A stretch of DNA of 64,000 bases from IMG/VR virus record IMGVR_UViG_3300049048_000052, positions 62,001-126,000 of that record, one strand, 5' to 3'. Positions 1-64,000 of the stretch are shown here, in pieces (within the stretch, counting starts at the first letter, position 1; every line of letters begins with the position of its first letter). The notes beneath the pieces are model-generated. The model had not been told where the DNA came from and made no database searches. It saw only the letters and a program-made list of their open reading frames with translations. Both the position numbers and the translations under genes were made by a program.

Positions 1-243
1 CCACTACTACCTATCAGATAGGGAGCCTGAATTCATCTACATAGTAAATGAGAAGAACAAGAGTAGCGTTGGTCTACATATACCTACGCTATCTAGAATC
101 ATGGGTTCCTTATCTGAATTCTATTGCTTAGATTACATGGAATCTTCCATAGAACCACTACTAAAAAGGTGGCAAGCAATGATCAAAAAGTAGAATTGCA
201 GGGTTGGACATTAGGGTTGCATTAAATAGGCACAGAATGACAT

Positions 244-534
244 ATGAAATGGCGGCAGGATAGGGAGGGTGAGTGGAGGGCAGACCTAATGTCTGGTACT
301 CTAAGTCAGATCCTACAATGTAAATCTATTACCATTAAAGTAAGGAGAAAGTCTCCCTTATTACATGGGACAGCATATTGGGTTGGTCTGTATGCTCATG
401 AGCTTATATATGGTTATGAGTATATAGATGGCAATGATATGAATGCTAGGGTTACTGCGGTGGACCTTGTTAGACGTTATGTTAAACACTTGCTCACTAG
501 TGTTGAGCAACTAATATCTGTAGTAGAGGATTAA
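244..534 (+). CDS. hypothetical protein
   Basis: ORF track, 96 aa, colinear with neighbours. Confidence 0.6.
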   Translation: MKWRQDREGEWRADLMSGTLSQILQCKSITIKVRRKSPLLHGTAYWVGLYAHELIYGYEYIDGNDMNARVTAVDLVRRYVKHLLTSVEQLISVVED

Positions 535-576
535 ACAAGGGGCCAATAGGCCCCACTCAAAACAAAGGAGGGAGTT

Positions 577-1338
577 ATGAGTGACTTCGGTATAGGGCCA
601 GCTAGCCTTATAAAGGATGTCGATTGGTGCAAGAATATACTGGCTATGCCAGGGATAGACTTTGATCTATGGGCCAAGTGGAACGGGGCGGAGGCATCAA
701 TAGATGGCCAAGGTAGAACAGTAACCACTGAGAGTTATATGCCTACTCTAACCGTCAAGACCTCGCCCTTTAGTATTGCCTATGAGGCCCATCCTAACCA
801 TTACCGGAAGCTGAACGTACTATCTGTGACCAGTGAGGTTATAGGTCTAGTAGATTATCAGCTACAGCCGAGGGGCGGTATTGAGAAAAAGTATAAGAGG
901 AGTAAAGTTTACTACCTTATCACACCAGCTGGTGTCATTGCTTACTTGTTATGTTTACCAGGCCCTAAGGGAGATACTCTAAGGAGTATGCTTAGCCCTA
1001 AGGGTAATCTTACCTCTGATGAGAGGTGGGAGTTATTGGGTATAAGTGCGGAGCCTCCAGTTGTGAGGACTACGCCTAAGAAAGAGAAGCCGACACAGGC
1101 TAAGGCTGCATTAGTTGAGACCGCACCCCTTAAACCTCACAGTAATCCTATTATCGCAGGGTTAATGGCGGAGAGACAAAGGATCGTTGAGTTGGAAGCA
1201 GGTCTGAATCATCAGGTTGGTTTATTAGAGGACAGACTGACCCTATTAAAGAGTCAGGTTGCCCATGCAGCAGAGAAGAAAGAGGCCTTAGATAATCAAA
1301 TAACTGAGGCACTCATAATGTTGGGTGAGCTTACTTAG
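577..1338 (+). CDS. Bro-N/antirepressor-like DNA-binding protein with C-terminal coiled coil (paralog A)
   Basis: GGAG-like RBS; LITPAGVIAYLLCLPGPKGDTLR resembles the Bro-N C-terminal helices; paralogous to 1533..2240; heptad-rich tail. Confidence 0.5.
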   Translation: MSDFGIGPASLIKDVDWCKNILAMPGIDFDLWAKWNGAEASIDGQGRTVTTESYMPTLTVKTSPFSIAYEAHPNHYRKLNVLSVTSEVIGLVDYQLQPRGGIEKKYKRSKVYYLITPAGVIAYLLCLPGPKGDTLRSMLSPKGNLTSDERWELLGISAEPPVVRTTPKKEKPTQAKAALVETAPLKPHSNPIIAGLMAERQRIVELEAGLNHQVGLLEDRLTLLKSQVAHAAEKKEALDNQITEALIMLGELT

Positions 1339-1420
1339 GTAAGATGGGGTATCCACTACTGGTTACACCCTTAATCTTAGGGATGCCAGGTGTAGTCCTA
1401 GCAGGATCCCCCTTCTTACC
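1338..1420 (+). other. long nested intergenic stem-loop
   Basis: GGTAAGA-T-GGGG..ATCC pairs with GGAT..CCCC-T-TCTTACC; inner ACTAC/GTAGT, CTGG/CCAG and CCCT/AGGG helices. Confidence 0.55.
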
Positions 1421-1532
1421 TTTATTGCTCTTACGGGGCATGCCCGAGTAACCACCTATGTATGACATGACGACTTATTAATGTAGATATCGTCTACACA
1501 CTAACACACCTAGGAAGGGAAGGAATAGGATC

Positions 1533-2240
1533 ATGAACGCAGTAAGAAATCCTCTGTCAGAGATCATCAAGAATCAACAGAGCTGCATGCAGATGTTGGC
1601 AGCCATTAACTTCACCGCATGGGTGGGGTGGGATGGTAAGAAGGTAGTAACTATGCGGGAGGCAGAGGCGGTCACCAGTGGCACCTACCTCAATGTGTTG
1701 GCAGAAATAAAGATGCCCTCTGTCTACACTAGGAAGACCATTGCCTACTATGCAAATCACTATAAGGAAGTGGGTCTGATCTATGTGAACCTAGAGGTAG
1801 CTAAGCAGGTCTATAATCAGACCAAGCCCAAAGATGCTGAGGCTAGACCGCTTCGGTCTGACCACAACCATTTCATTCTGAGGCCCTCGGCCCTAATAGC
1901 CTTTATGCTATCGGCGCCGGGTAGTAAGGCTGATGCACTCAGAAAGTCCTTGGGTATCGCAGAGAAACTAGAGTCTGCAGATAAGTGGGATATGTTGGGG
2001 CTTGGTCATATTCCGGTTGTAGGTTTTCCTAGAGATAGGAACAAAGCTAAGGCAGTGGTAGCTAAACCTTCTATTAAGGCTGCGGCCCTAGCTATAGTGC
2101 AGGATGTTCCCCCGGATAACAAGGCCATGGTACAGGGTCTTATGGCTCTGCGTAAGGCTAAGCAGGATTCTATCCTGGGTGTGCAGAGGGAGATCGAACA
2201 GTTGGATGCTGTACTGAAGATGTGTGGGGTTAAACCCTAA
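1533..2240 (+). CDS. Bro-N/antirepressor-like DNA-binding protein (paralog B)
   Basis: FILRPSALIAFMLSAPGSKADALRKSL aligns with the paralog A motif; same W-x-x-LG and coiled-coil end. Confidence 0.5.
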   Translation: MNAVRNPLSEIIKNQQSCMQMLAAINFTAWVGWDGKKVVTMREAEAVTSGTYLNVLAEIKMPSVYTRKTIAYYANHYKEVGLIYVNLEVAKQVYNQTKPKDAEARPLRSDHNHFILRPSALIAFMLSAPGSKADALRKSLGIAEKLESADKWDMLGLGHIPVVGFPRDRNKAKAVVAKPSIKAAALAIVQDVPPDNKAMVQGLMALRKAKQDSILGVQREIEQLDAVLKMCGVKP

Positions 2241-2246
2241 CAAAGC

Positions 2247-2279
2247 AAAAGGGTAGACATTCATCTACCCTTTTTGTTT
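2247..2279. terminator. bidirectional intrinsic terminator
   Basis: AAAAGGGTAGA-N6-TCTACCCTTTTT between convergent genes. Confidence 0.8.
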
Positions 2280-2288
2280 CATTTTTCC

Positions 2289-2426
2289 TTAAGTACGCTT
2301 AGCCTTGGCCTTAGCCCTAACTCTCTTAGTTTTGGGTTTGGCCTTGGCTTTCTTCTTGGCTGCTGGGCTACCATATATAGTAGTAACGTTGCCAAACTTA
2401 GTGGACTCGATCCTAATTGGTTCCAT
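2289..2426 (-). CDS. small Lys/Ala/Arg-rich basic protein (H1-tail-like)
   Basis: MEPIRIES...PAAKKKAKAKPKTKRVRAKAKAKRT; start taken at the ATG with an upstream GAGGAAG. Confidence 0.6.
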   Translation of the reverse strand: MEPIRIESTKFGNVTTIYGSPAAKKKAKAKPKTKRVRAKAKAKRT

Positions 2427-2548
2427 TCTTCTTCCTCTTTGATTTGGTCTTAGCTTTCTTCTTAGTACCACCACTATCCCCTGTATTTAGATAGGCTGTA
2501 TCCATAAAGAGGGTAGCCATAGACATCGCACTAGGGGGTACATTATTC

Positions 2549-2695
2549 TTACTTCTTCTTCCTAGCATTGGAGGGCTTCCTCTTTGCCTTAGGTTTAGAC
2601 TTAACGGCTTTCTTCTTAGCGACAGCCTTACCAGCTCTTACTGGTGTGGCCTCTAGACTAGTAGTATAGGAGGCACTGATCATTCCACCCATCAT
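2549..2695 (-). CDS. small Lys/Ala-rich basic protein (48 aa, below ORF-track cutoff)
   Basis: manual translation MMGGMISASYTTSLEATPVRAGKAVAKKKAVKSKPKAKRKPSNARKKK*. Confidence 0.55.
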   Translation of the reverse strand: MMGGMISASYTTSLEATPVRAGKAVAKKKAVKSKPKAKRKPSNARKKK

Positions 2696-2738
2696 AATAT
2701 ATGACCTATGATATCAATTAATAATAAACCTATATTAG

Positions 2739-3026
2739 ATGAAGGGGCCAAAGGTAGGGATCATGAGGACCCACTTAACCCTTATCAACATCCAGGTAAA
2801 CAAAATGATAAAGATTAATAGAATAACAGCCCGTATATTTGCATGGGATATGCTACAGCTATCCTTAGGATTCGGGTTGAGTGAAAGAATAATGGACCTA
2901 TATAATACGGGGCACCTATATGATCGTATAGGTATAACCCAACTATGTACTATAGCCTTTGTAGAATCACTATTATTATTACTTAAGCCTGAAAGATACT
3001 ATGAGAAGGATAAGGAAGAAGTATAG
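2739..3026 (+). CDS. hypothetical protein
   Basis: ORF track; true start is probably the downstream ATG (MIKINRI). Confidence 0.55.
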   Translation: MKGPKVGIMRTHLTLINIQVNKMIKINRITARIFAWDMLQLSLGFGLSERIMDLYNTGHLYDRIGITQLCTIAFVESLLLLLKPERYYEKDKEEV

Positions 3027-3597
3027 CTTTGGTACTGAAGACTCCCAAATGATTAACTATAAGGCAGTTAGTCAATGGCTACTGAAGAGAGTAGGTCAGC
3101 CTTGGGATCAGATATACTCTGAACTGTTAGGTAAGATTAAAGGTTATGGATATGGCCGCATAGACCTGATTAAGCAATGTGTTAAATGGACAGTCATACC
3201 TAGAACCTTTAGGGATGATGATGGAACTATATATAAACCACATGGTCGTATGTTAGGTCCGGGTGAGTTCTATGTAGATCCAGAGGGCATCCTAAGAAGG
3301 GTGGCTAAACAGAAGAGGAAACGTAAGGTTCCTCAGGCTGAGCAGATAATCAGGATAGGAGATAACGAATATCTAAAGAGAGGGGAAAGCTGGTACTACG
3401 TAGCTAAGTTTAAGGAGAAGGTAGTTACTAAGGAGTTAGTCCTAGATGAACAAGAGAAGCCTGTATTCATCTACGATTATATGAAGAATGCTAAGGTGCC
3501 CCTGACCAAAGAAACAGTTACCTATAAAACTAATGTGCATCATTATCCTATTAGGAATGATGATCGAGTCAAGCTAAGAAAGAATGGTTATCTATAA
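3001..3597 (+). CDS. conserved hypothetical basic protein
   Basis: WLLKRVGQPWDQIYSEL motif recalled from uncharacterised phage/bacterial proteins. Confidence 0.65.
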   Translation: MRRIRKKYSFGTEDSQMINYKAVSQWLLKRVGQPWDQIYSELLGKIKGYGYGRIDLIKQCVKWTVIPRTFRDDDGTIYKPHGRMLGPGEFYVDPEGILRRVAKQKRKRKVPQAEQIIRIGDNEYLKRGESWYYVAKFKEKVVTKELVLDEQEKPVFIYDYMKNAKVPLTKETVTYKTNVHHYPIRNDDRVKLRKNGYL

Positions 3598-4328
3598 TGA
3601 ATGAGAAAGTAGTATTTGAATCCGCAGGCGGTTGGCTCCAAGTAATAGAGACAGCTAACAAGTTCTACTTTGCCCGTCGTAAGGGTAAGGACTCTGTTGC
3701 TGTGTTCTTAGTACGCCAGGGTAATGAGGGATGGGAAGTCCTTATTAGACGCCAACCCCTACCCCTACTTAATAGGGATACTGGTGATGATATGGAGTTA
3801 TACTCATGTCCTATTACAGGTGGGTATGAGTTAAACGAGTCTGCTGAAACATGCGCCCTACGTGAGGCATATGAGGAAGCAGGATATAAGCTGGATAAAC
3901 TTAGTTATCTTGGTGGTTACATCGTAGGTACCCAGACTGATGAGTATGTTGATATGTTCTGGGCTGACGTAACTAATGTTGAGCCTAGCATTCCTACTCA
4001 GGATGGTACTGTATTCGAGGCTGCCAGTGAGAATAAGTGGATGCCCATAGGTTTCCTGGATATGGACGGATCCTATGCTGCCCTGCAGATTGGGTTCCTT
4101 AGATTAAAAGAGGACCTGGCCCTGACCGAGGTAGAGAATATAGATTGGATGCCCCTAGCTATCAGATTATTAAACACCTGTATAGGTGATGTCTGTATAG
4201 AGGATCGCATACGTACCTATGACCTCATAGGTAAGCTAAGGTCTAAACTAGGTGAGGAATCCTTCGGTAGGTTATTAGGTACTAGATATTTAGAGCTATC
4301 CAATAAGATAGCGGAGGCCCTAGGTTAA
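3597..4328 (+). CDS. Nudix hydrolase
   Basis: Nudix box GGYELNESAETCALREAYEEAG. Confidence 0.9.
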   Translation: MNEKVVFESAGGWLQVIETANKFYFARRKGKDSVAVFLVRQGNEGWEVLIRRQPLPLLNRDTGDDMELYSCPITGGYELNESAETCALREAYEEAGYKLDKLSYLGGYIVGTQTDEYVDMFWADVTNVEPSIPTQDGTVFEAASENKWMPIGFLDMDGSYAALQIGFLRLKEDLALTEVENIDWMPLAIRLLNTCIGDVCIEDRIRTYDLIGKLRSKLGEESFGRLLGTRYLELSNKIAEALG

Positions 4329-4516
4329 TTACTATATAAGCTCAGCAATAATGCTGGCAATGACAACTGAAGTAAGAGAGGTTTATATGGTCTGTCAAGA
4401 GTGTGGTAAGGATCCTAAGCATTGCACTGCTGTAGAGCCTTGTAAACATTGGGCTTATCTACTCAGACAGGCCAATAAACCAAAGACAGTCGCTAGTAAT
4501 AGGGAGATTAAGGAAG

Positions 4517-4783
4517 ATGGTAACTGAGGATAGATTCACTAGCCTTGAGGTACTGCAGGAGGCTGTTGATAATGTAAGGACTGTGGCTGATATTCTAACA
4601 CTAGGGGCGGAGATTGACGCCTGTAGAAGTCAGCGTACAGACTTCTACAATAACGGTAATTTCTACAGAATAGAGTTTTATGGGGGAGTAGGTACCCGCT
4701 CTGTAGTCTACACCTTTGTCCCTCGGTCTAAGGTACCCTTACCAGGTTACCGAGAGGGTGAGTACACTCTAATAGAGGATTAA
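4517..4783 (+). CDS. hypothetical protein
   Basis: ORF track, AAGGA RBS. Confidence 0.6.
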   Translation: MVTEDRFTSLEVLQEAVDNVRTVADILTLGAEIDACRSQRTDFYNNGNFYRIEFYGGVGTRSVVYTFVPRSKVPLPGYREGEYTLIED

Positions 4784-4848
4784 GAGCAGACTCTGTCTGT
4801 ATGGGATAACAAATAAGAAAGGGTGGCATTAAGCCACCCTTCTGGGTT

Positions 4849-5046
4849 TTACCTGGAGCCGCCAGGAATTCTTCGACCAGGACTACCTCTCCTAGGAGGT
4901 GTCAGGCTGGTTACGGTTTCTTTATTGTTGCTACCACTTCGGATATCAGGGATATCCTTAGCTTCATCTATACGGTACTCAGTACCAATACTAATGACGA
5001 TGAAGACGGTAGTAATGGATAAGGTCATTAGCAACATGATCAACAT
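4849..5046 (-). CDS. small putative secreted/membrane peptide
   Basis: hydrophobic N-terminus; C-terminal PPRRGSPGRRIPGGSR; AGGAGG RBS; ends at a hairpin. Confidence 0.55.
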   Translation of the reverse strand: MLIMLLMTLSITTVFIVISIGTEYRIDEAKDIPDIRSGSNNKETVTSLTPPRRGSPGRRIPGGSR

Positions 5047-5224
5047 ATTGAGGATCCTCCTTAAGGTGAATCTAGTTGATTAGCCTAACAGGTTGATCGA
5101 CTTGTAAGGCTATGGTATTAAGATAACTGATATTCAACGTTAAAGGTGGGTGTAATTTAATTATTTCTTAATAATTGGATATAACTATAAAATGCTAGGG
5201 CTAATACCTTAGTAGTTATATATT

Positions 5225-5797
5225 GTGATATTGATTATGAAACTATTTGTATTAGATACGGAGACAGGTGGGTTAGACCCTACGGTACATTCAATCCTTA
5301 GCTTAGCCCTGGTAACCTTAGATCTAGAGAGTAGAACTATTGGGCCCAGTATAGAGATAAAGATATCAGAGGGGGTCTACATAGTTAACTCAGAGGCAAT
5401 GGCAATTAACAATATAGACCTGAAGGAGCATTCGATAGATGCTAAGACACCTACAGGTTCCATCAATATTATTAAGCAGTTCCTCAAAGGGCATAGGACA
5501 CCTGTTAATTTGGTTGGTCATAACGTACAGTTCGACATTGGGTTCCTCAAAAGGTTGTATAGGTTAGCAGATAACAAGATGGTGGGTAACTATGGCGATC
5601 TATTCAGTCATAGGGTGGTTGATACATGTTCCATATTAAGGTTCCTGCATCACTCGGGTAAGGTACCCATAGATGTCTCATCATCTGATAGGGCCTTTGC
5701 TCACTTTGATATAAAGATAGATAAGAAAGATAGACATACTGCATTGGGTGATGCTATGGGCACTGCCCAGTTATATTTAAAGTTACTAGATGTATAA
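5225..5797 (+). CDS. DEDDh 3'-5' exonuclease (DnaQ/epsilon-like)
   Basis: ExoI LDTETGG, ExoII GHNVQFD, ExoIII HTALGDA; likely ATG start at 5237. Confidence 0.9.
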   Translation: MILIMKLFVLDTETGGLDPTVHSILSLALVTLDLESRTIGPSIEIKISEGVYIVNSEAMAINNIDLKEHSIDAKTPTGSINIIKQFLKGHRTPVNLVGHNVQFDIGFLKRLYRLADNKMVGNYGDLFSHRVVDTCSILRFLHHSGKVPIDVSSSDRAFAHFDIKIDKKDRHTALGDAMGTAQLYLKLLDV

Positions 5798-5862
5798 AAT
5801 AAGCGCACTATCTTTAGCCTATAAATCATATGCTGTAGTAGAATCACAGCATATAACTCCCA

Positions 5863-8800
5863 ATGGCTAAGAAGAAGATTAATAGGCCTAGTTCCTCAAA
5901 GAGGGGATTCGCCAGTAGTGGTAGCATAATAGGTGGCTTCGGCAGTCGAGGCCCCAAGGGTAGCTCTGCTTATGAGGTGTGGAAAGAGCTAGGTAATGAT
6001 GGGGACGAGCAGCAGTTCCTACTAAGTATTAGGGGACCTGTTGGTGGTCCAGGTAAGTCAGCATATGAAGTCTGGTTAGATGAAGGCAACACTGGAACAG
6101 TAGGTGATTTCATCTATGCGTTACGCCGTCTCTCAGGTGGGGATGGTATCTCAGCCTATGACATATGGTTATCACTTGGTAATGTTGGTACTGAGGAAGG
6201 ATTCCTACAATCACTTAAGGGACCAATGGGTCCACAGGGTCCTCAAGGTAAGTCAGCATACCAAGTATGGTTAGACCAGGGTGTTATAGGTACTGAGTCT
6301 GACTTTATAAATGCATTAAGGGGACCAGCTGGTCCCACTGGTCCTAGTGGAAGTGTAGGACCTACTGGTCCCATTGGGCCAACAGGTCCCCAAGGATCTA
6401 CTGGTTCGGCTGGCCCTCGGGGTGCTGATGGTGTTACTGGTAAGTCAGCATATCAGGTATGGCTTGACCTAGGTAATATGGGTACCGAGCAACAGTTCCT
6501 TAATTCATTAAGAGGAAGTAATGGTGCTCAGGGCCCCCAAGGTATACAAGGCGCAACTGGTGCTAATGGGGTAGATGGTGAGTCTGCCTATAGCCTATGG
6601 TTATCCTTGGGTAACATGGGTACCGAGGAAGAATTTCTAGCCTCCTTTGTAGGACCAATGGGTCCACAGGGTCCTCAAGGTATACAGGGTGAATCTGGTT
6701 TAACCGGACCTAAGGGAGATACTGGACCCATAGGTTTGACTGGACCACAGGGTATTCCTGGTGAAGTAGGACCTAAGGGAGATCAAGGTGATACTGGTCC
6801 AGCAGGACCACAAGGTCCCATTGGTGCTCAAGGTATACAGGGTATACAAGGTGAGGTAGGACCTGCTGGTTTAACTGGGCCAATAGGCCCTGTTGGTCCC
6901 ATTGGACCTAAGGGTGAACCAGGAGATACAGGACCTGAGGGTCCACAGGGAGTCCAGGGTATACAAGGTGAGATAGGACCTCAGGGTATTGAGGGCCCCA
7001 TCGGAGCAACAGGACCACAAGGACCCTTTGGAGACTCAGCATATCAAGTATGGTTATCAGAGGGTAACCTAGGATCTCCCACTGACTTCCTGGATTCCCT
7101 AATAGGTGCACAGGGACCAACAGGTGCAATAGGACCGCAGGGTGAGATTGGTCCCATCGGACCCCAAGGACCACAAGGTATTACTGGTGCGCCAGGTCCC
7201 CAGGGACCTGCTGGTAACAATGGTGCCATAGGTGCAACAGGTCCCAAGGGTGATACTGGTGATACCGGACCACAAGGACCAATGGGACCCGAGGGACCCC
7301 AAGGTATACAAGGATTAACCGGAGAGACTGGACCTAAGGGTGACACTGGAGATCAGGGTCCTCAGGGTATACAAGGATTGATAGGGGCAACAGGAGCAAC
7401 AGGCCCACAGGGACCTAAGGGTGACACTGGTGAGCAGGGTATACAAGGTATAGCTGGTGCTACAGGTGCCACTGGACCCCAAGGTATACAAGGACCTATA
7501 GGTCCCTCTGGACCTCAAGGTGCTACGGGTCCAGAGGGACCCACTGGTGCAACGGGGGCTACCGGACCCAAAGGGGATACAGGTGATTCAGCATATCAAG
7601 CATGGTTAGCAGCAGGTAATACGGGCACAGAGGCAGACTTTCTTGCCTCTCTAGTAGGACCTCAGGGTCCAACCGGCGCTACGGGAGCAACAGGACCAAT
7701 AGGACCTGAGGGACCAGCTGGCCCTCAAGGTCCTGGCTCAGGCGATGTAATGGGGCCTGCTAGTTCTACTGTTACTGGAATAGCTATCTTCAGTAGCAAT
7801 ACAGGTAAAGCTATACAAAGTTCCACTGTTACTATTGATGTAAGCAATAATCTTAGTACAGCAGGAAACTTAAGTACTACAGGATCTGGTTACATTAGTA
7901 CTGCAAGGCCCATATTTTTGGGTACCTATACAGTAGCGGGGTTACCTACAGCATCAAGTTGGACCAATGCCATTGCTATTGCTACTAATGCTAATGCAGG
8001 TAATGGTGCCGCAGTTAGATCTGATGGTGCTAACTGGATTGATATGAGTTCTAACAGAGCAGCGAGTACAGATATGAACTCAGCTATGTTTGGGGCTCAG
8101 AGCTTTACGCCTAATGGTATCCCCCGTACCAATGGTAACTCAAGTAGACAGTTATTAAGCTCAAATGTAACCATTGATGCTAACAATGTACTGACTATAC
8201 CGGCATCCGGTAACCTTAAATTAAATAGTCCTGCCTTCCTTGGTACATACACAGTAGCAGGACTACCTGCTGCCGCTAGTTGGACTAATGCAATCGCAAT
8301 TGCCACTAACGCTAATGGGGGTGGGGGCACTATTGCAAAGTCTAATGGAACCAGCTGGTTAGATATAGTACAAGGTAAGACGGTAACTACTGCTACTAAT
8401 ATCATACCTAGTATTGCATTATCAGATACTGCACCATCAAGCCCTAGCAATGGGGACTTCTGGTTTAACTCTAGTCAATTAAAGTTAAAGGTTAGATATT
8501 TTGATGGTACAAATACCCAGTGGGTAGATGTATTACCTACTGGAGGCAGTAGTAGTACTGGGGTAAGCGTAGGTGATGTTGCTCCTGCAAGTCCTACTAA
8601 TGGAGCCCTATGGTGGGATAGTACTGTAGGTAAGTTAAGAATATATTATACAGACAGTGACTCTAGCCAATGGGTGGATGCCACATGGAACGGTAATGTA
8701 TCTAACCTTCAACTGTCCTCAGGTACAGCAGGCTCGCCCTCCCTATCATTTAGTGGGGATACAGGTACAGGACTCTACTTAGCATCAGCAGGTAACCTGG

Positions 8801-9165
8801 GTATAAGGGCAGCGGATACAGTATGGGTTGGTTCAGGTACTACACCGGCCACCACTACTACCCCTATACAGTCAGGTACTACAGCTAAGGCATTCGGTAG
8901 GTTCGTTGGATCTACTGCTACCATTAGTAAGTCCTACAACGTCAGCTCAGTAGTAAGGAATAGTTTAGGGGCATACACTGTTAACTTTACCCAGGCTATG
9001 CCTGATGCTAACTTTATAGTGGTGGGTGCGGGTGAGGCAGGCTCCAATAACGTAGCTGATGTTGTGGTCTATGCAAGAACAACCACCTCTGTATCCCTAG
9101 GTATGACCTTTGGTAATGGTAATAACTATGATGCCACTGTTAACTTTGCTATATTCAGTAACTAA
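5863..9165 (+). CDS. collagen-like tail fibre / adhesin
   Basis: long Gly-X-Y tracts interrupted by 8 SAY(E/Q)xW..GN.GT..FL.SL blocks; cyanophage-like [14 protein letters not shown] repeats; fibre-tip-like C-terminus. Confidence 0.85.
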
Positions 9166-9167
9166 TT

Positions 9168-10145
9168 ATGCCAGTATCCTTTCCCGCGTCACCCACACTT
9201 AATCAAACCTTTGTAGCTAATAGTATCACCTACGTATGGGATGGTAGCTCATGGTCAGTAGTAACGGGACAGAACATGATAGCAGGGGGTACCATATCAG
9301 GTAACCTTGTTGTCACAGGTTCTATTACTGCAGCCACAGTTGCCGTCGGTAGTAATCAGGTGGTCCTACCTACTGATCTACCCTCTCTAATAGAGGGGCT
9401 AACCACAAGTAGGAATACGGGTACACAGATAACAGTAGCATCAGGTAGAGCTATAACGACAGATGCTACAGGTACTAGTCGTAGGGTAACAACATTATCT
9501 AGTGCCATTACTAAGAGTCTCAGTTCTAACTGGGTAGTAGGTAATAGTAATGGAGGGTTAGATACAGGGGCCCTAGCTGCGGCCGCCACTTATCATATAT
9601 TCCTTATAGATAATACGAGTAACGTTGATGTACTCCTATCCACTAGCCTCACTCCTACTATGCCATCAGGCTATACATTCAGGAGAAGGATAGGTTCTAT
9701 CACTACAAGTGCTAGTACGATAGTAGAGTATACACAACAGGCTAAGTACTTTGAGTATAAGAATGTTATTAATGCCTTTAATAATTACAACGTATCAGCT
9801 ACAGGTGAGCTGATAGTAATGCCTATACCAATAGGTATCAGGTTAAAGGTACGTGCCTTCTATAGTCCTGGATATTCCCTTAGTGGATATGAAACCAGCC
9901 AAGTATGCCTTAGTCCAGATGTAACACCATATAGCCTTGGCAATGATATGCCTGCCAGGCCTGCATTCGTAGGTACAGTAGGAGGTTACTATGGAAGTTA
10001 TACAGATACCAGTGGTATTGAGATAGAGAGGGTAACAGATACCAGTGGGAGACTGTACTTCAGGAGAAGCTCCTTTGGTTACCTAGCTGGTGGCCTAAAT
10101 CAAAGTACCTTCAGAGTATTAGGCTATGAAGATATCGGTCTATAA
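9168..10145 (+). CDS. tail fibre/spike protein
   Basis: N-terminal MPVSFPASPTLNQTF..TYVWDG motif typical of cyanophage fibres; paralogous to the next gene. Confidence 0.75.
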   Translation: MPVSFPASPTLNQTFVANSITYVWDGSSWSVVTGQNMIAGGTISGNLVVTGSITAATVAVGSNQVVLPTDLPSLIEGLTTSRNTGTQITVASGRAITTDATGTSRRVTTLSSAITKSLSSNWVVGNSNGGLDTGALAAAATYHIFLIDNTSNVDVLLSTSLTPTMPSGYTFRRRIGSITTSASTIVEYTQQAKYFEYKNVINAFNNYNVSATGELIVMPIPIGIRLKVRAFYSPGYSLSGYETSQVCLSPDVTPYSLGNDMPARPAFVGTVGGYYGSYTDTSGIEIERVTDTSGRLYFRRSSFGYLAGGLNQSTFRVLGYEDIGL

Positions 10146-10172
10146 TTTAATTAATATAAATACTCTAAGAAC

Positions 10173-12374
10173 ATGGCTATAAATTTCCCCATTAACCCAT
10201 CTGCTGGTCAGACATTCACAGTGGGTAATGTAACATACCGATATACTAATTCCATATGGGAGGCCAATACCTCTGCGAATGAGGCTGAACCTAGAATATT
10301 AACAACTAGGGAAGGGTTAAGGTTATCTAAGACTGGCACCTATAATCTAGAGATAGCACCCGGACGATGTTTAGTATCAAGTGCTAGTGGAAATAGGGAT
10401 ATAGCTGTCCTTGGTACTACTACCACTAAGATATTGAACGTAGCATGGGCTGTTGGTACTGCTAATGGGGGCCTTGATATAGGTGCCATCAGTAGTCCTC
10501 AGACTTATCATATATATATAATTAAACGTACAGATACAGGTGTTGTAGATGTTATCGCTAGCCTATCAGCTAGTGCCCCTACCTTACCCACGGGATATAC
10601 ACACTATAAAAGAATTGGATCTATATTAATCAGGTCGAATACTATACTAGACTTCGACCAGTATGGAAATATATTTAAATGGAAGGCAGTACAAAGGGAT
10701 CTAGATAATGTCGCGGTACCTACAACTGCAACCCTCTATGCCTTAACAGTACCTACTGGTATTAACGTGGGAGTACTAGGGGTAATCAGCCCTGGTGTAG
10801 GGGCTGCCTCTGGTACAGGCTTATCAATCGCCGTAACCGACCCAGGACAGGATGACTATGTGCCTGCTAATGCAGGTCCAGCAGAAGGGGCTTTCAATAG
10901 TACAGCAGGATCTAGTAGCAATAGTGTCTACTTATATGCTAGTGCCACAATGCTATCAGGTCTAGTCACCAACACTACTGCACAGCTCCGATTCAGAAGG
11001 ACCAACGTTGCTTATTACAATAGTTCTTATCAAACAACATTCCAGACACTTGGTTATATTGATCATGCTTTGGATGTTGCAGGGGGTAGTGCATCAGGTG
11101 GAGGCACGGGAGACATTGCTGGCCCTAGCTCATCCACGGATAATGCAATCGCAAGATTTGATGGGACAACAGGTAAGCTATTACAAAACTCAACCAATGC
11201 AACCTTAGATGACAGTGGTAACCTCACTCTAAACGCTGTTGGGAGTACTACAGCCAACCCACGTGTTCTAGGATTCTCTCAGGCAAGTACAGAGGCCTGC
11301 CGTTTCCAGATAGGTAACGAGTCCGTCTCAATTAACAATGTCTTTGGTGGAGTACTTCAATTCCGTAGTTACTATGGATTCCAGTTCTTTGGTCAACAAC
11401 AGACGACAGGTTCCTATACTGAATCAGGATCCAATGGATATGGTCCTTACTCTGCGTTTGCTGCAGGATCATTTAGTGACCCCTGCCATGATTTCATTAG
11501 GGTACAATCAACTACCTCTAAGGCAGGAGCAATTGTTAGGCTGCGTAGAGGAGAGACAACTAATACAAACCCCTATCTATCCTGGGTAAACAATGCTGGG
11601 ACCATACAGGGTGCAATCACTCAATCAGGCGGACTATCCCTAGGCTCAAGTACTGATACTGCTTTAGGTTCAATACGTGCGGATGGTCCAGTAATATTTG
11701 GTACGTATACAGTTGCCACCCTACCTAACGCTGCTACGTGGAATGGTTTCTCAACAATCGCTACAGATGCTAATGCTGGATTTGGAGCTTGGGTACGATC
11801 AAATGGAGTCAACTGGATTGACCTAGGATATAGTAGGATTGTTACTACTGCGGCAGCTCCCAGCGGGGGTGGTGGTAGTAGTGTAATGCAGGAGTTAGTC
11901 CTACCTGCTAACTCAGGCTTTGGACCTACCTCTACAACACCAGCACGACCTGATGCTAGGAATGGACAACCTGTACTAGCCTTTGATGCTACTACCGCAT
12001 GGTTCTGGGAGTGGATTACTAGACTTCCCACTAACTATAATGGGAATGGACTTAATGTTGAAATCCTTTGGACAAGTGCAGCTACAGGCAGTGGGAATGT
12101 TATATGGAATGGCGCCTTTAGTCAGATTCAAAGTGGCACAACAAACCTAAGTAGTGCACCTACTTATGCGACTGCCCAAGCAGTAACAGGTGCGGCTCCT
12201 GGAACCACAGGGGTAGCCGTAGTTACAACCATTCCATTCACCAGTAGTCAGATTAGTTCAGCAGTTGCAGGTGAGTTTATTAAGTTCCGATTATCAAGGG
12301 ATGCTGCTAATGTCTTAGACTCCCTAAATGGAATTGAGGCACAAGTATTCTCTATAGTAATCAGAGGAGCTTAG
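10173..12374 (+). CDS. mosaic tail fibre protein
   Basis: N-terminal half paralogous to 9168..10145; GDIAGPSSSTDNAIARF and FGTYTVATLP modules shared with 5863..9165. Confidence 0.75.
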   Translation: MAINFPINPSAGQTFTVGNVTYRYTNSIWEANTSANEAEPRILTTREGLRLSKTGTYNLEIAPGRCLVSSASGNRDIAVLGTTTTKILNVAWAVGTANGGLDIGAISSPQTYHIYIIKRTDTGVVDVIASLSASAPTLPTGYTHYKRIGSILIRSNTILDFDQYGNIFKWKAVQRDLDNVAVPTTATLYALTVPTGINVGVLGVISPGVGAASGTGLSIAVTDPGQDDYVPANAGPAEGAFNSTAGSSSNSVYLYASATMLSGLVTNTTAQLRFRRTNVAYYNSSYQTTFQTLGYIDHALDVAGGSASGGGTGDIAGPSSSTDNAIARFDGTTGKLLQNSTNATLDDSGNLTLNAVGSTTANPRVLGFSQASTEACRFQIGNESVSINNVFGGVLQFRSYYGFQFFGQQQTTGSYTESGSNGYGPYSAFAAGSFSDPCHDFIRVQSTTSKAGAIVRLRRGETTNTNPYLSWVNNAGTIQGAITQSGGLSLGSSTDTALGSIRADGPVIFGTYTVATLPNAATWNGFSTIATDANAGFGAWVRSNGVNWIDLGYSRIVTTAAAPSGGGGSSVMQELVLPANSGFGPTSTTPARPDARNGQPVLAFDATTAWFWEWITRLPTNYNGNGLNVEILWTSAATGSGNVIWNGAFSQIQSGTTNLSSAPTYATAQAVTGAAPGTTGVAVVTTIPFTSSQISSAVAGEFIKFRLSRDAANVLDSLNGIEAQVFSIVIRGA

Positions 12375-12376
12375 AC

Positions 12377-13063
12377 ATGGCCTATACATTCAGTGGAACT
12401 AATGTCGCTACAGATCGAATTGAAACCAACTATACCGCAGATATTACCTCATTTACCTGCCTAGCTACTGTATACTTAACAGGCTACGGGGGTGGTGGGT
12501 TAGGCCGTATATTTGATAAGGCTGTCTCAACAGCCGCACAGTTTGGACTCTTTACAAACAGTAGTGGCACCGCAGGATTTGAACTTAGTAGACATTATAG
12601 TGGTAGTGCAAACTCACAGAACTGGGGTTGGGGCAGTACAATATCTAGTCCAGGTTTTAATAATGTTTTCAGGCTGGCTATAAGTCACTCTGGAGTTAGA
12701 ACTACGGATCCTATCCTATATTTAAATGGAACAGTTCGCTCTATTACAAATAGGGCAAATAATGGTACTAATAATATTAGTAATTCAGGGGCAGCCCTTA
12801 TTGTAGCTAACCGGGTAATAGGCGGGAGCACTAGATGCTTAGCAGGTTGGATGGCAGAGTTTGCCTTCTATAATACTCAGTTAGATAATAAGATCCTTGA
12901 GGCATATTCTAAAGGATGGTCACCTAATCACTTCCCTAGTAATAGGGTTATATATTTACCATTAGTTAGGGATAGTATAGACCTACACAATAATGTTATT
13001 AGTGTAGTAACAGCAACCCCTGTAGATAGCCATCCCCCAATGTTCAATGCATCGTTAAACTAA
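12377..13063 (+). CDS. LamG/concanavalin-A-like lectin domain virion protein
   Basis: beta-rich; GRIFDK, ILYLNG, G.MAEFAFYN..L and 'VIYLPL' pattern of LamG-like domains. Confidence 0.65.
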   Translation: MAYTFSGTNVATDRIETNYTADITSFTCLATVYLTGYGGGGLGRIFDKAVSTAAQFGLFTNSSGTAGFELSRHYSGSANSQNWGWGSTISSPGFNNVFRLAISHSGVRTTDPILYLNGTVRSITNRANNGTNNISNSGAALIVANRVIGGSTRCLAGWMAEFAFYNTQLDNKILEAYSKGWSPNHFPSNRVIYLPLVRDSIDLHNNVISVVTATPVDSHPPMFNASLN

Positions 13064-13077
13064 ATCTATATACACAT

Positions 13078-13713
13078 ATGAACTTAGATATATTCCCTAC
13101 TCAAATACTAATTAGTGGTAACCCATCCACTGGGCAATTCACAGGGGCGCTAATACGCTACATACCTGTAGATGGTACAACAGAGCAAACCACCGGCTTC
13201 AAGAGCGGGATAGCCTCTAACGCAGTTAAGATTGCTATAGGGGAGTATGCACACTCCGCCTACACCCAGAATGAGGTTCTACAAGAACAGAATCAAGCAT
13301 TGGAATCACAAGTTGCTCAGCTAGAATCTGATAAGGCCGCGCTGGCCCACCAGAAGGATGGTGAGATAGCAATTCTACAGGCCGCCAATGAGACCCTACA
13401 AGCACAGATTAATCAACTACTAGAAGAACTTAATCCTCCTGCATCCTCTGTAGATTGGGCAGGCTTCCGTGCCGCCATTGCAGTACATCCTGCATACCTA
13501 AGGATTGTATCCTCAACCCCTATAGCAACTAATATAAATACTACCCTTGTATGGGTAATGGGTGCTGGTGCCTTTACTGAGGTGCCCTCCCTATGGAATG
13601 TTATTGCCCAACAGGCAGTACCAACTGTAGAGGAGATAGCCGCCCTTAATACGTTAGCAGCAGCACATGATGTACCCTTCACCCTAAATGAAGATGGTAT
13701 GATCGTAGGCTAG
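13078..13713 (+). CDS. tail-fibre associated coiled-coil protein / chaperone
   Basis: last gene of the fibre operon; central heptad repeat. Confidence 0.5.
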   Translation: MNLDIFPTQILISGNPSTGQFTGALIRYIPVDGTTEQTTGFKSGIASNAVKIAIGEYAHSAYTQNEVLQEQNQALESQVAQLESDKAALAHQKDGEIAILQAANETLQAQINQLLEELNPPASSVDWAGFRAAIAVHPAYLRIVSSTPIATNINTTLVWVMGAGAFTEVPSLWNVIAQQAVPTVEEIAALNTLAAAHDVPFTLNEDGMIVG

Positions 13714-13811
13714 ATTATATTCTAATTAATATATATATATATATAAGCGTAAACATAATTCATAGGGGTGGTCCGAGAGGGCCGCCTCATTTCTTTTAGG
13801 AGGTTATTACT

Positions 13812-14333
13812 TTGAGACAGGCGATGATAGGTAGAAAGGTCGGTCTATTAACCGTACTTAAACCCAGCCCAGATGAAAAGGGTAAGTTCCTTTGTAGATG
13901 TGAGTGTGATAATAAGATAGTCTCAGTATGGGGCTCCGCACTATCTCAGGGTAGAACTACCTCATGTGGGTGTTATGGTAGTAAGTTCCATAGGCTGCAG
14001 CTGACAGGACAAAGATTCGGTAGGTTAACAGTAGTAGGGTTTGCCTATATAAAAAAGGGGGCATCCTACTGGGATTGTATCTGTAAGTGTGGTAATAGTA
14101 AGGTTGCGCTAGGGAGTTTACTTACCTCAAACCAGGTAAAATCATGTGGATGTCTCGCTAAAGATGTCAATCGAGATAAGGCCTCAAGGATGAAAAGGGA
14201 GACACTGATAGAGGCTGGAGGAAAAACACTCAATATCACAGAATGGTCCAAGCACTTAAAACTTCCCTACTATACTATAAGGTATAGGGTCAGGAAGGGG
14301 CTGAATATAATCACAGGAGAGGAACTAGAATGA
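13812..14333 (+). CDS. homing-endonuclease-related Zn-binding repeat protein, no catalytic motif seen
   Basis: two G.rfG.LTV...W.C.C.CG...L..G.t.SCGC repeats plus C-terminal HTH-like TLNITEWSKHL. Confidence 0.6.
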   Translation: MRQAMIGRKVGLLTVLKPSPDEKGKFLCRCECDNKIVSVWGSALSQGRTTSCGCYGSKFHRLQLTGQRFGRLTVVGFAYIKKGASYWDCICKCGNSKVALGSLLTSNQVKSCGCLAKDVNRDKASRMKRETLIEAGGKTLNITEWSKHLKLPYYTIRYRVRKGLNIITGEELE

Positions 14334-14569
14334 GAGAGAAACTAGCCGCTCTATCCCACAGGATATGGGCTAAGTGGATGATGTATCTATTTGCCCAATG
14401 CACTATGAATGAGGATGGTACTGCTACTATCCCTAAGGACAAGGTAGAGAGATGGCAGAGACAAATGAATACTGACTATCCAGATCTCAGTGAGAAGGAG
14501 AAGGATAGTGATAGACATCAAGCAGATCTAATATTGGGGCTGATAGATGGAATACACAAAGGTCTGTAG
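14330..14569 (+). CDS. conserved hypothetical phage protein
   Basis: LAALSHRIWAKWM...YPDLSEKEKDSDR motif (RyR-like pattern). Confidence 0.6.
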   Translation: MREKLAALSHRIWAKWMMYLFAQCTMNEDGTATIPKDKVERWQRQMNTDYPDLSEKEKDSDRHQADLILGLIDGIHKGL

Positions 14570-14621
14570 TATTAATTGGTGACCTATAGATATCTCTGAC
14601 CTAGAGAACATAAGCCTAGTG

Positions 14622-14646
14622 AAGGGGGACCCAACAGTCCCCCTTT
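14622..14646 (+). terminator. intrinsic terminator
   Basis: AAGGGGGAC-N6-GTCCCCCTTT. Confidence 0.7.
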
Positions 14647-14667
14647 GTCATACATAGGTAACTCGTA

Positions 14668-14940
14668 ATGGATAGAGTTAGGATAGGTAAGGTTTATATA
14701 AATCTTAAGAAGGGTACGTTCTATAGGGTGATCACCTTTGCTATTCATAGTGAGACTGTAGAACCCTTAGTTATATATGGGGCAACAGAGGAGGCACCCA
14801 GTACTAAACTAGGATTCTTCCTAATAAACCTAGGATTAAACCTAGTAAACGTAGAGAAGATATGGGCCCGACCTGTGGAACTATTCAAAGAGAAGTTCCA
14901 AGAGCTATCTGAGTTTGAAAGGGATATAGATAAAGGTTAA
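14668..14940 (+). CDS. DUF1653-like protein
   Basis: YRVI..AIHSET.EPLVIY...WARPVELF. Confidence 0.75.
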   Translation: MDRVRIGKVYINLKKGTFYRVITFAIHSETVEPLVIYGATEEAPSTKLGFFLINLGLNLVNVEKIWARPVELFKEKFQELSEFERDIDKG

Positions 14941-14945
14941 ATATA

Positions 14946-15263
14946 ATGAGTAGAAAGAGATTAGAGTTAAACATAGGTACTAGATATGGACTATGGTCCG
15001 TAATAAATAGAGATATATCCCATGACAAACATACTTACTATAAGTGTAAGTGTTTAGGATGCGGTACTGTTAAGCCTGTTAGTGCCTCTGCCATACTGAG
15101 AGGTAAGTCGACAGGGTGCTCACAGTGTAAAGATATAGATAGAGATGCAGAGGTATTAGTTATACCCAGCGGACCAAAGCAAGTCACTAGAACAACCCAG
15201 CACGTACCTCAACAATCTATGTTCAACAGAGGTATGCGTATGCTAGCAGAAGGGATCCGTTAG
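14946..15263 (+). CDS. single Zn-binding repeat protein related to 13812..14333
   Basis: IGTRYGLWSVI...YKCKCLGCG...ILRGKSTGCSQC. Confidence 0.55.
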   Translation: MSRKRLELNIGTRYGLWSVINRDISHDKHTYYKCKCLGCGTVKPVSASAILRGKSTGCSQCKDIDRDAEVLVIPSGPKQVTRTTQHVPQQSMFNRGMRMLAEGIR

Positions 15264-15334
15264 CGACGATAATTAATATTACTTACGCCTATATAAGCTG
15301 TCACTAGCACACACCAGGGACTCCAAGGAGACTT

Positions 15335-15592
15335 ATGGTTACAGTAAAATCGACAGTAGAATCAATACCTGGCACCGGTAATAGAAGATTTGATATCATC
15401 TATGACCTAACCAGAATCAGCACAGTCCAAGATAACCTAGAAAGGGAAGGATTAACTATGGCAGGACAACCTAAAGCAGCAAGAGATCCCGAGGACTACC
15501 CCCAAGAAGGAGAAGGATGGGACCTCTCAATGGAAGACAACCCACCAACAGACCAGAGCACATCATCCAACGATGAGACTCACAATGACTAA
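15335..15592 (+). CDS. small acidic hypothetical protein
   Basis: ORF track; may start at the internal MAGQPK. Confidence 0.45.
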   Translation: MVTVKSTVESIPGTGNRRFDIIYDLTRISTVQDNLEREGLTMAGQPKAARDPEDYPQEGEGWDLSMEDNPPTDQSTSSNDETHND

Positions 15593-15843
15593 TGGCAGAG
15601 CTTCAACTACCAGCAAACTGTATAGTAGCTAAGACACTAGAGGGCAGAGAATGTGAGCTCACAGCCCTAATAGGGTGGCATCCAGAGATGGAGTACTACT
15701 CTCGTGTACTAATAAATGGAGAGGAGCTAATGTACCATCCCCATATACCCAATAAGGATAGGATAGCCCCTACCCTTTACGGTATAGCTAAAGTACCTGA
15801 CTGCTACCTAAAGCTACTAGAAAGTATGAAGCCCACCCAATAA
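15592..15843 (+). CDS. hypothetical protein
   Basis: ORF track; TAATG coupling. Confidence 0.6.
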   Translation: MAELQLPANCIVAKTLEGRECELTALIGWHPEMEYYSRVLINGEELMYHPHIPNKDRIAPTLYGIAKVPDCYLKLLESMKPTQ

Positions 15844-15887
15844 TCTCCGTCCATGCGATTATCATAGTGTAAACTTAGGGTAATCGC

Positions 15888-16364
15888 ATGGACATACAGA
15901 GGAACCAAGGGTTCACTCTAATAGAGTTATTAGTAGTTATAGTCATCATAGGTATACTAGGAGCCATAGCGCTGCCTAGCTATCTAAGGCATAGTGCTAA
16001 GGCTAGAGAGAGTGAGGCCAAAAGTACAATAGGTTCTATGAATAGGGCCCAACAGGCATACTTTGCAGAGAACATTGCATTTGCCAGCACTGTAGAGAAC
16101 CTAGGAATAGGAATAACTGATTCTAGTAATTATAGATACTCAATAACCTCGGTAGGCACCAACGTCAATAACATAGCACTAGCCAATGGTGGCAACACTA
16201 AATCCTATGCTACTAAGTTAAGTCTGATACAACTAAATGTTAGCTCAGGTATTAGGATAGAGGCATGTCAAACCAAGACACCCTCTAAGACAGTACCAGT
16301 GTTAGATGTGGCTACTAGCGGTAAACAGCTATGTCAATCATATAATATGGACATAATGCAATGA
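15888..16364 (+). CDS. type IV prepilin (cyanobacterial pilin G/H-like)
   Basis: class III signal QG|FTLIELLVVIVIIGIL with Glu+5; ARESEAK..IGSMNRAQQAY motif; C-terminal Cys pair. Confidence 0.88.
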   Translation: MDIQRNQGFTLIELLVVIVIIGILGAIALPSYLRHSAKARESEAKSTIGSMNRAQQAYFAENIAFASTVENLGIGITDSSNYRYSITSVGTNVNNIALANGGNTKSYATKLSLIQLNVSSGIRIEACQTKTPSKTVPVLDVATSGKQLCQSYNMDIMQ

Positions 16365-16828
16365 TTAAAATAGGACCAGAACCAGGAATCCTAGGATTAC
16401 TAACACAGTATAAGGATACAGCCCAAGCACTATCTCTATTTGCACAGGCAATCATGAGAGATATACCTAGCAACCTAAGTCATAAGGAACGTGAAGTAGT
16501 AGCCGCTGTAGCCAGCTACTATAATAAATGTAAATTCTGTACAAATAGCCATAATGCTATTGCTGATGCATTGGATGGGGATGATGGAATGGGAGAGAGT
16601 CTATTCCCTATAGTTCGTGCAGTAGTTAACAAGGAGAAAGTAGAGGATGCCCTAATTGAGGCAGCCCAAAATGAGGGTTATACGGATAAGGATATCAACT
16701 TAGTTGTAGTAATAGCCACAGCCTTCTGTATGTTCAATCGTTATGTCGAGGCCCTTAACCCTAGGGAGGCCTCAGCTGATGAGTATGCCGCCATTGGTAA
16801 GCAGATAGCAGAACATGGTTACCTATAG
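16361..16828 (+). CDS. AhpD/carboxymuconolactone decarboxylase family peroxidase-like protein
   Basis: REVVAAVASYYNKCKFCTNSH (CxxCxxxH); AFCMFNRYV. Confidence 0.8.
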   Translation: MIKIGPEPGILGLLTQYKDTAQALSLFAQAIMRDIPSNLSHKEREVVAAVASYYNKCKFCTNSHNAIADALDGDDGMGESLFPIVRAVVNKEKVEDALIEAAQNEGYTDKDINLVVVIATAFCMFNRYVEALNPREASADEYAAIGKQIAEHGYL

Positions 16829-16829
16829 T

Positions 16830-17372
16830 TAATGTTATATATGGGGATGTACCAACATCCTGTGTGTTGCAAGATAAGCTGGGCCGTCTCAACAGCGGCC
16901 CATTTCTTATTCTTAATACTATATAAGCACCATAAGGTGTACCTGAGATAGATGGGAGTACTGTCCACTATAATCCCATCTATCTCAAAGCATCGTCAAG
17001 GAAAGGCAAGTAGAGGGCAGGGGACAGCCTCCCTCATTCCTTATAATAATGATTATATATGCGGTTTACACCGTAGGATAGAGAGGACCGTCCACCATAA
17101 TCTCTAACTTTCTTGTTCATTAAAGTCTTAGTAATGATTTTGCCTATTTAGGGATAGTAGTGATGGACATACTATCCCGTTTATTATTACATTATTATAT
17201 AAGTGGTTAAGACCACACATCTCGTTGGAGATGTAGACTCCCTTCCTGAGAGGTGAATCACCACTCACCTCTCTTCCTTATAATAATGATTATATAAGCT
17301 TGATCTAGGACAAGTACTTTAGTCAGTTTTACTACGGTTTATTATGGGGAAGCCTAGACTCCCCTTTACTTA
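16830..17372 (+). ncRNA. array of five putative small RNA units (promoter-hairpins-terminator)
   Basis: TATATA(A/T)G at 16836, 16920, 17054, 17196 and 17291, each followed by unique hairpins and a GC stem plus T-run; no ORF. Confidence 0.55.
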
Positions 17373-17382
17373 GTATTGATAT

Positions 17383-18048
17383 ATGAAAGTAATAATTAAA
17401 GGTGAGGAGACTGATCTCAGTCCTAAGATATTCACAGCTTACTGTATGGGACTCCTAGACGAGGGTATGAGACCCTTTGAATCCTATATAGATGACTATT
17501 TAGATGAGACTTATAATAGGAATCTCTTCTTATCTAGATGGATACGTAGTATGAAGGGTATGGATCTAGATAAGATGGAACTATCTATGAATAGAGGTAA
17601 GTATCATCATCTCTTTGCAGATAAGAAGAGTGGTATATACTTCCATTGTTTCTTGTATTTCATATGGTCCTCAGGTAGGTATCCAGGTGAAAGAGAGGAT
17701 GTTGCGGCCCCCTTAGATATGAGGAATAAATGGATACTAGAATGTCTCAAGGAGCATATCCTCTACTCTGGTGATAATATTCCTAGCTGTCTATTAAGGA
17801 TATACGTGGACCTAGCAGTCTACTGTAAGAGTATCATTCAGCATAGTGACATGCACCTTATAGTGGCTAGTTATGTAAATAGGGATTCCATAGAAAAGAC
17901 CCTGAGTCTTATAGATCAACAGGGTCTAGTAATTAAGGATGATGATAAATATATATGGGTAGATAGTGGGGTAAAGGCCCGGCTCTCTAATTATCCTTAT
18001 GGTCAGCTACTACTAGATTGTGCTACTAAAACTTGTCAATCGCTTTAG
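17383..18048 (+). CDS. hypothetical protein
   Basis: ORF track 221 aa. Confidence 0.7.
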   Translation: MKVIIKGEETDLSPKIFTAYCMGLLDEGMRPFESYIDDYLDETYNRNLFLSRWIRSMKGMDLDKMELSMNRGKYHHLFADKKSGIYFHCFLYFIWSSGRYPGEREDVAAPLDMRNKWILECLKEHILYSGDNIPSCLLRIYVDLAVYCKSIIQHSDMHLIVASYVNRDSIEKTLSLIDQQGLVIKDDDKYIWVDSGVKARLSNYPYGQLLLDCATKTCQSL

Positions 18049-18307
18049 TAATAATCTTAGTGGCTATATCTTCTTTATTAGGACCTGGGATACCCTTAGG
18101 TGTGTAGACATCACTAATGTCATTGACCCTGGCTACTAATACAGCGGCACCCCCAACTAAGAGATTAAAGATAACAACCATATCCTTAACGGTAACAGCC
18201 TTAGCATCAGCCATCCTCTCAAGCTGAGGACCAATGGTCTGCAGGGCAATGATAAGTATTACCCAGAATGTAGGAGTGGCAAATAGAGATTGAGGTTTAG
18301 GATTCAT
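18026..18307 (-). CDS. holin-like two-TM membrane protein
   Basis: two hydrophobic segments, then DVYTPKGIPGP; holin role is inference. Confidence 0.45.
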   Translation of the reverse strand: MNPKPQSLFATPTFWVILIIALQTIGPQLERMADAKAVTVKDMVVIFNLLVGGAAVLVARVNDISDVYTPKGIPGPNKEDIATKIITKAIDKF

Positions 18308-18370
18308 ATGGATTCTGTATAAAGTACTAACCTAGTAGTACCACAGAGGTCCTAGTGGATTGTGTTCATA

Positions 18371-18419
18371 GCTGAATCCTTCTTGCAGGATCTAGTTAGG
18401 GTTGGAATCCCTAATCAGC
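18371..18419 (+). other. three-way junction with T-arm-like hairpin
   Basis: GCTGA/TCAGC closing ATCCT-N6-AGGAT and TTAGGG-TTGGAAT-CCCTAA. Confidence 0.35.
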
Positions 18420-18498
18420 AATTACTAACCCGATCGCGTGTGCAAGGTATTGCTGTCTGTCCCCCCTCCCTGTCCCTTGTTAGGTTACGAGAAGCACC

Positions 18499-19269
18499 AT
18501 GATCGAGAATAGCGATGCCGCGCTGGCAGTTGACCTGATCCGTAGAGTCCTTACTATAGGAGTGGGTCTTACGCCTCTAGACTACATAACATCTTTGGAT
18601 GAAGATAGTATGAGGAGTCTAGAGAGATACTTCTCATCTCTTAATGAGGGAGAGTATCTCTACTTCCTTCGCACCTTCGCCGAAATAGATAGTAGAATGT
18701 ATATCAATCTCATACCCTTGTTTAGGGAGTTGTATGATATGAGATATACAACTAAGAGAGGTAGTGTGGCATTAGTTCCCTTGAGGGACTTTGTCATATC
18801 CATGAAGGAGGCCGTATGGCGTCCTCATGTTGAGATCTTCTTCCCCGGCTCTGGAGATGTGTTAAACCAGATAAGCAGTGTCCTGGTTAGTAAAAGAGAG
18901 GTCCTTATTGCTTGGTTAGATGAATACATAACTAAGCATGACCTTATGTCCATAATTAATAGAGAGGAGTACACAAGTGTACGAGAGGCGACTAGATTCT
19001 TAACACCGCTCAATAGGTGCTTACTCATTGAGCGCTTAGCAACTAAGGTATTACCTAGGCAGGTTGGTGGTATTGTCCTAGCACTATACGATATTAGTAA
19101 AGAAAGTCCTGACTATAAAGGGCTCCTCTACTACATCGTTGATGCAATGAATAGAGGAGCCCTTCCCTTGAGGGATTTCTTTATTTCAGATAAGCATACT
19201 ATAGAGGTCAAACCTCATGCCCAGGTCATACTTTGGCAACCAAAAGCTTTGGACTCTGATCTAAACTAG
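18499..19269 (+). CDS. hypothetical helical protein
   Basis: ORF track 256 aa. Confidence 0.7.
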   Translation: MIENSDAALAVDLIRRVLTIGVGLTPLDYITSLDEDSMRSLERYFSSLNEGEYLYFLRTFAEIDSRMYINLIPLFRELYDMRYTTKRGSVALVPLRDFVISMKEAVWRPHVEIFFPGSGDVLNQISSVLVSKREVLIAWLDEYITKHDLMSIINREEYTSVREATRFLTPLNRCLLIERLATKVLPRQVGGIVLALYDISKESPDYKGLLYYIVDAMNRGALPLRDFFISDKHTIEVKPHAQVILWQPKALDSDLN

Positions 19270-20251
19270 TTGGAATAGCTAGTTTAGGGAATATGTCCTT
19301 GATGAATTTAAAGTGCCCAGCAGGATTAGTCTGATTCAATATGGACCTTTGTATTCTCTCTATTAGTTTGAATACATTCATATAGGAAACGGCTAGGTTA
19401 TAGCGGATCATCCTTTTAGCTGATTCTTCTATACCATTAGGACTAATAAAGACTAGTCTTACTTTCTTGCCTCTGTATTTCTTCTTTGCTAGGTCGAGAT
19501 ACCCCCTCTCACCTAAGATTTCCTTTATATGATCGGCAGTTACTACGTCCCTCTTGAGTTCGTAGATGATCACCTCCTTCTTACCTCTACGTTCTACAAG
19601 ATCAAATCTTCTAGTCTTAGAGGTTTTGTCCAGCGTATTAATCAGGGTCTCTTCCTGTGTCAGTTTGATACGGGTGGAGTAAGTTGATAGTAGTGCTATC
19701 CTAGTCTGAATCTCTTCCTCACTTAAGTAGGTTAGTGATTCGACTGGGGTAGTTAGTACTATCGGATTAATAGCCTCAGCACCTAATAAGGTGAAATCTG
19801 TGGCCGCATCCGATCTACCTCTAGTTAAGTACCAATAGGCAATAGGCCATTCACATATATATAACTCAGGCGCCCTACCAAGATCACCACCAATATAGTG
19901 TTTCCATAAGTCCTTAAATGTCCTTAGCTCTTGGGTTTTCAGCTTCATGACAAAGGGTCTCTTACCTGTAGACTCCTGGAACTGAGCACTGATGGTTACC
20001 TTATTACTTGCCCAGTTATTAGAGAAGTCTCTACTATCTACTCCCTTAGCCGTGGCTAGTTGATTAGATACAAAGAAGGCACCCTTACCAGGACCCCCTG
20101 GTATCCAATTAATATTGTACTTCTTACATAGATTAGATAACTTCTTAATGATTAGAGGATCAGCCTTAGGCGTATCCATCATAATGGCCTCCTCTAATGA
20201 GGGTCTCTTGGATAACTTATTACTGTTATTAGGGTCGAAGTATCTATCCAT
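19226..20251 (-). CDS. putative DNA-binding domain fused to PD-(D/E)XK nuclease
   Basis: EEEIQ..RFDLVE..IIYELK matches E..D..(E)xK; N-terminal region Bro/KilA-like (weak). Confidence 0.55.
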   Translation of the reverse strand: MDRYFDPNNSNKLSKRPSLEEAIMMDTPKADPLIIKKLSNLCKKYNINWIPGGPGKGAFFVSNQLATAKGVDSRDFSNNWASNKVTISAQFQESTGKRPFVMKLKTQELRTFKDLWKHYIGGDLGRAPELYICEWPIAYWYLTRGRSDAATDFTLLGAEAINPIVLTTPVESLTYLSEEEIQTRIALLSTYSTRIKLTQEETLINTLDKTSKTRRFDLVERRGKKEVIIYELKRDVVTADHIKEILGERGYLDLAKKKYRGKKVRLVFISPNGIEESAKRMIRYNLAVSYMNVFKLIERIQRSILNQTNPAGHFKFIKDIFPKLAIPTSLDQSPKLLVAKV

Positions 20252-20331
20252 ATCAGTTATTCATACAATTAAATATATTGTGCCCATTATATACCACTAA
20301 TAGTACGGTTGTATATAGAGGCGCATAGCAG

Positions 20332-20421
20332 TGGGATGTAGCTGGTAATTGGTAACCACACAAACTGTTAATTTGTACCCCTAAACATGGGGCCCTGGAG
20401 GTTCGAGTCCTCCCATCCCAG
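20332..20421 (+). tRNA. trnN: tRNA-Asn(GUU) with long variable arm
   Basis: acceptor TGGGATG/CATCCCA, G73, U1:A72; ACAAA-CTGTTAA-TTTGT; variable stem CCCC-TAAACAT-GGGG; T arm GGAGG-TTCGAGT-CCTCC; no CCA. Confidence 0.85.
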
Positions 20422-20456
20422 TTAAATAAATAACAGCAGGTATTTGAGGAGTAAGT

Positions 20457-21146
20457 ATGACCCTAGTTAATTTGCCATGGACAATTGCCGATAATACTGT
20501 CACTCGAATGGGCGGTGATATTGACACCCTCAAGAAGCAAGGAGGAGGTGGGCTCAAAGTAAGAGTATCTCTAAAGCATAAGATCGCAGCTATGTCTGAG
20601 GAACAGCTGACTCAGTACCTTACTGAGTTAGTTGGAGAGAAGAGGGCTAAGCTGGAGTTGTTGGAGCTGGTTGAGGAGTCCCTTAGGAAGTTACGGGTGG
20701 CTAAGAAGATTGAGGAGGTTCAATCTGGACTAATCCACATTCTTGCTAGAAGGGATGAGGCCGAGGCCCTCTACGTTAGATCTAAGTGGAGTATGGAACA
20801 ACTTCAGGGCTACCATCTACAGAGCCCTGAAGATGCCGCTCAGATGTTGAGGACCATATGTCTGCTGAACAGGGACAAGTCATCTGTAGTACCTGAGAAT
20901 GAGAATACTGTAGAGGCCTATGTTTGTACTACAGAGCTTGAGGAGGAACGGAGATGCATGGAAGAATGCCTCCGAGCGTTCAATAAGGCTGAAGAGTTAC
21001 TCACTGAGTATGTGACTAAGGTCTTCATTAGTCTGAATCTAGAGGACTTAATCATAAGTCGTTTTGGTCTGGATAGTTATGTTGTCAAGACTGGTGAGAC
21101 TACAGCGCCAGCAATCCCTAACGGGGGAGAAAGTAAGGAGACCTAA
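20457..21146 (+). CDS. hypothetical coiled-coil protein
   Basis: ORF track; GAGGAG RBS. Confidence 0.7.
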   Translation: MTLVNLPWTIADNTVTRMGGDIDTLKKQGGGGLKVRVSLKHKIAAMSEEQLTQYLTELVGEKRAKLELLELVEESLRKLRVAKKIEEVQSGLIHILARRDEAEALYVRSKWSMEQLQGYHLQSPEDAAQMLRTICLLNRDKSSVVPENENTVEAYVCTTELEEERRCMEECLRAFNKAEELLTEYVTKVFISLNLEDLIISRFGLDSYVVKTGETTAPAIPNGGESKET

Positions 21147-21181
21147 ATCTCTAAGCAAGAGGATACGTTCACGTCAGTTAA

Positions 21182-21514
21182 TTGATTGGAGAACATATGG
21201 AACCACAACAATTGTTTGAGGCTATTAAGCCTTTGGTTGAGTCTGGTATCACAAGGATGGAGATCGAGGTTAAGGAAGTGAACCATGGAACCCTGAAAGG
21301 GGTTATCTGTGTTGTCACCCAGAGCGCCCCGGATCGCCCTGTCAACATCATCGATGTCTTTCAACCAGACGGTAAGCCTGTGGCTCACTATGAGCTAGAG
21401 GTGATGCCAATGCAATCACCCCAACAACCGATGGACCAACAACCTGAACAAGAGCAGATGGATCCGCAGCAACAGAACTCCCAGACGGTCAGACCTGTTC
21501 TGACTCCTAGGTAG
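21182..21514 (+). CDS. hypothetical protein with Gln/Pro-rich tail
   Basis: ORF track; likely start MEPQQ after GGAG. Confidence 0.65.
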   Translation: MIGEHMEPQQLFEAIKPLVESGITRMEIEVKEVNHGTLKGVICVVTQSAPDRPVNIIDVFQPDGKPVAHYELEVMPMQSPQQPMDQQPEQEQMDPQQQNSQTVRPVLTPR

Positions 21515-21589
21515 TCCGTTTGATAGGGGTAGGTCAGCACTTATCCCTATCAGTGTTAATGTCAGGTTACAATTACCATAAGGATAACT

Positions 21590-21796
21590 ATGGGATTATT
21601 TGATAGTTTGTGGGAGGCTCTAGCCCCTAAGAGTAAGGAACCTACTCAGGAGCAGCGCCAAGCTATGCAGGATTATGCTGACTTTGCTGGGGTAGATAAC
21701 TTCAGTCAAGTATTTGGCAAGCGAGAGGGACAACCCTATGGAGGGGAGTTACCCTCGCAAGAGGAGATCGATAGGGCTAAGAACAAACGGCCCTAG
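21590..21796 (+). CDS. hypothetical protein
   Basis: ORF track; AAGGA RBS. Confidence 0.6.
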   Translation: MGLFDSLWEALAPKSKEPTQEQRQAMQDYADFAGVDNFSQVFGKREGQPYGGELPSQEEIDRAKNKRP

Positions 21797-21840
21797 TTTA
21801 TTGGGGTGAGTGACTACCCACCCCAATAAACAAATATTGA

Positions 21841-22893
21841 TTGTCTTACCTAAGTGTAAAGACAGTGCGTAAATTAGCAAGTATACAGAAGATTGTAAGT
21901 GTAGAAGCCATTGAGGGTAAAGATAGAATAGTACAGTGTGGGGTCCTTGGCTGGTCAATGGTTACTCAGAAGTCTAATAACTTCCAAGTGGGTGACTACT
22001 GTGTGTTCTTTGAGATAGATAGTATATTACCTGAGGCAGAGTGGTCAGCCTTCTTAGAAGGTAAGACTAGGATCAGGACTAGGAAGTTTGGTGGTGTATT
22101 AGCACAAGGTCTCATGTTACCCATCGATGCTATACCTGAGGTAGAGTCACATCTACGTCAAGTGGATGGGGATATCGAAGGTCTAGATCTAACAGAGCTA
22201 TTAGGTGTAATACAATGGGAGCCTCCTGTTGATGCTAATACTGGTGAGAGTAGAGGTAACTTCCCTACCCATATCATTAGTAAGACCGATGAGATCAGGA
22301 TACAGAGTTGTCCTAAGGTCTTAGAGGAATTGAAGGGACTACCTTGGTATGCTGCCCTTAAGATGGATGGCTCCAGTGCTACCTACTTCTGGGATGATGC
22401 CCCGCCTAAGATGGATATGTCCCCAGGCTTTGTCAGTTGCTCACGTAATATGAGAAAGAGTGAGGACTCTCATTTCCATCAGGTTGCGCTGAGGTATGGA
22501 CTAGATGAGATATTGAAGACCAATGATTACCTAGTATTCCAGGGTGAGGTAGTAGGTCCAGGTATTCAAGCTAATAGGTTAGGACTTAAAGAGTTAGACC
22601 TATTCATATTTAACGTATATGACAGAAGGGAGAAGAGATACTTAACCCTATCTGAGGCTCTGCAAGTATGTAAGTTTGGTAAGCTCAAGCATGTACCCAT
22701 TATCGATCAAGGGGAGTCCTTTGATCTAACTCAGGAGGCATTAGTCCAAATGAGTATAGGTGAATATGAGGGCACTAAGAATCCTAGAGAGGGTATCGTA
22801 GTGCGCCCTCAGACTCCCGTCTATAGTAATGTATTGAGGGACAGACTGTCCTTCAAAGTAGTTAATCCTAATTATCTGTTGAAGTATGAATAG
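21841..22893 (+). CDS. ATP-dependent RNA ligase (Rnl2/DRB0094-like) with N-terminal OB-like domain
   Basis: motif I KMDGSS, FQGEVVGPGIQ, motif IV EGIVVR, motif V FKVVNPNYLLK; start probably GTG at ~21866. Confidence 0.9.
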   Translation: MSYLSVKTVRKLASIQKIVSVEAIEGKDRIVQCGVLGWSMVTQKSNNFQVGDYCVFFEIDSILPEAEWSAFLEGKTRIRTRKFGGVLAQGLMLPIDAIPEVESHLRQVDGDIEGLDLTELLGVIQWEPPVDANTGESRGNFPTHIISKTDEIRIQSCPKVLEELKGLPWYAALKMDGSSATYFWDDAPPKMDMSPGFVSCSRNMRKSEDSHFHQVALRYGLDEILKTNDYLVFQGEVVGPGIQANRLGLKELDLFIFNVYDRREKRYLTLSEALQVCKFGKLKHVPIIDQGESFDLTQEALVQMSIGEYEGTKNPREGIVVRPQTPVYSNVLRDRLSFKVVNPNYLLKYE

Positions 22894-23119
22894 CTATTAT
22901 TGTACAAGCATAAACACAGTGCTAGGTCCTAGATCTGTATTAGTAGATATCCATCCTCTTAAGAGTGGAGGTTATCAAGCAGACTATATAGTCTATCTGG
23001 GTGAGGCAAAAGGTAATGTTAGTTTATCTGTCTTCGTAGGTCATCCTGATCTGAGACCCTCGGCCCAGTTAGTATGGGATAATGGTAAACACCTGCTGGG
23101 TAATATAAGCCCTAATTAA
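22886..23119 (+). CDS. hypothetical protein
   Basis: ORF track; overlaps ligase stop. Confidence 0.55.
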   Translation: MNSYYCTSINTVLGPRSVLVDIHPLKSGGYQADYIVYLGEAKGNVSLSVFVGHPDLRPSAQLVWDNGKHLLGNISPN

Positions 23120-23132
23120 ATAGTTAGATAAG

Positions 23133-23154
23133 AAGGGTCCATTAATGGACCCTT
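23133..23154. terminator. GGGTCC/GGACCC hairpin
   Basis: AAGGGTCC-ATTAAT-GGACCCTT. Confidence 0.6.
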
Positions 23155-23168
23155 AGTTCCCTTTATAG

Positions 23169-24032
23169 GTGGTACTAATGCAATTAATACTGGAGGATCT
23201 CGTCTTTGATGAGGGTAAAAGGGTAACTAGATTAGCCTCTATTGCTAAAAGTTTAGGGCATGAGGCTAAGATAATACATGCACTAAGAGAGTTACCTAGT
23301 GTGGACTTCAAGAGTCCTGCTATATTCTATGGCTCTATTAATGGGGCCCGTAGGATAACTAAGCCTAAGTTCTGGGGCAAGAGTGATGACATAGTTATGC
23401 CTGGGATAATTGGTGAGTGGAATAACTTTAGGTGTACCACTTACTATAATCATCTGGGTCCATATTTACTAAACAGAACCTATGTGATGGCGCCATTAAG
23501 AGAAATCTTTAGGATGGCCTCACTATATAGTGTGATGTTCCATAGCATAGGTGAGAGCTATAGTGACGATGGTCTATTCATAAGACCTGATGATCCCTAT
23601 AAAAGCTTCACTGGTCAACTGGTAGGTGTAAAGGAACCCTTAGATAGGTTCATGAGAGCTAACTGTCTATTCATAGATGAGCCTGATAAGATGGCCGTGG
23701 CCTCAGGTATGAAAAGGATATCTGCAGAGTACCGGCTATTCATTAAGGACTCAGAGATAATCACAGGCTGTCAGTATAGTAGAGAGGGTGACTCTCATTA
23801 TGTCGATGCATTACCCGAATGCCTACTTCTATATGTCCGTCTAGTATTAGACAGTACTAGTTGGAGACCTGCCCGTTTATGGGTTATGGATATAGGGGTG
23901 TATGATGGTCGTTATAGTGTTCTAGAGATAGGCCTAGCTAATTGCTGTGACCTATATGTTTGTAATGAGGAACTTTTTGTAAGAGCATTATTAGAGGTTG
24001 CACTAGATGACTGGAACGATTCTCAAAGCTAG
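23169..24032 (+). CDS. ATP-grasp domain protein (DUF4343/R2K-like)
   Basis: LFIRPDDPYKSFTG, EYRLFI..IITGCQY, VMDIG..VLEIG. Confidence 0.75.
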   Translation: MVLMQLILEDLVFDEGKRVTRLASIAKSLGHEAKIIHALRELPSVDFKSPAIFYGSINGARRITKPKFWGKSDDIVMPGIIGEWNNFRCTTYYNHLGPYLLNRTYVMAPLREIFRMASLYSVMFHSIGESYSDDGLFIRPDDPYKSFTGQLVGVKEPLDRFMRANCLFIDEPDKMAVASGMKRISAEYRLFIKDSEIITGCQYSREGDSHYVDALPECLLLYVRLVLDSTSWRPARLWVMDIGVYDGRYSVLEIGLANCCDLYVCNEELFVRALLEVALDDWNDSQS

Positions 24033-24348
24033 AGATATACCTGGCTACCCATTAAGGGACCTATCTAATGCTCTGGTTGCTCATAGGGCTAATCGTAAGC
24101 CTGAATTCTTAAGTCTGCATCAATCCTTACTGCCTAGGAAGGAGGGATGTCCTCATTGTGGGGAGTCTCGCTACTACATGAATGATGGTGAGAGACATTG
24201 GGCAGTATGTCCGATGCATAATACTAGCTGGCCCATCGGGAAAGGTTGGTATAATACATGGATGAAAGAGAATCCTACTATATGGATCCGTAACAGGTTC
24301 CGTCTAAGAAGAACGACCCTGGTTAATCCAGTGGTTGTTTATAAGTAA
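24007..24348 (+). CDS. hypothetical Zn-ribbon protein
   Basis: CPHCG...CPMH. Confidence 0.55.
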   Translation: MTGTILKARDIPGYPLRDLSNALVAHRANRKPEFLSLHQSLLPRKEGCPHCGESRYYMNDGERHWAVCPMHNTSWPIGKGWYNTWMKENPTIWIRNRFRLRRTTLVNPVVVYK

Positions 24349-24411
24349 CTATCTATCATTGGTGCCTGGGGTTAATCCAGGCACCTTGCCTAATCACAGG
24401 GAGCCCTTATC

Positions 24412-24714
24412 ATGTTTTACACTGCGGTATATGTCTCAGTCAGACCGTTAAGATGGGTACCAGTGGTAGTCACTACTAACACTCCACCCACTATTTGGTT
24501 TAGGGATGGTATCAAACTAAGATTAGCTTGTCTTAGGGAACCTACCACCTCTGAGCTATCTGAATACCTCAGAAGTTATAGACCTGAGGAGGATGTGACA
24601 TTAGCTGGGGATGGGGTACCTAATGCTATTAGCCTTGATACTCTAAGGCAACTTAGGTATAAGAATGAGGTACCCAGTACATTTGAAGCCATTTGGAGAT
24701 CATTGTTCGATTAA
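24412..24714 (+). CDS. hypothetical protein
   Basis: ORF track. Confidence 0.6.
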   Translation: MFYTAVYVSVRPLRWVPVVVTTNTPPTIWFRDGIKLRLACLREPTTSELSEYLRSYRPEEDVTLAGDGVPNAISLDTLRQLRYKNEVPSTFEAIWRSLFD

Positions 24715-24723
24715 GCCTTTGCT

Positions 24724-25017
24724 ATGACGACCGATAGAATAAGATCAAAAGTTTACATAATGAAGGCGGACTTTAGCTCCGCCAATGGGGTTAATATGTC
24801 AGTAGGTAGTGTTATGGGTATAGACCCTAACATAATAGACCTACCTGAGGGTTGGGTAGTATGTGATGGTCGTAATATTAATGACCTCACGTATTACCCC
24901 GCCCTGCAGAACTACTTAAGGCGTGGAGGAGAGAAAAGGCTCCCCACACAGGAAGAGATATCTGAGACCATTAACAATTGGAAGCTGACTATACAAGACC
25001 GTAATATACTGAACTAG
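24724..25017 (+). CDS. phage tail-collar-like domain protein
   Basis: GSVMG..LPEGWVVCDGRNI...YPAL matches the collar consensus P.GWL.CDG....YP.L. Confidence 0.6.
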   Translation: MTTDRIRSKVYIMKADFSSANGVNMSVGSVMGIDPNIIDLPEGWVVCDGRNINDLTYYPALQNYLRRGGEKRLPTQEEISETINNWKLTIQDRNILN

Positions 25018-25046
25018 CTACATAAGCAGTTTATCCAGGCACTGAC

Positions 25047-25580
25047 ATGCAACTCAATAAAGGTTCGTTAGTCCGGTTACGTGCTAATCAGATTGCTACT
25101 ATGAGAAGCAATCTGGTTGATGTAGAATGGTTGATTCAGAATGAGGACCTATATTGTAGGTCTCTTGCTCTTCTGTTACCTAAAGTTGGCCAATATTGGA
25201 GGAATGCAATTGATGGTAGTCCTAAGACTTTAAGGGAGGCTATAGAGTGGTTGAGTAATCAACGCTTTAAGGTTACCCTAACAGCACCAGAGGGTGCCAT
25301 CAGGGTTATTGTTCAGCATCCTATTACGGGCCGCATGGCTACACTACTTACTGCATGGGTAGAACTCAATACAGTAATAACAAGGACTGAGCCTCTAATG
25401 GTAGGTGTGGCCCTTAATAAACAGGGTGAGGTTCTAAGAGATCCTGATGGTAACCCTATTAGGATTGAGCCTCATAATGTTGAGTTCTTTGTGGAGCCCG
25501 TTCCATTGGAGAAACAGCCTGCAATGAGCGGGGGTAATACTAGAGGAGGAAGAAAGGTGGGAAGGGCACCTAAGTCGTAA
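25047..25580 (+). CDS. hypothetical protein
   Basis: ORF track. Confidence 0.65.
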   Translation: MQLNKGSLVRLRANQIATMRSNLVDVEWLIQNEDLYCRSLALLLPKVGQYWRNAIDGSPKTLREAIEWLSNQRFKVTLTAPEGAIRVIVQHPITGRMATLLTAWVELNTVITRTEPLMVGVALNKQGEVLRDPDGNPIRIEPHNVEFFVEPVPLEKQPAMSGGNTRGGRKVGRAPKS

Positions 25581-25743
25581 TGTGTTTGAATGAGGATATG
25601 ATATGTCTTCCCTATGAGGAGGACATCTGGTACTATGATGGACCTTGGGCTATGGGGACAGCAGTAGATCCCCCTAGACCAGAGGTCGGATCGGTGGACA
25701 GTAGATCCACTGATCTACCATGCCTTCATGCTATGATTAATAC

Positions 25744-26052
25744 ATGGCAAGAAGGCACAAACTTATTGGAATCTATAGAATAGAGTGTCTCTCCTCAGGT
25801 AAGGTATACATTGGTTCATCCAAGGATATCTGCATGAGATGGAGTTCACATCTATTAGACTTAATCATGGGTAGACACCATAACCAGGGAATGCAAGATG
25901 ACTTCCGGCGTTATGGTCTACCCGGATTTAAGTTCACCATACTTAAATTGGTTGATACTGTTAGGGGCCTAAAGATGGCCGAACAGGTGGAGATGGATCA
26001 GGTAGACCTACGCAAACTATATAACATGAAGAGAGCAGTAGCTAAGAGATAA
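25744..26052 (+). CDS. GIY-YIG endonuclease (minimal)
   Basis: GIYRIECLSSGKVYIGSS..RW..H; conserved Glu and terminal YN. Confidence 0.88.
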   Translation: MARRHKLIGIYRIECLSSGKVYIGSSKDICMRWSSHLLDLIMGRHHNQGMQDDFRRYGLPGFKFTILKLVDTVRGLKMAEQVEMDQVDLRKLYNMKRAVAKR

Positions 26053-26102
26053 GGGGGCCAAACAGCCTCCTTATTTATTGTTTATAGAAGTAGGTATATA
26101 AG

Positions 26103-26789
26103 ATGATGTATATTCCAAGTGATGGAATGTTTGGGGACATACTAACATTAATGGACCTGTCAAAGAAGGATCCTAGTAAGGTTATGCCTCTGTTTAAGGT
26201 ACCGGGGAGTAGACCCTTGGAGACCTTTACTTTAGAGGGTGTTATCTATAGCACACTACGTGAGATAGCAGCCTATACTGGATTCTCCGAATCTACTATA
26301 TCAGGTAGAAGGAGCGATGAAGAGTTCAGATATAGAAAGATATTTGGGGAGAATCATAAGAACAAATCTGTCTCTCCTGAGCTAATGAGGGCAGGTGGTA
26401 TGTCTGAGGATCGTATACCCAAAATGTCTCATCAGGGTATTGCTATAGATGAGATAGTCTGGGCTCTTATGTGTATCAACAGAGTAAACCTAATGGATGG
26501 TAGAGGCAGTGTTGCTATTACCCCCGTAGCTATTGAGATACTTGATAAGTTAGAGGTAATTAAGCCTGCCATAGCTAGTCCTGCCTCTATATTAAATAGT
26601 GTAATGAGTAGGAAGGGTAAATTTGTAGAGGCACAAGGTATAAAGATATACTCTGATTGTCTTAGGGAAGCAGCCAGGTTAGGAATAACTACTGATGCTC
26701 TGAACGCAGATGATGCTCCTATAGAGTTCACTGGTACTATGATTGCCCCCATGAAGACTATTCTGGAGCTATTATCCCAATGCTATTAG
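26103..26789 (+). CDS. putative DNA-binding protein
   Basis: HTH-like TLREIAAYTGFSESTIS; TATATAAG immediately upstream. Confidence 0.5.
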   Translation: MMYIPSDGMFGDILTLMDLSKKDPSKVMPLFKVPGSRPLETFTLEGVIYSTLREIAAYTGFSESTISGRRSDEEFRYRKIFGENHKNKSVSPELMRAGGMSEDRIPKMSHQGIAIDEIVWALMCINRVNLMDGRGSVAITPVAIEILDKLEVIKPAIASPASILNSVMSRKGKFVEAQGIKIYSDCLREAARLGITTDALNADDAPIEFTGTMIAPMKTILELLSQCY

Positions 26790-27217
26790 AAACTATTAAG
26801 TCTGACCTAAATGAGTCTAGGAGATCAGGGGACTCTGCTAAGCGAGATATCCTAACTGTATTACTATCCCAAGTCGAGGCCAGGATTAAAGATACAGGTC
26901 AAGAAGTAGTCGATGCCGATGTTATTAACCTAGTTAAGAAATGTATCAAGGAGAGAGAGGAGCTAGCTGGTGCATATGTAACAGCAGGTAGACCCACACT
27001 CAATATTGATACAGAGATATCTATACTTAAGGCATATATCCCTCAGCAAATAAGCCGAGAGGATTTAAAGACCATCATAACTACTGTTAAAGAAGTAAGT
27101 GCTAATGCAGATGGCCCCAAGTTAAAGGGTGTGGTCATGAAGTATCTGAAGCAGAACTATGATGGCACCTATGATCCAAGTATGGCATCTTCTATTATTG
27201 ATGAAATAAATAAATAA
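26780..27217 (+). CDS. yqeY: GatB/YqeY domain protein
   Basis: LLETIKSDLNESRR..E..ILKAYIPQQIS..MGVVM pattern. Confidence 0.85.
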   Translation: MLLETIKSDLNESRRSGDSAKRDILTVLLSQVEARIKDTGQEVVDADVINLVKKCIKEREELAGAYVTAGRPTLNIDTEISILKAYIPQQISREDLKTIITTVKEVSANADGPKLKGVVMKYLKQNYDGTYDPSMASSIIDEINK

Positions 27218-27222
27218 CTATT

Positions 27223-27347
27223 GCCTGGTATGGTTCTCTATGTACCCCATAGAAAACTCTAGTGAATACAGCGCTTAACTGTTCCTATGCCCAGGCTTTC
27301 CTATTTGGATAAGGGTGAGCATTCTTAGATCTTTAAGGCTCACCCTT
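27223..27347 (+). other. structured intergenic region (multi-stem fold plus hairpin)
   Basis: GCCTGG/CCAGGC closing TCTATG/CATAGA and ACAG/CTGT; then AAGGGTGAGC/GCTCACCCTT. Confidence 0.4.
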
Positions 27348-27399
27348 TGTCATAGCTAAGATTTATTATATACAAACCACTATATGGACTATATTTATT

Positions 27400-28185
27400 A
27401 TGACTAAGGCAAGGATAACCTCTGGCTACTGCGAGGGCAAGAGGGGTGGCGATAATGGGTACTCTCAATTAATGCTAGGTGTACTAATTCCTAAGGATCA
27501 TGACACCTGTAAATTGTATGGAGCAGTAGAGGACTTCCAACAATCTATTGCTATATGTTTAGAGGCTAACGAGCTAATGGATCCCTCATTAGAGCATGTG
27601 ATGAAGTGGTTACATACTAATATGTTCTCCCTTTCCTCCTATGCTTTTATGAAGGGTGAGACCTCTAACCATGAGATGCCCCAGGGATTCCTTCATTATA
27701 TTGAGGGAGCCATAGAGGATATGAAGGCTGATATAGGGGATGCACCTGACTTTCTGGTGTACTCCCATAAGAGTCTCATCCACCTGAATGAAATTAGAAT
27801 TAGAACTAGAGAAGTAGAAAGTAGATTTGTTGGTTGGAAGCGTAGCTTGGAGATGCAGTTACACCTCAAGGGACCTCTTGCCGTCCTACCGTTTGAGGTG
27901 AATGTCCCTCTCTCCTGGTATGAAGGTAAGCATAGTGCCCTCGTAGAGAAGCTGTTTGGTAAGAGATACCTTCTCCCGATTATTAATTATCATATACAAG
28001 TGTTAAACAGACTTTCCTCTTACTTCTTCTGGGCCTCTAGGGTTCAGGGTAAATTACTAGCTGGTAGATCTGAGGATAGTGGCCTCATTGAGAGATACTG
28101 GCAGGGTAAGATTGAGGAATTCGATATTGATTGTGCTAAACAGAAGGAAGCATATGTCGGAAGAACAATTGGAGCAACAGCCTGA
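27400..28185 (+). CDS. PduO-type cob(I)alamin adenosyltransferase-like protein
   Basis: GGDNG..PKD..YGAVED (cf. TGDxG..KD..YGxVDE) and LNRLSSYFFWASR (cf. LNRLSDxLFxxAR). Confidence 0.7.
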   Translation: MTKARITSGYCEGKRGGDNGYSQLMLGVLIPKDHDTCKLYGAVEDFQQSIAICLEANELMDPSLEHVMKWLHTNMFSLSSYAFMKGETSNHEMPQGFLHYIEGAIEDMKADIGDAPDFLVYSHKSLIHLNEIRIRTREVESRFVGWKRSLEMQLHLKGPLAVLPFEVNVPLSWYEGKHSALVEKLFGKRYLLPIINYHIQVLNRLSSYFFWASRVQGKLLAGRSEDSGLIERYWQGKIEEFDIDCAKQKEAYVGRTIGATA

Positions 28186-28492
28186 GGTAGAGACGACCTT
28201 TAAGGACACCTTAGATCAATACAGTAACCTAGTCCTAGGTTATGTGTTGCAGTCCTTAAAGGCCCGTAACTTCACCTTCTATGGGGTATCCTTGGTATCC
28301 CTAGTAGGTCTATTCTTAGCTCTAGAAGTAGGGGATATCTTTAATAAGATCCCTTTCTATGGAAGTCTAAGTACTACAGCATTCACAGGATGGCTTATCT
28401 ATTCTATGGTGACTGTAGAACGTAGGAAGGTACTCTTTGCTAAGCTTGATGAGATCAAGGCAGCAGTCTTAGGTACTGAAGAACAAACCTAG
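28154..28492 (+). CDS. CAAD/CURT1-like thylakoid membrane protein
   Basis: two TM helices ...GDIFNKIPFYGSL..TGWLIY then amphipathic ERRKVLFAKLDEIKAAVLG, matching the CURT1/CAAD pattern; start after AAGGAAG. Confidence 0.65.
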   Translation: MSEEQLEQQPEVETTFKDTLDQYSNLVLGYVLQSLKARNFTFYGVSLVSLVGLFLALEVGDIFNKIPFYGSLSTTAFTGWLIYSMVTVERRKVLFAKLDEIKAAVLGTEEQT

Positions 28493-28500
28493 GAAAACTA

Positions 28501-28522
28501 AGAGGGACCCATGGGTCCCTCT
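28501..28522. terminator. GGACC/GGTCC hairpin
   Basis: AGAGGGACC-CATG-GGTCCCTCT. Confidence 0.6.
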
Positions 28523-28532
28523 ATTCATTTAT

Positions 28533-29066
28533 ATGGTAAATACTATGGATGCAAATGATATATATGGGGCGCCAGCAATAGCCTCAACCTTTGATCTAAG
28601 TCAGATAATAGGGGTATATACCAATATATTCCCTGAGCTTAATGTTATTGGTTCATTCAATCAGAGGACCAGGGATAACATTAGAGAGAATAATAGGTCA
28701 ATAGAGTTCAGGGTAACCCATCAGTTCAGCAATAGCTATGAGAGGTACAATGATGTCTCATCCTGGCTGATAGCCTCCATGTGGTATAACAGTGAGGCCT
28801 TTATGATTATGAGGAACGTAGGAAGGAATGGGGATAACTACCCTAGCTTCTTTGTGACTGATAGCCAGACCTATCATACTGCCCTATACCATCTATTCAG
28901 TCTACTAGAGGTTGATGCTGACTTCTCTGATGAGGCATGGTCACCCCTCTCGGGAACCATAACTACGATGCCAGGGGAGCTAACAATGGTAGAGGTGGCC
29001 TATGATGATCCTACTTTGATCAAGGCATTAAATCATAGTATTAGATATGGTCCATTGACTTATTGA
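28533..29066 (+). CDS. hypothetical protein
   Basis: ORF track. Confidence 0.65.
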   Translation: MVNTMDANDIYGAPAIASTFDLSQIIGVYTNIFPELNVIGSFNQRTRDNIRENNRSIEFRVTHQFSNSYERYNDVSSWLIASMWYNSEAFMIMRNVGRNGDNYPSFFVTDSQTYHTALYHLFSLLEVDADFSDEAWSPLSGTITTMPGELTMVEVAYDDPTLIKALNHSIRYGPLTY

Positions 29067-29096
29067 TTATCAGTATTAAATAAAAGGTATATAAAC

Positions 29097-29942
29097 ATGA
29101 CGGCCTGGTGTAAGACGGATAAGGGCATTACTGCTTCCTATAGAGGCAAGATATATAACATATTAAGTACTAATCCTAAATATGGTGAGATCATTGAGCT
29201 CATTAAGGCTAAGGAATGGGAGAGTGCTATTGAGTTACTTGATGTAGCTCAGACAATCGAAAAGAAATCTGATGGTGCCTTTAGTGTTAGGGATGGTCTA
29301 GTGTATGTTAAGGGTGAGGATCGTCCTCTACCCGAGGTGTTATCTAAGAGAGTCCTAGACTTCTATGAGGAGGGCCTAGATTATGCACCGTTACTTAAGT
29401 TCTGGGGCCATGTTAAGTTGAACCCCAGTAACCGGGCAGTGGATAGATTATATGAATGTCTAGAACATAATCATCATCCTATTACTGAGGACGGCAACTT
29501 CCTTGCATATAAGAAGGTAAGGCAGAGTCCTGATGGTAACCTATATGATATTTATACCTATAGGAATGATAAGGGGACCTTCCTTAATAATGTAGGTCTT
29601 ACTGTAACTATACAAAGGAATCTAGTTGATGAGAATATCGACCAAACATGCTCTTATGGGTTGCATGTGGCTTCTTATGATTATGCTGCTAGAGTTTATG
29701 GTTCTGATAGCGATGTGCTCCTAGAGGTCGAGGTTAATCCTAAGGACGTAGTTGCTATTCCTCGTGACTATAATAACCAAAAGATGAGAGTCTGTGCCTA
29801 TAAGGTATTAGCTATCAGTGCTGGTTATGAGAGGACTGAGGCATACGTTGGGTATGATCAGTACGAGGATGAGGACGAAGAGGAAGCCTATTGGGATGAC
29901 CATTACAGCTATCTCTATGGGGACTATGATGAAGAATACTAA
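29097..29942 (+). CDS. rIIB: rIIB-like lysis-inhibition protein
   Basis: NPS.RAV..LY..L...PIT.DG.FLAYKKV; CS.GLHV; V.VNP.DVVAIP.DYN..K.RVC. Confidence 0.85.
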   Translation: MTAWCKTDKGITASYRGKIYNILSTNPKYGEIIELIKAKEWESAIELLDVAQTIEKKSDGAFSVRDGLVYVKGEDRPLPEVLSKRVLDFYEEGLDYAPLLKFWGHVKLNPSNRAVDRLYECLEHNHHPITEDGNFLAYKKVRQSPDGNLYDIYTYRNDKGTFLNNVGLTVTIQRNLVDENIDQTCSYGLHVASYDYAARVYGSDSDVLLEVEVNPKDVVAIPRDYNNQKMRVCAYKVLAISAGYERTEAYVGYDQYEDEDEEEAYWDDHYSYLYGDYDEEY

Positions 29943-30513
29943 GATAATTGGTATAGATATTGATGGAACTGTAGCCGATACGGGAGAGTGGTTTGCAAAG
30001 GCTCTCTCCAGGGCTACAGGTAAACAGTTGGGTTACTTGGATATCAGTGGTCATGGTTGGGTAGAGGAGGGTATATGCACTCCTCTCCAGTGTGAGGCAG
30101 TACTAAGAGAGTACTGGGATACTGGGTATATGGAAGTGGAACCTATGGAGGGAGCACGTAGGAAGATAAGAGGTCTATTGTTTAGTAGTGCGGCCCCCTG
30201 GGAGATCATATTTGTTACCGCTAGACCTATAGATATGCATGATAAAACGGAGGAGTGGCTGTGTAAACATGACTTCTATTATGATAGGTTGATCTGCACG
30301 GGCTCCCATAATAAGCATGAGCTACCCATAGACTTCTCCCTATTCATTGAGGATAGATATGAGACAGCCCTAGCATTTGCTGAGAAGGGTGTCCCATGTC
30401 TCCTCATTGATAACCCTTGGAACGCAGGTAAACCTGAGCATGACCTAATACATAGGTGTTATGGGGGTTGGGAAGAGGTTGGTGCCTATATTAGCGAAGG
30501 TGTGTATGTCTAA
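29929..30513 (+). CDS. HAD-family 5'(3')-deoxyribonucleotidase
   Basis: IGIDIDGTVAD, FVTARP, FIED, PWN. Confidence 0.85.
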   Translation: MKNTKIIGIDIDGTVADTGEWFAKALSRATGKQLGYLDISGHGWVEEGICTPLQCEAVLREYWDTGYMEVEPMEGARRKIRGLLFSSAAPWEIIFVTARPIDMHDKTEEWLCKHDFYYDRLICTGSHNKHELPIDFSLFIEDRYETALAFAEKGVPCLLIDNPWNAGKPEHDLIHRCYGGWEEVGAYISEGVYV

Positions 30514-30838
30514 AGAGTTCTTCATAACTGATGCACAGGAAGCTAAGCTTAACAAATGGTTAACCCAGGTTAAGAAGGAAGTCTGTGAGGAACAGATGGC
30601 CTTCTATCGTGATGCCATCATTAATCGTAGGGATGATGATATCTTACCTATTGAGTGGTATCAAACTAAACTTAGCTTCATAGAATCCTGTTACAGAGAA
30701 GACAAGTATTATCCTTATGAGGGGGCCTCTGGTGGAGGTCTAAGCTATACATTTGTGCCTACTGGTCTTGGTATGGCTGTCAGCTGTAATTACTTCGGAC
30801 GTGAGATAGACCTTACTGACCTCAATAGTTGGGGATAA
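30506..30838 (+). CDS. hypothetical protein (paralog of 31395..31754)
   Basis: QEAKLNKWL...SYTFVPTGLG...EIDL. Confidence 0.65.
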   Translation: MSKEFFITDAQEAKLNKWLTQVKKEVCEEQMAFYRDAIINRRDDDILPIEWYQTKLSFIESCYREDKYYPYEGASGGGLSYTFVPTGLGMAVSCNYFGREIDLTDLNSWG

Positions 30839-30840
30839 TT

Positions 30841-31392
30841 ATGCTCAAAGTAATTAGTCTGATGGGAGCCCCTGGCACAGGTAAGAGTACCTTAGCCCAT
30901 GGGCTCTTTTATTTGATTAGATCTCAGTTCCCCTATATTAAAACAGAGTTCGTCTCTGAATTTGCTAAAGACATGGTATGGAGAGGGGAACCCTTCCTTA
31001 GTCAAGGCTACATTACAAGTAACCAGTTCTACAGGATGAGGATTCTGCAGGGTAAGGTTGACCTAGTAGTAAGTGATAGTTGCCTTCTCAATGGTTTGTT
31101 ATACAAAGGAACCTGGGACAATAACTATATAGAAGATTTAATATTGGGTCTCCATAGTCACTTTGATAACTATGTAATACATACAGGCCCTCCTCCTAAA
31201 GAGTATGAATCCTCAGGTAGGATTCAGGAATATGAGGAGAGTATGGAGATACATAGGAATGGTATAGAAGAACTAAGACCTATGTCATCAAAGATGAAGA
31301 CGATACTACCTCATTTCCAGTCAGCTGAGTCTGTACTTGCTAGTGTTATTGATAATGGGTTTCTAGATAAGTTATTAGGTAAGACAAGTTAG
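30841..31392 (+). CDS. NadR/AAA_28-like P-loop kinase
   Basis: Walker A GAPGTGKST; EFAKD.VW; VVSDS. Confidence 0.8.
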   Translation: MLKVISLMGAPGTGKSTLAHGLFYLIRSQFPYIKTEFVSEFAKDMVWRGEPFLSQGYITSNQFYRMRILQGKVDLVVSDSCLLNGLLYKGTWDNNYIEDLILGLHSHFDNYVIHTGPPPKEYESSGRIQEYEESMEIHRNGIEELRPMSSKMKTILPHFQSAESVLASVIDNGFLDKLLGKTS

Positions 31393-31394
31393 TT

Positions 31395-31754
31395 ATGTTA
31401 GGTATAGATGATTATACTCTTGCACTATCGGATGAGCAGAGGACAAGACTAGAAGCCTGGATAGGGCCGGTAAGAGAGGCAGTAGCAGCCCAATATGTAA
31501 ATGATAGATGGGCAAAGTTCCATGCTTGGCATCCAGACTTTGGAGATAGCATAGATGTCCTAGAGACTTACGCTGAGATAGCAGAGGAACGGTTTGAGGC
31601 TGGGGACTATGAGGTACCCACTGAACTAGATGATGCTCTAACCATCATGTTTACTCATACTGAGGATGGCATAGTCACCCGTTGTAGATATCATGGTTAT
31701 GAGATAAACCTAGATACTGGTGAAGAGAGATATACTGGTGAAGATGATTATTAA
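31395..31754 (+). CDS. hypothetical protein (paralog of 30506..30838)
   Basis: QRTRLEAWI...TIMFTHTEDG...EINL. Confidence 0.65.
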   Translation: MLGIDDYTLALSDEQRTRLEAWIGPVREAVAAQYVNDRWAKFHAWHPDFGDSIDVLETYAEIAEERFEAGDYEVPTELDDALTIMFTHTEDGIVTRCRYHGYEINLDTGEERYTGEDDY

Positions 31755-31839
31755 CCTTTGTAACTAATGGGATGAGGGCATCCCGGTAATAACTATTGAA
31801 GCATCTATCTATTAGGTGTAGTTCTTAGCGGAGAAACTC

Positions 31840-32415
31840 ATGTCCATATTTACCAAGGAGCAGTTGCTTCATATCTACGATGGTAGGTTTAGAGATAAAA
31901 ACGGTAAGCTCCTCAAAAGGATGACTGACATCCTAAATATACCCTGCACTATCTTCTGTGATATTACCAAGAACGATATGATCTTAGTATTTGTTCAAGG
32001 TATACAGGAAGGTAAACAAGTTACCTATGAGGTGGTAGAGGTTGAGATAGGAGATAATGTACCTCCTATCTTAGATGTTAGAGGAGAGGAGAGACCCCTT
32101 AATAAGGCACTGATCATTCCAGTAGCTGTATTACCTCATGTTATACCTGGACGTATCCTCAATAAACCTCCAGACTTTGGAGATACTGAAAGGCGAATCA
32201 ACAAGGGTAAGACCCTGTTCTTCTCTTATGAAGAAGAGCAAACAGGTAGACATGTCTATCACCTGATCTGGAAGGTGGGTCTTGACACTAGGGGTAGGGA
32301 CTATATAGCTGTACTGGGTTTAGAGGCAAAGCCCTTTAAGCAACTAAAGCTGTATACACCTCAGTTTGCAAGGACCAAATCTGAGGCGAGAGAGCTTAAG
32401 CTTGTGGCCAATTGA
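31840..32415 (+). CDS. hypothetical protein
   Basis: ORF track; GGAG RBS. Confidence 0.7.
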   Translation: MSIFTKEQLLHIYDGRFRDKNGKLLKRMTDILNIPCTIFCDITKNDMILVFVQGIQEGKQVTYEVVEVEIGDNVPPILDVRGEERPLNKALIIPVAVLPHVIPGRILNKPPDFGDTERRINKGKTLFFSYEEEQTGRHVYHLIWKVGLDTRGRDYIAVLGLEAKPFKQLKLYTPQFARTKSEARELKLVAN

Positions 32416-32440
32416 TTGTTCTACATAAGGAACAATAAGA

Positions 32441-33037
32441 ATGGGATGCTTTGATAGCACCTGTGCATTGACGAGGACCTCTATCCATCATGGTGACGAG
32501 GTCCTTTATGTTCAGGTTCAACCTGATGATGCAATGGACACCTATAGCTTAGTGCATGAATTCTGGAGAGTTAAAGCTCTAGCCAAATACCATGCAGAGT
32601 GTGAAGACTTAATAAAAGAGAACCCGGCACATGCTAAGTTATTTGAGATCCAAGAGCGGCAAGTTAGAAGGTTTATCCGTCATGTAGCCATTGGTATATA
32701 TGATGATTATGGCTCTATCGAGGGCTTTGATAACGAGGACAGTGTGACTAGAAGGGATTGGATGGAGTTTCAATTCATGATTCATAGGAAGGCGGCTGAG
32801 CTATTTCTAGGTGAGTCCTTGGATCCAAATAGTCTATTTGATCAGTTAGATAGGCTAGTAGAGAAGTGTTTCTCAGCTCGTATCCAACTCTTTGGTCATC
32901 ATCTTATAGGTGCCCAACACTTTGATAGGGAAGAGTTAGCTCTACAGGAGTTAGTGATTGAGGCTACTCAACTCATGATCAATGAGAAGAAAGAATATAT
33001 TAGAATCAATTGGGATGAAGATGATGAAGGACAATGA
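32441..33037 (+). CDS. conserved hypothetical phage protein
   Basis: MGCFD.TC..T..SI..GD.V N-terminus; YDDYG.IE motif. Confidence 0.7.
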   Translation: MGCFDSTCALTRTSIHHGDEVLYVQVQPDDAMDTYSLVHEFWRVKALAKYHAECEDLIKENPAHAKLFEIQERQVRRFIRHVAIGIYDDYGSIEGFDNEDSVTRRDWMEFQFMIHRKAAELFLGESLDPNSLFDQLDRLVEKCFSARIQLFGHHLIGAQHFDREELALQELVIEATQLMINEKKEYIRINWDEDDEGQ

Positions 33038-33209
33038 TGGATGTACTATTTTATGCAGACTCACTAGTAATGGGGAGTCTAAACGCATATGGTTACCCGA
33101 GTCTGAGGCTGTAGTAGGAAAAGAACTAGACCTTGAGACCGAGGGTCGTTGGACTTACAAGTGGTTAGTAGAAGAGATCAATCTTGATCCTAATATAGTA
33201 GAAGGATAG
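32982..33209 (+). CDS. hypothetical protein
   Basis: ORF track. Confidence 0.5.
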   Translation: MRRKNILESIGMKMMKDNDGCTILCRLTSNGESKRIWLPESEAVVGKELDLETEGRWTYKWLVEEINLDPNIVEG

Positions 33210-33540
33210 CTGATATATAAGGGCTCTCCTCGAAGAGCAATATAGGGAATCATTCTTGACCTGATGGTTCCCTTTCCTATTTACAATATTATAGAAGAGC
33301 CTAGGCTCACTGGTTTAGTAGTTGGATATTCCGGGGTCCCCATAAAGGACCCCTTTCTACATTAATTAATATATAAGGTCCCTTGTGATCGTCTCAAATC
33401 CCTAAATGTGGAGGGTCCCAACTAGGACCCTCTTTCTTATAGTAACTATTATATAAACCGCACCCCTCCCTTTGTGAACAATATAAGGGATGTCCTGAGG
33501 GGTGTGTTGATATGGGTAGACATCCCTATTTCTTAAACTA
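33210..33540 (+). ncRNA. second array of four putative small RNA units
   Basis: TATATAAG-like boxes at 33214, 33290, 33370 and 33450, each followed by 60-85 nt ending in a hairpin plus TTTC. Confidence 0.5.
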
Positions 33541-33552
33541 AGGATCAAGTAT

Positions 33553-34299
33553 ATGAATAAGCCACTATGGTTACACGCTCTCATAGCCCAGATAACTGAT
33601 ACTAAGAAGAGAGCGGAGGGCATCAAGAAGTCCGTATATCAGAAGTTACAGAAGGCTACTCTCTTCGTAGCTACACTAAAGGAGTACACCCCATTAGTAG
33701 AGGGAGGTATACAGTACACATCTGAGGGTACATCAATCGTACCTGAATCAGTACCTCTACTATTGGATGAGTTCAATGAGGCTGTCTCCAAACTATTAAA
33801 TGAGATGGCTACCCAGGATTGGGGCAATACAAAGGCTAAGGCCGATGTTATTATTGATGATATAGTTATTGTTAAGGATGCACCTGTAACATTCCTAATG
33901 GCGTTACAGAGTCAGCTAATTGATTATAGAACTTTGTTTGATCATGTACCCACTCTAAGTCCCGTGGACAAGTGGGAATATAATGCAGGTCAAATGGTAT
34001 GGAGCACACCAGCTACCATTACTAATAAGGAACAAGTAATTAAGGAGTGGGTACCTATCTTCCAACCTACAGAGCACCACCCAGGTGAGGCCAAGGAAGT
34101 ATCTAGGACAAAGCTAGAGGGTACATGGGAGAGCCGTAAGTTTAGTACTGCACTACTCCCTTCCCACAGGAAAGAATTGCTACAGAGGGTTGATAGACTA
34201 ATTGAGGCGGTAAAGGTGGCACGTGAGGAGGCCAACCGTATTCAAGTAGAACCCAAGGATGTAGCTACAAGTATCATTGGGTACCTAATGGGTGCCTGA
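33553..34299 (+). CDS. conserved uncharacterised coiled-coil protein (DUF7873-like by recall), cognate of the downstream tRNA-mimic RNA
   Basis: ATQDWGNTKAKADV..D...APVTFLMALQSQL.D...P...W; F.PTEHHP; G.W....FS.AL....ELL.RV..L.EAVK.AREEAN. Confidence 0.7.
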   Translation: MNKPLWLHALIAQITDTKKRAEGIKKSVYQKLQKATLFVATLKEYTPLVEGGIQYTSEGTSIVPESVPLLLDEFNEAVSKLLNEMATQDWGNTKAKADVIIDDIVIVKDAPVTFLMALQSQLIDYRTLFDHVPTLSPVDKWEYNAGQMVWSTPATITNKEQVIKEWVPIFQPTEHHPGEAKEVSRTKLEGTWESRKFSTALLPSHRKELLQRVDRLIEAVKVAREEANRIQVEPKDVATSIIGYLMGA

Positions 34300-34712
34300 T
34301 GGTAAACGGCGTAGGCTAAGGTTAAAGGTGTATAGGTAATAGTGTAGGTTCGAATCCTGCCCTTCCCATATATGGGAAGGTAGTCCAACTGGTAGAGACT
34401 GTCCAATACACTATATAAGACTGAGCATTAAGTTCAGATTATCGCCCTAGACTAAGTCTAAGGACAACAGCTCAGGTCGACTGTCTAGGACAACATTGAC
34501 CCACGTTGGTTCGAATCCAACCCAGGCCGCTTGGGGGCGACCCTATATGGGTAGGTAGCTGTCACACTTCTACCCCTTTCTTGGCCTGGTAGACTAGAGG
34601 TTAGTCAGGTCTTTATTAGATTGATCCTAGACAACTGGAAATGAGAATACTGAGATCACTGTTGATGGGGGATTACTAATGCAAGGCATACTGCATGGTA
34701 ATCCCCTTCCTA
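34300..34712 (+). ncRNA. tandem circularly permuted tRNA-mimic RNA (two YrlA-like modules)
   Basis: module 1: T arm 34344-60, closed acceptor CCTTCCCA-TATA-TGGGAAGG, D arm 34383-99; module 2: T arm 34505-21, CCAGGCC/GGCCTGG, D arm GACT-AGAGGTT-AGTC, closing TGTCTAGGA/TCCTAGACA; 3' hairpin GGGGATTAC/GTAATCCCC. Confidence 0.8.
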
Positions 34713-34734
34713 TTATTAATAAAGGAGAAAGAAG

Positions 34735-35034
34735 ATGGGCGCACATAGTACGTTGGACATAAGTAAGTCCGATGCAATTAGTCAGGTTACAAGATGGTTA
34801 GAAGAGAAGAAGGATAGGATCGTAAGGGATCCTAATAGTCTACTAACTAGGGCGCTCACTAAGTTTGAAGCCGAGAAGGCAAGGAAGTTCCTATTGGATG
34901 AGCCGTTAAATGAGGCTGAGTGGGAGGCACTCAAGGACTCCATACCTACTCTAAGTAGAGAGGAATTAGAAGTATTACTAGATAGGTTGGAGGAGGACCT
35001 GTATAACTATAATGTCATCGAGTGGGAGCATTAG
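34735..35034 (+). CDS. hypothetical protein
   Basis: AAGGAG RBS; MGAHSTLDIS...YN motif. Confidence 0.7.
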   Translation: MGAHSTLDISKSDAISQVTRWLEEKKDRIVRDPNSLLTRALTKFEAEKARKFLLDEPLNEAEWEALKDSIPTLSREELEVLLDRLEEDLYNYNVIEWEH

Positions 35035-35206
35035 GATCAACAGGGAGGAAGCCTTTGCCATTCTATGGCAGGAGGTTGCTATGAAACGTGATGTAATTAG
35101 TAATGAGACCTTAGGTCAACTAGTTAGTGTTATTAAGGGGGATGACTACGAAGTGGTAGATCCCCCATTGACTATAGATAAAGAGAGTAATGAATCTGAT
35201 ACGTAA
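35012..35206 (+). CDS. hypothetical protein
   Basis: ORF track. Confidence 0.5.
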   Translation: MSSSGSIRINREEAFAILWQEVAMKRDVISNETLGQLVSVIKGDDYEVVDPPLTIDKESNESDT

Positions 35207-35420
35207 AGTTGAGGCAGTTGGCCTCATTAAGACTTATTTGGAATCCAACAAGAAGAATATAGTCCTAGATGATGGAGGGATGGCCCTCTCTAATCTTGAT
35301 GGTATACCCATAAAAGATAACTGGGATAATACCTTCAGGGGTGTAGGTAGGTTAACTATCCCTGAGTTACAGGGGATACTCAATACAATAGATCCAACCT
35401 CAGGTTACAAAGTCATATGA
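35190..35420 (+). CDS. hypothetical protein
   Basis: ORF track. Confidence 0.55.
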   Translation: MNLIRKVEAVGLIKTYLESNKKNIVLDDGGMALSNLDGIPIKDNWDNTFRGVGRLTIPELQGILNTIDPTSGYKVI

Positions 35421-35642
35421 TCCCAGTAGAGATCGGGAGTCTACCCCATTGACATAGAGGAGTAGGTATCTCACAGTTTAGGAATTTGTCATCCTAGACC
35501 TTGGGGAGTCTCTTAGTAGGTAATAGGTACCTGATTGCTTGCTATATAGTTGTCCTTAATAATGGCCATTATCTCTGGACAATCTTGGTATTCGGGGGAG
35601 TATATCTCCCCTATTTTAATAATAGGAAGTTAAGGAGTAGTC

Positions 35643-36017
35643 ATGAGTCATTTCCAACCGGTACGCACAAGAGTTACAGACATTGAAGCTCTCAAGAAGG
35701 CTATCGAGGCCTGTGGTATGCGCTACACTAGCAATGTCCACATCACTAACTGCGCTGGTGCCCTAAGAGATAGACCCGCATTATTGGGGGTTCTCTGCCC
35801 TGACCTTATTAGTAAAGGTATGGACAGAGGCTGCCGTCTGGGTTTTGAGCAGGGTGCTGATGCTATCTTTGCTACTTACTATGTAAGTGATAGCGAAGAT
35901 GCGAGTAATCAACTGGAGCAAATCCTCTCTCGCTATGCTGCTATCGAAGTGCAGCAAAAGGCCCAAAGTAGGACAGGACTCAAGGGGGCTATCGTCAATG
36001 TCTCAGTGCAACATTGA
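35643..36017 (+). CDS. DUF1257/Ycf35-like protein
   Basis: MSHF..V.T.VTD.EALKKA; I..RYA..EV..KA. Confidence 0.7.
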   Translation: MSHFQPVRTRVTDIEALKKAIEACGMRYTSNVHITNCAGALRDRPALLGVLCPDLISKGMDRGCRLGFEQGADAIFATYYVSDSEDASNQLEQILSRYAAIEVQQKAQSRTGLKGAIVNVSVQH

Positions 36018-36636
36018 TTGCCAGTATTACCTGGTAGCAAGAAAACCTCTGTGCACCTTCCATATCAAACCACCTCCTAGATTTGAGGAATGTAGTGCTT
36101 ATATTAAGGATGATTCCGAACTCCTTAGTAGAGACTCTGCTAAGACTTACTGGGAGATGTATGGCAATGGCAGATCTCAGCTGCCTAAATGGTTGGGGGT
36201 GGGGAAACACCATGAAGTTCTTAATAGTACATTAACTATTAAGAGTGAAGGCAGAAACATTAGGCTCGTAGATATGACTATCACAGTCAAGAGCGGTACC
36301 AGCCCTAGTTATGTACTCACTAATGTCTTAAGGGGAATGATTAGTAGTTGGTCCCCTAACTACAAGATAAGCACTATGGGTATGGGTAGGTTCTATGTTA
36401 TTAAGCTGTCTTTTGAGATTGCTAGACATAGGCTCTGGGAGATCAGCCGTAAACCTAAGAAGGTAATACACAGGCCTAGTGATAGAAAGAGATATAGGAT
36501 GTTAGATACTATCCTTGAGTACACCAACTTTATGGGTTATGGTAATGGTCCTATAACCCCTCCTAATGTCTTTAATCTAACGGTAGAGGAGATGAGTGTC
36601 TTCATGGATAAATATCTAAGACCTAATCAGCCTTAG
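35887..36636 (+). CDS. hypothetical protein
   Basis: ORF track; true start probably MSQCNID at ~35998. Confidence 0.6.
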   Translation: MIAKMRVINWSKSSLAMLLSKCSKRPKVGQDSRGLSSMSQCNIDCQYYLVARKPLCTFHIKPPPRFEECSAYIKDDSELLSRDSAKTYWEMYGNGRSQLPKWLGVGKHHEVLNSTLTIKSEGRNIRLVDMTITVKSGTSPSYVLTNVLRGMISSWSPNYKISTMGMGRFYVIKLSFEIARHRLWEISRKPKKVIHRPSDRKRYRMLDTILEYTNFMGYGNGPITPPNVFNLTVEEMSVFMDKYLRPNQP

Positions 36637-36683
36637 TCATATATGGAGGGGTAATCGCCTCTCCATATATCACAAGGAGCTAT

Positions 36684-37472
36684 ATGGATCTGGCAGTCAG
36701 GATCAAGGAATTCTATGAGTATGCATACCGCACCTTCCTACCCAGGAGGATGCCAGTCATACTTAGAGTAGATGGTAAGGCATTCCACTCTTATACAAGG
36801 GGTATGAATAGACCCTTTGATGAGAGATTGGAAGAAGTAATGAACCTTGTAGCTATTAAGCTATGTAAGGAAATACAAGGTGCTCAGATAGCCTATGTGC
36901 AATCTGATGAGATCAGTATATTAATTCATGGTTATAAGAAGCTCAATAGTGAGTCATGGTTTGGTAATAATGTACAGAAGATGACCAGTGTTAGTGCTGG
37001 TATAGCTAGTGCATGGTTTACCTACCACTCATCTAGGTTAACTACTGTATCTGAGGATATAGGTAATACCCAACAGTTTATAGAATCTAAGCTAAAGCCA
37101 GCAGTATTTGACTCTAGGGTATTCGTACTCCCTGAATCAGAGGTATGTAACTACTTCATATGGAGACAGCAGGATGCTACTCGCAATAGTATCTCTATGC
37201 TTGCCCAGTCTTTATACTCCCATAAGGAGTTAAATGGGGTTACATGTAATCAGATGCAGGAGCTCTGTTTCCAGAAGGGTCATAACTGGAATGATCTACC
37301 TATCATTAGAAAGAGGGGTAGATGTATTCGTAAGTTTATTAGGTATACACCTGTAGCTGGAAGACCTGAGGGTAATACAGTTGCTAGATCCTATTGGGAT
37401 GTAGACTATGAGACTCCTATCTTTACTGAGAATCGTAACTATATTGAAGATCTATTAAAGACATATGAGTAG
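36684..37472 (+). CDS. thg1: tRNA(His) guanylyltransferase Thg1/TLP
   Basis: RVDGKAFH, YVQSDEIS, FDSRV, NYF.WRQ.DA.RNSI. Confidence 0.93.
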   Translation: MDLAVRIKEFYEYAYRTFLPRRMPVILRVDGKAFHSYTRGMNRPFDERLEEVMNLVAIKLCKEIQGAQIAYVQSDEISILIHGYKKLNSESWFGNNVQKMTSVSAGIASAWFTYHSSRLTTVSEDIGNTQQFIESKLKPAVFDSRVFVLPESEVCNYFIWRQQDATRNSISMLAQSLYSHKELNGVTCNQMQELCFQKGHNWNDLPIIRKRGRCIRKFIRYTPVAGRPEGNTVARSYWDVDYETPIFTENRNYIEDLLKTYE

Positions 37473-37863
37473 TATTAAAGAGGAGAGGGCCAGAGAACTG
37501 GCCGGGTATATATCCAAAATACTGAGAGTAGTAGGGCAAGCAGATATCTCACCCTCTTCCTCTGTTTACCACTATAGAGGAGGGGATAAATATCCCTTTA
37601 TCCTTAGAGCCTGCATGGGACCTGTTAGTTTTGAATATGAGACTAATGGACTAATCAGGAAGAAGAATAGCTACATGATAGAGGTCCTATCTCTAGGTGT
37701 TAAACAATGTTGGTTTAGACTAAGGATGTTCCCTAAAGTTAAGGGTGGCTATCGGTATAGGGTAGATACCTTATTAGAGGGCCCCTGGATTGAACAGCTA
37801 ATGGACCTAAATAAACAGGTGCTGATACTTCAGACTACTAAGGATCTAATGACTATTAAATAG
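37465..37863 (+). CDS. hypothetical protein
   Basis: ORF track. Confidence 0.6.
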   Translation: MSSIKEERARELAGYISKILRVVGQADISPSSSVYHYRGGDKYPFILRACMGPVSFEYETNGLIRKKNSYMIEVLSLGVKQCWFRLRMFPKVKGGYRYRVDTLLEGPWIEQLMDLNKQVLILQTTKDLMTIK

Positions 37864-37936
37864 TCTAATAGAGAACTGTAGAGTAGGGTTGCAAACATCC
37901 TACTCATTTTCTGCTGTCTCTTAATAAGAGGTATAT

Positions 37937-38119
37937 ATGAATGAGGATAAAATGTATGAGAAGTTATCTCGTGCTGTACTTTATCTTGACCGTGCGTTTA
38001 AGAATCACTACGCTATGCATGGTCAAGAGATGGAGTTGAGTGTAGCTATAGACTCAATAATAAATAGATTTGAACCTACTATAAATAGATTAGCCCTAAG
38101 GAATATAGATGAGTCATAA
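37937..38119 (+). CDS. hypothetical protein
   Basis: GAGG RBS. Confidence 0.55.
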   Translation: MNEDKMYEKLSRAVLYLDRAFKNHYAMHGQEMELSVAIDSIINRFEPTINRLALRNIDES

Positions 38120-38471
38120 AGTATATGCCTGTTATGGACTCACTAGAGACTGTATCGGTGAGTTTGAATCCATAGAGATAAGTATAGTAGATCCTACCTG
38201 TTGGATGAGTACTGAGGATGAAAGGGTACCTAAGTTCTATGGAACAGGATTACCTGTTACTACCTGGAAAGCCAACAATGGAACTCTAAGGCCTATCCTT
38301 ACTGATGTGGATTACATAATGATCCATGTTAGTGAAGAAAGTTTAGGTGACTTTGAGTTAAGAGTAATACCTATAGAAATGTTCCTAGATATAAAGAAGG
38401 AATGTAAGGTAAAGAGTGCTAAAGGTGAGGGCGCCATAACGTTCAAGATGCGTACAGAAACAAACAGCTGA
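38109..38471 (+). CDS. hypothetical protein
   Basis: ORF track. Confidence 0.6.
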   Translation: MSHKVYACYGLTRDCIGEFESIEISIVDPTCWMSTEDERVPKFYGTGLPVTTWKANNGTLRPILTDVDYIMIHVSEESLGDFELRVIPIEMFLDIKKECKVKSAKGEGAITFKMRTETNS

Positions 38472-38489
38472 TTGATTTAGGAGAGTAGA

Positions 38490-38672
38490 ATGTATTGGAA
38501 TAATAGGAACTACAAGATCGCAATGGTATTACTTGTGTACGCTCTAGGCTTTTCCGTAGTAGTAGTACCTCACTTCTTTATGACAGGAACCTTTGACCTA
38601 ATTAGGTTTGTCAGATACACAATCCTTTATGCCCTTGGCGCAGTTTTAGGATGGTTATGGGAGAGCTCATGA
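38490..38672 (+). CDS. small two-TM membrane protein
   Basis: two hydrophobic segments. Confidence 0.55.
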   Translation: MYWNNRNYKIAMVLLVYALGFSVVVVPHFFMTGTFDLIRFVRYTILYALGAVLGWLWESS

Positions 38673-38971
38673 CAGTAACCCTTGTAATAATACTACTAGC
38701 CTCTGGAATTCTAGCCCTCTACTCCCTAGAGGCTAGGGCCACTGCCATCGACGCTCAGGTCACCTATGATGCTATCGTAGCTAACAAAGAGCCCACGCTT
38801 ATGCTCAATGAGATATCGGAGCTTACTGGTATGAGCATAAGAAGGACAGAGAAGGCAGTGGATCAGTTAGTGGAACATGGTTGGTTGAAGAGGAGTATCA
38901 ATGCTCCATTCCATAAGGAGGACTACCATTACTTCTGTGGCGACATTCTTTATTACTTACCTGGGAGGTAA
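38651..38971 (+). CDS. membrane-anchored winged-helix protein
   Basis: N-terminal TM; LNEISELTGMSIRRTEKAVDQLVEHGWL. Confidence 0.55.
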   Translation: MVMGELMTVTLVIILLASGILALYSLEARATAIDAQVTYDAIVANKEPTLMLNEISELTGMSIRRTEKAVDQLVEHGWLKRSINAPFHKEDYHYFCGDILYYLPGR

Positions 38972-39176
38972 AATGCAAGTTCAAGTATCCCTTTCTCTTC
39001 CTTTAATCATACCAATCCTCATAGCTGCCTTCTCTACAGGTATCAGTGCTGGTGTGATCATAAGCTGTTGGTTCTTAGATTCTAAATTACCTAAGGGCCC
39101 TCTAAGCTGGATATTCTACTCTGGCTTATTTGCAGCAGGCTCATTATCAAGCTTACTACTAATCCTTACCAGGTAG
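38901..39176 (+). CDS. small membrane protein
   Basis: hydrophobic; likely start MQVQV. Confidence 0.5.
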   Translation: MLHSIRRTTITSVATFFITYLGGKMQVQVSLSLPLIIPILIAAFSTGISAGVIISCWFLDSKLPKGPLSWIFYSGLFAAGSLSSLLLILTR

Positions 39177-39264
39177 TACTATAACAGTAGGGATAAACAA
39201 CCCTACTGTTATATCCACCAGAGTACCCTTGACATAGAGTTTAATATTTGATATCAATATGTAT

Positions 39265-39337
39265 AGGTAGCTGGTCCAATATAGGAACGGGCTGTCTCGA
39301 TAAGAGGCTATGCTAGGTTCGAATCCTAGGCTGCCTA
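39265..39337 (+). tRNA. degenerate tRNA-like gene (Ile GAU-like)
   Basis: AGGTAGC/GCTGCCT plus A; T arm CTAGG-TTCGAAT-CCTAG; bulged anticodon stem, C at position 33, aberrant D loop. Confidence 0.45.
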
Positions 39338-39356
39338 TTGGTAAATAGAATTAGTC

Positions 39357-39776
39357 ATGATAAATGTATTTAAGTATTCAGTTAAGGACAAGTCTTTAGT
39401 AAGAATAGGTAAGTTTGATAGTCTTAAGGTAAGGGATGTAAAGCAATCTCTTAGTCGTAGCAGCTATACAGAACTGAATCCACATATGGGAGATAGCCAT
39501 GATAACTATGGTGCGGAGATACAGGACCTAATCTACTTCAATTTGATATTGGGTGAATTATGGAACAACTATCTAGATAGAGAACATAGAGTTGTCATAC
39601 AGCTTATACCAGGAGAATATGATTACTGTACAAGGGACCATTTGGATAGAGTATATTATCTAGAGGTAGGTAAGGGTCCCTTCCAAAGAAGGATGACAGA
39701 TTGCATGAGCCTAAGGATAAGAGAGATTAAAGGACCTGCTAAAGGTCTACATACATCACTAGAGACAATCATATGA
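39357..39776 (+). CDS. hypothetical protein
   Basis: ORF track. Confidence 0.6.
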   Translation: MINVFKYSVKDKSLVRIGKFDSLKVRDVKQSLSRSSYTELNPHMGDSHDNYGAEIQDLIYFNLILGELWNNYLDREHRVVIQLIPGEYDYCTRDHLDRVYYLEVGKGPFQRRMTDCMSLRIREIKGPAKGLHTSLETII

Positions 39777-39926
39777 ATACTGATAAAGATAAGGAACAAG
39801 AGCAAGAGGCCCAAGAGGAATCCATGGAGTCTGTCCTACAAAGGATAGAGGCTATTAAGGATGCTCAAGAGAAAGGTCTAGTTCAAGGTTAAAGATTAGG
39901 GAGTTAATGATAACTCCCTTATACAT

Positions 39927-39986
39927 GCCGCTGGATATGGTCAGGGACCTGATCACCCCTTGAGGTTCGATTCCTCACAGTTGGCT
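39927..39986 (+). ncRNA. minimal tRNA-like RNA (acceptor, one hairpin, T arm)
   Basis: GCCGCTG/CAGTTGGC; TGAGG-TTCGATT-CCTCA; single GGTCAG/CTGATC hairpin. Confidence 0.45.
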
Positions 39987-40026
39987 TCAGGAGATAATAT
40001 ATATCTCCTATCTAAAGGGTATTAAT

Positions 40027-40140
40027 GAGGGGGCCACCCGACCCTAGGTTCGAATCCTAGTTACGCCATCCGGCTGCGTAATGGCTGAGTGGCTAAAAGC
40101 AGGTAGTAGGAAAATCCTACTCATCGTCGGGAGCCTCCTC
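40027..40140 (+). ncRNA. YrlA-like circularly permuted tRNA mimic
   Basis: GAGGGGGC..CCCGAC/GTCGGG..GCCTCCTC closing stem; T arm CTAGG-TTCGAAT-CCTAG; closed acceptor TTACGC-N9-GCGTAA; D arm TG-GCT-GAGTGGCTAAA-AGC. Confidence 0.75.
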
Positions 40141-40161
40141 TTCAATACCCTTTCTTATTGA

Positions 40162-40560
40162 TTGTCTTACCTAGTAGAGACAGTAATGTTTGAAGATACA
40201 GAAGTAATAATCTCCGAGGATATCTCTACGCCTACCAAGTTGGTGAAGGCTATTGAGAGAGTAATGGAATTAGATAATGATAGACAGGGTTATGACCATC
40301 AATATAACTTAGAGCGCTTCAGCGGTCGGATAGTAGGTAACGCTGCCTGTCTAATCATCATCTCAAGATTGGCTAATGATGTTAGTGCTAGTATAGCCCT
40401 AGAGCATAGGGTGGCTGAGGTGCTGAGAATGGATTGGAATAGACCCAAACACCTAGAGGTATATAGGAGTAAGGCTAACGAAGATATAGATCAACTGAGA
40501 ATGAAGTTAATCGTCTATACCTTCAATAGCTGTGGTGAGCCCCTAATTGATCTAGGTTAA
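40162..40560 (+). CDS. hypothetical protein
   Basis: ORF track; likely ATG start MFEDTE. Confidence 0.6.
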   Translation: MSYLVETVMFEDTEVIISEDISTPTKLVKAIERVMELDNDRQGYDHQYNLERFSGRIVGNAACLIIISRLANDVSASIALEHRVAEVLRMDWNRPKHLEVYRSKANEDIDQLRMKLIVYTFNSCGEPLIDLG

Positions 40561-40596
40561 TCGCCCACTGATAAATATTAAGTAAATCTTAAGATA

Positions 40597-40803
40597 GTGG
40601 TTAACCTAAAGGAGGTGATTACTATTTTAAGATTAACGCTAGTTTGGACATTCATCCTATCTGGCTGTGCTGAGCCTCGTGTACTCACTGTATATGAGAT
40701 GCAAGAAGGTACCTGCTATAGAGTAACTTATACGGTTAGATCTAGAAATGACTCAGTATTAACTGAGAGGGATCCAGTATCAAAGGAGATGTGTCGTGCG
40801 TAG
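40597..40803 (+). CDS. small lipoprotein
   Basis: lipobox ILSG|C after a hydrophobic stretch. Confidence 0.55.
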   Translation: MVNLKEVITILRLTLVWTFILSGCAEPRVLTVYEMQEGTCYRVTYTVRSRNDSVLTERDPVSKEMCRA

Positions 40804-40965
40804 AGCCCTGGTTATATCAGGTTGTTTAGGATTAACATTCCTCTTAGGGGGATGTGATAAGTATGAGTGGAGAAAGGTAGGTGACCGTACCCAATGTTAT
40901 CGGATAGGTATCATTGGGGAACCCACAACCGCACCTCATCAGATGTGTAGGGAGAAAGCAGGTAA

Positions 40966-41151
40966 ATGACGTTCGGTGATTTACACAAAGGAGCTATCTT
41001 CCTCTATGCCAACCTCAAACTAAGAAAGGTAGCAGAAGATAAGGGCGAGGTCCTAGAAGACTGTAATGGCTTTGAGGCGGGACAGTCCTTACCTATAGGG
41101 ACAGATGAGGAAGTAATGCCTCAGTATGATAGAGCCCTACGCCCATTCTAA
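40966..41151 (+). CDS. hypothetical protein
   Basis: MTFGDLHKGAIF motif. Confidence 0.55.
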   Translation: MTFGDLHKGAIFLYANLKLRKVAEDKGEVLEDCNGFEAGQSLPIGTDEEVMPQYDRALRPF

Positions 41152-41718
41152 CTATTGACTTCATTGATTTACCCTATTGATTGTTTACCTCATAGGATAA
41201 ACACAGTGCGTAGATCAAAGAAACTAGCCAAGGCCCTCGCTAATCGTCAAGCAGCATTCGATATCTATGCTGCATCGGCAGGTCAACGAGGTCCGGCTTG
41301 GAATGCATACCCAGGTGGATTCACCCGTCCGGGTTCAAATAAGAAGGGCTTCCGTTAATGAGGGATGTTCTGTTAACTATACTTAACATGCTGGTGGGTA
41401 TAGGCCTATTTATCCTAGCTATCTGGGTATTAGGTCCTTTAACTCATTAGTTATTTGTAGCTCATTTATAACCCCAAGGAGGGTAGAGCTATGACCCAGA
41501 TCATCGATCCGTTTGCCAAGGCCTTCTTTATCATAATCGTAGGATTGATCGTATTAGTCATAAGGCTAATAGTGATGACATTCACGCACAGGCCTAGGTA
41601 GTCCTTAGAAAGGAGGAGGGTTAATCTCCTCCTTTTATTATGTTGCCCACTAGATTACAGATCCTAGATATGTTAATAACTACTAGGAAACATCCGGTTG
41701 TAATAAAGGTGAGGGGAT

Positions 41719-41943
41719 ATGGTATTGGCAATTAGAAGATTCCTGTTCCATAACAACGGGGTCGCTGCGGATAGCTACACAGAGGATCAATGTGTAGCTA
41801 TGAGAAAAGAGCTAAATGATATAGGGGCCGGGTTGCCTATTAGTACATCAGATAAGGTGGTAGCAACTACCTACCGCAACCTGATGCAAGAGGAAGAGGA
41901 TGAAGGGTACTGTTATCCTTCATCTAGAGATTACGAAGGTTAG
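41719..41943 (+). CDS. hypothetical protein
   Basis: GAGGGG RBS. Confidence 0.55.
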   Translation: MVLAIRRFLFHNNGVAADSYTEDQCVAMRKELNDIGAGLPISTSDKVVATTYRNLMQEEEDEGYCYPSSRDYEG

Positions 41944-41981
41944 ATAAATAAGTATTGGGGATATCCCCAATACTCTTACTT

Positions 41982-42146
41982 GCCTGGTATGCACTAAGGT
42001 AGTGCGATTAGACCACATATGTTTGGGCTCATAGTTCAATGGATAGAATGATTCCCTCCTAAGGATTAGATCTAGGTTCGATTCCTAGTGGGCCTGCTTT
42101 TTATATGGTGGTTTAGTTATAGTGGGTTCGATTCCCACACCAGGCG
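41982..42146 (+). ncRNA. outer tRNA shell enclosing tRNA-Arg(CCU)
   Basis: acceptor GCCTGGT/ACCAGGC plus G; D arm GCAC-TAAGGTA-GTGC; extended stem ATTAGACCAC-ATAT/ATAT-G-GTGGTTTAGT; T arm GTGGG-TTCGATT-CCCAC. Confidence 0.8.
42025..42096 (+). tRNA. trnR: tRNA-Arg(CCU)
   Basis: GGGCTCA/TGGGCCT plus G; D loop AATGGATA (A20); loop CT-CCT-AA; T arm CTAGG-TTCGATT-CCTAG. Confidence 0.88.
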
Positions 42147-42167
42147 TTAGTTAATTAGGGATAATGT

Positions 42168-42575
42168 ATGATTGGTGGGTTAATAGGGACCCTAGTAGTC
42201 TATGCATTACTAGGTATTAGTATCATGGCCTTTGTGTCTGACGAAGTGGGAATTGAGGAGGGTATCTTTGTAGCAAAGGTGTACTTCTCCCCATTCTTCC
42301 TTATCTTCTTACTTATAACAGAGCTAAGCCTATTAGCCTTTAGATTTACGAGGATGTCCCGCAGAATCAAGGCTAAGGCAAAATGTGATGCTACAAATAG
42401 GTTGGCTGGATTAGAAGGGCTGGATATTTCTCATCTTCTAATAGAGATACCTGAGAACTGTAATCTGGAGTTTGTAGAGAATCCAGTACAGAGATTCCTG
42501 TGGTTCGAGACCTATAAGAGAGAATACAATAATACTCTCAGGGTTATGTCCGATGAGTCATGGTTAAATAGATAG
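42168..42575 (+). CDS. membrane protein (paralog of next gene)
   Basis: two TM segments; LEFVENPVQRFLWFETYKREYN. Confidence 0.65.
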   Translation: MIGGLIGTLVVYALLGISIMAFVSDEVGIEEGIFVAKVYFSPFFLIFLLITELSLLAFRFTRMSRRIKAKAKCDATNRLAGLEGLDISHLLIEIPENCNLEFVENPVQRFLWFETYKREYNNTLRVMSDESWLNR

Positions 42576-42585
42576 TTGGGACAAT

Positions 42586-43038
42586 ATGTTTGAATTAATA
42601 CTGACCCTTGTTATGCTGCAATGCTTTGCAGTACTTATATTCGCAGCCTTTGGTTGGATTTTAGGAGGGGCAGGAGGTGCTGCCTATGGTGTTGCCTCAA
42701 GTCTAATGCCTGCCGTATTTGTAATACATTTACCTAGTCTATTGGCTAAAGAGATAGCCCTCATATGCTTCCAGGGAACAAGGGACTATGAGATGTTAGC
42801 TCATAGGGCGCAATTAGATATAGAGCAGGACCTAGAAGTAGTACAGAAGAATCCTAGGGTGGGTAGGTTAGTAAATACTACCAGGGACTGTAAGATAGAT
42901 TGGATAGAGGATCCCCTAACTAGATTTTTATGGTTAGAGTCCTACAAGAGAATCTATAATCCCCCTATGAAAAAGCTCTTAGATGAGATAGATAGGAAGA
43001 AGATTACAGACAGAAAAGTAGACTGGTTATCTAGGTAG
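42586..43038 (+). CDS. membrane protein (paralog of previous gene)
   Basis: two TM segments; IDWIEDPLTRFLWLESYKRIYN. Confidence 0.65.
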   Translation: MFELILTLVMLQCFAVLIFAAFGWILGGAGGAAYGVASSLMPAVFVIHLPSLLAKEIALICFQGTRDYEMLAHRAQLDIEQDLEVVQKNPRVGRLVNTTRDCKIDWIEDPLTRFLWLESYKRIYNPPMKKLLDEIDRKKITDRKVDWLSR

Positions 43039-43073
43039 TTTAAAGGGCGCACCTAAAGACCGCTTAGGTTGAT

Positions 43074-43292
43074 ATGCTTTTGGAAAAGTTACGAGGTACG
43101 GTTATGGGACAAGAGAAGAGACCTAACATATTTGATGTGGCCAAGAGGGTTGAGGAGGAGGATCTAGTATCCTTTAGTGATCTAATAGAGGCAGTGGATG
43201 GTCCAGAGGCATTTACCCCTGAAGGCTACGAGGCTGTAGAATCATTATTGGAGCGCAACCTCAGTGGTAAGGCCCCTCGTCATATAGCCTAA
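43074..43292 (+). CDS. hypothetical protein
   Basis: ORF track. Confidence 0.55.
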   Translation: MLLEKLRGTVMGQEKRPNIFDVAKRVEEEDLVSFSDLIEAVDGPEAFTPEGYEAVESLLERNLSGKAPRHIA

Positions 43293-43331
43293 CTAATATT
43301 ATTGATTGCTTAGTCCGATAAAAGGTTTGTA

Positions 43332-43628
43332 ATGGACATCAGCAACAACAGCTCCTTCAAAATATTCATCAGTGATGAAGATAAGTTCAAGAGCACATAT
43401 CCTAAAGTAGGTATGGCATCCCAAGGACTTGTAGATATCTCTGAGCAGGATATGTCTACTTATGCATTTGTACATTGTGCGGTATATGAGGACGATCCTT
43501 ATACGTTCGTAGTATTGTACTCAGGTATAGGGGACAACAATAATAATATATTAATAGGTCTTACCTACTCTCCAGATGGGACTCTAACTGAGGCCGCAAT
43601 GGAAGTAGTAATAGACTGGGAACTCTAA
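43332..43628 (+). CDS. hypothetical acidic protein
   Basis: ORF track. Confidence 0.6.
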   Translation: MDISNNSSFKIFISDEDKFKSTYPKVGMASQGLVDISEQDMSTYAFVHCAVYEDDPYTFVVLYSGIGDNNNNILIGLTYSPDGTLTEAAMEVVIDWEL

Positions 43629-43665
43629 GGTTCCACTTATTGATTGACCTCACTAATTAAAGGTT

Positions 43666-43926
43666 ATGGAATTAAACCAGAAAGTCCTAGATCAAATGAG
43701 AAGCGATCTAGAGAGCTGTAAGCGGTGTGTAGAAATGCCATCAGCTTCACAGGTGCTGACCCTAATGAGTCATATGGAAGCACTCTTAGACTTTGCAGGA
43801 CCTGCGTTAGAGTTGGTAGTCCATACAGGCTTAGGGCCGTTTATGTTAAAGGTTCCTTATATACCTAAGACATATCCTATGCCTCATGGTAATAACTCGC
43901 ATGTGACTGACCTACCTACTGGGTAA
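43666..43926 (+). CDS. hypothetical protein
   Basis: ORF track. Confidence 0.55.
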   Translation: MELNQKVLDQMRSDLESCKRCVEMPSASQVLTLMSHMEALLDFAGPALELVVHTGLGPFMLKVPYIPKTYPMPHGNNSHVTDLPTG

Positions 43927-43959
43927 GATTGATTGCCTAGTATCAGATAGGTTACGAGT

Positions 43960-44670
43960 ATGGCAGTATATGACGGTTGCACCATATTAAATCCTAAAGG
44001 GGAGTTTCTAACATGGTGCGCCTCCAAAAAAGCAAGATGGTATCTCAATAAGGGTAGGGCTAAACTAGTAGACCAGGATAAGGATGGAAGGCTAACTATA
44101 CAGTTAGAGTTTGAACCTAAGGGACCTGGTGTAATAGATAACCCCTACTACAGAGAACCAAAAGAGAATAAGTGTGTAGTCTGTGGGACCACTGATGATT
44201 TAACAAGACATCATGTGGTCCCTCGTTGTTATAGGAAACATTTCCCTAATGATGTTAAGTCTTTTGCTTCTCATGATGTGTTGGCGGTATGTCATGAATG
44301 TCATGAGAAGTATGAGGCTAGTGCAGACCTATTCAAGGTAGAGCTATTAGCTGAGGTAGATATTAAAGAGGAGGATATCCTAAGGATTAATAGTCTGATA
44401 AAGGCGGCATCCTCCTATCTATCTACCAACATTAGGAGCCGTAAGGGTAGTGCTAACTTCAATAGATTAAAGGAGTACTTTGGCACCTCAAATTTCAATA
44501 GGTCAGATCTAGAGGAACTAGCTAACCTTAAGATAGATAAGCATAGTTATGTTGTATCTAACATAGAGAGTGTTGAACACTTCTGTCAGAGGTGGAGGGA
44601 ACACTTTGTTAAGTATGCTAAACCCCAGTACCTACCTAAGTACTGGACTGTTGAGGGTACATGGTGCTAA
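43960..44670 (+). CDS. HNH-like nuclease resembling the EXD2 C-terminal domain
   Basis: YDGC.IL.P.GE.L..C..KKA.WYL.KG; YY..PKEN.CVVCG; RHHVVP..YRKHFP..K...SHDVL..CH.CH. Confidence 0.75.
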   Translation: MAVYDGCTILNPKGEFLTWCASKKARWYLNKGRAKLVDQDKDGRLTIQLEFEPKGPGVIDNPYYREPKENKCVVCGTTDDLTRHHVVPRCYRKHFPNDVKSFASHDVLAVCHECHEKYEASADLFKVELLAEVDIKEEDILRINSLIKAASSYLSTNIRSRKGSANFNRLKEYFGTSNFNRSDLEELANLKIDKHSYVVSNIESVEHFCQRWREHFVKYAKPQYLPKYWTVEGTWC

Positions 44671-44732
44671 CTATAAGAGACTCTATTTAAGAGTGTAGAC
44701 TCATTCTCATATTATTAGATTAGGGGGAACTT

Positions 44733-44948
44733 ATGTCTCATGGAGTCTTAGATAGAAGTTTCATTCTGCCATCAGGCAGAAGTGTGGGTCAGGTAGAGGA
44801 TGAGGTAGTCCTAGGTTTAATGCATGAGGACTGCCCTATTACACATCAGCAGTGTGCTGATCCCTGCCTCTTTGGTATGCTCATGAGTATCGATCTAGGT
44901 GAGCTAATTGGTACTCTAATGCTTGCTGTTTTCTTTACCAGTGATTAG
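44733..44948 (+). CDS. hypothetical protein
   Basis: ORF track. Confidence 0.5.
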   Translation: MSHGVLDRSFILPSGRSVGQVEDEVVLGLMHEDCPITHQQCADPCLFGMLMSIDLGELIGTLMLAVFFTSD

Positions 44949-45037
44949 ATATTCTTATCTAGTTAAATAAGATGGACTTTGATGGGCACTTTCACTAAGG
45001 AGGTGCCCATTATTGTTATCACTTGTTAATTTAATCT

Positions 45038-45538
45038 TTGAGGACCATGAATAAGATTGATGCCCTAAGAGGGTTAGCCGATAAGTTGAGGGATCCTAGT
45101 ACCTATTACTATTGGAACCATGCCTCTACTTGCAACTGTGGCCTCTTAGCCCAGGTGACTAGTGGTGTCACAGAGAAAGAACTCTTAGATAACCCTTATA
45201 TTAAGAGGACCTGGAATTCTGTTCTGAATTGTTATGATGCAGCGCTTTGTCGTATCACTAATATACGGTTAGCCGTAATAGTTGAATCTCTACTTAATAC
45301 GGGCTTCACTCATGATGAGATCCGGGGCCTAGAATACATCAATCATTGCAAGATCATTAACTATATGAAGTCAAGGCATATGCCTTATCAGCCTAGTAAG
45401 GAGAATAGGTGGGCCGCGCTCTCATATGTTGAGGCATGGATTGAGTATGAAGAGGAGCAGGCAGTCCAACAATTGTCTAGCTCCCTGGTTAAGGTTAAAC
45501 CTAAACAAATGGTAGGAGTCGGCTGTGGGATTAACTAA
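45038..45538 (+). CDS. Cys-motif protein (tandem paralog 1)
   Basis: YYYW...CNCGLLAQV. Confidence 0.65.
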   Translation: MRTMNKIDALRGLADKLRDPSTYYYWNHASTCNCGLLAQVTSGVTEKELLDNPYIKRTWNSVLNCYDAALCRITNIRLAVIVESLLNTGFTHDEIRGLEYINHCKIINYMKSRHMPYQPSKENRWAALSYVEAWIEYEEEQAVQQLSSSLVKVKPKQMVGVGCGIN

Positions 45539-46022
45539 AATCAAGGCTCTAAAAGGTCTTGAGGCTAAACTAGCAGATTCCTCTGTGTATTACCAGTGGA
45601 GTGAGGCATTTGCCTGCAACTGTGGGCTGTTAGCTCAAGTGGTTAATAATGTGACAGACAATGAGTTAGCAGATGTAGCCTGGATATCTGGCCCCTGGGA
45701 AGATATTCTAAATGACTATGACAACCCCTCGTTAGGGGACGTTGTATGTCCAGTCACAGGCTTAACCTGGCGTAAGGTTGTAGAGTCCTTATGGAACTTA
45801 GGGTTTACAGACTCTGAGATAAAAGGCTTAGAGATGCTTAACCAAAGAAGTATCCTGGAAAGACTAAAGACTAAGGGACATGAGAACCTCACTCGTAACC
45901 ACAGAGGACATGTGTTACTCTATGTACAAACCTGGATTGAACTTGAGGAGGAGGCAGTTATAGAAGTGGCACTCCGTCAACTCTGGCTAAGCAAGTCTGA
46001 ACCAGGGCTACCAGTATTCTAA
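45525..46022 (+). CDS. Cys-motif protein (tandem paralog 2)
   Basis: YYQW...CNCGLLAQV. Confidence 0.65.
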   Translation: MGLTKIKALKGLEAKLADSSVYYQWSEAFACNCGLLAQVVNNVTDNELADVAWISGPWEDILNDYDNPSLGDVVCPVTGLTWRKVVESLWNLGFTDSEIKGLEMLNQRSILERLKTKGHENLTRNHRGHVLLYVQTWIELEEEAVIEVALRQLWLSKSEPGLPVF

Positions 46023-46107
46023 CTTAGGTTAGATTATGGTTAGTCCAGTCTGTCTCCCTTACTGTTCTAACCATCAATAAGGGGGACACTTAGCTCTCCT
46101 CGGAGAG

Positions 46108-46605
46108 ATGTCGAATTCAGCTAATAAAGGAATGTTAGAAACTTTAACTCTACTTGGAATGATTGCATCCGTCTCTATCCATGATGCGGATATACCTCAT
46201 GTTAAACCTGAGCCTCTCAAGGTAACCTATGTTACTAAGCAGGTAACCAGTTATAGATCCATAGGATGTGCTGATGTCTCATGGTATGGTCCTGGGTTTA
46301 ATGGTAATACAACTGCAAACGGTGAAGTCTTTAATCAGGATGGCATCAGTGCAGCCCATAAAGACTTGCCCTTTGGTACTATGCTCAGGGTTACCAACCA
46401 GGAGAATGGTCGCAGTGTAATAGTCAGGATCAATGATAGAGGTCCTTATGCTCCAGGTCGATTTGTTGACCTAAGCAAAGGTGCGGCAGAGGTTATTGGA
46501 AGCACTCATAGAGGTGTAGTCTATGGTTGTGCTGATATAGTAGAGAAGAGATGGGTGACTATACCCAGGTTACCAGGCACTGTAATTGCAGAGTCTGGAT
46601 TATAG
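46108..46605 (+). CDS. rlpA: RlpA-like lytic transglycosylase (DPBB)
   Basis: SWYGPGFNG..TANGE.F..AAHK.LPFGT..V.V.INDRGPY..R.VDLS. Confidence 0.92.
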   Translation: MSNSANKGMLETLTLLGMIASVSIHDADIPHVKPEPLKVTYVTKQVTSYRSIGCADVSWYGPGFNGNTTANGEVFNQDGISAAHKDLPFGTMLRVTNQENGRSVIVRINDRGPYAPGRFVDLSKGAAEVIGSTHRGVVYGCADIVEKRWVTIPRLPGTVIAESGL

Positions 46606-46644
46606 AGTAAATTGGAGAGGGTCCTTAATGGACCCTCTAATAAT

Positions 46645-47385
46645 ATGAAGATATTAATAGTAAGTGATATACACTTTGAACGACATGACTACCCTAAGAC
46701 CTTCATAGATAGATTACCTGAGGCTGATGTACTTATAGTAGCTGGGGATATGATTCCCTTTACTGATTATAATTATCGGAACGTAGTGTACAGCCTATCC
46801 AACAAGTATGATGACTTCATACATATAGCAGGTAATCATGAGTTCTATGGTAATGGGATAAAAGAGGGCACCCTTATAGCTAGAGAGGAAGAACATAAAC
46901 AATATAGCTATGTTTACCTAGATAACCAGGTAACTACTGTAGGTGATACAGACCTTATAAGTATTGCTGGCTCTACCACCTGGTTCCCTTGGGTACCTGA
47001 GGTAGATACAGAACGCATATACCTTAATGACTACAACTATATAAAAGAGTTCAAGAAGGACCCTAAGGTGCCCCATGAGTTAAATCAGAAGGCCATAGAG
47101 TTCTGGTGTAACGTAAATGCTGACATATGGGTGATGCACCATTTACCCAGTAAGCAATCAGTACACCCTAAGTATGAGGGTGATGCCTTCAACTGCTTCT
47201 TCCTATCTGATATGGAGGAAGTAATAAGAGAGAGGCAACCTAAGCTAGTTATACATGGGCATACACATGATAGCTTTGATTACCATATAGGTGAGACAAG
47301 GGTTATCTGTAATCCCTATGGTTATGACACATGGAACCATAAGCAATTAAATAAGAACTTTAAACATTTAATCGTGGAGATATAA
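46645..47385 (+). CDS. calcineurin-like metallophosphoesterase
   Basis: SDIH, AGD, GNHE, MHH, HGHTH. Confidence 0.9.
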   Translation: MKILIVSDIHFERHDYPKTFIDRLPEADVLIVAGDMIPFTDYNYRNVVYSLSNKYDDFIHIAGNHEFYGNGIKEGTLIAREEEHKQYSYVYLDNQVTTVGDTDLISIAGSTTWFPWVPEVDTERIYLNDYNYIKEFKKDPKVPHELNQKAIEFWCNVNADIWVMHHLPSKQSVHPKYEGDAFNCFFLSDMEEVIRERQPKLVIHGHTHDSFDYHIGETRVICNPYGYDTWNHKQLNKNFKHLIVEI

Positions 47386-47602
47386 GATGGATAATAACCA
47401 ATTAATAGAAGCTATAGATGATGCCTTGGTAAATGGTAGTATTCCTAGAAATATATATGAGGCCGCTAACAATGCTCAAAACATCCTTGAAGATCCTCCC
47501 TTAGCAAGGGCAATCCTGGATATAGGAGAGGCAGTATTTGATGGCAAGGTAATTATTGAAGATTAATATTTAAGATGGGACCAAGGTCCCATTATTTGTT
47601 TA

Positions 47603-48307
47603 TTGATTAGTGGTTGTGAGATGCCAAAGTTAGTTGCACCAAGTCAACATAAGCGTAGAAAAGGCCGTAAGGCTGATTACTTTCAGCTACCCAACCTACT
47701 CAGCCTAGAGACCCTAAATAGGATGGATCTTATTGAGGTCCGTAGGGCAATGAGGGACAAGGGTATTAGCTGCCTTCCTACTACCGATCTAAAGCAGGTG
47801 TTGAGGGAGCTAATTGCAAAGCGTAAAGCAATAGAGATAGGCTCAGGTAACAACCTGTTATGTGGTTATCTCCAAATATTAGGCACTGACTCCTTTGCTG
47901 GAGTCAAGGATGCAACCCTATCAATGTGGATGACCTCAATAGGATTCTCATTACCAACCCCTAACATACATCTAGTAAAAGAGATGGAGGCCTTAGAGGC
48001 AGTAGAGCATTATAAACCTAAGGTAGTCATAGGGGCATGGATACCTGATAAACATACCTGCTTTGGTAAGGAGAGAGGATATGGGGTAGATGAGGTGGCC
48101 ATACTAGAGAGCCCCTATGTAGAGACATATATCCACATAGGTAATACCTTAGTCCACCAGAACAAGACAATCAATCAAATACCCCATAAAGTGTTTGATG
48201 CCCCTACAATATCTATTGCTAATAGGGGTAAGGATATCATTCAGGTGTGGACTAAGGTGGATATAGATTCACCTGAGGGATCCGTTGACGACGATAATTA
48301 CACATAG
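47603..48307 (+). CDS. hypothetical protein
   Basis: ORF track. Confidence 0.65.
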   Translation: MISGCEMPKLVAPSQHKRRKGRKADYFQLPNLLSLETLNRMDLIEVRRAMRDKGISCLPTTDLKQVLRELIAKRKAIEIGSGNNLLCGYLQILGTDSFAGVKDATLSMWMTSIGFSLPTPNIHLVKEMEALEAVEHYKPKVVIGAWIPDKHTCFGKERGYGVDEVAILESPYVETYIHIGNTLVHQNKTINQIPHKVFDAPTISIANRGKDIIQVWTKVDIDSPEGSVDDDNYT

Positions 48308-48316
48308 GACACACAG

Positions 48317-48598
48317 ATGCTACTTACAACAGAACAGATCCTCAACAACCTCCAAGCTGAGGTAGGTCCAGGGCGTCACTTCATGGCAACCTTAGACAAA
48401 ACTGGGGATACCAAACATGCATGGGATCCATCCAAGGCAGAAGAGGTGGCAGTAGCCAAGGCAACCTTTGATAGCCTAAAGAAGAAAAGCTACATAGCCT
48501 ACACAGTAAATCCAGATGGCAGTAAGGGTGAGATCATGCATGAATTCAATGCACTAGCAGCGGTCATCATCATGAGTCAACCCATGGTAAGTGGTTGA
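48317..48598 (+). CDS. conserved small protein ending in MVSG
   Basis: D.TGDTK..WDP...EEV..A...FD..KKK.Y.AY motif. Confidence 0.65.
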   Translation: MLLTTEQILNNLQAEVGPGRHFMATLDKTGDTKHAWDPSKAEEVAVAKATFDSLKKKSYIAYTVNPDGSKGEIMHEFNALAAVIIMSQPMVSG

Positions 48599-48601
48599 GG
48601 T

Positions 48602-49222
48602 ATGACACAAACAACCAACTACCTAAGATCACTTGTCTGGAAGGACTGGGTTGATAGTGCGATCACAATGAGTGCACAGGCTACACACCTTGCTAGGTAT
48701 GGAACGACTACCGTTGACTACTTATGGCCCAAATGGGTAACGGACGTGGCAACTACTAGCATCGAGATACCTATGAGAAGACCTGTGCAGGCAACTATAC
48801 AGGTTATCGACAGAGAACAAGAGAGGCTAGCAGTCCGACATAGAATGGCTGAGCAGGAGTCTGAAAGACTCAGGTGGAGTCAAGCTATGAAGGAAGCTGA
48901 GGAGAGATCCTTAGCCTTACTATTGGCTATGTTACCTGTTGAGCTGGCTGTAGAACTAAGGACAAAGAAGTTCTTCACTATCACAACACCAGCGGGTAAT
49001 AGGTATCAGATCCATGGCTACCGTACTCATAATGTGAAACAGTTAGATACTGAAGGTAAACCCTTCATGTCCTATTGTTATCACTCACCTAGCCATATTC
49101 CTATCTATGACAGCATGGTAGCCCAATTGTTACTGCTGATGACTGATGAGGAGGACTTCCTAGCCCGTGCTAATAGGAGAGATCTTAGAACAGGTCTCTA
49201 CCATCAGGCCAGGGTGAGATAA
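48602..49222 (+). CDS. conserved partner protein of the upstream small gene
   Basis: YCYH...P..D.M.AQ.L.L.TDE..FL..AN. Confidence 0.65.
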   Translation: MTQTTNYLRSLVWKDWVDSAITMSAQATHLARYGTTTVDYLWPKWVTDVATTSIEIPMRRPVQATIQVIDREQERLAVRHRMAEQESERLRWSQAMKEAEERSLALLLAMLPVELAVELRTKKFFTITTPAGNRYQIHGYRTHNVKQLDTEGKPFMSYCYHSPSHIPIYDSMVAQLLLLMTDEEDFLARANRRDLRTGLYHQARVR

Positions 49223-49304
49223 GAATACTAAGGGCAGGAAAGCCTGCCCTTAGTATTAAGTTAGTAGTAGCAACCCCTAAGGGATTCAAGATAAAGGAGA
49301 GATA

Positions 49305-49652
49305 ATGTTAGAAGTACTAAGAATAACCGTAGATACTATTAGATTTCTATATAGTCTTAGTGTAGCCGTATTTATATTAAAGATGCTGATCTTCTCAGAA
49401 ATGAGGAAAGATCCAGATGCAATGCTCAAGTGTCTCCTATGGCCCTTTACTAAACTGATCAAGAAGAGACGGTTACGTGCAGTTAGCGGCATAGTTACAG
49501 TATGTTTCAGTATATTCTTTGTAGGGGCAGCAGTATCAGATAGCTATAGGTTAGCGGCACTAAGTGAGTCCTTTCTATGGGCAGGTATGATAACAGGCAT
49601 TATGATGTCCTCTACATTAGATCTTTACTCTGCTGAATATACTAAGGAATAG
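49305..49652 (+). CDS. membrane protein
   Basis: three hydrophobic segments; AAGGAG RBS. Confidence 0.6.
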   Translation: MLEVLRITVDTIRFLYSLSVAVFILKMLIFSEMRKDPDAMLKCLLWPFTKLIKKRRLRAVSGIVTVCFSIFFVGAAVSDSYRLAALSESFLWAGMITGIMMSSTLDLYSAEYTKE

Positions 49653-49657
49653 ATATC

Positions 49658-50059
49658 ATGCAGATTGTAAAACAAATGGCTTTAGGCCTAATGTTCCTAG
49701 GTATAGGGCTAGCTCTAACACGGTTAATCAGACCTCCTCAGTCTAAAGATAGGGCTGCCTTATCTAAAGCTGATATAGATAGAGTAACTAATAAGGTGGA
49801 GGAGATTATCTACCTAGCCCATAGTTCTATACCAGAGGGTATGGGTGTGATAGTACTACTCAGTAAGGAAGAACATGAGGCTCTCCCTTGGGATCCCACT
49901 GATATCATTAGTACAGCAAAGGCTAAGCTAAGATTCAATGAACTTATAGAAGATAAGTACGCAATGATTAAGGTTAGTAGTAACTTAGATAGCGCGCTAG
50001 AAACCACTGACTTTGATCCTTATGCAAGAGTCGTACTTGCTGTGCGTAATAAGGACTAA
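49658..50059 (+). CDS. membrane-anchored hypothetical protein
   Basis: N-terminal TM. Confidence 0.6.
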   Translation: MQIVKQMALGLMFLGIGLALTRLIRPPQSKDRAALSKADIDRVTNKVEEIIYLAHSSIPEGMGVIVLLSKEEHEALPWDPTDIISTAKAKLRFNELIEDKYAMIKVSSNLDSALETTDFDPYARVVLAVRNKD

Positions 50060-50117
50060 TGCTTACTCTAATAGGTCAGGGCATTGATATACTACCCCCA
50101 CTAAGGAGGAATAGTAT

Positions 50118-50396
50118 ATGAAACCAGGACCTAAGAAGGGTAGTAGTCAGAGTAAATCCCATGTTGCCAAGAGGGCCAAGGCTGTAAAAGGTAAGGCCAA
50201 TGGTATGTTTAAGGATGGAAGACGTTCCTATCGTTCCATAGCGGGAGCTAGGAATAGCGATGGAAAAGTTGTGCATCACAAGGACGGTGATAGGACCAAT
50301 AATTCAAGATCTAATCTAAAGGTCCTGAATGATGGTCCTAGTAGGCCAGGTAGGAAGACAACTAGTAAGCATGAAAGACTTACTAGACGTAAGTAG
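50118..50396 (+). CDS. small HNH endonuclease-like protein
   Basis: VVHHKDGDRTNNSRSNLKVL. Confidence 0.75.
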   Translation: MKPGPKKGSSQSKSHVAKRAKAVKGKANGMFKDGRRSYRSIAGARNSDGKVVHHKDGDRTNNSRSNLKVLNDGPSRPGRKTTSKHERLTRRK

Positions 50397-50567
50397 CCAG
50401 TGTAGCTTAAAAGGTAAAGCGTACCCCTCTCAGGGTATACCGAAAGGGTCCATAGGTAATAGGTGTAGTTGCAAGATTCTGTGAGAGTTATAAACTCCGT
50501 ATTCGGCAGAGTCCCAGACTGCACAACTATACCTATGGATATGAGGGTTCGATCCCCTTCACTGGCG
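50396..50567 (+). ncRNA. 172-nt tRNA-like RNA with a giant variable-region domain
   Basis: GCCAGTG/CACTGGC plus G; D arm GCTT-AAAAGGTA-AAGC; TACCC-CTCTCA-GGGTA; inserted helices TCCATAGGTA/TACCTATGGA, GTGTAGT/ACTGCAC, GATTCTG/CAGAGTC; T arm GAGGG-TTCGATC-CCCTT. Confidence 0.78.
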
Positions 50568-50654
50568 TTGACTAAGATAGAACAATGAGACATAAAGAAA
50601 TGCCCCTCTATGTAAGACACATAAGAGGGGGTCCAATTAACTTAGGAGTAAATA

Positions 50655-50969
50655 ATGATAAATCCAGTATCAGAGATATTATTAGGGGAATCCAAAGAGG
50701 GAGTCCAGTTTATGACACCGATGGCTGCGGCAGCTAAGGATATATATGTAAGAGCTTTAAGAGCTGGATTAGATGTAACATTAACCGCAGCTAACCAAGA
50801 GGTGAGTATAGATCCTCAGTCTGGACTGTTAGAGGCAAGCTTGAATCTATGTGAGGTCGAGGGATATAGACCCTCGGTAGCTGAGTATTATAAGTTAGTG
50901 GATATCATGACAGGGGCCCTAGCTGCCCTTAAGGAAGTTAAGAACGAATGGAAAGCTCCTACTAAATAG
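50655..50969 (+). CDS. hypothetical protein
   Basis: AGGAG RBS. Confidence 0.65.
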   Translation: MINPVSEILLGESKEGVQFMTPMAAAAKDIYVRALRAGLDVTLTAANQEVSIDPQSGLLEASLNLCEVEGYRPSVAEYYKLVDIMTGALAALKEVKNEWKAPTK

Positions 50970-51372
50970 CCCTATTAGGATCAAGGGTACATTTATGATG
51001 ATGCTTATCTAAAGTCTCATATGTACCCTGCACCTTGTGATAGATAACTCTTCTAGAGGGAATAATCCCCGGTTTAGAATAAGTAACTTGACAACCCTCT
51101 AGTGTCCACTGGTAATCCCAGTCCCTCTGGTTACCTTCATAGTATAGGGTACTGAAGATAGTAAAGCTAATATCGGGTTTTATAAGTAAGTCTCTCCCTA
51201 TGTATCCATCATTAAATAAGGACATAGCAGGGACTGCTGTCATACCATAGAGTAATTTAAACCTACCTGGTTGAGGTAGCCAAAACTCTTCAAACTTAAA
51301 CAGAATCATATCGCCATGCTTGATAAAGGTATCTCGGCTGGCATATGGATCCGCGCTTATATCTACTAACAT
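50962..51372 (-). CDS. hypothetical protein
   Basis: ORF track; fills the gap on the minus strand. Confidence 0.55.
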   Translation of the reverse strand: MLVDISADPYASRDTFIKHGDMILFKFEEFWLPQPGRFKLLYGMTAVPAMSLFNDGYIGRDLLIKPDISFTIFSTLYYEGNQRDWDYQWTLEGCQVTYSKPGIIPSRRVIYHKVQGTYETLDKHHHKCTLDPNRAI

Positions 51373-51954
51373 ATGAATCCTAATACTGAATTACAAATAA
51401 TAAATAACATAAAGACTCCCCTAATTGAGGAGCCTCATAAATATCATGCCTTTGTGGGCCCTAGGGATCTCTCAGGTATGCCCGAAGAGAAAATAGATGA
51501 GTATAAGCAACAGGTTCATGTAACTTGTGCTGCAGGTACTATGGTTAGAACAGGGGCGGCACCGGGGGCTGATCAGTTATCTGCTGATAGTGCTCTCTAC
51601 TTAGAAGAGAAGGTGTCCTTATGTCTACCCTGGAAAGGTTACCAGAAGGAATGGAGAAGGATTATTCCTAGACATCTAGTGGAAGAACTCATATTCGACG
51701 AAAGTATACATAAGGAAGCTGCAGACTCTGTAGATAAGTATCATCCTAATCCTCTAGCTGTTAAGTCCAACTTCGCTACATTCCATCTTATGGGCCGTAA
51801 CTACCTAATCATGGTAGACCCAAAGACAGGTCCCGTAGGTAGAGTGGTAGCCCTATGTTACCTAGATGAACAAGGTAAGCCAAAGGGCGGTACAGGTCAG
51901 GCTATTAGAATCGCAGAGGCTTTGGGGATTCCGACCCTTCTGATTCACCCTTAG
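51373..51954 (+). CDS. SLOG/DprA-like nucleotide-binding protein
   Basis: RTGAAPGADQ; RN..M; GGTGQAIRIA..LGIP. Confidence 0.6.
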   Translation: MNPNTELQIINNIKTPLIEEPHKYHAFVGPRDLSGMPEEKIDEYKQQVHVTCAAGTMVRTGAAPGADQLSADSALYLEEKVSLCLPWKGYQKEWRRIIPRHLVEELIFDESIHKEAADSVDKYHPNPLAVKSNFATFHLMGRNYLIMVDPKTGPVGRVVALCYLDEQGKPKGGTGQAIRIAEALGIPTLLIHP

Positions 51955-52285
51955 GATCTGGATATATATAAGAGGAGCCATCATAACTCATCTGGAAACT
52001 CTCTACGTTAAGCCTATTCTTTACAGGGGAGGCTGTGGACTTCATAGACTCATAGATACAACCATGATATAGAATAGCAGTCTGTCTATAAGCAGGCTCT
52101 AATCTATTGATGAGACAGAAGCCATACTTCTGAGCTAGTGGCAGTACTCTGTAATCTATGTAGCCCTGCTCTACAATTATGACCTCAGGGCCTACATCAA
52201 TTAGATTAAAGGCACCAAACATTATGGATTCCTCATCAGCCATTATCCATAGTTGATAGGGGGGTGTTGCTACTGATTCATTCAT
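51905..52285 (-). CDS. hypothetical protein
   Basis: ORF track. Confidence 0.5.
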   Translation of the reverse strand: MNESVATPPYQLWIMADEESIMFGAFNLIDVGPEVIIVEQGYIDYRVLPLAQKYGFCLINRLEPAYRQTAILYHGCIYESMKSTASPVKNRLNVESFQMSYDGSSYIYPDPKGESEGSESPKPLRF

Positions 52286-52326
52286 ATTAATACCTGTAAA
52301 TATAAGTTCATTATAACTTAAGGAAC

Positions 52327-52980
52327 ATGAGAGTAATAACAGATACGGTAACTAGACATAGGGTTACCTCTACCCTTATTACTAAGGGACTCTACTTAAT
52401 TCTAGAGGAACGTAGCATAAACAATGAGGCTGAAATGCCTCAGGAGTTGGATCTACTCAATGCTTTCTTCTGTAAGCAGGAGAATGGAACCGGGGACAGA
52501 TACTATTACTACCCTAAGGAAGCATGGGATCATTACAGTAGCATGCCCTACTCCGGATACATAAGAACCATAGGTCTAGCCACATTGAAGGCTGATGAGG
52601 TAGTAAATCTGCCTGAGTTTGACCTTGATCTAATAGGTCGTATGCACATAGGTTCCTACTTCATGTACAGGTGGAACAAGATTGATCCAATCACTAGGCC
52701 CTATGTGACTGAGGCTAATGAACTCATATGGGACCTGTTTGACTTAGATAACATGAGGATTTACTTAGAGCAGCACCCTTATGTTAGTGATATTCAAAGC
52801 AGACCAACTGACGAGAATAAAGCAGGACTTAGAATAGAGGTTCTATTGCCTCAAGATGTTCATGATCAAGTCTGGAAGGACTCTCATATACATGGCCTTG
52901 GGATGTGGGAAATGCTGTGGCCGGAGCACTCTGGTGCTGAGTTCGATATACTCAATATCAAACAATTCCTGTTGCCCTAA
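52327..52980 (+). CDS. hypothetical protein
   Basis: AAGGA RBS. Confidence 0.65.
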   Translation: MRVITDTVTRHRVTSTLITKGLYLILEERSINNEAEMPQELDLLNAFFCKQENGTGDRYYYYPKEAWDHYSSMPYSGYIRTIGLATLKADEVVNLPEFDLDLIGRMHIGSYFMYRWNKIDPITRPYVTEANELIWDLFDLDNMRIYLEQHPYVSDIQSRPTDENKAGLRIEVLLPQDVHDQVWKDSHIHGLGMWEMLWPEHSGAEFDILNIKQFLLP

Positions 52981-52985
52981 CAACT

Positions 52986-53540
52986 ATGACAGATAAGAAA
53001 GCTTGGTCAGTTATCTTTAGGATGGGAGGCATTAGCTTTACCTCAGTAGAGGAAGAGGATGCCTTCATCAATTATCTAGAGGCACAGGATGATATCCTGA
53101 GTAGTCTGGATGTTTGGGGTGCTGACAACAAATTGAAGCGCCTACTCTACGAGTTCTCTAAACCTACACTACCTGAGCTACAACTGAGAAGGTTATATTA
53201 TCGGCCTGGTACAGATGCCTATGATACAGACTTCTTTATTGCTACTGCAGACAAAGGGGAGACAGTAGAGGGACTTCATATTACTTGGTCTCAGCTCCCA
53301 ACTTTAAAGAGTGTGTATCGAATTGATATACCTAATCCTGAGGTATGGTGTCCTGCCCCTGAGTATGTTCATAAGGATGCTTGGTGGGTTATGCAGGCAA
53401 ATATTAGGGATGCCAGGAATAAGTTAGCGGAGACTCTTGCAGGATCTCGTGTACTTAGATGGGCTATAGGTCCCGCCCCTAAGAAGGAAGAGAAGCCCCC
53501 TGTGGAATACCCTGATTACATAGTAACAGTGGAGGATTAG
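52986..53540 (+). CDS. hypothetical protein (tandem paralog)
   Basis: AW..I...EEE.AFI..L..Q..IL; L.RLYY; WC.APE.V. Confidence 0.65.
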   Translation: MTDKKAWSVIFRMGGISFTSVEEEDAFINYLEAQDDILSSLDVWGADNKLKRLLYEFSKPTLPELQLRRLYYRPGTDAYDTDFFIATADKGETVEGLHITWSQLPTLKSVYRIDIPNPEVWCPAPEYVHKDAWWVMQANIRDARNKLAETLAGSRVLRWAIGPAPKKEEKPPVEYPDYIVTVED

Positions 53541-54049
53541 TGGATTATAAACTAGCTTGGAAGATCATACTAACAGCCAACGATGTGGAATGTCGCACTA
53601 ACGAGGAAGAGGCTGCCTTCATTGATCATCTAGATCAACAAGAGGGTATCTTAGAGACGCTAGACAATCATTGGTGTATGAGGGATAAGCTTTATGAGTT
53701 ACTAGAGACATTCACAAAGCCTCCATTAGGTCCACTAGATCTGAATAGGCTGTATTACAAGAAGGGCAGCACACTCTATAATACCCAGTACTTTCTTCCT
53801 ACTCACGAGGGAGTTGGTATGGTAGGAGGCTTCTTAGTTACTCGCCATAAGGGTGTAGATGAAACATCTATATCCAGGCATAGGATTCCTGGCGAGGAAT
53901 GGTGTCTAGCCCCTGAGCATGTGGAGTCTGAGGTAGCACCTGTCTTAAGTGATTACTTGGATAGTCTAAATGTGCGTGTGGAGACAACTAGGTTAGCTCA
54001 AGTGCGCCTAGAGGAGCTACTAACAAAAGTAAAAGAGGTTATTGAGTAG
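53540..54049 (+). CDS. hypothetical protein (tandem paralog)
   Basis: same motifs as the previous gene. Confidence 0.65.
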   Translation: MDYKLAWKIILTANDVECRTNEEEAAFIDHLDQQEGILETLDNHWCMRDKLYELLETFTKPPLGPLDLNRLYYKKGSTLYNTQYFLPTHEGVGMVGGFLVTRHKGVDETSISRHRIPGEEWCLAPEHVESEVAPVLSDYLDSLNVRVETTRLAQVRLEELLTKVKEVIE

Positions 54050-54055
54050 GATTCT

Positions 54056-54298
54056 ATGAGAAAGCTAGTGAGTCTAACAATTCTAGTGCTAATGAGCATA
54101 TCACTATGGTCCTGTGGTGCGAGCCCTACTCCCAGCCCTCCTCCTGCAGTTAGGGCAAGTGGGTCACCCTTTGAGGTATATAACCTTGAGGGTACTGAAG
54201 GTTTCCCTGATGTTAGAGTTATCACTGGTAGCATGATGAGTGACCCTGTAGTCATACTCAAGTGCGGCCAGGATACTAAGCTGTGGAGGCAGCAATGA
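54056..54298 (+). CDS. small lipoprotein
   Basis: MRK + hydrophobic + LWS|C, Pro-rich linker. Confidence 0.6.
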   Translation: MRKLVSLTILVLMSISLWSCGASPTPSPPPAVRASGSPFEVYNLEGTEGFPDVRVITGSMMSDPVVILKCGQDTKLWRQQ

Positions 54299-54675
54299 CA
54301 GATCCGGAGTTAGAGGTCATTAAGCAAAGGGAACTTGATAGGTGGACCCAAGCTATCATGCTCTTAATGTCTGTGGGCCTAAGTGCGCCCGCATCTATGT
54401 CCCATCGTTACGGGTTCTACCTTATCTTTGAGCAGGTTATGAGACCTGGGCTCACCTGTAATGTTGAGTATATGGCTGATGGTTGGTGTAGAGTAACTCT
54501 GACTGATGGTTATACTAAATGGACCGCCTATGGTTACCATTTACTCTTTGCTATGACTAAGGCAACCCTACATTACCTTGGGGTTAGTGTGGATACCCTA
54601 GAGGACGAGGAAGAAGAATCCGAGTTAAATGAGGTACCTGATTTACAGGTCATGATGCCTAGCTTTAAGTGCTAG
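54283..54675 (+). CDS. hypothetical protein
   Basis: ORF track. Confidence 0.55.
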   Translation: MEAAMTDPELEVIKQRELDRWTQAIMLLMSVGLSAPASMSHRYGFYLIFEQVMRPGLTCNVEYMADGWCRVTLTDGYTKWTAYGYHLLFAMTKATLHYLGVSVDTLEDEEEESELNEVPDLQVMMPSFKC

Positions 54676-54720
54676 ATAAGAGGGCCCTTATAGGCCCTCT
54701 TTATATATAAGGATATAAAT

Positions 54721-55140
54721 ATGTGCCTAGCTGAATACGTATTCATAATTAAGACTAGCAGCAGTACTACTCAGATAGATAGGGACATGACTGCCTTTAT
54801 CACTGGCAGACAGGGAGATAGTGGGGCTAGTCCCGAGTGCCTTAAGGCTGCTGAGGAAGAGCTAAGTGAGTATGCCGAGGACTGGTTTGATAATGCAGTT
54901 AGCTGGATTCCAGGTGAGTGCGGGGACGCTATATGTGAACCTTGGTACAACAACAAATTAAAGGCTTGGTCTAGTGTAGCCATCTTCCTGTCAGAGGAAC
55001 CTGAGGAGGATATAGCTGAACTAATGAAGATTAGGGCTATACGCTTTGCTGAGATGACAGGTATAAAGATACTGGGCTTTGAGCTAATAAGCCAGGAAGT
55101 AGTAGAGACAACAATATGGGAAACAGAAAAGACAAATTAG
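54721..55140 (+). CDS. conserved hypothetical acidic protein
   Basis: ORF track; TATATAAG upstream. Confidence 0.6.
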   Translation: MCLAEYVFIIKTSSSTTQIDRDMTAFITGRQGDSGASPECLKAAEEELSEYAEDWFDNAVSWIPGECGDAICEPWYNNKLKAWSSVAIFLSEEPEEDIAELMKIRAIRFAEMTGIKILGFELISQEVVETTIWETEKTN

Positions 55141-55331
55141 TCCAGGATGTTAATGGGGCTTATGTATTGGACCCCAAAGAGACAGCCCTACATATAATAA
55201 TAGGTAATGCTGAGATCCATGTATTTAAACTGGATAAAGCTTTAGAGGTAACTGTATATGGTAGAAGGGATGAGCCTCTAGTATATGCACTACCTAGATA
55301 TGAGGATATAGATAAGGAACCCGATGAGTAG
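55116..55331 (+). CDS. hypothetical protein
   Basis: resembles the next gene. Confidence 0.55.
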   Translation: MGNRKDKLVQDVNGAYVLDPKETALHIIIGNAEIHVFKLDKALEVTVYGRRDEPLVYALPRYEDIDKEPDE

Positions 55332-55560
55332 TTTAGTTCAGTCAAATGAGGAGGAGTATAGACTCAAGGCTAATGGGCGCCATAATCATGTATGGATTAT
55401 CGTAGATAACCTCAAGGTTTATATAAGGAGAACTGACATGGGCGTCACAGTAGATCTTTACCCTACCGAGGGTAATACTGACGAGTGTCTTGCTGGTACA
55501 TACGCCTTCTTTAGTGAGGCTATATATGATGAGGATGAAGAACCTCCCGTGAAGAAGTAG
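55324..55560 (+). CDS. hypothetical protein
   Basis: WIIVDNLKVYIRRTD.GV.VDLY. Confidence 0.6.
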   Translation: MSSLVQSNEEEYRLKANGRHNHVWIIVDNLKVYIRRTDMGVTVDLYPTEGNTDECLAGTYAFFSEAIYDEDEEPPVKK

Positions 55561-55569
55561 AAGAATGTT

Positions 55570-55764
55570 ATGAATGACTTCAAGGAAGAAGACACTAATG
55601 AACCTCAAAGCCTGGAGGAGCTTAGGCAGATTATCAATAAAACCATATTTGCTAAGCAGATAGTAGTGCCTATAACAGTGGAGGGAGATAGAGTGTACTT
55701 CTCCTTTATTGTCCCAAGTAATAATGTTCAAGGTAGGTTTCAGGTGACTCTACCTACAAGCTAG
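55570..55764 (+). CDS. hypothetical protein
   Basis: ORF track. Confidence 0.5.
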   Translation: MNDFKEEDTNEPQSLEELRQIINKTIFAKQIVVPITVEGDRVYFSFIVPSNNVQGRFQVTLPTS

Positions 55765-55793
55765 AGAATACACAAGCCCTTTATTGGAGTTTT

Positions 55794-56198
55794 ATGGTTA
55801 AACCACGACGACGTAGAAGGTCTGCTGGCTTTAAGCTGTTGAGGCAATGGGCCTTTGTTACAATTGGTTTGATCGTAGTATCAATGGTACTTACCTCAAT
55901 CAACCCAATGCTACTGAACTCTAACCTCGCGCTGTTAGGCTTCTTGGTATGGGCAATATTAGCTATAGGTACTATAGGTTTTGCTGCCTATAGTCTGGAT
56001 GTAGCAATCCAGGCCTCAAAGGTAAGGAAGATCTTCGTTGAGAGGTTTCCTACCTACGAGGCCCTGTCCTGGTATGACTTCTTGGGTATATACCCAGAGG
56101 AAGTGCTGGATAACATTGAGCTCCTAGCTCAGATATGTCGAGAGGAGGAAGACCTCCATGTTTCTTTGTTTGAACTATTAAGGAGAGACTTTCGGTGA
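55794..56198 (+). CDS. two-TM membrane protein
   Basis: basic N-terminus plus two TM segments; coupled to the SPFH gene. Confidence 0.6.
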   Translation: MVKPRRRRRSAGFKLLRQWAFVTIGLIVVSMVLTSINPMLLNSNLALLGFLVWAILAIGTIGFAAYSLDVAIQASKVRKIFVERFPTYEALSWYDFLGIYPEEVLDNIELLAQICREEEDLHVSLFELLRRDFR

Positions 56199-57115
56199 AG
56201 TTAAGCCGTTTGATTTGTGGTGTGAGTTTATTTGCTGGTTCCTTATTCCTAGGCGCCTGCGGGGTAATCCCCGGCACTAATGTGGAAACTGTCCAGCCTG
56301 GCTATACGGGCCTCTTGATTGACCTCTATGGAGGTAATAAGGGTATCGAGAATGCTCAGATTGTTAACGGTAGGGTTTGGTACAACGGCTATACTCAAGA
56401 CATTGTTGTATTCCCTACCTTTGTTAGTACATACTCCTTCACCTCTAGTGTAGAAGAGGGTGCTGCTAGGGATGAATCTATCACCTTCGCCGTGGGTGGC
56501 AGTCCAGTCTCTGGGGACGTTGGGGTATCTTTTGGGTTCAGTACTGAGCAAGCACCGGGTAGCACTAAGACCAAACTGCATCAGTTTTATGAGACTTACC
56601 GTAAGGAACCTCAACAATTCATGCAGTCTGATATGCGTAACGGCCTGCGGGATTGCTTCACTAGAGCTGCCGAGGACCTAAAACTGATTCCCTCCGTGCT
56701 ATCCACCAACCAACAGAAGCTAGTGGCCAAGGTAAGAGACTGCCTCCAAATACGCTACCCTGTTGTTAATATCTCTGATGTGAGTCTATTGGGACCTCTG
56801 CGTCTACCTCCTGATATCCAAAAGAGTATCAATGAACAACAGACAGCTCAACAGGCCGCACAGACTGCGGAGGCCAATAAGCGTAAGGTAGAAGCTGAAG
56901 CCGCCTCTAATGTAGCTAGAGCTAAGGGCGAAGCCCAGGTAACTATTGAACAAGCCCGTGCTGAGGCGGAGGCCAACAGGCTACGCTCCGGCTCCGTTAC
57001 TAATCAACTGCTGGAACTGGAACGCTTACGTGTTGAGCGTGCTCGTATTGAGAAGTGGGATGGTCAACAGGCCCCCACTATCCAAACACCAGTAGTCCAG
57101 TTGGGCGGCAAGTAG
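56195..57115 (+). CDS. SPFH/Band-7 family lipoprotein
   Basis: lipobox LGA|C; VQPGYTG; LP..IQ.SI; AE/Q-rich coiled coil; IEKWDG. Confidence 0.85.
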   Translation: MKLSRLICGVSLFAGSLFLGACGVIPGTNVETVQPGYTGLLIDLYGGNKGIENAQIVNGRVWYNGYTQDIVVFPTFVSTYSFTSSVEEGAARDESITFAVGGSPVSGDVGVSFGFSTEQAPGSTKTKLHQFYETYRKEPQQFMQSDMRNGLRDCFTRAAEDLKLIPSVLSTNQQKLVAKVRDCLQIRYPVVNISDVSLLGPLRLPPDIQKSINEQQTAQQAAQTAEANKRKVEAEAASNVARAKGEAQVTIEQARAEAEANRLRSGSVTNQLLELERLRVERARIEKWDGQQAPTIQTPVVQLGGK

Positions 57116-57170
57116 TTAAATCTTGGGGTGTATTTCTACACCCCACAAACCTATTGATTGAAGGCAACTT

Positions 57171-57704
57171 ATGACAAAGCTTTTGGAGGCTGAAGCTCAG
57201 AGTATCATAACCTCGGGACATCCTGAGGACTTGAATAAGATGGCTAATGATCTATTGATCTTAGGTAGTACTCGATTGGAAGCTAGGGTGACAAGCAATC
57301 CTGAGCAGGTTAGGTTGAATATGATACTGCTGACCAGACAGTTAGCTGAGGCTAGAGGACGTAACCTCACAGCCATGGCTGTGTTAGGTCTATTCGCATG
57401 TGTAACACTCCTTATCCTAACCCTGATATATCTGGATGTACAGAAGAGTAGAGAGGACTATGATAGGTCCCTAGGTGCCTATGTGCTGCTTAGTGATGCC
57501 AATTGGCTTAAGTGTAAGATCGTGTACGATAGCACCACTAGGTGCCCCAGGTTACCTGATGAGTACATAGATGGTAGAGAGCCTAAGGTAGAGGACTACT
57601 TTGCGGGTTACCCACCTAAGTTAATCCAGGCAAAACAAGAAATTGACAGTGCTGGTAAAACAAGGAGAGTTATTGATGAAGCCAGAAGAAGTGGCCGTCC
57701 TTGA
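57171..57704 (+). CDS. membrane protein
   Basis: central TM segment. Confidence 0.6.
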   Translation: MTKLLEAEAQSIITSGHPEDLNKMANDLLILGSTRLEARVTSNPEQVRLNMILLTRQLAEARGRNLTAMAVLGLFACVTLLILTLIYLDVQKSREDYDRSLGAYVLLSDANWLKCKIVYDSTTRCPRLPDEYIDGREPKVEDYFAGYPPKLIQAKQEIDSAGKTRRVIDEARRSGRP

Positions 57705-58095
57705 GAGGGACCTCGCTGACGCCAAGTTACGTGTTAAGGAGATAGAGGATAAGTTACAGGCCACTCAGCTTGTAAGGGCCTCTAGCCCAGAGTTTAAAGA
57801 TAAGATGGTAGGACCTTACAATATAAGTAGGTTCCATCATGTTCTTGATCTATTGGTTGCAGGTAGGACCTGTGTCTTCCGGCATGAATCCTATGGGGAA
57901 TATGTTGTATATACCCATAAGGAGACAGGTCATGTTAAGGTAAGGAAGACGAAGCCAGGTCCTAATGAAGGGATTATGGCTATCCAACCACCCTATCAAC
58001 AGATCAATGACCAAACTATATTCAGATGTATGGTCCTGTCTGATACGGGGGAGTGGTTTGTTTATCCTGAAGAGGATAAAGATGAGAAGCCCTAG
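57643..58095 (+). CDS. hypothetical protein
   Basis: likely start MKPEEV. Confidence 0.6.
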   Translation: MTVLVKQGELLMKPEEVAVLERDLADAKLRVKEIEDKLQATQLVRASSPEFKDKMVGPYNISRFHHVLDLLVAGRTCVFRHESYGEYVVYTHKETGHVKVRKTKPGPNEGIMAIQPPYQQINDQTIFRCMVLSDTGEWFVYPEEDKDEKP

Positions 58096-58429
58096 AGTAG
58101 CGCTCATTATCTTGCTACTAAGTCTAGTAGCAGCACCTGTTTTGGCAAGGAAACCTAATCCTAAGGGTGCAACCTTCTGTGAACTGGGTAGCGGCTACTG
58201 GACTGTAACTATAGTCTCGGGTATCTCTGGAGAGGAGATGTCAGTAGTTATCTCAGAGTTCCTTGCTAAGGAAGAGCTGATCACTTACTACACTTTTATG
58301 GGCCTATGCAATAATAGGACTCCTAGAGAGTTGTGGGTACAGGGCCTTAATGAGGCCAGTGCTAAGAAGGTCTACAACTTCCTGAGAAGGAGGTATCCCG
58401 ATAGGGAAGTGTATAACATTAGACCATAA
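57965..58429 (+). CDS. putative secreted protein
   Basis: signal peptide MRSPRVALIILLLSLVAAPVLA (start ~58082). Confidence 0.55.
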   Translation: MKGLWLSNHPINRSMTKLYSDVWSCLIRGSGLFILKRIKMRSPRVALIILLLSLVAAPVLARKPNPKGATFCELGSGYWTVTIVSGISGEEMSVVISEFLAKEELITYYTFMGLCNNRTPRELWVQGLNEASAKKVYNFLRRRYPDREVYNIRP

Positions 58430-58489
58430 ATCTTAGGGCGTAAGCCCTTATTCATTCCTCAGTGGCGCAGTGGATAGCGCACCCGCCTT

Positions 58490-59179
58490 TAGGATAGGAG
58501 CACTTCTAGGGGAAACCCTTAAAGTGAATGTGGTTAAATTCAGGGAAGACTAAGTAGATTATGATCAAACTCCCAATGACAGTTAGGACATAGAGGTACT
58601 AAGTTGTCTACAGAGTTAATGTCGTTAACTAAGGTTTCATGTGGAAAACTAGAGATGGCCTTTCTATGGGCTATTTCAACATGTTTGTTATACCCACAGT
58701 TAATACAACAAGACCAGTCGAGTTTTGCTGCTACAGCTCTAGCCCTTGCTCTAACTAAAGCATAGGCTGAGGACCTGTGATGTTTATTGTACATGGCTTC
58801 TTCTAAAGTGACATTTAGATTTAGTCCCTTACGATGAGATCCAAAGCAGGATTTACAGTAGGTTCTGGAGTTACTTATAGGAGTGGTGCATACCAAGCAT
58901 TTATTCTCGGGTTTCCTCTTGGGGAAATTACGATTATTATGTGTAGCAGCACAACTCTTACTACAGAACTTAGGGTTAGTTGTTTCCTTATTACAGTTGA
59001 GACAATTCATAGTTTATATGTTAATCCTGAGCCAAGCTATTCGAAAGCCCTATTATATCATGGGTTCGAATAGAAGGTGCAGAGACTTAACAGCCACCAC
59101 CTAAGGTCATAAGACTATGGTGAAGATAAAGTCCAGACTACAAACACTCTTGAGTGGCAGCTAAAGCTGTAGTAGGAGG
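58490..59179 (+). mobile_element. group I intron (tRNA-Leu(UAA)-intron-like) inserted after U34
   Basis: P AAATTCAGGGAA 58536, Q AATCCTGAGC 59023, R GTGCAGAGACT 59077, S AAGATAAAGTCC 59123; P1 CTT/GAG, P10 TAG/CTA; terminal G59179. Confidence 0.88.
58540..59010 (-). CDS. intron-encoded HNH homing endonuclease (antisense)
   Basis: Cys-rich Zn fingers; CINCG..VEIAH..N...NLVPLCPNCH.EFD. Confidence 0.85.
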   Translation of the reverse strand: MNCLNCNKETTNPKFCSKSCAATHNNRNFPKRKPENKCLVCTTPISNSRTYCKSCFGSHRKGLNLNVTLEEAMYNKHHRSSAYALVRARARAVAAKLDWSCCINCGYNKHVEIAHRKAISSFPHETLVNDINSVDNLVPLCPNCHWEFDHNLLSLP

Positions 59180-59237
59180 CTAAGCGGTCGGTCGCAGGTT
59201 CGAATCCTGCCTGGGGAGTTTTAGTTAGGAGAAGATC

Positions 59238-59942
59238 ATGAGAATCATGACATATAAGGGCAGGCATGATTACTATGATCATGCTATGGCCTATGGTACT
59301 GATGAGAAGATTGTCTATGTTAGGCATCCTAAGGAGTTTCACTTAGACCAGGTATTCAAGGGACGTGAGATACGTCAATATTATAGAGAGTTAAATCATT
59401 GGTTACCTCAGGATATAAGGGCCTCCGTCCTAGGTTTCTGTGGTACGTTGTACCCTGTCTATAGATACGAGGACACATACGGCATGTCTCCTGAGTACCT
59501 ACTCGGTAAGCAGAAAGACGATGCTAGAAGAAGGTTAGAGGCTCTGCTTAATAAGCATGTCCTTTCTCCCTGGAATTATAAAGACGCCCTCCTCAAAGAC
59601 AGGATGGTCAAAGAGATGATAGGTAAGGAACTGGGAATTGAGACCTTTAATAAGTTAAGGTCTCCTTGTTTTCATATGCAGATGGAGTTTGGACGTACTG
59701 GTTTTCAGTATACCCTGACCACAAATCCTATACTTGTAGAGTTAGGGTTCCAGGTTATAGAAGAACCTATGTATTGTTATCAAGAGATCTATATGTTTAT
59801 AGATAACCTTAATGCAAGTATAGGTCCCGTAGATGAGTCCACTAAGTCCGATGATGTGATTGCAAAGTCTAAGGGTCATGATCCTAAGACATCCTTTAGA
59901 ACTAATAGTCCTGGTAAGAAGGCCAGGAGGAGAAGTAAGTGA
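59238..59942 (+). CDS. conserved hypothetical large-phage protein
   Basis: MRI...DYYD..A.YG.D..I.Y.R; NP.L..LGF; YQEI.MFI; SKGHD..TSFR. Confidence 0.7.
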   Translation: MRIMTYKGRHDYYDHAMAYGTDEKIVYVRHPKEFHLDQVFKGREIRQYYRELNHWLPQDIRASVLGFCGTLYPVYRYEDTYGMSPEYLLGKQKDDARRRLEALLNKHVLSPWNYKDALLKDRMVKEMIGKELGIETFNKLRSPCFHMQMEFGRTGFQYTLTTNPILVELGFQVIEEPMYCYQEIYMFIDNLNASIGPVDESTKSDDVIAKSKGHDPKTSFRTNSPGKKARRRSK

Positions 59943-60178
59943 GATATAGATTGAATACAGAGGGACCTCAGGGTGCTGCGGCTGCGAAGCTTGTAGCTAT
60001 AGTCGTAGGATCTATTAGCACCTTTATGCTATTAGTGTCCTTTGCTTACCTATTATTTGGTACGCCCTCAGGGGCTGCTGTCCTAGGTTGCATACTGGGT
60101 CTGTTATTGGGAGCTGGGGGTATTGTCCTCTCGGCCATCGGATTCATTATGGGTGCCGTAGCTCAGGATGAAGATTAA
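59939..60178 (+). CDS. two-TM membrane protein
   Basis: hydrophobic. Confidence 0.55.
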   Translation: MRYRLNTEGPQGAAAAKLVAIVVGSISTFMLLVSFAYLLFGTPSGAAVLGCILGLLLGAGGIVLSAIGFIMGAVAQDED

Positions 60179-60200
60179 GTAGTTATTAGGAGTATAGAGA

Positions 60201-60464
60201 ATGCGTAGACATAGCAATGATGATTTCGATTCCATGTTTAATAGCATGGCCGATACCATATCCAAGGCCCAGAGGAGAGCTAAGAGAATCTTCCTCATTC
60301 TAGGCCTGATATCGGTAAGTGCCCTGTTAGGCTGCTTTTGGGCTCTGTTTATGGGTAACCTGAGCATGTCCGCAACTGTGGGGGCCTGTCTAGGCATCCT
60401 GATTTCAGCACCATTAAGCTGGGTAAGTCTAGCAACTGTATTGGCTTCGAGTATTAAGGCATAG
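60201..60464 (+). CDS. two-TM membrane protein
   Basis: AGGAG RBS; hydrophobic. Confidence 0.6.
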   Translation: MRRHSNDDFDSMFNSMADTISKAQRRAKRIFLILGLISVSALLGCFWALFMGNLSMSATVGACLGILISAPLSWVSLATVLASSIKA

Positions 60465-60505
60465 TTTGACTAACATGGGTATATAGAAGTATACTCATGT
60501 AACAT

Positions 60506-60586
60506 GGGTGGATGACCGAGAGGCCGATGGTGCCTGACTGTAAATCAGGTCGTAACAGCGCGCTGGTTCGAATCCAGCTCCACCCA
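60506..60586 (+). tRNA. trnY: tRNA-Tyr(GUA)
   Basis: GGGTGGA/TCCACCC plus A; CCTGA-CTGTAAA-TCAGG; T arm GCTGG-TTCGAAT-CCAGC. Confidence 0.92.
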
Positions 60587-60595
60587 TTTCAATAA

Positions 60596-60678
60596 CGGCA
60601 GGCTAGGCGAGTTGGTGATCGCTGGGGAGTGTACAACCCTACCTTATAGGAACGTTGGTTCGAATCCAACCCTGCTGA
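60596..60678 (+). tRNA. degenerate class II tRNA-like gene (anticodon ambiguous)
   Basis: CGGCAGG/CCTGCTG plus A; GCGA/TCGC D stem; 9-nt loop AGTGTACAA; long variable arm; T arm GTTGG-TTCGAAT-CCAAC. Confidence 0.5.
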
Positions 60679-61429
60679 TTCTACATAGTAAACAGGGGAA
60701 TGTTATGGTGAGTCGTAGTGTCTACAGACTTACATATAGGTGTAAATGTAAGCACTGTAATAGACCATCGGAATATAAAAGCCATATGATTAGATCTGGC
60801 AATAAGAGATGCAGGGCCCTCAATAAGAAGGCCCTTAATAATATTAATATTGATGATGATACATATGATCCTATATTCGTTGATATAGGTTACACCGATT
60901 AAGGAGAAACAATATGCCACCAGAAGAGGAAGTTAATGATGAGGAAGTCACCAATCCAATCGAGGATGAAGTGGAGAGACAGAAGGCCATCTTTGGCTAT
61001 GCTGATATCGATGAGAAAGCAGAGGAACTTAAAGTCCTCTTTGGCACTGACAGAGACTCTGCCTAGTATCGCGGTAATCATACTGGCCCTGTTTGCTATA
61101 GCGGCTAGTGCGGTGTATGGGATACCAGTATGACTAAATGCGAGGCGTGTAATGATAGTAAATGGTTGTACAGGAGTGTAAGGAATGAGCAAGGTAATAT
61201 CATCTGGGAACCAACAGAGTGCTTCTGCGTCCAAGAGGAAGCAACGGGGAGCCAACCTACTGGTGACGACGATCAGACACAACACCCGTTGTAATTGCGG
61301 CAGAGTTGTTAATGTAAGTAGGGAGGTGCTTAACTATAAGTGCCTTACTTGTTATATAGGTAATTGATTATTAGGACTCAGTAGGTAACCGCTTACTGAG
61401 TCTATTAACTTATTAGGAAGATACTTATT

Positions 61430-61774
61430 ATGTTGGTTAAGATTAATGGGGAAGACCATATTATTGGATTCCACTATGTGAGATGCCCCCTTGGTGAGGC
61501 CCCTAAGAATAAACGGGAGGCTGATGTAGAACGGTCATATATTATACAGAAGTTCTTTGAAGGTAAACTGCCTCCTTATAATAAGGATATGCACCCCTTC
61601 GCATCCATTTGTTATATTAAAAAGCAGGCCACTGGTGAAATGCTAGCTGCCGCAGTATCCATATGTATTGAAGAGGATAACTTCAGTAGGAAAGTTGGTA
61701 GAACTAAGTCTTATAACTCTCTATTAAAGATATTGAATATAGATGCTGATAAGCTGGAGATTATTAATAAGTGA
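61430..61774 (+). CDS. hypothetical protein
   Basis: A.SIC.EEDNFSRKVGR motif. Confidence 0.65.
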   Translation: MLVKINGEDHIIGFHYVRCPLGEAPKNKREADVERSYIIQKFFEGKLPPYNKDMHPFASICYIKKQATGEMLAAAVSICIEEDNFSRKVGRTKSYNSLLKILNIDADKLEIINK

Positions 61775-62301
61775 AGGTAGCCATTGGTACTCAAAGTGGT
61801 CCTAAGATAGAGTCTGTACTCAATGGATTTGAAGTACTAGGCCTAATCGCTATAGATATATATCCTAAGAATTGTATAACGGGAATAGTACAGCCCAAGT
61901 CCTTAAGTCAAATGGAGAACTGTGCTATGACAAGAATGGAGCAGTTGCAGGATGAATTTGGGGACTGTATCTATCATGTGGTAGTTGAGAGTGGCCTTAT
62001 TCAAAAGAGGGCACCCATAGGTAATACTGAAACTACGCTTTGTCTCATTAAGCATGTGCCAACAGGTACTCTAGGTTATGGGACTGGGGGTGAATGGAGG
62101 GTACCTGAGTACATTATCGATCAGCTAAATGAATGTGGTGAGATGGGTAAGACTCAGGTTAAGGGTGCTCAACCCTTAGATAAGCTAGCTATTGGTGGTA
62201 GTGTTATTGATGCTATCACAGGTGGGAGATGGAATAGGGTTGACCAAATAGAGGTTGCCACTATACATGCCCTTGCTTATTTGTTACATGAAGTAGAATA
62301 G
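61771..62301 (+). CDS. yjjX: inosine/xanthosine triphosphatase (YjjX/DUF84-like)
   Basis: MKVAIGTQS.PKI.SV; QP.S; VV.ESGL; GG.I..IT.GR..R. Confidence 0.7.
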   Translation: MKVAIGTQSGPKIESVLNGFEVLGLIAIDIYPKNCITGIVQPKSLSQMENCAMTRMEQLQDEFGDCIYHVVVESGLIQKRAPIGNTETTLCLIKHVPTGTLGYGTGGEWRVPEYIIDQLNECGEMGKTQVKGAQPLDKLAIGGSVIDAITGGRWNRVDQIEVATIHALAYLLHEVE

Positions 62302-62328
62302 ATCATAGCCCCTTAAGTGGGGCACCAC

Positions 62329-62402
62329 GTCCCTGTGGTCCAACTGGTAGAGGTAACGGACTTAAAATCCGTGTGTTGTGGGTTCGAATCCCACCAGGGA
62401 CA
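62329..62402 (+). tRNA. trnL: tRNA-Leu(UAA) with short variable loop
   Basis: GTCCCTG/CAGGGAC plus A; ACGGA-CTTAAAA-TCCGT; 5-nt variable loop; T arm GTGGG-TTCGAAT-CCCAC. Confidence 0.85.
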
Positions 62403-62405
62403 TTT

Positions 62406-62480
62406 GCCGCAGTAGCCCAATTGGGTAGAGGCTGTAGGTTGAGGGCTTACATGTTACAGGTTCAAATCCTGTCTGCGGTA
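62406..62480 (+). tRNA. trnL: tRNA-Leu(GAG) with short variable loop
   Basis: GCCGCAG/CTGCGGT plus A; TGTAGG-TTGAGGG-CTTACA; T arm ACAGG-TTCAAAT-CCTGT. Confidence 0.75.
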
Positions 62481-62501
62481 TTATCACTATAAAGGATATG
62501 T

Positions 62502-64000
62502 ATGTTTGAGCAATTAAGATCGGCCGTTAAGGCTCGTTTTGCTTCCCTCGTTGTAGGGAATGGTGAGAATATGTTTGTCCTGGATATCTCTAGGGATGAT
62601 CTATGGAACACTTATATAACTGGATATCCAGAGGGCGCTGAAAGACAAGAGAACAACTGCAACGCCTGTAGATCTTTCATTAAGAATTATGGAGGTCTTG
62701 TATGGGTAGACCCCAACACCTATGAGCTCCATAATATCTGGCAGCTAGAAGGACCCATGGCTGACTATGGCCCAGTTAAGGCTCTGAGAGAATTGGTAGA
62801 ACTAGCTACTATTCGGGATGCGTTCATTAACGATACCCGTAAGTTAGGTGTTGACTATAACTTCGCCGCTGAGAGTATGACCAAGTGGACACATCTCTTC
62901 TATGAGATGCCTAGGTCATTTCCTACGCAGGTACGTAGTGAAGTGCCTACCCTGCTTAATGATATTAGGACTGGTGCTAAGGCGTTTGAAAGGGCTCTAA
63001 TTGAGCTAACTACAGACAGTGTAGAGACAGTCCTAGAACTCATAGAGACTAACTCAATCTATCGAGGTGCTGAAAGTAAGGGGGTCCTTCAATCCTTCTT
63101 AACCCTAAAGCAGACCTATGATGCCTTACCAGATTACTCTAGGAAGCAAGCCTTCGCTTGGCTTACCTCTAGGAGGAATCCTGGTATAAGCCGTATCAAG
63201 AATACGGCTATCGGTACTCTGCTGGAGGATATATCTGGGGGCATGGAGCTAACCCCTGCTGTTCACAGATTTGTGGATAAAATGGATCCCAATAAGTACC
63301 AGAGACGTACTGCTGTAGTATCCTCTGGTATGATCAAGCAGGCAGAGCAGAAAGTCCTAGAGTTAGGTCTGGATACAGCCTTAGCTAGACGACACTCGAC
63401 CCTGGATGACCTGCGTATTGAGGATGTCCTCTATGTTAATAGAGATGCTGTCAAGGGAGCCCAGTCTCTCTTTGGTGAGATCATGGGAGAGGTAGAGACT
63501 AAGGTTGATCCCAAGAAGTTTGAGGACCTCAAGGATGTTACAGTAGATACGTTCCTAGAGAGTGTACTACCCGGTGCATCTAAGGTAGAGGTTCTCTTTG
63601 AGGGTAGACACTTCTCTAACCTGGTCAGCTTGACTACCGCAGTTAACCCTGATGCCAAGTATCTCTTCAAATGGGATAACCATCACTCCTGGTGTTACAA
63701 TGGGGCCCTTGCGGACTCAAGTACTAAGGCTTTGGTTAAGGCGGCAGGTGGTCAAGTAGAGGGTATACTTCGGTGTTCTCTAGGTTGGGGCAATGGAGAT
63801 GATCTAGACTTGCATCTTGAGGAACCTAACGGTTTCCATATTTACTTTGGATCTAAGAAATCTCCAACTGGAGGGGCCCTAGATGTAGATATGAATGCTG
63901 GCGGTATTGACAATAGTACCAACCCAGTAGAGAACATTATCTACCCCTATGGTAGTAACATGAGGGAAGGGGTGTATAAGGTCTGGGTAAATAACTACTC
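62502..64000 (+). CDS. large conserved phage protein, 3' end outside the window; YfaP/DUF2135-like C-terminal domain
   Basis: manual translation MFEQLRSAVKARF..NNCNACRSFIKNYG..DDLDLHLEEP..ALDVDMNAGG..PVENI; open to the window end. Confidence 0.75.
   Translation, partial: MFEQLRSAVKARFASLVVGNGENMFVLDISRDDLWNTYITGYPEGAERQENNCNACRSFIKNYGGLVWVDPNTYELHNIWQLEGPMADYGPVKALRELVELATIRDAFINDTRKLGVDYNFAAESMTKWTHLFYEMPRSFPTQVRSEVPTLLNDIRTGAKAFERALIELTTDSVETVLELIETNSIYRGAESKGVLQSFLTLKQTYDALPDYSRKQAFAWLTSRRNPGISRIKNTAIGTLLEDISGGMELTPAVHRFVDKMDPNKYQRRTAVVSSGMIKQAEQKVLELGLDTALARRHSTLDDLRIEDVLYVNRDAVKGAQSLFGEIMGEVETKVDPKKFEDLKDVTVDTFLESVLPGASKVEVLFEGRHFSNLVSLTTAVNPDAKYLFKWDNHHSWCYNGALADSSTKALVKAAGGQVEGILRCSLGWGNGDDLDLHLEEPNGFHIYFGSKKSPTGGALDVDMNAGGIDNSTNPVENIIYPYGSNMREGVYKVWVNNY

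Follow-up and report, generated by a model that had tools for sequence, protein, structure and literature searches.

The locus at positions 41982-42146 of the window analyzed here (64,000 nucleotides, positions 62,001 to 126,000 of the IMG/VR record IMGVR_UViG_3300049048_000052, a jumbo phage) encodes a complete tRNA-Arg(CCU) at the tip of a long stem that replaces the anticodon loop of a second, anticodon-less tRNA-shaped RNA. All elements lie on the plus strand. In the outer RNA, which we denote the shell, the 5′ strand of the acceptor stem, GCCTGGT (41982-41988), forms seven of seven Watson-Crick pairs with ACCAGGC (42139-42145), which is followed by the discriminator G42146. Positions 8 and 9 (A and U, 41989-41990) are followed by a D arm (41991-42005) consisting of a 4-bp GCAC/GTGC stem and a TAAGGTA loop that carries G18 and G19, and by a G-A junction (42006-42007) that comprises position 26 and one extra nucleotide. 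Next comes a helix (42008-42020 paired with 42103-42116; arms TTAGACCACATAT / ATATGGTGGTTTAG) of 13 bp, 3 of which are G-U, with G42107 bulged out of its 3′ strand; the first 5 nucleotides of the 5′ strand stand where the anticodon stem would be, the next 8 replace the anticodon loop, and the minimum free energy (MFE) fold adds up to 3 flanking pairs. The shell is completed by a 5-nt variable loop, TTATA (42117-42121), and a canonical T arm, GTGGG-TTCGATT-CCCAC (42122-42138). The helix is capped, via the linkers GTTT (42021-42024) and CTTTTT (42097-42102), by the inner tRNA (42025-42096), which is 72 nt long including the discriminator G42096, has its anticodon at 42058-42060 and lacks an encoded CCA. 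This inner tRNA is a canonical decoding tRNA by sequence: ARAGORN calls it tRNA-Arg(cct), although the end reported at 42097 includes one base beyond the discriminator, the Rfam tRNA model (RF00005) scores 60.4 bits (E 1.7e-12) against a gathering score of 29, the 7-nt anticodon loop is CUCCUAA, with U33 and a purine at position 37, and A20 is present in the D loop.

A prior sequence-only reading of this stretch had described such a nested arrangement, and that observation is confirmed, with small corrections. The outer variable loop is 5 nt long rather than 4, there is the extra nucleotide at the 26/27 junction, and the A8 that was noted in place of U8 is accompanied by U14 (41995), so that the usual U8:A14 tertiary pair is inferred to be swapped rather than lost. 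The nested fold is both the MFE and the centroid structure, with an MFE of -61.3 kcal/mol against -43.5 +/- 3.8 for 200 shuffled sequences (z = -4.65), none of which folds as well. A perfect 7-bp acceptor match in the roughly 100-nt search range is expected about 0.006 times per site. Furthermore, an independent Logan assembly (SRR35214979) is identical over 6.4 kb around the locus, so the arrangement is not a misassembly.

Standard tRNA finders report only the inner tRNA at this locus, which alone is called by ARAGORN and Rfam, and the outer RNA is therefore invisible to annotation; ARAGORN did not call it even in intron mode. When the cargo was deleted in silico, the shell was called as tRNA-like in 117 of 690 deletion variants, but the anticodons assigned were arbitrary, and precise removal of 42021-42102, one of the checks proposed beforehand, gave no call. 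No excision boundary yields a canonical 7-nt loop with U33 and a purine at position 37, and accordingly we rejected the possibility that a hidden decoding tRNA can be recovered from the shell; a tRNA-Met(CAT) with a long variable arm that ARAGORN proposed for cargo-deleted variants was discarded because it has A33 and a weak stem with two G-U pairs. Comparison of the shell with 1,898 tRNAs gave best matches to tRNAs for Trp, Asn, Thr, Met and Val, with only 1 of the top 50 being Arg, and the shell has T rather than A at position 20, so that no isotype ancestry could be assigned to it.

In 48 long ORFs, AGG accounts for 41.6% and AGA for 35% of the arginine codons, so that the nested tRNA decodes the most-used arginine codon of the phage and the arrangement sits on an essential supply line. 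All tRNAs of the window lack an encoded CCA. In all six ARAGORN-called tRNAs other than the inner one, in the shell and in a tRNA-like gene at 50396, the discriminator is followed by TT, and the trailer of the shell, TTAGTTAA, matches the TT...TAA trailers of the Asn, Tyr1 and 50396 tRNAs. U is present at position -1 of both the outer and the inner 5′ ends. The two halves of the shell that would remain after removal of the inner tRNA cofold at -42.8 kcal/mol, against -10.6 and -9.1 kcal/mol for each half alone.

We failed to detect orthologues of the shell or relatives of the phage in any collection searched. A blastn search of 41700-42500 against 50,697 phage records matched only the inner tRNA, at 81-85% identity; an exact 24-nt pattern spanning the outer T arm and acceptor recovered only the source contig from IMG/VR; searches of IMG/VR with neighboring proteins (a 236-aa HNH-like ORF, and the 135/150-aa paralogues used as an alignment) returned only the queries themselves; and the 135-aa neighbor, searched against 5.8 billion proteins, found only itself, its second contig being the identical Logan assembly. 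Hence the search for compensatory changes in relatives, which the sequence-only reading had named as a refuting test, has no orthologues on which to operate, and selection on this shell can be argued only by analogy.

Such analogues exist. Scans for two T-loops located 25-55 nt apart revealed dozens of nested tRNAs, mostly in CPR/Patescibacteria and Bacteroidota MAGs. Perfect 7-bp outer acceptors were found at 8/129, 14/149 and 19/164 T-loop-pair sites, against about 1 expected in each set, and 52 candidates have a called inner tRNA, many of them bracketed by 12-24 bp helices of unrelated sequence. Clean cases are rare in phage contigs: among about 240 viral T-loop-pair loci, only the present locus and two others (L030 and L081 in the numbering of our scans) qualify. 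The shared layout includes a 7-bp outer acceptor, an outer T arm, a D-loop GG, a bracket helix of 12 bp or more at the anticodon position and a complete inner tRNA on the same strand; many of the shells lack an anticodon (L210, L244, L305, L293, L200 and L164), and the inner tRNA is Arg in about half of all cases. A covariance model (R1) built from ten CPR examples, without the phage locus, matches 41982-42146 end to end (model positions 1-164 of 164) at 106.3 bits (E 2.7e-21), including the D arm, whereas ordinary tRNAs of the window score 10-35 bits, and only partially. Because R1 also gives full-length hits of 50-65 bits on ordinary tandem tRNA pairs, only scores of about 80 bits or more were taken to indicate nesting; a tRNA-Pro with a 16-bp stalk (L102) is not inside a shell, the stretch 39227-39388 of the window is not a nested unit, and a flank-duplex control, being contaminated by other nested tRNAs, is used only descriptively.

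In one CPR family the outer stems are kept by compensatory changes: RNAalifold recovers the nested fold in 8 CPR sequences, 27 of 53 pairs show compensatory changes and none of the 7 outer acceptor pairs is broken in any sequence. The anticodon-less shells L210, L244 and L305 also differ by compensatory changes. The recurrence of this architecture in many CPR lineages, with compensatory evolution of the outer stems, suggests a conserved function rather than a curiosity. The phage locus nevertheless departs from these cellular examples in several respects. In the CPR examples, the outer and inner tRNAs are usually the same isoacceptor and the arms are GC-rich, often with a CCCGCC / GGCGGG motif, whereas here the outer RNA shows no detectable Arg ancestry and the arms are AT-rich, a search for the motif having hit only CPR loci. 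Thus, the resemblance is one of architecture, homology is not shown, and convergence is possible. The inner tRNA matches a Flavobacteriia nested tRNA-Arg(CCU) at only 58 of 72 positions, which is too weak to infer a host.

Contrary to the statement in the sequence-only reading that no natural tRNA-in-tRNA has been described, the layout has been mentioned once, in passing, in the description of "enigmatic" tRNA introns of Lak megaphages, one of which, in tRNA-Thr(UGU), is predicted by Rfam to be a tRNA (Devoto et al., 2019; PMC6784885, Table S6). Our literature searches found no paper on the nested tRNAs of CPR and Bacteroidota. As at the present locus, the Lak inserts interrupt tRNA genes of huge phages in the anticodon region and contain an acceptor-stem plus T-arm module, and their 3′ boundary lies next to the 3′ end of the intronic tRNA. 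However, the Lak outer tRNAs are otherwise normal, with an anticodon and the insert at about 36/37, the introns carry a 5′ small hairpin and an A-rich spacer rather than two complementary arms, and intron-less alleles exist. Here, there are no loop remnants, the outer RNA has no anticodon, only the 4-nt GTTT linker precedes the inner tRNA, and the cargo is bracketed by the 13-bp helix.

We propose that this is a nested tRNA gene in which a single transcript folds into a tRNA-shaped shell displaying a complete, functional tRNA-Arg(CCU), and we consider this reading somewhat more likely than not (probability about 0.55). Under this model, the acceptor/T-arm module of the shell would be recognized by RNase P and by the 3′ processing enzyme of the CCA-less type (RNase Z), which would trim the unit out of the transcript as a closed, exonuclease-resistant precursor; the same two enzymes would then cut at the inner tRNA, after U42024 and after G42096, releasing the AGG decoder, to which CCA is then added. 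What remains would be a two-piece tRNA-like RNA of 43 nt plus about 50 nt, held together by the 7-bp acceptor stem and the 13-bp helix. The shell has no anticodon loop and cannot decode, and its role is most likely in cis, as a folding and processing scaffold for the inner tRNA, although a role in trans as a tRNA mimic remains possible. The analysis establishes the structure, the membership in the class delineated here and the need of the phage for the inner tRNA, whereas every processing step, including cleavage by either enzyme, and the purpose of the shell are inferred from sequence alone. A leader and trailer locked in a helix only 4-6 nt from the inner acceptor stem might hinder rather than help RNase P and RNase Z, and the benefit of a scaffold over a plain tRNA gene is unexplained under this model.

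Of the alternatives, the least unlikely is that the locus is a relic of a DNA-level event, in which a tRNA cassette flanked by inverted repeats, an intron-like or mobile element, inserted into the anticodon loop of a pre-existing tRNA gene, leaving a shell that has no function of its own and is intact only because the event is recent. Lak megaphage genomes are polymorphic for the presence or absence of the tRNA-containing intron; in one CPR family (family A), joining the exons at CTTC|TAA gives a perfect tRNA-Arg(UCU); the same 10-bp imperfect inverted-repeat arms (CCCGCCTGCC / GGCGGGCAGG) occur in the opposite orientation relative to the tRNAs in loci L246 and L247, as would be expected of a DNA element; in Bacteroidota examples the outer RNA keeps only the 3′ half of an Arg(CCU) anticodon arm; and an HNH endonuclease-like ORF (43960-44670; motifs recognized by eye, without a Pfam hit) lies 1.8 kb downstream of the phage locus. 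At the locus itself, however, no anticodon-loop remnant flanks the arms, the helix continues seamlessly from the 5-bp stem, the arms show no similarity to any other example, every shell helix and the conserved D-loop and T-loop nucleotides are intact, and the shell keeps the tRNA trailer signature of the phage. Moreover, anticodon-less shells persist across distant CPR lineages with compensatory changes, which argues for maintenance. It is doubtful, too, that the insert is a true intron that is spliced out to yield a second decoding tRNA, as is likely for Lak-type introns and CPR family A, in which intact anticodon-loop halves join into canonical loops. The window does hold a tRNA-Arg(UCU) split by a group I intron, so interrupted tRNA genes are tolerated in this phage, but the failure to recover a canonical anticodon loop from any excision boundary, the lack of a match of the insert to group I introns or other ribozyme families and the absence of a bulge-helix-bulge motif make this very unlikely. 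Chance resemblance, or an assembly chimera of two tRNA genes, has nothing in its favor beyond the locus being a singleton and can be all but dismissed given the folding z-score, the identical independent assembly, the end-to-end match to R1 and the fact that the arms are not part of any tRNA yet pair over 13 bp.

It is also possible, but unlikely on present evidence, that the shell itself is the product, acting in trans, in two pieces or sealed by a ligase, as a tRNA mimic: a decoy for host tRNA-targeting nucleases or modification enzymes, or a Y-RNA-like partner of a phage protein. This broadens the interpretation in the sequence-only reading, namely, that the shell protects the precursor or times release of the inner tRNA and that the phage RNA ligase could seal it into a decoy, an interpretation that is only partly supported: its structural component is right, and the chemistry of the proposed processing is sound, given that RNase P leaves a 3′-OH on the upstream piece and RNase Z a 5′-P on the downstream piece, the ends that ATP-dependent ligases need, but protection, timing and sealing remain conjectural. 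The same window encodes several other tRNA mimics that cannot decode, namely, a YrlA-like permuted tRNA-like RNA at 34312-34432 (26.8 bits, E 0.0012 in a local Rfam search), a second closed T-arm RNA at 40027-40140 (z = -4.66) and a 72-nt tRNA-like RNA with a 5-nt "anticodon" loop at 39265-39337, along with tRNA-repair-type enzymes, a Thg1-like protein (36684-37472; Pfam 1.6e-28) and the ligase (21841-22893), which is Naegleria NgrRnl-like (Rnl5). There is no direct evidence for such a function, and the ligase fits poorly because its family is known for sealing nicks inside duplexes, not 10-nt open loops, whereas the excised shell would carry 4-nt and 6-nt single-stranded tails at the helix tip. 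A sealed shell would have a 13-bp stem and a 10-nt loop, unlike any known target of anticodon nucleases, and because CPR bacteria, which are not phages, keep the same architecture, an anti-defense role cannot be general.

More speculatively, and with low likelihood, nested tRNAs may be a widespread, essentially unrecognized gene architecture of phages and CPR bacteria in which a tRNA serves as a "self-excising" insert removed by the ordinary end-processing enzymes RNase P and RNase Z, the leftover two-piece shell being a functional RNA in its own right. In this phage, the shell would then belong to a battery of non-decoding tRNA mimics (two permuted YrlA-like RNAs and the 5-nt-loop tRNA-like RNA) and tRNA-repair enzymes (the Thg1-like protein and the Rnl5 ligase) deployed around host tRNA-targeting defenses. 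In bacteria and phages, tRNA genes are assumed to be simple and contiguous. A tRNA-shaped RNA that has given up its anticodon to carry another tRNA raises the questions of whether RNase P and RNase Z can act as an intron-removal system, whether two-piece tRNA-like RNAs accumulate and what they bind.

The shell is a natural counterpart of the engineered tRNA scaffolds for recombinant RNA (Ponchon and Dardel, 2007), in which, reportedly, the anticodon stem is extended, the loop is replaced by a cargo RNA and the chimera is processed and stabilized as a tRNA; that scaffold is artificial, and its cargo is not itself a substrate of RNase P and RNase Z, so it stays in one piece. Archaeal tRNA introns and bulge-helix-bulge splicing have been reviewed (PMC4090602). 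Some of these introns host functional small RNAs at the anticodon region, such as the box C/D guide in the Haloferax pre-tRNA-Trp intron, but archaeal splicing needs a bulge-helix-bulge motif and a splicing endonuclease, whereas here the helix is continuous with a single 1-nt bulge, the setting is bacterial-type (class II tRNA-Tyr, CCA-less genes) and the outer RNA cannot be restored to a tRNA. YrlA/Y RNA and the tRNA-like domain of tmRNA with helix P2 each combine an acceptor/T-arm/D-loop module with a long helix emerging where the anticodon stem would be. However, YrlA is circularly permuted, with a closed acceptor hairpin and 5′ and 3′ ends that form the long stem, whereas here the acceptor stem is open and there is no RF02553 hit at the locus; tmRNA has a G3:U70 pair, an mRNA-like domain with a tag reading frame, and pseudoknots, whereas ARAGORN finds no tmRNA here, pair 3:70 is C-G and the unit is only 165 nt long. 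Finally, group I introns interrupt the anticodon loops of bacterial and phage tRNAs; the group I model (RF00028) has no hit at the nested locus even at E up to 10, the insert being a tRNA rather than a ribozyme, but the same model identifies an intron at 58479-59155 within the tRNA-Arg(UCU) gene at 58456-59218 of the window.

The locus under study lies in IMG/VR contig IMGVR_UViG_3300049048_000052, a 251,780-bp jumbo-phage contig in which contig position 62001 corresponds to position 1 of the window. The intergenic space between a 74-aa ORF (41719-41943) and a 135-aa ORF (42168-42575) holds a hairpin (41950-41975) followed by a 165-nt unit at 41982-42146, for which the minimum-free-energy fold and the centroid fold are both a tRNA inside a tRNA. 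The outer RNA consists of an acceptor stem, GCCTGGT/ACCAGGC, with 7/7 Watson-Crick pairs, a D arm (GCAC-TAAGGTA-GTGC), a 13-bp helix with three G-U pairs and one bulged G (42008-42020 pairing with 42103-42116), a 5-nt variable loop, a T arm (GTGGG-TTCGATT-CCCAC) and the discriminator G42146, whereas the complete inner tRNA-Arg(CCU), at 42025-42096, is connected to the helix by the linkers GTTT and CTTTTT. Only the inner tRNA is detected by ARAGORN and Rfam, with an Rfam score of 60.4 bits. The fold is 4.65 standard deviations better than those of dinucleotide shuffles, with 0 of 200 shuffles folding as well, and an independent assembly of a public read set is identical over 6.4 kb. Thus, the nested arrangement described in the sequence-only reading is correct, with trivial amendments: the outer variable loop is 5 nt rather than 4 nt long, there is one extra base at the 26/27 junction, and A8, which had been noted as a replacement of U8, is matched by U14, so that the 8:14 tertiary pair is swapped rather than lost.

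The outer RNA cannot decode because eight further base pairs and the inner tRNA stand where the anticodon loop should be. When the cargo was deleted in silico at 690 combinations of boundaries, ARAGORN called a tRNA in 117 of these, but with arbitrary anticodons (Tyr, Ile, His, Lys, Met, Thr and others), and precise removal of 42021-42102 gave no call at all. Moreover, no group I core, no other Rfam family and no bulge-helix-bulge motif were found at the locus. Thus, there is no support for a splicing route that would regenerate a decoding tRNA here.

We failed to detect orthologs of this unit. A nucleotide search of phage records, an exact-pattern scan of IMG/VR, scans with three neighboring proteins, and a search of 5.8 billion proteins with the adjacent gene returned only the source contig or unrelated tRNA-Arg genes. 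In contrast, analogs are numerous. We scanned for two T-loops 25-55 nt apart, a spacing that is impossible for tandem tRNAs, and then asked whether the seven bases after the second T arm pair with a heptamer upstream of the first tRNA. Perfect 7-bp outer acceptors appeared at 8 of 129 sites in viral contigs, 14 of 149 sites in metagenome contigs and 19 of 164 sites in genome contigs, against about one expected by chance in each set. Fifty-two candidates contain an ARAGORN-called inner tRNA, which is Arg in about half of all cases, and many have bracket helices of 12-24 bp whose sequences are unrelated to one another. Of 30 genome examples, about 23 come from CPR/Patescibacteria MAGs (Saccharimonadota, Kaiser-, Kuenen-, Roizman-, Woese-, Doudna-, Falkow-, Giovannoni-, Nealson- and Niyogibacteria, and Parcubacteria), and four come from Bacteroidota.

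Two sub-types are clear among these loci (L numbers denote individual loci from the scans). In the first, a CPR family of eight loci (L227:11284-11465, L354:6705-6883, L163:7262-7440, L201:88-264 on the minus strand, L263:3777-3956 on the minus strand, L320:427-605 on the minus strand, L300:6974-7154 and L147:2417-2607), the outer exons join between CTTC and TAA to give a perfect tRNA-Arg(UCU), and the insert consists of CCCGCCTGCC, a linker, a tRNA-Arg(UCU), a linker and GGCGGGCAGG, with a 10-bp helix that always keeps one C-A and one U-G position. In the second, as in this phage, the outer RNA has no anticodon and a continuous helix carries the inner tRNA (L210, L244, L305, L293, L200/L209, L164/L255 and L277). 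The Bacteroidota (Cytophagia, Flavobacteriia) nested tRNA-Arg(CCU) genes L270:2998-3167, L337:538-697, L252 and L279, together with L189 from an unassigned metagenome contig, have an outer RNA that keeps its acceptor stem, D-loop, T arm and only the 3' half of an Arg(CCU) anticodon arm (CTAAAC...), with the arms TCCCGA.../...TCGGGA. Furthermore, L361:4394-4628 and L247:5053-5231 are nested tRNA-Ala genes in which both the outer and the inner RNA carry G3:U70, so that the anticodon-interrupted outer RNA could, in principle, still be charged by AlaRS.

To quantify membership in this class, we built a covariance model, R1, from ten CPR nested tRNAs, excluding the phage locus. The model matches 41982-42146 across all 164 model positions at 106.3 bits (E 2.7e-21), whereas the ordinary tRNAs of the window score 10-35 bits, mostly over the inner portion. 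The loci L030 and L081, the two other nested tRNAs that we had found by eye among about 240 viral loci, score 93 and 80 bits, respectively, again over all 164 positions; tandem tRNA pairs, however, also give nominally full-length matches at 50-65 bits. The architecture is therefore rare in phage contigs and common in CPR genomes.

With respect to selection on the outer stems, the evidence comes from the analogs. For the eight-member CPR family, RNAalifold independently recovers the nested fold and reports compensatory double changes in 27 of 53 pairs; all seven outer acceptor pairs are intact in all eight sequences, and six of the seven show double changes. Within a genome, the outer and inner RNAs are near-copies except in the acceptor and T stems, which is what correct nested folding would require. 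The anticodon-less shells L210, L244 and L305 also differ by compensatory changes in both the acceptor stem and the arms. A caveat points the other way: in L246 and L247 the same imperfect 10-bp arms occur inverted relative to the tRNAs and sit at a different loop position (33/34), which is easier to explain by a DNA element than by an RNA motif. Conceivably, the inserts of this family represent a new kind of bacterial tRNA intron or a small mobile element.

Full-text literature searches for nested, embedded or interrupted tRNAs found no dedicated description. However, 'enigmatic' introns have been reported in the tRNAs of Lak megaphages, one of which, in tRNA-Thr(UGU), is predicted to encode a tRNA and is polymorphic for presence or absence (Devoto et al., 2019; PMC6784885). 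Table S6 of that study shows that all these introns carry an acceptor/T-arm module preceded by a small hairpin, inside otherwise normal anticodon loops. This intron type is not confined to Lak phages because L020:6371-6533, a tRNA-Leu(UAA) in a 345-kb viral contig of our set, has the same design, with a small hairpin (AGCAGAGTAAACTGTCT), an A-rich spacer and an acceptor/T-arm minihelix. The phage locus studied here differs in having no anticodon, no 5' hairpin, and two complementary arms. This is a real, non-artifactual nested tRNA, a form, with an anticodon-less shell and a bracket helix, of a phenomenon noted only once in passing, and it is an instance of a much larger architecture in CPR bacteria that appears to be undescribed.

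As for the mechanism, AGG is the commonest Arg codon of the phage (41.6% of Arg codons, with AGA at 35%), and the inner tRNA must therefore be produced. No tRNA in the window encodes CCA; the discriminator is followed by TT in all six ARAGORN-called tRNAs other than the inner one, in the outer shell and in the tRNA-like gene at 50396; the shell shares the TT...TAA trailer of bona fide tRNAs; and U precedes both the outer and the inner 5' ends. RNase P leaves a 3'-OH on the leader, and RNase Z leaves a 5'-phosphate on the trailer. We infer that both enzymes act at the outer ends and at the inner tRNA, which would release tRNA-Arg(CCU) for CCA addition and leave two shell halves; these would stay annealed, given that they are predicted to cofold at -42.8 kcal/mol, against about -10 for each alone. 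The structure, the class membership, the canonical character of the inner tRNA and the codon usage that calls for it are established by the present analysis, whereas cleavage by either enzyme, the fate of the shell halves and the function of the shell are inferences.

We consider a role of the shell in cis, as a folding and processing scaffold, the most likely reading (probability of roughly 0.55). That the shell is a relic of an insertion is possible but unlikely, and it is somewhat more doubtful still that it acts in trans as a tRNA mimic, a reading that includes the decoy proposed in the sequence-only reading; a true spliced intron is improbable, and an artifact is all but excluded. The earlier proposal that the phage RNA ligase could seal the processed shell into a decoy fits poorly. 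The ligase (21841-22893) is NgrRnl-like (PDB 5cot, E 7e-43 over its full length), and that family seals duplex nicks, which does not match a helix tip carrying 4-nt and 6-nt tails.

The window is unusually rich in tRNA-related oddities (those below are all on the plus strand), which keeps the tRNA-mimic reading alive but does not prove it. At 34312-34432, directly downstream of a DUF7873 protein (33553-34299, Pfam 1.2e-59), there is a circularly permuted tRNA-like RNA that runs from a T arm through a closed acceptor hairpin (CCTTCCC-ATATAT-GGGAAGG) to a D arm, all inside a stem formed by its own ends; it matches Rfam YrlA (Y RNA-like) at 26.8 bits, below the gathering score of 69, with E 0.0012 in the local search. 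A second closed, permuted RNA, at 40027-40140, has a T arm near its 5' side and a long stem formed by its termini (GAGGGGGC...GCCTCCTC), with a fold z-score of -4.66, whereas further orphan T-loop motifs at 39964 and 34508 have no recognizable acceptor partner. A 72-nt tRNA-like RNA at 39265-39337 has a 7-bp acceptor stem and a canonical T arm, but a 5-nt loop (GATAA) on the 'anticodon' stem; neither ARAGORN nor Rfam calls it a tRNA, and it may be an 'empty' non-decoding tRNA mimic. The 172-nt tRNA-like gene at 50396-50567 (Rfam tRNA, 38.7 bits) has a perfect acceptor stem, a 6-nt 'anticodon' loop (CTCTCA) and a roughly 95-nt hairpin inserted in the variable region, and shares discriminator G and the TT...TAA trailer with the outer shell.

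Among the decoding tRNAs, the tRNA-Asn(GUU) at 20332-20421 is 90 nt long with a long variable arm of class II type, which is unusual for Asn. The tRNA-Arg(UCU) at 58456-59218 is interrupted in the anticodon loop by a group I intron (Rfam RF00028, 54.1 bits, 58479-59155), and its exons appear to join between CTT and CTAA, so both AGR-decoding tRNAs of this phage are encoded in interrupted or nested form. In addition to the NgrRnl-like Rnl5 RNA ligase, the same region encodes a Thg1-like protein of the tRNA 3'-5' nucleotidyl addition/repair family (36684-37472, Pfam 1.6e-28) and an R2K ATP-grasp protein (23169-24032), and together the three enzymes look like a tRNA/RNA repair toolkit. A 236-aa ORF at 43960-44670, located 1.8 kb downstream of the nested tRNA, contains HNH-like motifs (HHVVPR..., CHECHEK) but has no Pfam hit, and may be a homing endonuclease. 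Finally, the scans revealed a recurrent tRNA-shaped RNA of about 130 nt, with a perfect acceptor stem and an internal extra T-arm hairpin in a long variable region, at loci L172, L215 and L397, in both viral and metagenome contigs.

What the first reader, a model, noticed from the sequence alone, without database searches (positions are those of the whole stretch)
50396..50567. 172-nt tRNA shell carrying a ~100-nt multi-helix domain in its variable region
Seen: canonical acceptor (GCCAGTG/CACTGGC, G73), D arm and T arm. The anticodon hairpin has only a 6-nt loop (CTCTCA). Then come a GAAA hairpin and a stacked domain of 10-, 7- and 7-bp helices with a terminal GAGT/ACTC hairpin. Its first G is the last base of the stop codon of the upstream HNH gene. 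It is not tmRNA: the D stem is intact, there is no G3-U70 and no tag ORF. Inference: a second natural tRNA scaffold, matured by tRNA-processing enzymes to present an RNA domain of unknown function; architecturally a sister of the nested tRNA.
Basis: partly seen in the sequence, partly recalled or inferred. Interest (0 to 1): 0.82.

Follow-up and report, generated by a model that had tools for sequence, protein, structure and literature searches.

The report
tRNA-shaped phage RNA with giant arm
A soil jumbo-phage contig carries a 172-nt gene that folds as an almost complete tRNA, but it has a one-base-short anticodon loop and a ~100-nt double-stranded rod in place of the variable loop; it is most likely a non-decoding tRNA mimic, though no relative or expression data could be found to prove that.

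Summary
Window 50396-50567 (+) scores 38.7 bits on the Rfam tRNA model (threshold 29). It has a 7-bp acceptor stem, G73, D and T arms and all tertiary-contact bases. The anticodon loop has 6 nt (CUCUCA). The variable region is ~103 nt: a small GAAA element plus one long interrupted hairpin of 37 pairs. It is a rod, not a multi-helix junction. The fold is far more stable than shuffles (z -6.8). The + strand folds better than the - strand, and the rod has 5 G-U pairs and no mismatches.

The insert matches no Rfam family, is not repeated in the window and is not a credible intron. The upstream gene is an HNH endonuclease that has lost its C-terminal tail exactly at RNA +1.

The phage is an orphan. 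Every homologue search returned only the source contig and no RNA-seq run was listed, so covariation and expression remain untested.

The same phage carries two permuted tRNA-like (YrlA-like) RNAs next to a DUF7873 gene, plus an RNA ligase and a Thg1-like enzyme. The rod's 5' strand resembles the first of these RNAs, but only suggestively.

Best reading: a non-decoding tRNA mimic, acting as adaptor or decoy. Confidence is about 0.4. The main rival is a disrupted tRNA relic.

The parts
50396..50567 (+). Whole tRNA-shaped RNA (172 nt, no encoded CCA)
   Evidence: Rfam RF00005 full-length match, 38.7 bits against a gathering score of 29. MFE z = -6.8. The - strand folds 7.7 kcal/mol worse.
50396..50402 (+). 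Acceptor stem, 5' strand. It pairs with 50560-50566, and the discriminator is G at 50567.
   Evidence: Seven Watson-Crick pairs read from the sequence. Same pairing in the cmscan alignment.
50405..50420 (+). D arm: 4-bp stem and an 8-nt loop with G18 G19
50422..50438 (+). Anticodon-like hairpin: 5-bp stem and a 6-nt loop, CUCUCA. One base is missing compared with a normal anticodon loop.
   Evidence: one deletion in the loop relative to the model. In one search ARAGORN reads a two-base 'anticodon' once the insert is removed.
50440..50447 (+). CC-GAAA-GG element. It is either a 2-3 bp GAAA mini-hairpin or a single-stranded ACCGAAAG motif. The motif matches 7 of 8 positions of the Ro60-recognition motif GNCGAAN0-1G.
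   Evidence: Fold. The motif definition comes from PMC4201824. The match was read by eye and is short, so it is a lead only.
50448..50540 (+). Rod: one long interrupted hairpin of 37 pairs, including 5 G-U and no 1x1 mismatches, that replaces the variable loop
   Evidence: No Rfam match at E <= 10. No second copy in the window.
50543..50559 (+). T arm: GAGGG / TTCGATC / CCCTT
50118..50396 (+). Upstream HNH endonuclease ORF (92 aa). It lacks its C-terminal tail, and its stop codon overlaps RNA +1.
   Evidence: PF13392 and PHROG HNH families. Homologues of 117-122 aa carry an extra basic tail of about 25 aa.
50603..50630 (+). Downstream GC-rich hairpin with no U-tract. It may mark a transcript end or a processing site.
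   Evidence: It is not called as an intrinsic terminator on the + strand.

Best explanation
It is a non-decoding tRNA mimic made by the phage.

- The shell keeps everything needed to fold into the tRNA L-shape. It should therefore be recognised by RNase P, the 3'-end and CCA enzymes and other tRNA-binding proteins (inferred).
- The 6-nt anticodon loop takes it out of normal triplet decoding.
- The variable loop has been replaced by a long double-stranded rod of about 37 bp. This is the functional payload: a binding platform or bait for a protein.

The most likely action is as an adaptor or decoy in the conflict over tRNAs between phage and host. It could titrate a host nuclease that attacks the variable arm or body of tRNAs. 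Alternatively, like Y RNAs, it could tether a stem-binding protein to tRNA-handling enzymes.

Shown: the fold, its stability, its strand bias and its uniqueness. Inferred: processing, partner binding and the decoy or adaptor role.
For: - The tRNA shell is canonical and every tertiary-contact base is present.
- With the insert removed in silico, ARAGORN calls a tRNA whose loop gives only a two-base anticodon.
- The rod is highly stable (z = -5.5).
- The rod has 5 G-U pairs and no A-C oppositions, and the + strand folds 7.7 kcal/mol better than the - strand. This is the signature of RNA-level, strand-specific structure rather than a DNA palindrome.
- The sequence is identical in two assemblies, with no indel variants.
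- The same phage invests in tRNA mimics and tRNA repair:
  - a YrlA-like RNA at 34312-34432;
  - a second permuted tRNA-like RNA at about 34505-34607;
  - an RNA ligase and a Thg1-like enzyme;
  - six ordinary tRNAs, one of them a tRNA-Asn with an unusually long variable arm.
- The rod's 5' strand is 76% identical over 38 columns to the stem and T-arm region of the YrlA-like RNA. Only 3-6 of 3000 shuffles reach that score.
- Published work shows that host defences cleave the variable arm of tRNA-Tyr, and that phage tRNAs with altered variable arms resist cleavage or act as decoy or supplement (PMC13096335).
Against: - No homologue exists in any collection searched, so there is no covariation.
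- No RNA-seq run was listed.
- The similarity to the YrlA-like RNA is not an outlier across the whole window. A coding site at 32544-32580 scores as high.
- A covariance model of the rod does not recover the YrlA-like RNA at E <= 10.
- The Rfam YrlA and Y_RNA models do not hit the target.
- No Ro60-sized ORF is present in the window.
- A young insertion into a tRNA gene could look the same.
Confidence: 0.4

Rival explanations
1. Relic. An ordinary phage tRNA gene was inactivated by a one-base loss in the anticodon loop and by insertion of a hairpin-forming segment into the variable loop. It may be tied to the same recombination events that truncated the neighbouring HNH gene. It has no function of its own.
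For: - It is a singleton with no relatives.
- It has a non-functional 6-nt loop.
- It lies at a recombination junction with a truncated homing endonuclease.
- Endonuclease-driven rearrangements at tRNA loci that leave truncated endonuclease genes are documented for T6 SegB (PMC13096335).
Against: - Both the shell and the rod are intact. All tertiary bases are kept.
- The rod has 37 pairs with only G-U departures and z = -5.5.
- There is a strand bias in favour of the transcribed strand.
- The insert is not a repeat found elsewhere in the window, or with its 5' motif elsewhere in the contig.
Confidence: 0.27
2. A working tRNA with an extreme class-II variable arm. It would be charged, for example by SerRS, which reads a long variable arm plus G73 and ignores the anticodon, or by GluRS for anticodon CUC. 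It would be used in unconventional decoding, such as a doublet or frameshift-prone reading by the 6-nt loop.
For: - G73, a 7/5 acceptor/T geometry and an arm that emerges exactly where class-II arms do.
- SerRS identity rests on a long variable arm plus G73 (PMC7609411).
- The loop reads C-U-CUC-A, which is U33, anticodon CUC and A37 with nucleotide 38 missing.
Against: - A 6-nt loop is not compatible with normal triplet decoding.
- The arm is about five times longer than any class-II arm and would clash on the ribosome (inference).
- The window shows no clear sign of recoding.
- The D arm is class-I type.
Confidence: 0.12
3. A cis-acting processing element of the HNH transcript. RNase P cutting at G+1 would remove the last base of the stop codon and leave a non-stop HNH mRNA. 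That would limit production of a potentially self-damaging endonuclease. The rod and the downstream hairpin would protect or terminate the 3' product.
For: - The stop codon overlaps RNA +1.
- There is no separate promoter-like site between the ORF and the RNA.
- A hairpin lies downstream.
Against: - The overlap follows from a truncating junction and may be accidental.
- A plain tRNA would do the same job, so the rod and the short loop remain unexplained.
- HNH homologues elsewhere lack any such element.
Confidence: 0.08
4. An intron-containing tRNA whose insert is removed to give a normal tRNA. Removal could be by self-splicing, by a BHB-type endonuclease, or by RNase III followed by the phage RNA ligase.
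For: - ARAGORN in intron mode proposes tRNA-Gly(CCC) with an 85-nt intron.
- The phage has an RNA ligase and a bona fide group I intron elsewhere.
Against: - The ARAGORN model has an anticodon stem of only 3 pairs plus 2 mismatches.
- The insert has no group I or other ribozyme match at E <= 10 and is too short for a group I core.
- No bulge-helix-bulge is visible at the borders.
- Removing the variable-region insert still leaves the 6-nt loop.
Confidence: 0.05

Closest known systems
Class II (long variable arm) tRNAs: bacterial Leu, Ser, Tyr and Sec
   Same: The extra helix emerges between the anticodon stem and the T stem. The cloverleaf is otherwise canonical. G73 is present, as in tRNA-Ser and tRNA-Sec.
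   Different: Known arms have 3-9 bp (regions of about 10-25 nt), whereas this one has 37 pairs in about 103 nt. The anticodon loop has 6 nt instead of 7. The D arm is class-I type.
YrlA / bacterial Y RNAs (Rfam RF02553; Chen et al. 2014, PMC4201824)
   Same: A tRNA-like module is joined to a long stem that, in Y RNAs, binds a protein (Ro60/Rsr). They occur in phages, and two YrlA-like RNAs sit in this same phage. There is a possible ACCGAAAG / GGUCC motif at the base of the rod.
   Different: YrlA is circularly permuted: its acceptor stem is closed by a loop and its ends form the long stem. Here the acceptor stem is open and an anticodon-like hairpin is kept. The Rfam YrlA model does not hit the target. 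No Ro60 gene is nearby.
tmRNA
   Same: It has a tRNA-like acceptor and T-arm domain with a large insertion between the D region and the T arm.
   Different: There is no tag reading frame, no pseudoknots and no G3-U70. The D stem and anticodon hairpin are intact. ARAGORN and Rfam report no tmRNA.
Intron-bearing tRNA genes: group I introns in bacterial and phage anticodon loops, and archaeal BHB introns at non-canonical sites
   Same: A tRNA gene is interrupted by about 100 nt.
   Different: The insert lies in the variable region. It has no group I core and no BHB motif. Its removal would not yield a normal anticodon loop.
Phage tRNAs with altered variable arms or anticodon loops that evade or soak up tRNA-cleaving defences (T5 and T6 tRNA-Tyr against retron-Eco7 and Septu; PMC13096335, PMC10264068)
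   Same: A phage-encoded tRNA-type molecule departs from the norm at exactly the sites attacked by host nucleases. It lies next to a homing endonuclease in a phage that carries RNA-repair enzymes.
   Different: Those are functional decoding tRNAs with small changes. This one carries a 100-nt rod and is probably non-decoding. No defence system or cleavage was tested.
Engineered 'tRNA scaffolds' and natural tRNA-linked RNAs (mascRNA, MHV68 tRNA-miRNA units)
   Same: A tRNA fold is used as a processing and stability handle for another RNA element.
   Different: In these the payload lies in the anticodon stem (engineered scaffolds) or 3' of the tRNA (natural units), not in the variable region. This comparison rests on general knowledge and was not tested here.

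Membership tests
tRNA (Rfam RF00005) | Cloverleaf that scores above the family's gathering threshold | tested here: met
   38.7 bits against 29, with model positions 1-71 all matched.
tRNA (Rfam RF00005) | Conserved tertiary-interaction nucleotides (U8-A14, 15-48, G18/G19 with T-loop 55/56, G53-C61, T54-A58) | tested here: met
   Read directly from the sequence: U8, A14, A15 with U48, G18, G19, A21 and TTCGATC.
tRNA (Rfam RF00005) | Seven-nucleotide anticodon loop with a triplet anticodon | tested here: not met
   The loop is CUCUCA, 6 nt. ARAGORN calls 'tRNA-???' with a two-base anticodon once the insert is removed and calls nothing with it present.
tRNA (Rfam RF00005) | Variable region of 4-5 nt (class I) or about 10-25 nt (class II) | tested here: not met
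   About 103 nt lie between the anticodon stem and the T stem.
tRNA (Rfam RF00005) | Aminoacylation and use in translation | not testable with these tools
   This needs acid-gel or in vitro charging assays.
YrlA / Y RNA | Match to the family covariance model (permuted T arm, closed acceptor stem, D arm, all inside a long stem) | tested here: not met
   No YrlA or Y_RNA hit on 50300-50700 at E <= 10. The neighbouring RNA at 34312-34432 does align over the full model, at 26.8 bits against a gathering score of 69.
YrlA / Y RNA | Encoded next to a Ro60/Rsr (TROVE) gene | tested here: not met
   The flanking ORFs are HNH, unknowns and a DprA-like protein. The only window ORFs above 351 aa are collagen-like and Mtd-like. 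The rest of the 252-kb contig was not examined.
YrlA / Y RNA | Ro60-recognition motif GNCGAAN0-1G (or GGUCCGA) in the 5' strand of the stem | tested here: inconclusive
   ACCGAAAG matches 7 of 8 positions and is followed by GGUCCAU at the base of the rod. The motif is too short for statistics.
tmRNA | Detection by ARAGORN or the Rfam tmRNA models, a tag ORF, and G3-U70 | tested here: not met
   No tmRNA call. Pair 3-70 is C-G.
Group I intron in a tRNA | Group I catalytic core, with insertion in the anticodon loop | tested here: not met
   No Intron_gpI hit in the region at E <= 10, although the model finds a real intron at 58479-59155. The ARAGORN intron model is structurally poor.
Repeated mobile element (MITE-like hairpin) | Several copies in the genome | tested here: not met
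   There is no second copy in the 64-kb window by BLAST or by a covariance model of the rod. The 5' motif occurs only twice in the whole contig, in the target and in the YrlA-like RNA.

The most novel reading that the evidence does not exclude
The RNA is a natural, complete tRNA scaffold. It would be cut out by RNase P and the 3'-end enzymes and would display a protein-binding double-stranded rod derived from the phage's own Y-RNA-like stem. It would work together with the DUF7873-linked permuted tRNA mimics as a phage toolkit that captures or misdirects host tRNA-targeting or RNA-quality-control proteins. This would be an unpermuted counterpart of Y RNAs and the first tRNA known to carry a functional domain in its variable arm.
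Probability: 0.2. Interest if true: 0.75.

Novelty: new variant of a known kind. Interest (0 to 1): 0.45.

Why it matters
If it is expressed and processed, it would show that the variable arm of a tRNA can be expanded about five-fold into a functional module. That would add an unpermuted design to the small set of natural tRNA mimics (tmRNA, YrlA, viral tRNA-like ends). It would also point to a new phage tactic in the conflict over tRNAs with host defences. It would offer a natural template for tRNA-scaffold RNA expression. If it is a relic, it is only a curiosity, showing how homing-endonuclease traffic scars phage tRNA islands.

Tried and rejected
1. Known RNA family for the insert. Rfam at E <= 10 on 50300-50700 gave only the tRNA hit and a chance HCV element.
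2. tmRNA. Neither ARAGORN nor Rfam reports one.
3. Intron. ARAGORN's intron mode gives tRNA-Gly(CCC) with an 85-nt intron, but the anticodon stem has 3 pairs and 2 mismatches. Rejected.
4. Repeat or MITE. There is no second copy.
5. Homologues by DNA similarity. INPHARED phages gave no match.
6. Homologues by DNA pattern. Five IMG/VR scans and one JGI metagenome scan were run. IMG/VR returned the source contig itself plus one unrelated tRNA-like stretch (L002). The metagenome scan returned two chance hits in a coding region.
7. Homologues by synteny. The DprA-like and 104-aa neighbours have no close relatives.
8. Link to the HNH gene. HNH homologues lie in unrelated phages with no RNA after them.
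9. Expression. No RNA run was listed. Laying reads showed only the source contig and two identical 151-nt pieces away from the RNA.
10. Homology of the rod to the YrlA-like RNA at 34312-34432. The pairwise shuffle test gives p of about 0.002. Window-wide, the score is matched by a chance coding site, and a covariance model of the rod does not find that RNA. I keep this as a lead, not a result.
11. DUF7873 as a recognisable RNA-binding fold. The AlphaFold model is confident (pLDDT 88), but it has no PDB or BFVD match and no sequence match to solved structures.
12. Stop-codon recoding that would call for a suppressor tRNA. No clear signal.
13. Overlapping ORFs (50276-50620 on the - strand, 50329-50484 on the + strand). 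No family match.

Full report
**Source and context.**
- The window is positions 62001-126000 of IMG/VR contig IMGVR_UViG_3300049048_000052. This is a 251,780-bp phage contig from a soil metagenome.
- Nearly all genes lie on the + strand.
- The window holds six ARAGORN tRNAs and a group I intron.
- tRNA-Tyr has a long variable arm, so the host is bacterial (general knowledge of class-II tRNA-Tyr).

**Check of the observation.**
- The 172-nt stretch 50396-50567 (+) matches the Rfam tRNA model end to end at 38.7 bits, against a gathering score of 29. Window-wide E is 1.3e-4. The model places about 100 nt as an insertion in the variable region.
- Reading the sequence gives:
  - a 7-bp Watson-Crick acceptor stem with G73;
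  - U8 and A9;
  - a 4-bp D stem with loop AAAAGGUA;
  - G26;
  - a 5-bp anticodon-like stem with loop CUCUCA, 6 nt;
  - a T arm GAGGG / UUCGAUC / CCCUU.
- All bases used for the tRNA tertiary fold are present, including an A15-U48 Levitt pair.
- The variable region has a CC-GAAA-GG element and then one long hairpin at 50448-50540. The hairpin has 37 pairs (18 A-U, 14 G-C, 5 G-U), bulges and two internal loops, and ends in the GAGU/ACUC hairpin.
- MFE is -71.2 kcal/mol against -43.8 +/- 4.0 for dinucleotide shuffles (z = -6.8). The insert alone gives z = -5.5.
- The reverse strand folds at -63.5 kcal/mol. With 5 G-U pairs and no A-C oppositions, this favours an RNA-level structure on the + strand.
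- Standard ARAGORN does not call the gene. After in-silico removal of the insert it calls a 72-nt tRNA of undetermined identity with a two-base anticodon.
One correction: the insert is one coaxial rod, not a multi-way domain.

**What it is not.**
- The insert matches no Rfam family at E <= 10.
- No tmRNA is reported.
- The same library finds a true group I intron at 58479-59155 but nothing of that kind here.
- ARAGORN's intron mode proposes tRNA-Gly(CCC) with an 85-nt intron. The resulting anticodon stem has only three pairs and two mismatches, so I reject it.
- The insert is not repeated in the window by BLAST or by a covariance model of the rod with filters off.
- Overlapping ORFs have no family support.

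**The neighbouring HNH gene.**
- ORF 50118-50396 is an HNH_3 endonuclease of 92 aa. Its TAG stop shares its last base with RNA +1.
- Its closest relatives (59-62% identity, 117-122 aa) lie in unrelated phage contigs. There they are followed directly by protein genes, with no tRNA or Rfam hit.
- Those relatives carry a basic C-terminal tail of about 25 aa. It is missing here, and the ORF ends exactly at the RNA.
- The juxtaposition therefore looks like a recombination junction at a homing-endonuclease insertion, not a conserved gene-RNA unit. Truncated endonuclease genes fused to tRNA segments are reported for T6 SegB (PMC13096335).
- If RNase P cuts at G+1, the HNH message loses its stop codon. 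This follows from the sequence, but its relevance is speculative.

**Search for relatives and expression.**
- DNA similarity: INPHARED phages gave no match.
- DNA patterns: the IMG/VR scans returned only the source contig, apart from one unrelated stretch, L002. A structure-tolerant pattern in the JGI metagenomes gave two chance coding hits.
- Neighbouring proteins: they have no close relatives among 5.8 billion clusters.
- Expression: no RNA-seq run was listed. The only DNA runs are the source sample and one with two identical 151-nt fragments outside the RNA.
That is the main limit of this report.

**Other tRNA-like RNAs in the phage.**
- A low-threshold Rfam scan found a full-length YrlA (Y RNA-like) alignment at 34312-34432: 26.8 bits against a gathering score of 69, local E = 8e-4. 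It shows the hallmark permuted layout: T arm, acceptor stem closed by a loop, and D arm, all inside a long stem.
- By eye, a second permuted tRNA-like module follows at about 34505-34607, with a 54-nt insertion in its closed acceptor loop.
- Both lie just after a DUF7873 gene at 33553-34299 (PF25283, E = 1e-59).
- Distant DUF7873 genes (about 30% identity) are also followed by permuted tRNA-like RNAs, often then by a tRNA. This holds for a Micromonospora contig and three Bacteroidota MAG contigs.
- The window also encodes an RNA ligase at 21841-22893 and a Thg1-like enzyme at 36684-37472.
- It also has a tRNA-Asn with an unusually long variable arm.
- No Ro60-sized ORF is present in the window.

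**Is the rod related to the YrlA-like RNA?**
- The rod's 5' strand and the stem and T-arm region of the 34312 RNA share 29 of 38 aligned columns, including an identical 11-mer.
- Only 3-6 of 3000 dinucleotide shuffles reach the observed score under three scoring schemes.
- By hand, the basal helices line up on both strands, with two double-sided pair changes.
- However, across the whole window the score is barely ahead of a chance site inside an ordinary ORF.
- The 11-mer family is mildly over-represented in coding sequence.
- A covariance model of the rod does not recover the YrlA-like RNA at E <= 10.
- The Rfam YrlA model does not hit the target.
- I treat the relationship as a lead with roughly even odds.
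- The sequence ACCGAAAG followed by GGUCC at the base of the rod resembles the Ro60-contact motifs quoted by Chen et al. (PMC4201824). It is too short to test.

**Most likely mechanism (confidence about 0.4).**
- It is a non-decoding tRNA mimic.
- The intact L-shape determinants should give RNase P and 3'-end processing and stability (inferred from established tRNA biology).
- The 6-nt loop disables triplet decoding.
- The rod, kept as RNA-level structure on the transcribed strand, is the payload: a double-stranded binding platform.
- The phage has a tRNA-repair and tRNA-mimic repertoire. Host systems are known to cleave tRNA variable arms and anticodon loops (PMC13096335, PMC10264068). An adaptor or decoy role in that conflict is therefore the best fit.

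**Rivals.**
- A relic tRNA disrupted by an insertion (0.27).
- A charged, unconventional class-II-like tRNA (0.12). SerRS uses a long arm plus G73 (PMC7609411).
- A processing element for the HNH message (0.08).
- An excised insert (0.05).

**Comparison with known classes, and verdict.**
- It passes the tRNA model but fails two defining tRNA features: loop length and variable-region size.
- It fails the YrlA model, topology and Ro60 adjacency.
- It fails every tmRNA and intron test.
- It is best filed as a new variant of tRNA-like non-coding RNA, with function unproven.
- I found no description of a tRNA with a variable arm of about 100 nt in the papers searched. That is absence of evidence in a limited library.
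- Interest is moderate (0.45). The anatomy is unusual and clean, but it is a singleton without expression or conservation data.

Noticed in passing
window 34312-34432 (+): A YrlA-like (Y RNA-like) permuted tRNA mimic: T arm, acceptor stem closed by a loop, and D arm inside a long stem. The Rfam YrlA alignment is full length at 26.8 bits against a gathering score of 69. It lies 13 nt after a DUF7873 gene (33553-34299), and no Ro60 gene was seen in the window.
   Followed up: partly
window ~34505-34607 (+), flanks ~34440-34625: A second permuted tRNA-like module in tandem, found by eye and not called by Rfam. It has T arm GTTGG/TTCGAAT/CCAAC and acceptor strands CCAGGCC and GGCCTGG separated by a 54-nt insertion, then TA and a D arm.
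   Followed up: partly
L009 6001-7072; L017 4001-5013; L018 4001-5040; L019 56-530: A cassette recurs in which a DUF7873 gene is followed by one or two permuted tRNA-like RNAs and often a tRNA. It is seen in a Micromonospora contig and three Bacteroidota MAG contigs at about 30% protein identity. DUF7873 gives a confident AlphaFold model (pLDDT 88) with no PDB or BFVD fold match, and no paper mentions it. It may be a new protein partner of Y-RNA-like tRNA mimics.
   Followed up: partly
L009 4967-5109 (+): A 143-nt candidate with a tRNA shell (7-bp acceptor stem, D arm, T arm) and a GC-rich insert of about 70 nt that starts with GGUCCGG. It lies 900 nt upstream of the Micromonospora DUF7873 gene, inside a tRNA array. 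Fold z is only -1.1 and chance combinations are common in that array, so the evidence is weak.
   Followed up: partly
window 20332-20421 (+): ARAGORN calls a 90-nt tRNA-Asn(GTT) with a variable-arm hairpin of about 20 nt (CCCC/GGGG). This is unusual for the class-I Asn family, and it is not reported by Rfam even at E <= 1.
   Followed up: no
window 21841-22893 and 36684-37472 (+): An RNA ligase (PF09414 with a PHA02142 OB-fold) and a Thg1-like 3'-5' nucleotidyltransferase (PF04446). Together they suggest a phage tRNA-repair toolkit.
   Followed up: no
window 58479-59155 (+): A group I intron (Rfam 54.1 bits) with a large insertion of about 480 nt in P5/P6. It lies between ORFs 57965-58429 and 59238-59942, which are probably two exons of one gene. 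An ORF on the - strand (58540-59010) lies inside it.
   Followed up: no
window 50118-50396 (+): The HNH endonuclease lacks the basic C-terminal tail of about 25 aa found in all three homologues. The catalytic H-N-N-H residues are kept.
   Followed up: yes
window 50427-50432 and 50482-50487 (+): The 6-nt loop CUCUCA is the exact complement of UGAGAG in the upper rod. The chance of such a match within the RNA is about 4%. It could allow a loop-helix or intermolecular contact.
   Followed up: no
window, 13 sites (e.g. 9537, 35516, 37059, 48137, 62017): The 11-mer ATAGGTAATAG, allowing up to one mismatch, occurs 13 times against 4.5 +/- 2.1 expected. Most sites are on the + strand inside ORFs, so this is probably codon or dinucleotide usage rather than a signal.
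   Followed up: partly
window 5863-9165 (+): A 1100-aa ORF with long collagen triple-helix repeats, followed by two Mtd-like (tail-fibre-type) ORFs.
   Followed up: no

What the first reader, a model, noticed from the sequence alone, without database searches (positions are those of the whole stretch)
58456..59218. tRNA-Arg(UCU) split at U34 by a Leu(UAA)-type group I intron with an antisense HNH gene in P5
Seen: P, Q, R and S elements and the 5' segment (CTT^TAGGATAGGAGC...AAATTCAGGGAA) parallel the cyanobacterial tRNA-Leu(UAA) intron. P1 (CTT/GAG) and P10 (TAG 58495-97 with exon CTA) fix the splice sites and give the anticodon UCU; D-loop A20 agrees with Arg. A 156-aa HNH ORF lies between P and Q on the opposite strand, and its TGA stop overlaps the P element. 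Established: bacterial tRNA group I introns are known in Leu(UAA), fMet, Ile(CAU) and Arg(CCU). An Arg(UCU) host in a phage with an antisense homing gene is not one I know. Inference: antisense transcription of the HNH gene could suppress splicing.
Basis: partly seen in the sequence, partly recalled or inferred. Interest (0 to 1): 0.78.

Follow-up and report, generated by a model that had tools for sequence, protein, structure and literature searches.

The report
Phage tRNA-Arg intron carrying backwards HNH gene
A giant-phage tRNA-Arg(UCU) gene is split by a well-formed self-splicing group I intron with an intact HNH nuclease gene on the opposite strand, and that nuclease's closest relatives are stand-alone genes parked beside tRNA-Arg(UCU) genes in other phages, so it looks like a nuclease caught moving into an intron.

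Summary
Window 58456-59218 is a 73-nt tRNA-Arg(UCU) gene interrupted after U34 by a 690-nt group I intron (Rfam RF00028, 54.1 bits against a threshold of 50). A 156-aa HNH gene lies antisense in the P5 loop, and its TGA stop lies in the P4 strand.

All helices P1-P10 form. They are in register with 53 related tRNA introns from viral contigs, with abundant covariation. The guide base that pairs with exon nucleotide 35 is G in the Arg introns and U in the Leu introns, which fixes the anticodon as UCU rather than GCU.

The novelty claim is only partly right.
- Arg(UCU) is not a new host. It is reported in Beggiatoa and Thiomargarita, and I found the same intron lineage in at least 10 bacterial genomes and 7 other viral contigs.
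- The architecture is not unique. The same HNH family sits antisense in P5 of bacterial tRNA-Arg(CCU) introns.
- The phage setting does appear new. A 2014 review states that no phage intron was known in a tRNA gene.
- The evolutionary series is also new. The window's HNH is sister to a free-standing gene abutting an intron-less trnR(UCU). Two other close relatives flank intron-containing trnR(UCU) genes.

Splicing and cleavage are untested.

The parts
58456..58489 (+). tRNA-Arg(UCU) 5' exon: acceptor 5' strand, D arm (GGAUA loop with A20), anticodon stem 5' strand, and C32 U33 U34
   Evidence: Sequence. ARAGORN on the spliced sequence. Stem pairs counted.
58490..59179 (+). Group I (IC3-type) intron, 690 nt, ending in omega-G at 59179
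   Evidence: Rfam RF00028, 54.1 bits. Helices in register with a 54-sequence alignment. Invariant joiners are kept.
58495..58500 (+). Internal guide sequence: UAG (P10, pairs with exon CUA at 59180-59182) followed by GAG (P1, pairs with exon CUU at 58487-58489, with a U.G wobble at the splice site)
   Evidence: P1 is C-G/U-A/U.G in 54 of 54 sequences. At column 58497-59180 the pair is G-C in the 3 Arg introns, U-A in 45 (Leu) introns, and C-G or G-U in the 5 remaining paired sequences.
58501..58526 (+). P2 hairpin with GAAA tetraloop
   Evidence: covarying pairs. (L2 is GAAA in 51 of 54).
58530..58535 (+). P3 5' strand (pairs with 59092-59097)
   Evidence: 6 pairs, all canonical in 54 of 54, with several pair types per column.
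58540..58545 (+). P4 5' strand, the 'P' element (pairs with 59025-59030). It contains the antisense stop codon of the HNH gene.
   Evidence: Pair 58542-59028 is A-U here and G-C in the 53 others.
58548..58564 (+). P5 5' strand (58548-50, pairs with 59020-22) and P5a 5' strand (58558-64, pairs with 59007-13). The 7-bp P5a stem closes the loop that holds the ORF.
   Evidence: The same stretch encodes the last HNH codons on the other strand.
58540..59010 (-). HNH endonuclease gene, 156 aa, filling the P5 loop on the antisense strand
   Evidence: All family motifs are conserved. 572 relatives at E <= 1e-10. The source annotation called only 118 aa, but the N-terminal zinc-ribbon motifs support the 156-aa start.
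59007..59033 (+). P5a and P5 3' strands, P4 3' strand (the 'Q' element AAUCCUGAGCC), and the start of P6
59031..59078 (+). P6 (59031-33 with 59076-78) and the long P6a hairpin (59037-59073)
59079..59097 (+). R element: J6/7, P7 5' strand (59082, 59084-88, with bulged A59083), J7/3, and P3 3' strand (59092-97)
   Evidence: P7 pairs are invariant and the bulged A is present in 54 of 54.
59098..59122 (+). P8 hairpin
   Evidence: covariation in 4 or more pairs.
59123..59134 (+). S element: J8/7 AAGAUA and the P7 3' strand
59138..59175 (+). P9 three-way junction: P9 (CUAC/GUAG), P9a (CUUG loop) and P9b (UAAA loop)
   Evidence: U-A here against C-G in 42 others at 59139-59174. (the L9 loop is UAAA here and a GNRA tetraloop (GAAA or GUAA) in 52 of 54).
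59180..59218 (+). tRNA-Arg(UCU) 3' exon: C35 U36 A37 A38, anticodon stem 3' strand, 5-nt variable loop, T arm, acceptor 3' strand, and discriminator G. No CCA is encoded.

Best explanation
This is a composite mobile group I intron in a tRNA gene of a jumbo phage (contig IMGVR_UViG_3300049048_000052, 251.8 kb).

Proposed mechanism:
1. The pre-tRNA is transcribed on the + strand.
2. The IC3 ribozyme folds. P1 pairs exon CUU with guide GAG, placing a U.G wobble at U34.
3. An external guanosine attacks after U34. P10 (guide UAG with exon CUA) aligns the 3' exon, and omega-G 59179 is released.
4. The ligated product is tRNA-Arg(UCU). It reads AGA, and possibly AGG by wobble. These are the commonest Arg codons of this phage.
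5. The P5 loop carries, on the opposite strand, an intact HNH endonuclease gene with its own expression signals.

This HNH belongs to a family that normally lives as a free-standing gene inside phage tRNA arrays, most often directly beside trnR(UCU). I infer that it cuts or nicks HNH-less or intron-less trnR(UCU) alleles of co-infecting relatives. Recombinational repair would then copy the intron plus the HNH gene into them.

The window would then be the end point of the route 'free-standing nuclease plus ORF-less intron at one site gives a mobile intron'.

Shown: the anatomy, conservation, covariation, the relationships of intron and nuclease, and codon demand. Inferred: splicing activity, nuclease target and homing.
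For: Intron identity and integrity:
- Rfam hit above the gathering score.
- Every helix P1-P10 is canonical in the window, and covariation is strong across the 54-sequence alignment.
- Invariant J3/4 AAA, J4/5 AA, the P7 bulged A and omega-G are all kept.

Splice site: the guide base opposite exon nucleotide 35 covaries with the tRNA host. A GCU (Ser) reading would need a long variable arm, and this tRNA has 5 nt.

Demand for the tRNA: AGA is 36% and AGG 41% of Arg codons in 44 long ORFs. The window holds no other tRNA-Arg(UCU).

HNH integrity: all conserved Cys, His and Asn motifs of the family are present.

HNH ancestry:
- Arg(TCT) lies within 150 nt of the gene in 21 of 67 viral loci, although it is only 7.3% of all tRNAs in those loci.
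- The window's copy is sister (100/94) to a free-standing gene abutting an antisense intron-less trnR(UCU), within a clade mostly next to tRNAs with a UCU anticodon.
- Two further close relatives (62% and 60% identity) flank intron-containing trnR(UCU) genes.

Intron ancestry: the 12 Arg(UCU) introns from phages and bacteria fall on one side of a branch.

The conceptual route is described in PMC3984707 (collaborative homing and endonuclease-gene invasion).
Against: - There is no experimental or transcript evidence for splicing or cleavage.
- No intron-less allele was found in a close relative of this phage. The best whole-tRNA identity among 120 uninterrupted matches is 60 of 73, with no shared flanking genes.
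- The L9 loop is UAAA where 52 of 54 relatives have a GNRA tetraloop. J6/7 is GCA where 53 of 54 have GUA. tRNA pair 27-43 is a C.U mismatch. Any of these might lower activity.
- No promoter could be assigned for the HNH gene, and its Shine-Dalgarno-like AGGA lies 14 nt upstream of the ATG.
- The free-standing relatives may target DNA beside the tRNA rather than the anticodon region. If so, the intron is only a safe harbour.
Confidence: 0.68

Rival explanations
1. Safe-harbour passenger. The intron splices, but the HNH is a free-standing-type nuclease whose target lies outside the intron insertion site, for example flanking tRNA-array DNA as with T4 SegB. It merely sits in a tolerant loop, so the intron itself is not mobilised as a unit by cleavage at its own insertion site.
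For: - Relatives are free-standing in both orientations and beside several tRNAs, including Ile(UAU), Met(CAU), Leu(UAA) and Lys.
- FelixO1-like phages carry distant relatives next to tRNA-Ile.
- The geometry relative to the tRNA differs between the window and its sister L346.
Against: - The clade containing the window's copy is tied specifically to UCU-anticodon tRNAs.
- The same family occupies the same P5 loop of bacterial tRNA-Arg(CCU) introns that lie outside any tRNA array. That pattern fits a nuclease tied to tRNA-Arg genes themselves.
Confidence: 0.2
2. Decaying relic. The intron no longer splices efficiently, because the 450-nt insert in P5 and the lost L9 GNRA loop impair it. On this reading the gene is a tRNA pseudogene kept only as a vehicle for the nuclease.
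For: - The L9 loop is UAAA and J6/7 is GCA, both unique in the 54-sequence alignment.
- There is a C.U mismatch at tRNA pair 27-43.
- The Rfam score is only 4 bits above threshold.
Against: - All core helices are intact, including a two-sided change in P4 (A-U against G-C) that keeps the pairing.
- A 7-bp P5a stem closes off the insert.
- AGA and AGG dominate Arg codons, and no other Arg(UCU) tRNA is in the window.
- The bacterial Arg(CCU) introns carry full-length HNH genes of the same family in P5, inside what appear to be single-copy chromosomal tRNA genes.
Confidence: 0.08
3. Transcription of the HNH gene produces RNA complementary to the ribozyme core (P4-P5 at its 3' end, and P5'-P9 if its promoter lies beyond the intron). 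This would time or throttle splicing and so the supply of tRNA-Arg(UCU).
For: - The ORF's last codons and stop overlap P4 and P5.
- Any promoter must lie at or beyond 59011 on the - strand, so the 5' UTR is antisense to Q, P6 and possibly more.
- The antisense layout recurs in several independent tRNA introns: L096, L116, L135, L189, L241 and L350-L357.
Against: - No promoter was identified.
- Sense-strand ORFs also occur in related tRNA introns: L282 with a 137-aa sense-strand ORF (family not scanned), L346 with PDDEXK_5, and L347 with LAGLIDADG. The antisense layout is therefore not required.
- A simpler reading is that the antisense placement keeps ribosomes off the ribozyme.
Confidence: 0.15
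4. The junction is shifted by one base (58488/59179), which would give anticodon GCU (Ser), as ARAGORN's intron mode proposes.
For: ARAGORN run with its intron option (-i) reports tRNA-Ser(gct) i(35,690).
Against: - ARAGORN knows nothing of group I splicing rules.
- P1 would shrink to 2 bp.
- The guide G58497 pairs with exon C59180 only in the UCU register, and this column covaries with the host tRNA in 54 sequences.
- The 5-nt variable loop and the GGAUA D loop are typical of Arg, not bacterial Ser.
Confidence: 0.02

Closest known systems
[quoted passage not shown]
   Same: - Same insertion point after U34, with the same P1 (CUU/GAG).
- Same P, Q, R and S core, GAAA L2 loop, and overall IC3 fold.
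- 45 of the 53 comparison introns I aligned to the window are Leu(UAA) introns of this type.
   Different: - The host tRNA is Arg(UCU), and the P10 guide base is changed to match C35.
- In a tree the intron groups with an Arg(UCU)-specific lineage, not with Leu introns.
- It carries an ORF. As far as I recall, the classical Leu introns have none.
tRNA-Arg(UCU) group I introns of Beggiatoa 'BOGUAY' and Thiomargarita (MacGregor 2013, cited in PMC4853749), plus the bacterial copies found here (Aeromonas veronii L330, Marinomonas L284, Enterovibrio L270, Bacillus L265, Halothiobacillus L341, Arenicellales, Caldilineales L282, Fibrisoma limi L241)
   Same: - Same host tRNA.
- In the copies I recovered, the same U34^C35 site, the same UAG-GAG type guide and a similar three-way P9.
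- Fibrisoma also has an antisense HNH-like ORF in P5.
   Different: - These are mostly ORF-less, at 205-320 nt.
- Caldilineales carries a sense-strand 137-aa ORF.
- The Fibrisoma ORF is not detectably of the window's HNH family.
- The window's copy is in a phage.
- I could not read the MacGregor paper itself.
Bacterial tRNA-Arg(CCU) introns with antisense HNH, found here in metagenome contigs L350-L357. They share host tRNA and insertion site with the Agrobacterium tRNA-Arg(CCU) and Azoarcus tRNA-Ile introns (this comparison is from memory).
   Same: The same HNH family (39-47% identity over the full length), in the same P5 loop, in the same antisense orientation, with the stop next to or within P5/P4.
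   Different: - The intron is inserted after U36, not U34.
- P9 is a simple Azoarcus-like helix.
- The setting is a bacterial chromosome (SdhA, XylB, TrmJ neighbours).
- These HNH genes form a separate clade, and a single clade with the window's copy is rejected (AU p = 0.021).
Synechocystis tRNA-fMet intron encoding I-Ssp6803I (Bonocora & Shub 2001, cited in PMC3984707)
   Same: [quoted passage not shown]
   Different: That enzyme is a PD-(D/E)XK nuclease encoded on the sense strand, in a cellular genome and a different tRNA.
Collaborative homing: free-standing F-CphI plus the psbA intron of cyanophages (Zeng, Bonocora & Shub 2009). Also free-standing nucleases in phage tRNA clusters (T4 SegB; HNH genes of FelixO1-like phages).
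   Same: - A free-standing nuclease family and an ORF-less intron converge on one conserved gene.
- I see all three stages: HNH beside intron-less trnR(UCU), HNH beside intron-containing trnR(UCU), and HNH inside the intron.
   Different: - The target here is a tRNA gene rather than a protein gene.
- The merged stage is actually observed here.
- No cleavage data exist for this family.
Microcoleus phage My-WqHQDG (GenBank OR578706.1), annotated 286-nt 'tRNA-Arg'
   Same: A deposited phage genome whose tRNA-Arg is split by a group I intron.
   Different: It is Arg(CCU) split after U36. It has no ORF in the intron, and the neighbouring CDS is unrelated to the window's HNH.

Membership tests
Group I intron (Rfam RF00028), subgroup IC3-like tRNA introns | Covariance-model score at or above the curated gathering score | tested here: met
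   54.1 bits against 50, with the full model 1-253 matched.
Group I intron (Rfam RF00028), subgroup IC3-like tRNA introns | P1 helix formed by the 5' exon end and an internal guide, with a U.G wobble at the 5' splice site | tested here: met
   C-G, U-A and U.G at 58487-89 with 58500-498. Identical in 54 of 54 relatives.
Group I intron (Rfam RF00028), subgroup IC3-like tRNA introns | Terminal omega-G, and P10 pairing of the guide with the 3' exon | tested here: met
   G59179 is present (G in 54 of 54). P10 is 3 bp, and its first pair covaries with exon nucleotide 35.
Group I intron (Rfam RF00028), subgroup IC3-like tRNA introns | Conserved core: P3-P8 pseudoknot, P4-P6 domain, P7 with bulged nucleotide (G-binding site), J3/4, J4/5, J8/7 | tested here: met
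   All pairs are canonical in the window. Covariation is present in P2, P3, P8 and P9. The joiners are conserved. The exceptions are J6/7 GCA and L9 UAAA.
Group I intron (Rfam RF00028), subgroup IC3-like tRNA introns | Self-splicing with guanosine cofactor | not testable with these tools
   Needs an in vitro transcript or RNA from an infection.
tRNA-Arg(UCU) | Cloverleaf with a 7-nt anticodon loop reading UCU after intron removal | tested here: met
   ARAGORN gives tRNA-Arg(tct) for the 58489/59180 junction. The acceptor, anticodon and T stems pair, apart from the 27-43 C.U mismatch.
tRNA-Arg(UCU) | Arginine identity elements (A20, C35, U36 or G36; established for E. coli ArgRS) | tested here: met
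   The D loop AGUGGAUA places A at position 20, and C35 and U36 come from the 3' exon. Actual charging was not tested.
HNH endonuclease (Pfam PF13391 HNH_2 / PF01844) | HNH domain above the curated threshold, with conserved His/Asn/His and zinc-binding Cys | tested here: met
   HNH_2 scores 28.9 bits against 21. The motif CxxCGYxKHxExxH...N...N..LCPNCHWEFDH is conserved across 56 family members, including the window's copy.
Homing endonuclease of a mobile intron | Cleaves the intron-less allele at or near the intron insertion site | not testable with these tools
   Only indirect support: the family is tied to trnR(UCU) and trnR(CCU) loci.
Homing endonuclease of a mobile intron | Presence/absence polymorphism of intron plus nuclease gene among close relatives | tested here: inconclusive
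   ORF-less Arg(UCU) introns, nuclease remnants (L355, L359, L360, L362) and many uninterrupted trnR(UCU) genes exist. No close relative of this phage was recovered.
Cyanobacterial tRNA-Leu(UAA) intron family | Resides in tRNA-Leu(UAA) between U34 and A35 | tested here: not met
   The host is tRNA-Arg(UCU) and exon nucleotide 35 is C. The intron groups with other Arg(UCU) introns. It works like the Leu intron but is not a member of it.

The most novel reading that the evidence does not exclude
This would be the first recognised mobile group I intron in a bacteriophage tRNA gene. On this reading, a family of tRNA-Arg anticodon-region HNH homing endonucleases has repeatedly switched between free-standing life in phage tRNA arrays and life inside tRNA-Arg introns. 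The window captures the merged stage, with the two preceding stages preserved in its nearest relatives. It would also be the visible tip of a large unreported population of group I introns in phage tRNA genes: at least 120 viral contigs, in Leu UAA, Leu UAG, Arg UCU, Lys UUU, Thr UGU, Ser UGA and Met/Ile CAU tRNAs.
Probability: 0.45. Interest if true: 0.72.

Novelty: new variant of a known kind. Interest (0 to 1): 0.6.

Why it matters
Textbook accounts say that phage group I introns sit in protein-coding genes, despite the many tRNA genes phages carry (PMC3984707). Here a jumbo phage has one in a tRNA that reads its commonest arginine codons, and searches from it uncovered well over a hundred more tRNA introns in viral contigs.

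The case also supplies a natural three-step series for how a mobile intron is assembled from a free-standing nuclease and an ORF-less ribozyme:
- nuclease beside an intron-less gene,
- nuclease beside an intron-containing gene,
- nuclease inside the intron.

That model has previously rested on two phage protein-gene examples. It also gives a compact, testable system: a 690-nt intron, a 156-aa nuclease and a 73-nt target gene.

If the nuclease does recognise the tRNA-Arg anticodon region, it is a new specificity class with many natural variants. Splicing may also gate the supply of a tRNA the phage needs, which links selfish-element biology to phage translation.

Tried and rejected
- blastn of the 901-nt region against GenBank phages found nothing. 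Sequence-level relatives were only found through motif scans and nhmmer.
- A simple regex scan for the P, Q, R and S elements in the HNH loci was too noisy to use.
- ARAGORN's intron mode shifts junctions by 1-4 nt and mislabels anticodons (Ser GCU for Arg UCU, Phe for Leu). I corrected this with the rule that the exon ends in U and the intron ends in G, followed by re-splicing.
- The 22-nt pattern for the Arg-type 3' junction gave mostly chance hits in genome contigs. I kept only those confirmed by nhmmer.
- I tested whether other ORF-bearing tRNA introns (L080, L084, L096, L116, L135, L158, L189, L241, L282) hold the window's HNH family. They do not. They carry other HNH types, an unassigned 137-aa sense-strand ORF (L282), or nothing recognisable.
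- I tested whether the window's HNH and the bacterial intron-borne HNHs form one clade. This was rejected (AU p = 0.021).
- The sigma-70 promoter scan and an alignment of the upstream regions of the window's two minus-strand genes gave nothing usable.
- I looked for an intron-less allele in a close relative of this phage and found none.
- I considered that the CUAAG in P5 next to the insertion might mimic the exon CUAAG and have served as an ectopic target, as in the Loizos model. P5 CCUAAG is conserved in ORF-less IC3 introns anyway, so the 5-nt match carries no weight.
Full report
**What is there**

The window is part of IMG/VR contig IMGVR_UViG_3300049048_000052, which is 251,780 bp. Nearly all of its genes are on the + strand. 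They include tail-fibre, RIIB-like, RNA ligase and Thg1-like genes and several tRNAs, with no close relative among GenBank phages.

At 58456-59218 the sequence reads as a tRNA gene in two pieces. The 5' exon is 58456-58489 and the 3' exon is 59180-59218, separated by 690 nt.

Rfam's group I intron model matches 58479-59155 at 54.1 bits (threshold 50). The whole model is aligned, with one long insertion in the P5 loop. Joining 58489 to 59180 gives a 73-nt cloverleaf that ARAGORN calls tRNA-Arg(TCT). CCA is not encoded.

The only long ORF in the insertion lies on the minus strand (58540-59010, 156 aa). It is an HNH endonuclease: Pfam HNH_2 at 28.9 bits against 21, and PHROG 1271. Every factual statement in the finding checks out, including P1, P10, the stop codon inside the P element and the Arg-type D loop.

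**Is the ribozyme sound, and where does it splice?**

I collected relatives by scanning viral contigs for the R-element motif. nhmmer with the window's 3' intron half matched essentially all 120 loci returned. After correcting ARAGORN's junctions with the group I rule (exon ends in U, intron ends in G), most were tRNA-Leu(UAA) introns after U34. There were also Arg(UCU), Lys(UUU), Thr(UGU), Ser(UGA) and Leu(UAG) after U34, and Met/Ile(CAU) after U36.

I aligned 53 distinct U34-type pre-tRNAs with the window, with its ORF cut out, and counted each helix.
- In the window, P1, P2, P3, P4, P5, P6/P6a, P7, P8, P9/P9a/P9b and P10 are all made of standard pairs.
- The family shows many compensatory changes in P2, P3, P8, P9 and P9b.
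- P1 is invariant at C-G, U-A, U.G.
- The guide base opposite exon nucleotide 35 is G (pairing with C) in the three Arg introns. It is U (pairing with A) in 45 sequences (Leu), and C-G or G-U in the five remaining paired sequences.

This covariation fixes the junction at U34^C35 and the anticodon as UCU. The alternative GCU register loses P1 and P10 pairing and is inconsistent with the 5-nt variable loop.

J3/4 AAA, J4/5 AA, the bulged A in P7 and omega-G are kept. A 7-bp stem (58558-64 with 59007-13) closes the loop that holds the ORF.

Four deviations deserve mention:
- L9 is UAAA where 52 of 54 relatives have a GNRA tetraloop.
- J6/7 is GCA where 53 of 54 have GUA.
- The tRNA 27-43 pair is a C.U mismatch.
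- One P4 pair is A-U where 53 others have G-C. This is a two-sided change, and the A supplies the antisense TGA stop of the HNH gene.

**Does the phage need this tRNA?**

In 44 long ORFs of the window, AGA and AGG make up 36% and 41% of arginine codons. The window has a tRNA-Arg(CCU) at 42025 but no other tRNA-Arg(UCU). This argues that the split gene must yield a working tRNA. The other 188 kb of the genome were not available to me.

**The nuclease and its relatives**

The HNH protein has 67 relatives (29-57% identity) in viral contigs and 572 at E <= 1e-10 in the large protein collection, the best at 62%. The window's copy keeps all conserved zinc-ribbon and HNH motifs.

Almost all viral relatives are free-standing genes inside phage tRNA arrays. 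The tRNA that abuts them is tRNA-Arg(UCU) in 21 of 67 loci, although it is only 7.3% of the tRNAs in those loci. Among the closest relatives it is the rule.

In a maximum-likelihood tree the window's HNH is sister (UFboot 100, SH-aLRT 94) to P0003/L346. That is a free-standing gene whose stop abuts an antisense, intron-less trnR(UCU).

Two other close relatives are more telling:
- P0002/L345 (62% identity) lies 45 nt downstream of a trnR(UCU) that is itself split after U34 by an intron of this family.
- P0012/L347 (60% identity) abuts a trnR(UCU) whose 681-nt intron carries a LAGLIDADG gene.

So the three stages of the collaborative-homing or gene-invasion route described in PMC3984707 are all present around one tRNA gene: nuclease beside an intron-less gene, nuclease beside an intron-containing gene, and nuclease inside the intron.

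In GenBank phages the family appears as free-standing HNH genes next to tRNAs in FelixO1-like phages, in Erwinia phage Ep030 (50% identity) and in some Synechococcus phages.

**How unusual is it?**

Arg(UCU) as a host is not new. Flood et al. (PMC4853749) state that MacGregor et al. [quoted passage not shown]

A scan for the Arg-type 3' junction, filtered by nhmmer, recovered U34^C35 Arg(UCU) introns from two sources:
- Viral contigs L114, L124, L190, L202, L212, L214 and L215.
- Bacterial genomes of Aeromonas veronii, Halothiobacillus, Marinomonas lutimaris, Enterovibrio nigricans, Bacillus sp. 491mf, three Arenicellales, a Caldilineales and Fibrisoma limi.

In an intron tree, 12 of these ORF-less or ORF-trimmed Arg(UCU) introns, the window's included, fall on one side of a branch. 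Support is weak for exactly that set (SH-aLRT 59) and strong if one Leu intron is added (98). The window's intron is therefore a member of an established Arg(UCU) lineage, not a fresh jump from Leu.

The antisense-HNH-in-P5 layout is not unique either. A pattern joining the P4 motif to the antisense HWEFDH codons found 13 metagenome contigs. In these, tRNA-Arg(CCU) (Arg(UCU) in one case) is split after U36 by an Azoarcus-like intron.
- Seven contigs carry a full-length HNH of the same family (39-47% identity), antisense in P5.
- Several others retain only a C-terminal remnant of the gene (clearest in L355, L359, L360 and L362).
- The two larger contigs whose genes I scanned (L350, L351) are bacterial chromosome fragments (SdhA, XylB, TrmJ).

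These HNH genes form their own clade. Forcing them together with the window's copy is rejected (AU p = 0.021). So either the family entered P5 of tRNA-Arg introns at least twice, or it moves in and out.

Fibrisoma limi's chromosomal Arg(UCU) intron also has an antisense HNH-like ORF in P5, from a family I could not link to this one. Antisense HNH ORFs of yet other families sit downstream of the Q element, presumably in the P6 loop, of phage tRNA-Leu introns.

What I could not find anywhere else is this HNH inside an intron in a viral contig. The only viral hit to the pattern is the window itself.

I also found no paper describing a group I intron in a phage tRNA gene. The 2014 review says explicitly that all phage introns then known are in protein-coding genes. 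One GenBank phage record (Microcoleus phage My-WqHQDG, OR578706.1) silently annotates a 286-nt tRNA-Arg. This is an Arg(CCU) gene split after U36.

**How it most likely works**

Shown by sequence and comparison:
- A complete IC3 ribozyme with a guide sequence matched to both exons.
- An intact nuclease gene in a peripheral loop.
- A tRNA that the phage's codon usage calls for.

Inferred:
- The precursor self-splices to give tRNA-Arg(UCU).
- The nuclease, expressed from its own minus-strand signals, cuts or nicks trnR(UCU) alleles that lack it, in co-infecting relatives.
- Repair then copies the intron and nuclease gene across.

The antisense placement may simply keep ribosomes off the folding ribozyme.

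The main alternative is that the nuclease targets flanking DNA and uses the intron only as a safe harbour. A decayed, non-splicing relic is unlikely given the intact helices and the codon demand.

**Verdict**

The claim of a new host tRNA is superseded.

What remains of value is the phage setting and the link between an intron-borne nuclease and its free-standing relatives at the same tRNA gene. There is also the wider, apparently unreported abundance of group I introns in phage tRNA genes. I rate it a new variant of a known kind, with interest 0.6. Nothing about activity has been tested.

Noticed in passing
window 50396-50567 (+): Rfam calls a tRNA (38.7 bits) that is 172 nt long. It has an acceptor stem, D arm, an irregular anticodon arm (6-nt loop UCUCAG in the fold) and a T arm, plus a roughly 95-nt perfect-looking extra hairpin where the variable arm should be. 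RNAfold gives -71 kcal/mol, z = -6.8. ARAGORN does not call it. I do not know what it is.
   Followed up: partly
L004:2864-2939(-), L012 and L017:2872-2946(-), L016:2862-2936(-), L026 and L027:2921-2997(-), L024:2886-2965(-): Beside free-standing HNH relatives lie odd tRNA-like genes. Each has an acceptor stem that covaries between contigs, then immediately an anticodon arm with loop CU-UCU-AA, then a small hairpin carrying a D-loop-like AAUUGGAU, then a normal T arm. The D arm and the anticodon arm appear to have swapped order. The layout is conserved in at least 7 contigs.
   Followed up: partly
L070-L189 (viral contigs), e.g. L110, L168, L048, L066 (Lys UUU); L125, L173 (Thr UGU); L122 (Ser UGA); L096 (Leu UAG); L044, L080, L108, L138, L143, L152, L162 (Met/Ile CAU): Group I introns are common in tRNA genes of IMG/VR viral contigs. 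They occur in many different tRNAs, with the P10 guide changing to match each exon. Some contigs carry two or three split tRNAs (L124, L202, L212). I did not check how many of these contigs are true phages rather than host fragments.
   Followed up: partly
L096, L116, L135, L189 (antisense, about 152 aa); L084, L158 (sense); L282 (137-aa ORF, sense); L346 605-1000 (PDDEXK_5 in a tRNA-Leu intron); L347 2108-2557 (LAGLIDADG in a tRNA-Arg(UCU) intron): tRNA introns in viral, metagenomic and bacterial contigs (L282 is a Caldilineales genome contig) carry at least three endonuclease families, on either strand and in different loops. This suggests repeated independent invasions.
   Followed up: partly
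L044:3560-3769(-) with the tmRNA at 3786-4199(-): An Azoarcus-like intron splits a tRNA(CAU) that lies directly after a phage-encoded tmRNA. A free-standing HNH of the window's family abuts it on the other strand.
   Followed up: no
window 21841-22893 and 36684-37472: The phage encodes an RNA ligase (Pfam RNA_ligase plus the PHA02142 OB fold) and a Thg1-like tRNA-His guanylyltransferase. Together these suggest investment in tRNA repair or maturation.
   Followed up: no
window 19226-20251 (-) next to tRNA-Asn 20332-20421: This is the only other sizeable minus-strand ORF in the window (341 aa; phrog_37791, unknown function; no Pfam hit). It lies just before a 90-nt tRNA-Asn. A mobile-element role was not examined.
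   Followed up: no
window 58540-59010 (-): The source's own gene call for the HNH is 118 aa (P0001, an internal start). Family alignment shows that the conserved N-terminal zinc ribbon begins at the ATG at 59010, so 156 aa is the better model.
   Followed up: yes
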